A stretch of 4,069 bases of DNA, from the IMG/VR virus record IMGVR_UViG_2548876869_000006, positions 1-4,069 of that record; one strand, written 5' to 3'. The notes under the pieces were generated by a model. The model was not told the DNA's origin. It saw only the letters and a program-made list of their open reading frames with translations, and did no database searches. The stretch's first letter is position 1. The number at the start of each line of letters is the position of its first letter. Shown one piece after another: positions 1-4,069 of this stretch. The translations under genes and the position numbers were made by a program. Source of the stretch: a virus. Its lineage: Duplodnaviria > Heunggongvirae > Uroviricota > Caudoviricetes.

Positions 1-1
1 T

Positions 2-139
2 GACCTTGATGCGTGTGATGCTGATATTTCTGCATGGGAACCGGAACGACCAGAGGGCAATGGATGGTTTATTGGTTCAATACATGACACCGAAGATGGC
101 CCGGTTTGTGTATGGCTGAGAAATAAGGCCGAAGCATAA
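2..139 (+). CDS. 3' end of an unidentified upstream gene (5'-truncated by window); C-terminus ...DLDACDADISAWEPERPEGNGWFIGSIHDTEDGPVCVWLRNKAEA*
   Basis: Frame 2 is open from the window edge to TAA at 137..139; GC content and codon use resemble the neighbouring genes. No family recognised. Confidence 0.45.
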   Translation, partial: DLDACDADISAWEPERPEGNGWFIGSIHDTEDGPVCVWLRNKAEA

Positions 140-238
140 AGGCTATAAACCGACTAACAACTAAATACTGAAGATTTAAATCAGAAACGATTTTTATTAA
201 ATCCTTAACCGGAGGGATTCCTGCACCCTCAGAACATC

Positions 239-267
239 AGGAGGCCGTCCGAAAGGGCGGTAGTGAA
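239..267 (+). promoter_or_regulatory. Translation initiation region: consensus Shine-Dalgarno AGGAGG (239..244), then a GAAA-tetraloop hairpin CCGTCC-GAAA-GGGCGG (245..260), then 7 nt to the ATG at 268
   Basis: Read directly. The SD is 23 nt from the ATG in linear sequence but about 7 nt if the 6-bp hairpin (one G-U pair) forms. No other in-frame start exists back to the stop at 169..171. Confidence 0.4.
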
Positions 268-450
268 ATGCGAAAATTCAAAATAATTATTGAAACGGGA
301 ATAGCCGGTGGAGATTTCGAGGATGAATTCGAAGTGGATGATGATGCAACACCAGATGAAATACAGGATGAAGCTAAAGATATTTTCTTTAACTACTGCA
401 ATTACTCATACCACGAAATAAAAGACGAAGAGGAAGAACAAAATGGCTGA
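268..450 (+). CDS. Small highly acidic protein, 60 aa (about 20 Asp/Glu versus 5 Lys/Arg); function unknown
   Basis: ORF in track; ATG 268, TGA 448..450; stop overlaps the start of the next ORF (ATG 443), suggesting translational coupling. Confidence 0.6.
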   Translation: MRKFKIIIETGIAGGDFEDEFEVDDDATPDEIQDEAKDIFFNYCNYSYHEIKDEEEEQNG

Positions 451-619
451 TTTTGGTTCAACTAAATACAACGTCAGTTTTGAAGCATGGCATGAACTGT
501 TAATGGACTATGCAGAGTTACGTGGTGGCAGTGCTGCTGATGCTGAAGCATGGCGTGATGATTATGAAGCAGGAAAAACTCCGGTCGAAGCATATTGTGA
601 TGAGTGGGGCGATGAATGA
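443..619 (+). CDS. Small acidic protein, 58 aa (MADFGSTKYNVSFEAWHELLMDYAELRGGSAADAEAWRDDYEAGKTPVEAYCDEWGDE); not in the ORF track
   Basis: Hand translation: ATG 443..445 with GAGG at 430..433 (9-nt spacer); open to TGA 617..619, which overlaps ATG 616 of the next gene (ATGA). It exactly fills the gap between two coupled genes. About 15 acidic versus 4 basic residues. Confidence 0.55.
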   Translation: MADFGSTKYNVSFEAWHELLMDYAELRGGSAADAEAWRDDYEAGKTPVEAYCDEWGDE

Positions 620-1131
620 GCGAGATTAATTATCAGGAAGGGCATGAAACGGCAGGGCAGGCAAAAACAGTGGCATGGCGATATCGCTACGTGAAAAAAG
701 ACGTTACAGACTTTCAGGGGAAGCCGTGGGCTGGTGACTGGAAATATGTACCGACAAAAGAGGATTGTAACGACAGGCCGAACTATGAAATTCAGGCCTT
801 ATTCATCGGCCCGCCAGTCCCGGTGACATCAGAAGGACTGGTTAAAGCCGTGCGCTTTTATGAACAGGTAAAGCGTGAGAATCCGCCAGTCGAAACAGGA
901 GCATGGAAGGATGCTGTTGACTGGGTGCTCAGAGAGGCCTGCTGCGCTGCCATTCTGGGTAAAGCCGACAATCCACCAGCATCCGGCAATCAGGTTAGCG
1001 AATTAACAATGTGGGTTAAACGACTGGTCAGTCAACTGAAAAAAGCTCAGCCGGACTGCAAATTACCGGAGAAGGCGATGGATTACCTGAAACGAAATGG
1101 ACTGATAAGCGTGGAGGATGTTTTACGATGA
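616..1131 (+). CDS. Hypothetical phage protein, 171 aa, no family recognised
   Basis: ORF in track; ATG 616 overlaps the upstream stop (ATGA); GGGG at 606..609 as SD; ordinary enterobacterial codon use; stop TGA 1129..1131. Confidence 0.75.
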   Translation: MSEINYQEGHETAGQAKTVAWRYRYVKKDVTDFQGKPWAGDWKYVPTKEDCNDRPNYEIQALFIGPPVPVTSEGLVKAVRFYEQVKRENPPVETGAWKDAVDWVLREACCAAILGKADNPPASGNQVSELTMWVKRLVSQLKKAQPDCKLPEKAMDYLKRNGLISVEDVLR

Positions 1132-1251
1132 ATATTTAGACTAAAGAGTTTGTAACGCTATGTAAGTGATTTTTTCTGGTTTAGATATTTATATGTCCGG
1201 CCAAATTGAGGTGTGTTTAAATGTTATTGCACATTGATTGTAGGGGGAATA

Positions 1252-1431
1252 ATGAAAAACGCATTGCAGTTTTTGTTTGTTGCGTTCTGGTTGTTCGCAT
1301 CATGTATGCCCATCATCTTCACAGCAAGGTATATGGAAAAAATTGATGTTTTGATATTAATGTTTGGACATATAAATGCCCTTTTTTTAGGGGTGTTCAT
1401 GGCGGTCATGTGCATTGAATACTGGCGGTAA
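1252..1431 (+). CDS. Small hydrophobic membrane micro-protein, ~59 aa, two predicted transmembrane helices, encoded in an AT-rich insert
   Basis: Track ORF 1213..1431 begins at a GTG with no usable SD; the internal ATG 1252 follows AGGGGG (1242..1247). Product MKNALQFLFVAFWLFASCMPIIFTARYMEKIDVLILMFGHINALFLGVFMAVMCIEYWR has two ~20-residue hydrophobic stretches. The preceding 120 nt are about 33% GC by hand count versus roughly 50% elsewhere. Confidence 0.45.
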   Translation: MKNALQFLFVAFWLFASCMPIIFTARYMEKIDVLILMFGHINALFLGVFMAVMCIEYWR

Positions 1432-1485
1432 ATACAGCGAACGCCATTGGTTTAGTTGGATATTTACTGTGCCGGACAAAAACGG

Positions 1486-1514
1486 TTTGCGGGGAAATCT
1501 TAGTTAAGTAGAAT
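1486..1514 (+). promoter_or_regulatory. Candidate sigma70 promoter for hok mRNA (-35 TTTGCG/TTGCGG, -10 TAGAAT 1509..1514; predicted start near G1521)
   Basis: Hexamers read directly with 16-17 nt spacing. The predicted 5' end (GGGUGCUUGAGGCU...) resembles my recollection of the plasmid R1 hok mRNA 5' end; that comparison is from memory. Confidence 0.4.
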
Positions 1515-1531
1515 AACTGCGGGTGCTTGAG
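1515..1531 (+). promoter_or_regulatory. hok mRNA 5' element (tac-like) complementary to the 3' fbi-like element at 1896..1913
   Basis: AACTGCGGGTGCTTGAG (1515..1531) pairs with CTCAACGCACCCGCACTT (1896..1913): 15 of 17 positions with one bulge. Long-range 5'-3' pairing is a known hallmark of hok-family mRNAs. Confidence 0.5.
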
Positions 1532-1574
1532 GCTATCTGTCTCAGGCATGAACACCAAAAGGCAGATAGAGAAA

Positions 1575-1640
1575 AGCCCCAGTTAACATTACGCGTCCTG
1601 CAAGACGCTTAACATTAATCTGAGGCCATATCTATGCGAC
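1575..1640 (-). ncRNA. sok: Sok-like antisense RNA (predicted), covering the SD and start codon of the mok-like leader ORF
   Basis: Placed by the minus-strand promoter at 1647..1676 (start near 1640) and by the known antisense architecture of hok/sok loci. The 3' end is not defined; I could not identify a clean terminator on the minus strand. Confidence 0.4.
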
Positions 1641-1693
1641 ACATAGAGATTAGCCTCTTACGGACCGAAAGGTCAAGGAGAAGCAGGCTATGA
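1634..1693 (+). CDS. mok-like leader ORF, 19 codons (MRHIEISLLRTERSRRSRL), stop overlapping the hok start (ATGA)
   Basis: ATG 1634 with GAGG at 1622..1625 (8-nt spacer); TGA 1691..1693 overlaps hok ATG 1690..1692. It sits about 56 nt upstream of hok, where I recall mok starting in R1 hok/sok. Confidence 0.4.
   Translation: MRHIEISLLRTERSRRSRL
1647..1676 (-). promoter_or_regulatory. Candidate sok promoter on the minus strand (-35 TTGACC = complement of 1671..1676; -10 TAATCT = complement of 1647..1652; 18-nt spacer)
   Basis: Hexamers read from the reverse complement. The position inside the mok-like/hok leader and pointing antisense matches the known placement of the sok promoter in hok/sok loci. 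Confidence 0.45.
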
Positions 1694-1845
1694 AGCAGCA
1701 AAAGGCGATGTTAATCGCCCTGATCGTCATCTGTTTAACCGTCATAGTGACGGCACTGGTAACGAGGAAAGACCTCTGCGAGGTACGAATCCGAACCGGC
1801 CAGACGGAGGTCGCTGTCTTCACAGCTTACGAACCTGAGGAGTAA
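1690..1845 (+). CDS. hokD: Hok-family type I toxin, 51 aa (MKQQKAMLIALIVICLTVIVTALVTRKDLCEVRIRTGQTEVAVFTAYEPEE); HokD/RelF-like
   Basis: Hand translation; below the ORF-track size cut-off. Single N-terminal transmembrane helix, conserved Cys and C-terminal tail typical of Hok/Gef. It matches my recollection of E. coli HokD (RelF), and the hok-rem-DUF968 order matches Qin prophage. The paralogue assignment is from memory. Confidence 0.85.
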   Translation: MKQQKAMLIALIVICLTVIVTALVTRKDLCEVRIRTGQTEVAVFTAYEPEE

Positions 1846-1852
1846 GAGACCC

Positions 1853-1874
1853 GGCGAGGGAGAAATCCCTCGCC
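1853..1874 (+). other. Perfect 9-bp stem with GAAA tetraloop (GGCGAGGGA-GAAA-TCCCTCGCC) in the hok 3' UTR
   Basis: Read directly; lies 8 nt after the hok stop and upstream of the fbi-like element and terminator. Plausibly a structural element of the hok mRNA 3' end. Confidence 0.5.
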
Positions 1875-1895
1875 ACCTCTGATGTGGCAGGCATT

Positions 1896-1913
1896 CTCAA
1901 CGCACCCGCACTT
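1896..1913 (+). promoter_or_regulatory. hok mRNA 3' fbi-like element, complementary to the mRNA 5' end (1515..1531)
   Basis: See the 1515..1531 entry; the complementarity is read directly from the sequence. Confidence 0.5.
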
Positions 1914-1945
1914 AACCCGCTTCGGCGGGTTTTTGTTTTTATTTT
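1914..1945 (+). terminator. Rho-independent terminator of the hok transcript
   Basis: Stem AACCCGC (1914..1920), loop TTCG, stem GCGGGTT (1925..1931), followed by TTTTGTTTTTATTTT. Confidence 0.75.
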
Positions 1946-1953
1946 CAACGCAT

Positions 1954-1983
1954 TTGAAGTTCTGGACGGTGCCGGAATAGAAT
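1954..1983 (+). promoter_or_regulatory. Candidate sigma70 promoter upstream of rem-like (-35 TTGAAG 1954..1959, 18-nt spacer, -10 TAGAAT 1978..1983)
   Basis: Hexamers read directly, just downstream of the hok terminator. Sequence-only prediction. Confidence 0.3.
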
Positions 1984-2061
1984 CAAAAATACTTAAGTAG
2001 CGCGCAGGGATAAGAGGGATGGTCCCTTAAAGGGGAGAGCTAATTATCCGGAAGGATTCTG

Positions 2062-2313
2062 ATGATGAACATCGAAGAACTGCGTAAAATTTTTTGTGAA
2101 GATGGCCTCTATGCTGTGTGCGTTGAAAATGGAAATATTGTTAGTCATTACCGCATTGTGTGTTTGCAAAAAAATGGGGCTGCGTTAATTAATTTTGTGG
2201 ATGCCCGAGTGACGGACGGATTTATCTTGCGCGACGGTGAGTTTGTCACTTCATTACAGGTATTGAAAGAGATCGGAATAAAAGCTGGCTTTTCTGCTTT
2301 TTCAGAAGAATAA
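2062..2313 (+). CDS. rem: Rem-like small prophage protein, 83 aa, function unknown
   Basis: ORF in track; AGGA at 2053..2056 as SD; stop TAA 2311..2313. The 83-aa length and position directly after hok match my recollection of rem in Qin prophage (from memory). Confidence 0.7.
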   Translation: MMNIEELRKIFCEDGLYAVCVENGNIVSHYRIVCLQKNGAALINFVDARVTDGFILRDGEFVTSLQVLKEIGIKAGFSAFSEE

Positions 2314-2379
2314 ACTCATCTACAATCTTGCGCGGGGCTGAACTCCCGCTGAGTAACACCGTGCCACCGGAGAAAACCG

Positions 2380-2658
2380 ATGGCACGCAACGCAAAATAT
2401 TACAAACATGATAATTCGACCGTTCTTGCCCACACGCACGAGCGGTATTCTCACGCATTTAAGTCAGACTGGTACCAGCATCCCCCATGCACTGAAGAAC
2501 AGGCCGAATGGCTCATTCAGTGTTACCGCAGGCGCGGATGCGAGGTTAAAAAAGCCCTTAGCCTCGACTACCGTCACTGGATAATCTCCGTCAGGCTTCC
2601 TTACTCCGAACGCCCACCGCGTCTGTCCCGCACATTCCAGCAACGCATCTGGAGGTAA
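2380..2658 (+). CDS. Hypothetical small basic protein, 92 aa, His/Cys-containing (possible metal-binding), Arg-rich C-terminus
   Basis: ORF in track; GGAG at 2369..2372 with 7-nt spacer to ATG 2380; stop TAA 2656..2658 lies 1 nt before the GTG start of the next gene. Confidence 0.6.
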   Translation: MARNAKYYKHDNSTVLAHTHERYSHAFKSDWYQHPPCTEEQAEWLIQCYRRRGCEVKKALSLDYRHWIISVRLPYSERPPRLSRTFQQRIWR

Positions 2659-2659
2659 C

Positions 2660-3715
2660 GTGCGGGTATTACTTCGACCTGTTCTGGTACCGGAACTCGG
2701 GCTGGTGATCGTTAAGCCGGGCCGTGAATCCATGCCGGTATTCCACAATACCCGGGTACTGGTGGAGCCGGAACCGAAAAGCATGCGTAATCTGCCGTCC
2801 GGGGTCGTTCCTGCCGTTCGCCAGCCGCTGGTGGAAGACAAAACATTGCTGCCGTTTTTCAGTAACGCACGGGTGATTCGTGCTGCTGGTGGTGCTGGTG
2901 CATTGTCTGACTGGCTGTTGCGCCATATTAAATCCTGCCAGTGGCCACACGGCGATTATCATCACAGCGAAACCGTCATTCACCGTTATGGTACCGGCGC
3001 AATGGTGTTGTGCTGGCACTGCGACAACCAGCTGCGTGACCAGACATCCGAATCACTCGGGCAACTTGCTCACCAAAACCTGTCTGCATGGATGATTGAC
3101 GTCATACGCCATGCAATGAATGGCTCGCAGGAACGGGAATTATCGCTGGCTGAATTATCCTGGTGGGCGGTCCGCAATCAGGTGGCGGACGCGCTACCGG
3201 AAGCGGTATTACGTCGTTCGCTGGGGTTGCGTGCGGAAAAAATCCGCTCAATGTACCGTGAAAGCGACATCGTACCGGGAGAGCAGACCGCCACCAGCAT
3301 ACTGAAGCAGCGCACAAAAAATCTTGCGCCGCTGCCTCACGCCCACCAGCAAAACCCGCCACAGGAAAAGACGGTGGTCAGCATTGCCGTTGATCCGGAG
3401 TCACCGGCTCAGTATCTCCAGCGCCAGAAATCACAACGGGAAGAGATGCCTGTATACACGCGCTGGGTAAAAACGCAGAAATGCATGACGTGTGGCAATC
3501 AGGCAGATGATCCGCATCACATCATTGGTCATGGACTGGGAGGGATGGGAACAAAGGCTGATGATTTGTTTGTTATTCCGCTGTGCCGTAAATGCCATAG
3601 CGAACTACACGCCGGGGTAAAAGATTTTGAAGAAAAACACGGCAGCCAGCTGTTGTTGCTGATTCGTTTTTTAATGCACGCGAGAAATTCGGGTGTTCTG
3701 AAGTGGAAAGCATAA
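2660..3715 (+). CDS. ydfU: DUF968-family prophage protein (YdfU-like), 351 aa, with a C-terminal HNH-type zinc-finger nuclease motif
   Basis: ORF in track; GTG start 2660 preceded by GGAGG (2651..2655); frame 2 has a stop at 2582..2584 and no earlier start. C-terminus (about 3482..3610) reads C-x2-C ... HH ... C-x2-C-H-x3-H, a recognisable HNH/zinc-ribbon signature. Family assignment from memory. Confidence 0.8.
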   Translation: MRVLLRPVLVPELGLVIVKPGRESMPVFHNTRVLVEPEPKSMRNLPSGVVPAVRQPLVEDKTLLPFFSNARVIRAAGGAGALSDWLLRHIKSCQWPHGDYHHSETVIHRYGTGAMVLCWHCDNQLRDQTSESLGQLAHQNLSAWMIDVIRHAMNGSQERELSLAELSWWAVRNQVADALPEAVLRRSLGLRAEKIRSMYRESDIVPGEQTATSILKQRTKNLAPLPHAHQQNPPQEKTVVSIAVDPESPAQYLQRQKSQREEMPVYTRWVKTQKCMTCGNQADDPHHIIGHGLGGMGTKADDLFVIPLCRKCHSELHAGVKDFEEKHGSQLLLLIRFLMHARNSGVLKWKA

Positions 3716-4069
3716 ATGACCGAGCGCATAGAATTTGTTTTACCTTACCCGCCGACGGTGAACACTTACTGGCGACGCCGTGGCAGCACATATTTTATCT
3801 CGGAGGAGGGAAAGCGTTATCGCCGGGCTGTGGCGCTTATTGTTCGCCAGCAGCGGCTGAAATTAAGCCTGTCCGGAAGGCTGGCGATAAAGGTGATTGC
3901 AGAGCCACCGGATAAGCGTCGTCGCGACCTGGACAATATCCTGAAAGCACCGCTGGATGCGCTGACGCATGCGGGAGTGTTAATGGACGATGAGCAGTTT
4001 GATGAAATCAATATCGTTCGTGGTCAGCCAGTATCTGGTGGACGTATGGGGGTGAAGATTTACCCCATA
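3716..4069 (+). CDS. rusA: RusA-family Holliday-junction resolvase, N-terminal 118 codons (3'-truncated by window)
   Basis: Hand translation from ATG 3716, directly after the DUF968 stop (TAAATG), with no stop to the window end: MTERIEFVLPYPPTVNTYWRRRGSTYFISEEGKRYRRAVALIVRQQRLKLSLSGRLAIKVIAEPPDKRRRDLDNILKAPLDALTHAGVLMDDEQFDEINIVRGQPVSGGRMGVKIYPI. The acidic DKRRRDLDN block and the later Asp-rich stretch match what I recall of the RusA catalytic signature. Absent from the ORF track because it has no stop. Confidence 0.8.
   Translation, partial: MTERIEFVLPYPPTVNTYWRRRGSTYFISEEGKRYRRAVALIVRQQRLKLSLSGRLAIKVIAEPPDKRRRDLDNILKAPLDALTHAGVLMDDEQFDEINIVRGQPVSGGRMGVKIYPI

Follow-up and report, generated by a model that had tools for sequence, protein, structure and literature searches.

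The locus examined here raises the question of what two very small, strongly acidic, and overlapping open reading frames (ORFs) contribute to the element that carries them and whether they act as a pair. A sequence-only reading had proposed that they form a translationally coupled DNA-mimic or antidefense module. Within the 4,069-nucleotide stretch of DNA that we analyzed (here called the window), ORF1 (268..450, plus strand; ATG at 268, TGA at 448 to 450) encodes a 60-aa DUF7167 family protein, and ORF2 (443..619, plus strand; ATG at 443, TGA at 617 to 619) encodes a 58-aa protein of the PHROG 519 type. The two ORFs overlap at positions 443 to 450 (ATGGCTGA), and ORF2 overlaps the next gene, ORF3, whose ATG lies at 616, by ATGA at positions 616 to 619. 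The ORFs, the overlaps, and the resulting physical coupling of the genes to their neighbors had all been described in that reading and were confirmed from the sequence, and its approximate counts of acidic and basic residues proved exact: 20 D/E versus 5 K/R in ORF1 (net charge, -15; pI 4.05) and 15 versus 4 in ORF2 (net charge, -11; pI 4.06).

The window is the early right arm of a Rac/Qin-like lambdoid prophage of Escherichia coli, and positions 140 to 1140 are 99.9% identical to E. coli 55989. In that genome, cro-like, ydaT-like, DnaT-like, P, DUF1627, DUF977, and methyltransferase genes and two hypothetical genes are followed by ORF1, ORF2, ORF3, hokD, rem, DUF968 (ydfU), rusA, and the Q antiterminator gene, and the remainder of the window agrees with this order, with Pfam matches to Hok/Gef, DUF968/HNH, and RusA. 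This gene order, together with those matches and a match to sok, places ORF1 and ORF2 in the region that corresponds to lambda nin. Both genes are part of a long rightward delayed-early polycistronic operon that runs from the replication genes to hok/rem/ydfU/rusA/Q, with the delayed-early timing inferred from gene order. A scan of the window detected no sigma-70-like promoter on the plus strand before position 1954 and no intrinsic terminator before position 1914. According to the RefSeq annotation of 55989, neighboring genes throughout the operon overlap, as a rule, at their stop and start codons, an arrangement that is therefore not peculiar to the ORF1-ORF2 pair. A GAGGA Shine-Dalgarno-like motif on the plus strand (430 to 434), within the 3' end of ORF1 and 8 nt 5' of the ATG at 443, may serve as the ribosome-binding site of ORF2. 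The combination of a stop-start overlap with a GAGGA inside the preceding gene, which is the sequence criterion for translational coupling, would be consistent with coupling of ORF2 to ORF1. Downstream, ORF3 (616..1131, plus strand; 171 aa), joined to ORF2 by the ATGA, is a mosaic protein of neutral charge that matches phrog_660 (E value, 2e-72) and, in its C-terminal part, also phrog_924 and phrog_250. Prophages differ in ORF3: the N-terminal ~30 residues are kept, the remainder is exchanged, cut short, or joined to ead/Ea22-like sequences, and some prophages have "ead/Ea22-like" genes in its place or fused to it.

Both ORF1 and ORF2 are real genes, given their low dN/dS ratios, confident AlphaFold models, and homologs of both frames that extend to 30 to 60% identity. 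Among divergent intact pairs, dN/dS was ~0.02 to 0.14 for both genes, indicating purifying selection. Comparison of ORF1 in the window with three other intact copies gave 8 to 9 synonymous and 1 to 5 nonsynonymous differences (omega, 0.02 to 0.09); two closer pairs gave omega values of 0.26 to 0.33, with just 3 synonymous differences each. Comparison of ORF2 with plasmid and ICE copies gave 13 to 19 synonymous and 3 to 11 nonsynonymous differences (omega, 0.04 to 0.14), and the 443..619 frame, for which coding constraint had been set beforehand as a test, is thus clearly constrained. The start at 443 is kept in these plasmid and ICE copies, where the N terminus MADFGSTK is conserved, which bears out the start codon that had been chosen for ORF2. 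The description of ORF2 as invisible to the ORF track is correct insofar as the gene falls under a 60-aa cutoff, but it does not extend to public annotation, where ORF2 is present in RefSeq/PGAP and in related phage records.

Neither protein had been recognized from the sequence alone; both genes are already catalogued, in uncharacterized families. ORF1 matched Pfam DUF7167 (PF23768) at 54.5 bits (cutoff, 24.4), with residues 2 to 53 aligned to profile positions 1 to 60 of 60, and phrog_1997 (PHROG 1997) with an E value of 2.7e-30. Its RefSeq record, WP_001224665.1, is named "DUF7167 family protein." The AlphaFold2 model of ORF1 (mean pLDDT, 86.8) has a predicted beta-hairpin (residues 2 to 9 and 16 to 23), a helix (29 to 43), and a disordered acidic C-terminal tail. 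In an alignment of 38 DUF7167 members, V6, I8, E9, T10, E22, I32, A36, F40, and C44 were conserved, and net charge per residue ranged from -0.18 to -0.30, with ORF1 at -0.25. ORF1 shares with DUF7167/PHROG 1997 members a stand-alone architecture of ~57 to 60 aa, an IET...E...C motif, and an acidic tail, and it shows no difference from the family, of which it is a typical member. DUF7167/PHROG 1997 is an uncharacterized phage family, and a BFVD search with ORF1 matched uncharacterized phage proteins only (from a coliphage and from Lactococcus and Streptomyces phages). Resemblances of ORF1 to the AnkX insertion domain (a subthreshold Pfam match, 17.7 bits versus a cutoff of 27) and to de novo designed repeat proteins (PDB profile matches) were both set aside as compositional, arising from the same "E..DATDEEI" helix.

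ORF2 matched phrog_519 with an E value of 2e-22 (81 bits), but only over positions 76 to 137 of the 143 in the profile. It had no match in Pfam, NCBIfam, or PADLOC, and its RefSeq record, WP_000753058.1, is named "hypothetical protein." The AlphaFold2 model (mean pLDDT, 87.8) predicts a three-helix bundle with helices at residues 13 to 26, 34 to 42, and 47 to 55. Across 30 relatives, F13, W16, W37, Y41, G44, and P47 were conserved and net charge per residue ranged from -0.05 to -0.30 (ORF2, -0.19). When 1.84 billion cluster representatives were scanned exhaustively with HMMER, ORF2 hit just 58 clusters, all of them short (31 to 127 aa), and a narrower ORF2 alignment used as the query led to 7 species-level loci. 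The PHROG 519 homologs of Vi01-like phages are 50 to 60% identical to ORF2. In a Salmonella phage survey, PHROG 519 members in Kuttervirus were listed as candidate anti-CRISPRs, by PaCRISPR/AcRanker machine learning only (bioRxiv 10.1101/2022.06.14.493971). A ribbon-helix-helix fold, prompted by a weak PDB profile match to pRN1 ORF56 (2k9i; E value, 0.45), was ruled out: the ORF2 model is all-helical, without an N-terminal strand, and ORF2 is acidic, whereas ribbon-helix-helix proteins are basic. The strong acidity that had drawn attention to the two proteins is family-wide; it is kept in every examined member of both families, and specific acidic columns are conserved. In the small and biased sample of 81 small coding sequences from the fetched loci, 9% had a net charge of -0.19 per residue or lower, and most of these were homologs of ORF1 or ORF2.

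ORF1 and ORF2 belong to two separate, independently traveling families and do not form a conserved module. Among the fetched loci, lambdoid prophages of E. coli and Shigella were the only setting in which the two genes adjoined, and the two families never occurred together outside these prophages in the loci examined. In two Rac-type copies (L022 and L025), the start codon of ORF1 is gone and a stop interrupts the gene, and ORF2 is intact. The possibility that the two genes are diverged duplicates of one another was rejected (hhalign probability, 0.06%). The claim of a paired module therefore did not hold up, since each family mostly occurs without the other, one lineage has a dead ORF1 and an intact ORF2, and the profiles are unrelated.

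The horizontal spread of ORF2 relatives is very wide, and they lie among small early or accessory genes across very different mobile elements. A tblastn search found them in 198 phage records (97 from Salmonella, 45 from Klebsiella, and 33 from Escherichia); 178 of the 198 were less than 60% identical, and the sampled rows of this class were mostly ~150- to 160-kb genomes of Vi01-like virulent phages. In Vi01, the ORF2 homolog stands alone, directly after the major capsid gene. Relatives were also present on 554 plasmids, 516 of them conjugative, the carriers being IncI2-type and large MOBH conjugative plasmids. On IncI2-type plasmids, ORF2 lies alone between DUF1187 and SPFH genes and heads a transfer-gene operon, ~15 kb from the relaxase gene. 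The ORF2 copy of the IncI2-type plasmid pEC7518-63k (L016; locus 1140 to 2949) is 86% identical and occurs in about 400 conjugative plasmids of ~60 kb; the operon there comprises a CaiF/GrlA-like regulator, DUF1187, ORF2, SPFH, and NfeD genes and lies upstream of type IV secretion genes. In an SPI-7-type ICE, ORF2 is found alone after ParB, DUF2786, DUF2857, and ParE-like genes. Further relatives occur in a Mu-like semi-essential region, in a P4-like element after primase, Dam, and Rv2179c-like exonuclease genes, before SocA_Panacea genes, and in an Erwinia prophage upstream of AAA_24 and SSB genes. DUF2786-domain genes lie a few genes from the ORF2 homolog in both the SPI-7-type ICE (L017, 2456 to 4190) and a Mu-like phage (L040, 4001 to 5657), a possible recurring association.

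Relatives of ORF1 were found in 38 records by tblastn (17 from Enterococcus, 10 from Escherichia, 4 from Stx2a phages, and 4 from Klebsiella), and their sites, in unrelated phages, are early regions devoted to DNA metabolism or recombination. In Klebsiella Guernseyvirinae, DUF7167 occurs alone and overlaps the exonuclease gene; in Enterococcus Kochikohdavirus, it occurs alone after an exonuclease gene. The temperate-phage arms that carry it have the orders Arf-ERF or AAA_24-SSB-Dam-DUF7167-theta-Exc-Int, GamL-DUF3799-RecT-...-DUF7167, and ERF-YqaJ-SSB-DUF7167, and in Phapecoctavirus it is found in Ter-gene regions. Overall, the neighbors of ORF1 and ORF2 relatives differ in every context, and thus neither gene has a fixed partner gene. 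In phiWec188 (L007, 2810 to 3004), the gene just 5' of the DUF7167 homolog also ends "...CNSFGFEIL...EEEE"; a tandem DUF7167 paralog was not established there (hhalign probability, 8.8%).

Within E. coli, the 352-nt ORF1-ORF2 pair had a match in 2,114 of 5,426 complete genomes (39%), and 1,755 records covered at least 80% of both genes. A class of copies with ~89% identity to the pair region (268 to 619) accounted for 702 E. coli records. In the four such copies sampled (L010, L019, L020, and L023), which serve as a natural control for the coding status of the intact genes, both genes are pseudogenes with identical stops (codon 37 in ORF1 and codon 37 in ORF2), and the ORF2 start is changed from ATG to GTG within a decaying prophage. 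The flanking methyltransferase gene and ORF3 are frameshifted as well in this lineage, which includes E. coli and Shigella prophages. PhiR42_1, which was deposited as a complete phage genome, has dead copies of ORF1 and ORF2 only, and thus neither gene is essential.

What the two proteins do can be approached by asking what they resemble. Searches of Pfam, NCBIfam, PADLOC, the PDB, predicted folds, and BFVD gave neither ORF a confident homolog of unrelated function. Neither ORF had a sequence match in the PDB, family profiles included, and PADLOC and NCBIfam returned nothing for ORF1, ORF2, or ORF3. Our literature search found no paper naming DUF7167 or the RefSeq accessions and nothing functional on the family names. 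Both proteins are tiny autonomous domains without catalytic-looking features and without similarity to enzymes or known inhibitors. The combination of family-wide acidity and early accessory sites fits stoichiometric inhibitors of host nucleic acid-binding proteins. We tentatively favor, at somewhat less than an even chance, a reading in which ORF1 and ORF2 are each a lone small stoichiometric binder or inhibitor of a host nucleic acid-binding protein. Under this proposal, both proteins would probably be translated from the polycistronic delayed-early mRNA after infection or induction, and each, folding autonomously, would act alone and without forming a two-subunit complex. The carboxylate-rich conserved surface, joined in ORF2 by the conserved aromatics, would occupy a basic nucleic acid-binding surface of the target, which could be a host defense or repair factor or, less likely, a DNA-metabolism protein of the mobile element itself. 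The target would then be neutralized in the early phase of the element's life cycle. Such a mode would be charge mimicry in a broad sense, without a B-DNA-shaped mimic of the Ocr/ArdA type.

The nearest mechanistic precedent that we found, by analogy, is TifA (Orf65) of Enterococcus phage phi47. This small and highly acidic protein does not have the shape of DNA, yet it binds and inhibits type IV restriction enzymes; it has two domains, of which the N-terminal one is SH3-like (PMC11322646). Like the mode proposed for ORF1 and ORF2, TifA is a case of a small acidic phage protein directly inhibiting DNA-targeting defense enzymes. Unlike TifA, neither ORF has the two-domain SH3-like architecture, and homology of TifA to the DUF7167 genes of Enterococcus phages was ruled out on this ground. 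Lambda Gam and T7 Gp5.9 are small acidic RecBCD inhibitors encoded beside phage exonuclease or recombinase genes. Several DUF7167 homologs are sited in the same way, next to exonuclease or recombination genes, whereas ORF1 and ORF2 in the window are not beside recombination genes. Neither ORF matched the Gam family in Pfam, and in one prophage (L033) a GamL gene coexists with a DUF7167 gene. Lambda ren counters Rex exclusion, and ren and other nin-region genes share with ORF1 and ORF2 the same postreplication position.

It is important to note that several observations weigh against the two proteins being inhibitors. Small acidic phage proteins serve many other roles, and delayed-early expression is late for blocking the restriction of incoming DNA. 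The position of the Vi01 homolog behind the capsid gene looks late, and the IncI2 copy, in a transfer-gene operon, is not obviously in the leading region. In addition, both genes are dispensable in PhiR42_1.

If ORF1 and ORF2 acted together to counter restriction-modification or BREX by mimicking B-DNA in the manner of Ocr or ArdA, this would agree with the adjacency and overlap of the genes, with a charge density like that of Ocr, and with their joint inheritance in most of the lambdoid copies of E. coli. Ocr (116 residues) forms an elongated, all-helical dimer and ArdA (~165 residues) a dimer with three domains, and upon DNA entry both are the first to be expressed. ORF1 and ORF2 are like Ocr and ArdA in being small, mobile element encoded, and of very high negative charge density, and the high carboxylate density of the DNA-mimic class is present and conserved within both families (net -0.25 per residue in ORF1 and -0.19 in ORF2). 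They are unlike them in their length of 58 to 60 residues, with monomers far below the size of known B-DNA mimics, and in their delayed-early operon. There was no Ocr-like sequence, with no Pfam match to either ORF besides DUF7167 at an E value of ≤0.1, and no match to an Ocr or ArdA fold. The elongated all-helical dimer fold of Ocr that mimics bent B-DNA and the sequence and three-domain ~165-aa fold of ArdA are absent. The ocr gene is the first gene from the entering genome end; ORF1 and ORF2 lie away from the leading, first-expressed end and downstream of the replication genes, so the comparison with early genes such as ocr does not apply. Membership in the Ocr/ArdA class thus fails on sequence, fold, size, and genomic position. 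With the two families found apart everywhere but in E. coli and Shigella lambdoid prophages, and with ORF2 intact where ORF1 is dead, we regard a coacting pair of this kind as most improbable. Hardly more probable is the view that the genes are lysogenic conversion ("moron") genes that aid the host or are neutral, functionless ORFan passengers. Their great frequency in E. coli chromosomes and the fact that their function is not known would suit such genes, but neither a promoter nor a terminator dedicated to them was detected, and they are embedded in a lytic early operon. Both genes are pseudogenized in the decaying ~89% lineage, the opposite of what is expected of a host-beneficial gene, and this joint decay with the prophage argues for a benefit to the element and not to the host. 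Against neutrality stand the strong purifying selection and the conservation seen both in virulent phages and on plasmids.

A further reading, unlikely in our estimation, is that DUF7167, and perhaps ORF2, serve the DNA metabolism of the element itself as accessory factors, binding and modulating a phage-encoded recombination or replication protein rather than targeting host immunity. The partner would be an exonuclease, an annealing protein, or SSB, and the role could be, for example, that of an inhibitor, a chaperone, or a specificity subunit. The overlapping or abutting exonuclease genes in two unrelated groups of virulent phages would fit, as would the three temperate contexts in which DUF7167 lies a few genes from ERF or AAA_24/SSB/Dam, GamL/DUF3799/RecT, and ERF/YqaJ/SSB and the ORF2 relatives that follow the Rv2179c-like exonuclease gene or lie 5' of AAA_24 and SSB. 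However, the exonuclease of the prophage in the window is ~7 kb from ORF1 and ORF2, on the opposite strand of the other arm. Which kind of recombination gene is adjacent varies from case to case, and such genes are absent from these positions in Phapecoctavirus, Vi01-like phages, and plasmids. Proximity is also weak evidence here because unrelated small accessory genes abound in the early arms of temperate phages. On balance, we consider ORF1 and ORF2 to be plausible candidate inhibitors of host proteins, as judged from their sequences and contexts, and not a paired DNA-mimic module.

A more specific version of the host-inhibitor proposal is possible, though doubtful. In this version, ORF2 would be a broadly mobile inhibitor of a conserved enterobacterial DNA-binding defense or repair factor, its family being predicted to fold as an acidic bundle of three helices, 55 to 60 residues long, in which Trp, Tyr, and Phe residues are conserved, and DUF7167, which is conserved from Enterococcus phages to coliphages, would be a second, independent inhibitor that acts on DNA ends or recombination (e.g., on a nuclease). 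The target of ORF2 would be especially interesting because one small gene serves phages, plasmids, and ICEs alike, and the distribution of this family across phages, conjugative plasmids, and ICEs likewise makes it the more attractive one for experiment. If either protein proved to be an inhibitor of host immunity or repair, one Pfam DUF or one large PHROG would gain a function. About 40% of complete E. coli genomes contain sequences that match the pair, and ORF2 relatives are carried by hundreds of conjugative plasmids of the IncI2 type, which have the size class and backbone of plasmids known to carry mcr-1. At present, ORF1 and ORF2 are an ordinary lambdoid accessory gene pair, and their value is that of two well-defined, cheap candidates for antidefense screens.

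Other features of the window were also observed. Positions 1132 to 1530 form a conserved stretch with matches in 1,585 of 5,426 complete E. coli genomes and without RefSeq annotation. Inside it, a plus-strand ORF (1213/1252..1431) encodes a very hydrophobic product of 59 to 72 aa (MKNALQFLFVAFWLF...) that had no match in Pfam, PHROG, NCBIfam, or PADLOC and may be a small membrane protein that annotation has missed. In the same stretch, one phage record instead has a "hornerin" coding sequence on the opposite strand, and in E. coli 55989 an IS1 is inserted just 3' of ORF3 (record positions 1106485 to 1107182). The hok/sok type I toxin-antitoxin locus is complete, with an Rfam sok match at 1521 to 1692 (106.7 bits), a Hok/Gef ORF at 1690 to 1845, and an intrinsic terminator-like hairpin at 1914 to 1931. 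Between rem and ydfU, positions 2380 to 2658 hold a basic 92-aa ORF (phrog_1212) whose end abuts the GTG start of ydfU at 2660; it is annotated as "toxin to Rem" in one phage record and as "hypothetical" in RefSeq.

Follow-up and report, generated by a model that had tools for sequence, protein, structure and literature searches.

The stretch between positions 1252 and 1431 of the 4,069-nt window that we analysed (positions 1 to 4,069 of the IMG/VR record IMGVR_UViG_2548876869_000006) is very probably a real gene, as judged from its conservation at the sequence level, and it lies on a small cassette in the interval from the replication genes to Q of a Rac/Qin-type lambdoid prophage of E. coli. 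On balance, we lean towards a fuller reading in which this genuine gene encodes a 59-aa integral inner-membrane protein (MKNALQFLFVAFWLFASCMPIIFTARYMEKIDVLILMFGHINALFLGVFMAVMCIEYWR), is carried on an exchangeable cassette and provides an accessory membrane effector against competing phages that would act either by a block of DNA entry or through abortive membrane damage.

The length of the open reading frame (ORF) is by itself not significant, given that an ATG-initiated ORF of at least 59 aa arises in 7.4% of shuffles of 1132-1500, and the evidence for a gene comes from a distant homologue. In an exhaustive HMMER/phmmer search of 1.84 billion representative proteins, the only distant relatives belong to a second E. 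coli branch (P0037 and P0042) whose members are also 59 aa long and share 44% identity in protein and 59-60% identity in DNA with the window. The DNA of the two branches aligns without gaps from ATG to TAA with the same start and the same stop, and 14 of the 26 conserved residues are encoded by different codons on the two sides. Between the window and the second branch, pS amounts to 0.70-0.72 versus a pN of 0.33-0.34 (dN/dS 0.23), with pN/pS at 0.46 and a bootstrap 95% interval of 0.31-0.71, an estimate that represents one deep comparison of two family branches both found within one species. Under a neutral model with the number and spectrum of changes as observed (20,000 simulations), the frame remained open including start and stop in 0.4% of runs, a protein identity of at least 44% was reached in 0.18%, and a pN/pS as low as the observed one appeared in 0.32%. 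The contrast between pN and pS is lost in frame-shifted readings of the same alignment, and each of the other five frames contains stops in one or both branches, with none open in both. At the level of sequence, the comparison demonstrates coding constraint across the two deeply diverged branches. Conservation of the coding frame, on which the first-pass annotation had staked its gene call, is also seen among close copies: an IMG/VR scan by the 32 nt with which the ORF invariably opens, which used the DNA pattern alone and did not select on the protein, found the full frame kept in 114 of 117 copies among the matches listed, and the homologue of equal length at 44% identity extends this conservation to the second branch.

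No third branch of the family emerged from the exhaustive phmmer search or from a two-seed profile search, whose hits all came from the two E. coli/Shigella branches or truncated fragments of them, and a search of genome contigs retrieved Shigella and E. coli records only. Across the databases covered by these searches, members of the family occur in E. coli and Shigella alone. The window-type cassette was detected at a query coverage of at least 80% in 1,551 of 5,426 complete E. coli genomes (95.7-100% identity), and the second branch is present at an identity of at least 99% in around 1,043 of these genomes including those of LF82, ATCC 25922 and ST131, strains that we take to belong to phylogroup B2. 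There, the ORF belongs to the degraded remains of a prophage at the Rac attachment site with the order ttcA, integrase fragment, DUF1627 fragment, ORF, a 62-nt hok fragment, a frameshifted permease gene and uspF, and some genomes carry both copies (NZ_OZ369329.1). The Qin and Rac prophages of K-12 are without a copy (best tblastn E = 0.09), which explains why there is neither a K-12 gene name nor a ribosome-profiling record.

In RefSeq, the interval is unannotated in every record that we inspected, and the few GenBank and JGI entries at this position list a hypothetical protein, which some of them begin at a GTG 13 codons further upstream. We rejected this longer version (GTG 1213, 72 aa) because the added codons show no conservation in the second branch, whose corresponding frame reads SQGLT 5′ of the Met. 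Scans of both branches against Pfam, PHROG, NCBIfam and PADLOC gave nothing at or near threshold, the sole and weak hit being DUF4212 for P0037 (13.9 bits versus a cutoff of 30). For the 59-aa protein itself, Pfam returned 0 families at E ≤ 0.1, with neighboring Hok scoring 82.9 bits, and PADLOC-DB 2.0 returned 0 families for either branch in the same search that detected PtuA and PtuB at another locus. A place among known toxin or defence families, as might follow from the earlier description as a candidate exclusion or toxic peptide, is not borne out: the protein matches no defence or toxin model library and none of the defence, toxin, holin and exclusion families that we searched. A sequence-profile search of the PDB gave 0 hits, and the best Foldseek matches (E = 0.7 in BFVD and 5.4 in the PDB) are typical of the nonspecific noise produced by helical hairpins. 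Our literature searches yielded no published description of the 59-aa ORF or of the slot upstream of hok. The gene is genuine, widespread and essentially unannotated, and it belongs with the small phage membrane proteins by kind and not by known family.

The window is read here on its plus strand, where small early ORFs are followed by a 171-aa ORF of unassigned function (616-1131; phrog_660), the segment at 1132-1500, the hok locus, rem, a 92-aa ORF, a DUF968/YdfU gene and the start of rusA. The same gene order, running on into Q and a lysis cassette, is present in a RefSeq chromosome with 100% identity over 1100-1560. The 171-aa ORF is the last ordinary early-right gene before the cargo slot, and its stop codon (TGA, 1129-1131) forms the left edge of the cassette. 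Overlapping this stop in an ATGA arrangement, the sequence reads as a vestigial coupled start, ATG AAT ATT TAG (1128-1139). The cassette itself begins with an AT-rich noncoding spacer (1132-1251; 31.7% GC), at the end of which a Shine-Dalgarno motif AGGGGG (1242-1247) lies 4 nt 5′ of the start codon, and continues with the gene for the 59-aa membrane protein (1252-1431), which comprises 59 codons from the ATG at 1252 to the TAA at 1429-1431, and a short 3′ end (1432-1473). The single plausible gene that the first-pass annotation had placed at this ATG behind this Shine-Dalgarno motif was found just as described.

Homology to cassette-free loci returns at around 1474 with a conserved region upstream of hok (1474-1520) that lies outside the insert and contains a promoter-like arrangement of a −35 element (TTTGCG, 1486-1491), a spacing of 17 nt and a −10 element (TAGAAT, 1509-1514). 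The hok/sok-type locus that anchors the slot extends from 1521 to 1935, with the 5′ end of the hok mRNA at around 1521, a leader at 1521-1689 (Rfam hok/sok leader RF01794, matched over 1521-1692 with 106.7 bits), the hok coding sequence at 1690-1845 (PF01848), the 5′/3′ fold-back pairing of 1514-1526 with 1902-1914 and a terminator at 1914-1931. Because of this leader, promoter and terminator, and because in thousands of genomes a partial BLAST match sets in at window position 1474 or 1502, we regard the hok unit as self-contained and 1474-1500 as a part of it. The insert had earlier been drawn from 1132 to 1500; a variable segment is indeed present, but its right edge lies at around 1473, and 1474-1500 is shared with loci that lack the insert. 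Nor does the segment turn out to be leader or promoter DNA of hok, the outcome that had been named as speaking against a gene, since the hok unit begins 3′ of it and also functions behind other DNA. In 110 of the 117 copies among the matches listed, the ATG of the ORF and the hok 5′ motif are spaced 268-269 nt apart, and the second branch also has a hok fragment 3′ of its ORF (L089 4285-4346, corresponding to window 1758-1819); in these alignments, the physical linkage to hok is tight in both branches.

Comparison with related prophages establishes the segment from 1132 to around 1473 (ca. 340 bp) as a replaceable cassette in a cargo slot between the early-right gene and hok/sok. In keeping with the proposal that the junction would hold different cargo elsewhere, flanks are identical and contents differ. 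Two cassette-free loci (L094 and L095) share the 171-aa ORF and hokD with the window, but at a distance of 290 nt versus 558 nt, with around 70 nt of other sequence replacing the 342-nt cassette from the upstream stop to around 1473. In both of them and in a third locus (L092), the replacement sequence encodes a 27-aa one-helix peptide (MTWPEAFTTAGIAMAVAMVVYSICRWG) whose ATG lies at the position of the vestigial coupled start, where it overlaps the upstream stop codon, and whose alleles differ mainly by synonymous changes. This peptide (M[TNSI]WPEA...[IV]CRWG) resembles the 59-aa protein in its position, in being a small hydrophobic membrane peptide and in being unannotated in the RefSeq records inspected, but it has a single helix and is translationally coupled via the ATGA. 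Homology between the 27-aa peptide and the second helix of the 59-aa protein was considered and rejected as not significant (344/5000 shuffles; none for the second branch), and the two are best described as alternatives and not as homologues.

Further contents of the slot include a complete Septu pair (PtuA, E = 2e-165; PtuB, 1e-83) at locus L093, a second micro-peptide that ends in LMDRL[SG][DN], and various larger genes. In PhiR42_1, flxA-ydfV-relBE ends directly upstream of a segment that matches the hok region of the window, and the same flxA-ydfV-relBE array lies upstream of hokD in the Qin prophage of K-12. When hok loci were sampled by their 5′ motif, giving an estimate from 120 loci among the matches listed, 19 (16%) were already among the copies found by the ORF pattern, and around 84% of the listed loci have unrelated upstream DNA without the 59-aa ORF. 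Among the 96 new listed loci with enough flank, the 27-aa peptide is present in 33, the LMDRL peptide in 16 and both in 6.

Concerning expression, a consensus scan, which could miss a weak or non-sigma-70 promoter, detected no sigma-70 promoter with at least 9/12 matches in 1132-1251; the best relaxed match reaches 8/12 and would place the transcription start on the ATG. No terminator-like site was detected from 1431 to the hok promoter (fold of 1420-1520, z = -0.87). Because no promoter or terminator of its own was detected, we propose that the gene would be transcribed by read-through of the early-right operon; the protein would then be made after induction or infection and not constitutively in the lysogen. 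To act in lysogens, the gene would require a promoter, and none was found. The silencing by H-NS that the first-pass annotation had suggested is conjectural. A function of the segment as an RNA element was considered separately and rejected, since 1132-1500 contains no Rfam family, the mRNA fold is not significant on either strand (z = -1.4, -1.5 and -0.2) or at the homologous locus, and a perfect 12-nt inverted repeat of the window (1187-1198/1366-1377) is absent in the second branch. Promoter-like sites on the minus strand reach only 8/12.

The 59-aa product is a membrane protein by its hydrophobic character, and the two hydrophobic helices of which it had been said to consist almost entirely are confirmed by hydropathy, with segments at residues ~4-25 and 33-55 and a GRAVY of 1.20, and by AlphaFold2, which predicts a hairpin of helix 2-27, a turn and helix 30-58 at a mean pLDDT of 77. 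Since the only N-terminal positive charges are at residues 2-3, the simplest topology would be a helical hairpin in the inner membrane with both termini inside (N-in/C-in) and a short periplasmic loop, so that K2 (R2-K3 in the other branch) would be found on the cytoplasmic side. The residues conserved in both branches, i.e., W13, S17-C18-x-P20-I-I-x-T24, L36-x-F38-G39-x-x-N42-A43-L44-x-x-G47 and E56-x-W58-R59, are of the type that mediates helix packing and may act within the membrane through packing contacts with a host membrane protein or with other copies of the 59-aa protein itself. His40 is common to the window and the B2 branch and is replaced by Tyr in some close alleles.

A different architecture, which concerns the form of the product and is compatible with a real gene, would make the first hydrophobic stretch a lipoprotein signal peptide (MKNALQFLFVAFWLFAS, followed by the Cys) cut by signal peptidase II, leaving a 42-aa lipid-modified product with one C-terminal helix in the inner membrane (N-out/C-in). 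We consider this unlikely, though both branches share an invariant, lipobox-like S17-C18, the classical lipobox V-I-S-C occurs in the B2-type branch, and a lipoprotein rule of the PROSITE PS51257 type (a K/R among residues 1-7, an h-region free of charges and [AGS]-C) picks out Cys18 in both branches and is passed by only 1.4-1.7% of shuffles of residues 2-25. Against the reading, the FASC of the window branch has F at −3 and fails the strict pattern [LVI][ASTVI][GAS]C. The residues MPIIFTA after Cys18 are hydrophobic and strongly conserved, a pattern that fits the continuation of a transmembrane helix better than the N-terminus of a mature lipoprotein; AlphaFold2 draws a single continuous helix from 2 to 27, and the Pfam lipoprotein-site models give no match. 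The phage exclusion proteins Cor and Llp are lipoproteins, a precedent in favor of lipidation, and the 59-aa protein resembles them and other small lipoproteins such as Rz1 in its N-terminal K/R, hydrophobic stretch and S-C at residues 17-18. Unlike these small lipoproteins, it has conserved hydrophobic residues after the Cys, and its second helix would hold the product in the inner membrane.

For the inner-membrane hairpin that we prefer, an anti-phage effector is the favored function because the slot elsewhere holds Septu, RelBE and tiny membrane peptides and because of the precedent of HK97 gp15, a small inner-membrane exclusion protein that is encoded by a moron (PMC3594210). Taken for itself, exclusion or defence is in our analysis a possible function that we put forward tentatively and a host-toxic or host-takeover peptide a rather doubtful one, with something else making up the rest. 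Like HK97 gp15 (YebO-like), P22 SieA and T4 Imm, the 59-aa protein is small, phage-encoded and predicted to reside in the inner membrane, and its gene is present or absent among close prophages. A further likeness to exclusion morons is that the slot of the 59-aa gene also holds recognized defence or toxin-antitoxin cargo. The protein is, however, without sequence or profile similarity to any of these exclusion proteins, and the hallmark of HK97 gp15, its expression from the repressed prophage, is unsupported for the 59-aa gene, for which neither a promoter nor a terminator of its own was found.

Morons in the sense of Juhala and Hendrix are defined as extra DNA of different GC content with its own promoter and its own terminator (PMC3594210). 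The 59-aa gene is extra DNA in that close relatives lack it at the same junction (L094 and L095), and its GC content departs from that of the whole window in the spacer and in the ORF (38%), but the GC content at third codon positions (GC3) of the ORF is 0.53. The consensus scan found neither a promoter nor a terminator, and on these two points the gene falls outside the classical moron definition.

Type I toxins are typically shorter than 60 aa and often linked to prophages (PMC12648545), and the 59-aa protein, which stays below this size, is very hydrophobic and prophage-encoded, could similarly be a host-toxic small membrane peptide in the style of type I toxins or of the toxic small proteins known from cryptic prophages, one that would damage the membrane alongside Hok upon derepression of the early operon. 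It adjoins a bona fide Hok toxin, shares its position next to a hok/sok-type locus between the two branches, and belongs to an operon that is repressed in lysogens so that toxicity would be tolerated. We nevertheless find this role improbable. Type I toxins usually have one transmembrane helix (PMC12648545) versus the two that are predicted here, similarity to Hok is not significant (217/5000 shuffles), and unlike Hok/Gef the protein matches neither PF01848 (HOK_GEF) nor any other toxin family. A regulatory counterpart is not in evidence either: searches for an antisense promoter, an antisense RNA, an Rfam match in 1132-1500 or a significant mRNA fold all came back negative, and the 12-nt pairing is missing in the homologue.

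More fundamentally, the segment could be noncoding AT-rich spacer, leader or hok promoter with an ORF that is a mere by-product of T-rich composition, which we regard as very unlikely. The sharp drop in GC content after the stop at 1131, put at about 33% over 1141-1260 in the first-pass annotation, is real and was measured at 32.5%, versus 48.5% for the whole window. The sense strand is T-rich (negative AT skew), which favors hydrophobic codons, and the share of shuffles with an ORF of this length as well as the lack of any RefSeq call here in the records inspected would fit a chance ORF. Within the ORF, however, GC is 0.34 and 0.29 at codon positions 1 and 2 versus a GC3 that is like that of neighboring genes, and a GC3 above GC1 and GC2 is the periodicity expected of coding sequence. 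Because GC3 is normal, we attribute the AT-richness of the ORF to its hydrophobic codon and amino-acid composition; the foreign composition that had been ascribed to the insert therefore applies to the 120-nt spacer and not to the ORF. In 5 of 24 aligned sequences (the window and 23 unique alleles), G1245 is replaced by A to give a canonical AGGAGG, and we count it as support for coding that these alleles retain or better the Shine-Dalgarno motif.

Close alleles contribute no synonymous excess, a point on the side of the noncoding reading: the ORF has 0 synonymous and 9 nonsynonymous variants versus 8 and 13 for hok in the same loci, though 0 versus 9 are too few events for a selection test. 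The 9 alternative codons are mostly conservative changes and mostly fall into the C-terminal half. Among 60 unique alleles, the ORF is the least variable part of the module with 5.0% variable sites, versus 15% in hok and 39% in the upstream ORF. The spacer, at 12.5% variable sites, is the most variable part of the cassette. The close alleles show no sign of recent purifying selection and look as if selection were relaxed or diversifying instead; given its low diversity, the cassette looks young and recently spread by recombination. What decides against a noncoding segment is the deep homologue, with its unchanged length, start and stop, its indel-free alignment at a DNA identity of 59% and a pN/pS that, like these, is matched in at most 0.4% of neutral runs, and the start of the hok unit at around 1521 with unrelated upstream DNA in most listed hok loci, which implies that hok does not need the segment.

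With the ORF taken as a gene, its product could also be a holin- or antiholin-like two-helix protein in lysis timing, since class II holins and pinholins are small two-helix proteins of N-in/C-in topology and the 59-aa protein agrees with them in size and in two predicted transmembrane domains, with an orientation read from K2 or R2-K3 alone. We find this hardly credible for an ORF of the early region that is separated by ca. 5 kb from the downstream lysis cassette of the prophage, in which a class II holin is already encoded 3′ of Q (L001 11542-11757); in place of a charged cytoplasmic tail, the C-terminus has only the four residues EYWR, and no holin model of Pfam or PHROG matches. The ORF on the opposite strand (1224-1415, minus strand, 63 aa), which is open in the window and annotated in ON470612, PV340562 and NZ_CP148542 ("hornerin" in one; "hypothetical protein"), can be practically dismissed as the real gene, since its frame has 2 stops in the distant homologue and no family hits and since 7 of 8 allele sites in this frame fall at codon positions 1 or 2 by hand mapping and are not synonymous.

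Small membrane proteins are routinely missed by annotation, and the 59-aa protein is a common one that is yet without family or name and for which some records call the wrong strand. Even without a phenotype, its recognition is a useful annotation correction for a very common prophage module, and the value of the finding would rise if an exclusion or defence phenotype or lipidation were demonstrated. As the occupant of a hok-anchored slot that elsewhere holds Septu or RelBE, the protein is a candidate for a minimal phage-exclusion or membrane-toxic function, and the junction upstream of hok is a place to seek further prophage cargo. In a bolder reading, to which we give low credence, the slot 5′ of the hok promoter would be an undescribed cargo hotspot and the 59-aa protein a new single-gene membrane determinant of exclusion or abortive defence that is possibly lipid-anchored. 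A radical variant would have the protein work with Hok, given that the ORF lies directly upstream of hok in both branches; speaking against such a partnership, around 84% of listed hok loci lack the 59-aa ORF and the B2 remnant keeps the ORF after hok has been destroyed. If the hotspot and defence reading is true, a determinant of this kind would be present in up to ca. 45% of complete E. coli genomes and would there be invisible to annotation and defence-finding pipelines.

In sister prophages that lack the cassette (L092, L094 and L095), the position downstream of the 171-aa ORF is held by a gene for a conserved, single-helix peptide of 27 amino acids (M[TNSI]WPEA...[IV]CRWG; L094 2529-2612) whose ATG overlaps the stop codon of the upstream ORF (ATGA). 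Most of the differences between its alleles are synonymous. The gene is present in 33 of the 96 newly sampled IMG/VR hok loci with enough flanking sequence; the records inspected carry no annotation for it, and no family model matched. A vestige of this gene stands at window 1128-1139. We also note a second family of small hydrophobic peptides, recognizable by a C-terminal ...LMDRL[SG][DN] (e.g., MSDDISLAMEGALAVIAVVGVYCLVVFLMDRLGN), in IMG/VR loci such as L215 and L226 and at about 2420-2470 of L093 (NZ_CP030939.1). It lies directly upstream of the hok promoter in 16/96 sampled loci, some of which encode the 27-aa peptide as well.

Across the 59-aa gene itself (window 1252-1431, plus strand), three public records annotate an ORF on the opposite strand (ON470612.1 23105-23356, PV340562.1 10959-11210 and NZ_CP148542.1 6842-7027), which goes by the label "hornerin" in one of them. 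We reject this ORF as a gene and regard the annotations as wrong-strand calls because stop codons interrupt that frame in the distant homologue, a 44%-identical 59-aa protein. This second branch resides in a decayed prophage remnant of B2-type genomes at the ttcA-uspF site (L089 3392-4619; NZ_CP070063.1), where the flanking prophage genes are fragmentary or frameshifted and hok has been cut down to 62 nt. The 59-aa ORF is intact there in its P0042 form, which occurs on 1,000 contigs or more, and about 1,043 genomes carry the region with an identity of 99% or higher. Selection may have kept the ORF intact, or it may just be too small a target to have been hit by mutation.

At a T7 run within the 59-aa ORF (window 1381-1387; codons 44-46), the frameshifted 55-aa database variants P0020, P0021, P0023 and P0025 diverge, which could be due to slippage or to homopolymer sequencing errors. 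A perfect 12-nt inverted repeat (window 1187-1198 and 1366-1377; ATTTATATGTCC and GGACATATAAAT) joins the 5' spacer with codons 39-42 and pairs in the minimum-free-energy fold, and by hand mapping the three allelic changes that fall within the repeat (1191 A>G, 1197 C>T and 1369 C>T) would all preserve the pairing via G-U. The fold containing this repeat did not reach significance, and the distant homologue lacks the pairing. Further, there is an imperfect direct repeat (window 1181-1205 and 1456-1480; 72% over 25 nt), whose second copy spans the cassette's right boundary; it may be left over from the recombination event that brought the cassette in, or have arisen by chance.

Downstream, the hok leader of the window (1634-1693) carries an extra T near 1673 (GGTCAAGG), so that the mok-like ORF starting at ATG 1634 comprises only 19 codons and ends overlapping the hok start (ATGA). 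This arrangement is common to 40 sampled loci; in at least 95 others the counterpart of ATG 1634 is in frame with hok, giving a 70-aa reading annotated as "MokW" or "host killer protein". At window 1854-1935, where the hok 3' fold-back element and terminator lie, Rfam gives a sub-threshold match to isrK (26.6 bits; gathering score, 50) that probably represents mere terminator-like structure.

The slot upstream of hok also holds larger cargo. About 10 of the sampled IMG/VR loci (L218, L222, L227 and L228 among them) have a 228-aa ORF there that ends 65 nt upstream of the hok 5' motif and contains the motif LLLHSCCAPCS, which may resemble QueH/DUF208. In L093, a complete Septu defense pair (380-2375; PtuA, E = 2e-165; PtuB, E = 1e-83), for which RefSeq gives no more than the labels "AAA family ATPase" and "HNH endonuclease", adjoins the hokD promoter on its upstream side.

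Follow-up and report, generated by a model that had tools for sequence, protein, structure and literature searches.

An apparently complete HokD-class hok/sok-type cassette with a short mok reading frame in a lambdoid prophage of Escherichia coli

The locus spans positions 1486-1945 of the window (the whole 4,069-nt stretch of DNA that was analysed) and, read from its sequence, is a complete hok/sok-type type I toxin-antitoxin cassette of the HokD class, carried by a lambdoid prophage of E. coli. Every regulatory element that the original prediction had listed for an intact locus was found where it had been placed, or a few bases away. The prophage setting was recovered as well, the cassette being preceded by DUF7167 and nin-like ORFs and followed by rem, DUF968/HNH (YdfU), RusA and Q; the 59-aa ORF upstream of the cassette has no match in Pfam, PHROG or NCBIfam. 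Homology between mosaic phage genomes begins at the hok -10 and ends at fbi or at the terminator, and the cassette appears to be an autonomous promoter-to-terminator moron inserted between lambdoid phage genes.

The toxin gene (hok, 1690-1845, plus strand) encodes the 51-aa Hok peptide that had been proposed, which matches Pfam PF01848 (HOK_GEF) with 82.9 bits against a cutoff of 22 and PHROG 251 at 2.8e-33, and which scores below the cutoffs of the NCBIfam Hok models (48.5 vs 73). The protein is RefSeq WP_000813254.1, 'HokD', an accession identical to that of K-12 HokD, and RefSeq annotates the gene as hokD. A preprint (10.1101/2025.08.07.668861) lists the HokD peptide among toxic controls that earlier work had characterised. 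Downstream of hok, the expected 9-bp GAAA-tetraloop hairpin, GGCGAGGGA-GAAA-TCCCTCGCC, is present at 1853-1874 (plus strand), both by direct reading and in the fold; its pairing in relatives is about 98%, and three positions show G-C/A-U exchanges. By analogy with the R1 model, from which its processing role is taken, this hairpin is presumed to stop 3' trimming and to form the 3' end of the truncated mRNA. The intrinsic terminator, AACCCGC-UUCG-GCGGGUU followed by a T tract (1914-1940, plus strand; stem-loop 1914-1931), was also recovered by the scan, and is the only intergenic plus-strand terminator-like site in the window. Rfam RF01794 matches 1521-1692 over the full model with 106.7 bits (gathering score 59; E = 2e-24). 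Note that this 'sok' match is to the sense strand, so that what it models is the leader of hok, and it was rejected as evidence for Sok itself. Sub-threshold matches to rsmX, ceN48 and isrK (26.6 bits; gathering score 50) reflect a likeness to hairpin-plus-terminator architecture and were not accepted as real.

The candidate hok promoter (1486-1514, plus strand), read directly, combines a -10 TAGAAT (1509-1514) that is conserved in relatives with a weak -35 (3/6), either TTTGCG at 1486-1491 or TTGCGG at 1487-1492, that varies between phages; it was not called by a consensus sigma-70 scan. The -10 lies 6 nt upstream of G1521, which is the geometry of the R1 -10 (TATGAT) relative to the R1 +1 (R1 numbering from PMC9841398), and the sequence upstream of it is fully polymorphic among relatives (100% over 1476-1508). 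The putative mRNA 5' end coincides with the tac element, GGGUGCUUGAGG (1521-1532, plus strand), position 1 of the RF01794 model aligning to 1521. There is no polymorphic site in tac among 68 E. coli-clade alleles, and the element has three alternative partners, at 1539-1549, 1574-1580 and 1895-1907. The last of these is fbi, UCUCAACGCACCC (1895-1907, plus strand). A 5'-3' complementarity had been predicted between 1515-1531 and 1896-1913: it stands for 1521-1531, extended to 1532, with 1896-1907, extended to 1895, and it falls for 1515-1520, which lies upstream of the putative +1 and whose partner, 1908-1913, is not conserved. The proposed folding check places the tac/fbi pairing in the MFE structure of 1521-1938, with pair probabilities of 0.97-1.0. 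The MFE of the full-length mRNA is -167.7 kcal/mol (z-score -7.45) and the tac/fbi duplex energy is -19.2 kcal/mol. In the nascent transcript, tac is predicted to be sequestered by 1539-1549 (plus strand), the 3' arm of a metastable 5' hairpin (MFE of 1521-1550, -16.9 kcal/mol).

The anti-SD element of mok, ucb (1574-1580, plus strand), matches the Rfam consensus stem and pairs with the mok Shine-Dalgarno when the full-length RNA is folded, and with tac in one truncated fold. This Shine-Dalgarno, GAGG (1622-1625, plus strand), is invariant in the 47 sequences aligned; its partner is ucb in the full-length MFE structure and, in a truncated fold, dcb (GCCUC, 1653-1657, plus strand), an element placed next to the Sok promoter in PMC9841398. 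In the full-length fold, 1656-1660 (plus 1653-1654) pairs with the region of the hok Shine-Dalgarno, AAGGAG (1675-1680, plus strand), 9 nt before the hok ATG. Among four truncated 3' ends, the RNA ending at 1885 folds into tac/ucb and SDmok/dcb, and the other three give the 5' hairpin; the predicted switch is thus sensitive to the trimming end point. All the alternative pairings of the R1 model (tac/fbi, tac/ucb, ucb/SDmok, SDmok/dcb and the metastable 5' hairpin) could be located in the window and are conserved in the 47 relatives.

The antisense promoter predicted on the minus strand, TTGACC-18-TAATCT, is present at 1647-1676 by direct reading (-35 TTGACC, 1676-1671; 18-nt spacer; -10 TAATCT, 1652-1647), though it scores below the threshold of the sigma-70 scan. 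As neither promoter was called, their assignment rests on homology with R1 and sokW and on conservation. The Sok -10 (1647-1652) is homologous to the sokW -10, TAACCT, inactivated experimentally by others, who mutated it with primers YO-421/422 to obtain a promoter-less construct (PMC8621323). The predicted Sok RNA, of ~69 nt (1572-1640, minus strand), would start 7 nt downstream of the -10 and comprise a 13-nt 5' tail, a long hairpin and UUUU (MFE -29.3 kcal/mol, z-score -5.04), and it is complementary to the mok Shine-Dalgarno and AUG. A putative cis-encoded antisense Sok gene, with its own promoter, hairpin and U tract, overlaps the mok Shine-Dalgarno and start. The mok AUG itself is held in a Sok-target hairpin, UCUAUG-CGACA-CAUAGA (1631-1647, plus strand), in the full-length fold and in 3/4 of the truncated folds. 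Positions 1637-1646 are the most variable stretch of the transcribed unit among E. coli-clade alleles.

The mok leader ORF, MRHIEISLLRTERSRRSRL (1634-1693, plus strand), begins with ATG at 1634 behind the GAGG and, as anticipated, ends in an ATGA, its TGA stop (1691-1693) overlapping the hok ATG at 1690. Overlap of stop and start in AUGA is a classical way of coupling two reading frames. Translation of mok would reach the hok initiation region here, and its 19 codons are atypical, 68-70 being found in most relatives. The offset between the mok and hok starts is 56 nt, as opposed to 57 nt, in frame with hok, in most relatives (56 nt in 15 and 57 nt in 89 of 122 fetched loci). We rejected a description of the relatives' long mok as an out-of-frame overlap, since a 57-nt offset is in frame. 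All three frames of mok relative to hok are found in nature; E. ruysiae and E. whittamii acquired the 19-codon form independently, and the sequence changes behind it in the window are specific to its allele group. The exact allele occurs in 798 of 5426 complete E. coli genomes (about 15%), is carried by strains such as ATCC 25922 and AR_0013, and resides in no fewer than three distinct prophages that occupy different insertion sites; over 551 bp, identity reaches 99% or more in 858 records.

We compared these structures across 47 aligned relatives from Escherichia, Kluyvera, Citrobacter, Photorhabdus and Pantoea. Paired cells amount to 88.6%, compared with 39-45% in slid controls, over which the tested structures are favoured by having been derived from the window sequence. 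Changes on both sides were observed for 44 pairs, and the covariation score was reached by none of 500 shuffles; much of this covariation comes from one clade, Photorhabdus, and thus from few events. The tac/fbi helix is 91.8% paired, with pair 1524-1904 changing from U-A to C-G in 11 sequences, and the metastable 5' hairpin is 97.3% paired (29-51% in slid controls), with pair 1524-1548 changing from U-A to C-G in 12. Position 4 of tac covaries with its partner in fbi and also with that in the metastable hairpin, the three positions reading U/A/A in 33 sequences and C/G/G in 11. The tac/ucb helix (99.7% paired) and the SDmok/dcb helix (100% paired) are invariant, so that their conservation is uninformative by covariation. 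Overall, tac, the anti-SD and fbi are almost invariant, against fully polymorphic flanks. The conservation of the Hok protein among viral loci was discarded as a sign of selection, the argument being circular for loci ranked by Hok identity.

Among known hok loci, hokW-sokW (Sakai prophage 5 / Stx2 phages), shown experimentally to be a type I system with an antitoxic sokW RNA (Takada et al, 2021; PMC8621323), displays 91.5% nucleotide identity over 1521-1907, as measured on an Stx2a phage carrying 5/6 of the published primer/probe sequences searched. The two loci share tac, ucb, the Sok hairpin, the anti-SD, the hok Shine-Dalgarno and fbi, the Sok -10 is at the homologous position, and 46/51 residues of HokW, also 51 aa long, are those of the window Hok, the C-termini reading VDYESEK and TAYEPEE, respectively. 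They differ in mok (70 codons in frame with hokW, compared to 19 codons ending in AUGA), in the Sok promoter (TTGCCT-17-TAACCT in sokW and TTGACC-18-TAATCT here), in the bases following the mok AUG, which form the Sok 5' tail, and in the sequence past fbi, which is unrelated and makes the terminators different. The hokW-sokW locus resides in an Stx2a-converting phage and the present one in a lambdoid prophage. Plasmid-borne R1 hok/sok, compared through an R1-type IncFII allele, has the same element order and common blocks, namely GG(Y)GCUUGAGGCU, AGCCCC, GAGGC, UAGCCUCUUAC, CAAGGAGAAG, GCUUACGAA and a tac-complementary fbi, and 19 mok codons precede the hok start in both, whereas the two loci are about 53% identical in nucleotides overall, mok of R1 runs to 70 codons and the R1 Sok hairpin is shorter, the window having an extra inner stem at 1589-1612. 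HokW and R1 Hok are 44% identical in amino acids (PMC8621323). The Escherichia chromosomal hokC/mokC (gef) loci are alignable in all elements, with 75-79% nucleotide identity over the whole mRNA, but their Sok hairpin is of the short form, their Hok has 50 aa, mokC usually runs to 69 codons in frame with hok, and they lie in the chromosome outside prophages.

The statement that K-12 hokD sits behind relBE without a regulatory region of its own proved correct: K-12 homology starts at 1676, inside the hok Shine-Dalgarno. K-12 hokD (relF, Qin prophage) encodes an identical Hok and shares the 3' UTR, rem and ydfU (99% identity over 1676-1990), whereas promoter, tac, ucb, mok, Sok and dcb are missing and relBE is in place upstream of 1676, with relE upstream. 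The window does not have this relBE-hokD architecture; its toxin is identical and the full upstream region is present. K-12 hokD is a 5'-truncated remnant behind relBE. Intact hok/sok loci of the HokD type are already known, being common and annotated and having an experimentally characterised relative, the 91.5%-identical one; about 55% of complete E. coli genomes hold a locus of this type. Apart from its unusually short mok, the cassette is ordinary.

The original prediction held that the locus could be functional. We consider it probable that the nin-like region of this lambdoid prophage carries, as a moron, a self-contained HokD-class hok/sok cassette that works like the R1 paradigm. In this reading the observed elements, folds and conserved or covarying pairings are completed by what we infer about the transcript ends, processing at the 3' end, how Sok acts, coupling and toxicity. 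The weak promoter (-10 at 1509-1514) would produce a mok-hok mRNA of ~415-420 nt from G1521, tac being held in the 5' hairpin (1523-1549) of the nascent transcript. In the finished transcript, tac (1521-1532) would pair with fbi (1895-1907), ucb (1576-1580) would mask the mok Shine-Dalgarno and 1656-1660 that of hok, and the full-length mRNA would consequently be neither translated nor bound by Sok. Slow 3' trimming to the GAAA hairpin (1853-1874) would strip fbi, upon which tac may switch to ucb, freeing the mok Shine-Dalgarno and presenting the target hairpin (1631-1647). The ~69-nt Sok RNA, transcribed from the opposite strand (about 1640 to 1572), would bind this target and block mok translation, leading to decay of the duplex. 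Once Sok is depleted, the 19-codon mok would be translated, opening the hok Shine-Dalgarno helix, and ribosomes terminating at UGA would restart at the overlapping hok AUG, yielding the 51-aa membrane toxin. By analogy with hokW-sokW, the cassette likely serves to kill or to assist lysis when the prophage is induced, and/or to stabilise the prophage.

A competing explanation, which we regard as unlikely, is that the cassette is structurally intact yet phenotypically silent, being transcribed and regulated, making too little Hok, and hitch-hiking in mosaic lambdoid prophages. The chromosomal hokA, hokB and hokC loci offer a parallel, having been reported, in work cited by the preprint (10.1101/2025.08.07.668861), to give no post-segregational killing and no activation by rifampicin; the hok -35 is weak and variable between phages, and one prophage with the window allele, in AR_0013, has a frameshifted integrase. 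However, the allele also occurs in prophages with intact integrase and excisionase genes, one of them an Stx2a prophage, the regulatory elements are strongly and element-specifically conserved against fully polymorphic flanks, and for hokW-sokW, a close relative, a phenotype could be measured on induction.

Against R1-like working stands the -1 frame of mok, which is in frame with hok in most relatives; this frame could reduce or abolish Hok synthesis. The 19-codon mok might accordingly be an inactivating frameshift, in which a 2-nt deletion after the mok ATG and a 1-nt insertion put mok out of frame and left a disarmed toxin locus, making neither a 70-aa Mok-Hok nor enough Hok. We find this quite improbable. 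It would fit the in-frame mok of 89/122 fetched loci, with the 56-nt offset in only 15, and the confinement of the changes to the window's allele group, but the AUGA overlap is the classical one for coupling, three frames exist in nature with the 19-codon form reached independently in E. ruysiae and E. whittamii, and the remaining locus is free of decay in about 800 genomes. Moreover, ribosomes on R1 mok need to go no further than the hok initiation region, translation of mok past the hok start being dispensable (PMC9841398), and a 19-codon mok takes them that far. Finally, chance resemblance of the 5'-3' complementarity and the other elements around a small ORF has a negligible probability: the tac/fbi duplex energy is only moderately unusual (equalled by 24/5000 shuffles of the 3' UTR) and the scan calls neither promoter, but the Rfam match (E = 2e-24), the mRNA z-score of -7.45 and the pairings conserved and compensated in 47 relatives from five genera refute it.

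Within the favoured, R1-like reading, the 19-codon mok ending in AUGA may tentatively be seen as a distinct, selectively maintained coupling, in which Hok is made solely via termination and restart, without the 70-aa Mok-Hok fusion; we hold this more doubtful than otherwise, and it is suggested by the form having arisen at least twice and by its presence in ~15% of E. coli genomes and in several lambdoid prophages. The hypervariable bases after the mok AUG, in the Sok 5' tail, could be specificity determinants preventing cross-talk between co-resident hok/sok loci. The cassette points the same way as the early-right operon, and the window shows no terminator ahead of it; transcripts reading through from that operon when the prophage is induced could therefore remove Sok, both through titration and through collision at the convergent Sok promoter. 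Why Sok is lost was left without an explanation in the hokW study (PMC8621323).

These results change existing knowledge little, and what is gained is a precise element-by-element map of one common allele. They confirm K-12 hokD as the remnant of a complete cassette that is common in E. coli lambdoid prophages, Stx2a prophages included. Being without the in-frame mok-hok arrangement of hokW, the allele would also offer a natural test of whether mok is needed only to deliver ribosomes to the hok start.

[quoted passage not shown] The toxin ORF (1690-1845, plus strand) encodes the anticipated 51-aa Hok/Gef peptide (Pfam, 82.9 bits), named HokD in RefSeq under a protein accession identical to that of the K-12 gene. 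It is preceded by the leader ORF mok (ATG 1634, TGA 1691-1693, plus strand), 19 codons long, whose stop overlaps the hok ATG to form the predicted ATGA. Downstream, the GAAA hairpin (1853-1874) and the intrinsic terminator (1914-1931 plus T tract) are both present as earlier described. The candidate hok promoter (1486-1514) contains a -10 element, TAGAAT (1509-1514, plus strand), 6 nt ahead of G1521, the inferred transcription start, which reproduces the R1 plasmid geometry (-10 TATGAT and +1 GGCGCUUGAGG, R1 numbering; PMC9841398), but its -35 is weak, and a consensus promoter scan left both promoters, hok and Sok, uncalled. The sole call of that scan in 1300-2100 is a promoter-like TTGAAG-18-TAGAAT at 1954-1983 (plus strand), after the hok terminator and before rem (2062-2313). 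Position 1 of the Rfam model RF01794 aligns to 1521 (106.7 bits, gathering score 59); as the match is on the hok strand, RF01794 models the mRNA leader, not Sok. The antisense promoter TTGACC-18-TAATCT was found on the minus strand as proposed (1676-1647), with its -10 aligned to the one whose mutation Takada et al. used to switch off sokW (PMC8621323). The predicted Sok RNA of ~69 nt (1640 to 1572, minus strand) combines an unpaired 5' tail with a long hairpin and a U tract (folding z -5.04). A below-threshold Rfam match over the hairpin and terminator of the hok 3' UTR (1854-1935, plus strand; 26.6 bits, gathering score 50, E 0.0067) is to isrK, an Hfq-binding sRNA encoded in Salmonella prophages, and probably represents architectural similarity only.

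The hok mRNA folds far more stably than its shuffles (z -7.45). The minimum-energy structure of 1521-1938 contains the pairing of tac, the mRNA 5' end element, with its 3' UTR partner fbi, at pair probabilities of 0.97-1.0; the energy of this duplex alone was matched by 24 of 5000 shuffles. The proposed 5'-3' complementarity stands for 1521-1532 with 1895-1907, and falls for 1515-1520, which lie upstream of the inferred start and have unconserved partners. The full-length fold has tac paired to fbi, the mok SD (1622-1625) masked by ucb (1576-1580) and the hok SD masked by 1656-1660. RNAs truncated at four 3' ends past the GAAA hairpin gave two fold types: one end (1885) produced tac/ucb together with SDmok/dcb (1622-1626 with 1653-1657), and the other three the 5' hairpin of the metastable structure, tac with 1539-1549. 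The regulatory anatomy, as modeled, matches the published R1 scheme (PMC9841398).

We then considered conservation, using 133 related loci fetched from genomes and viral contigs; since the viral loci were picked by Hok identity, Hok conservation among them is circular. On an alignment of 47 diverse loci (Escherichia, Kluyvera, Citrobacter, Photorhabdus, Pantoea), 88.6% of cells are paired in the full-length structure, vs 39-45% with slid partners, the tested structures being derived from the window sequence itself. Forty-four pairs are altered on both sides, with compensatory changes mostly from one clade, and no shuffle reached the observed covariation score. The tac/fbi helix is 91.8% paired, and U1524 changes to C in step with 1904, which it pairs with in fbi, and with 1548, which it pairs with in the metastable hairpin (U/A/A, n=33; C/G/G, n=11). 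The tac/ucb and SDmok/dcb helices are 99.7-100% paired, yet invariant, so that conservation speaks neither for nor against them. The Sok/ucb-dcb hairpin has two forms. The window and hokW carry the long one, with an additional inner stem (ACGCGUC...GACGCU, 1589-1612); the short one, seen in 26 of the 47 sequences (hokC-type, Photorhabdus), is without this inner part (~18-24 alignment columns gapped).

Variation across 68 E. coli-clade alleles depends strongly on the element: polymorphic sites amount to 0% in tac, 12% in the anti-SD, 17% in fbi and 100% upstream of the -10. The most variable transcribed stretch is 1637-1646 (predicted Sok 5' tail; mok codons 2-4), with a mean minor-allele frequency of 0.23 vs 0-0.05 in tac, ucb, anti-SD and fbi; it could be a Sok specificity determinant limiting cross-talk. 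Sequence shared between mosaic phage genomes starts at the -10 and stops at fbi or the terminator, the pattern expected of a self-contained cassette.

The closest characterized relative, hokW-sokW of Sakai prophage 5, is 91.5% identical over 1521-1907. It matches until just past fbi, then diverges fully and lacks the window's terminator hairpin, so in that phage the shared module ends at fbi on its 3' side. hokW-sokW is a type I system whose toxin is made on RecA-dependent prophage induction, and it doubled phage release (PMC8621323). Of 5426 complete E. coli genomes, 2974 have a copy covering at least 80% of 1440-1990; hok-like places per genome number 2 at the median and 9 at most. According to a recent survey, thousands of prophages and phages carry Hok (10.1101/2025.08.07.668861). 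This kind of element, and essentially this locus, is thus already known. Near-identical E. coli hokD also appears in very short contigs labeled Acinetobacter idrijaensis (275 bp) and Xanthomonas pisi (431 bp), and in an 'Actinobacillus phage', which looks like contamination or mislabeling, not true host range.

The one unusual feature of the locus is the length of mok. The mok frame shifts against that of hok from locus to locus: among 122 fetched loci, the offset is 57 nt in 89 (68-70 codons in frame with hok, as in hokW, mokC-type and R1-type IncFII plasmid alleles), so that 'Mok' is Hok with an N-terminal extension, 58 nt (+1) in 9 and 56 nt (-1, 19 codons, as in the window) in 15, while in 9, including truncated K-12-type copies, no ATG aligns with the mok start. 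Compared to the in-frame form, the window allele has lost 2 nt immediately behind the mok ATG and gained 1 nt at 1673. A 44-nt stretch of this allele is matched exactly in 798 of the 5426 genomes, the allele occupies at least three prophages at separate sites (tRNA-Ser, by potC and by ompW, the last an Stx2a prophage), and the 19-codon group occurs independently in E. ruysiae and E. whittamii. The short mok might disarm the locus, a less probable reading. In R1, mok translation is required up to the hok initiation region and not past it, and 19 mok codons precede hok (PMC9841398); by analogy, the short mok would be expected to function through termination and restart at AUGA. The allele is a modest variant.

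K-12 strains match the window only from 1676 on, a point within the hok SD, and relB-relE lie upstream of it there, so the proposal that K-12 hokD sits behind relBE without its own regulatory region was right. Within hok, the hexamer UACGAA (1828-1833; Tyr47 codon 1828-1830) is invariant in 47/47 aligned loci and resembles the tRNA-Arg anticodon-loop sequence recognized by TadA. Editing of A1829, if it occurs, would recode Tyr47 to Cys. Low-level A-to-I editing (6%) was reported for K-12 hokD mRNA, and the cysteine at the corresponding position in HokC, HokD and HokE is said to come from RNA editing (PMC12214031).

The window is a portion of a lambdoid prophage, 100% identical to one adjoining tRNA-Ser in E. 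coli AR_0013 that encodes integrase, exonuclease, dicB, CI/Cro-like regulators, replication genes, RusA, a Q-type antiterminator, holin, lysozyme and terminase. The integrase there is annotated as frameshifted, so that this copy may be unable to excise; elsewhere the same hok allele resides in prophages whose integrase and excisionase genes are intact. Phage genes flank the locus (DUF7167, PHROG families 519 and 660, Rem, DUF968/HNH (YdfU), RusA). Directly 5' of the hok promoter lies an unannotated 59-aa hydrophobic ORF (1252-1431, plus strand; starting MKNALQFLFVAFWLF...), with a GGGGG SD 5 nt upstream, inside a 37% GC stretch (1132-1485). It is intact in 17 of the 19 fetched loci having it, is present in three phage records as 'hypothetical protein' or, oddly, 'hornerin', and had no match in Pfam, PHROG or NCBIfam.

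Overall, the locus is ordinary and of a type described before, and the mechanism best supported for it is the canonical hok/sok cycle. As the cassette and the early-right operon share orientation and no terminator-like site was found upstream of the cassette within the window, Sok could be removed by transcription reading through the cassette when the prophage is induced; this would agree with the disappearance of sokW, so far unexplained, after mitomycin C (PMC8621323).
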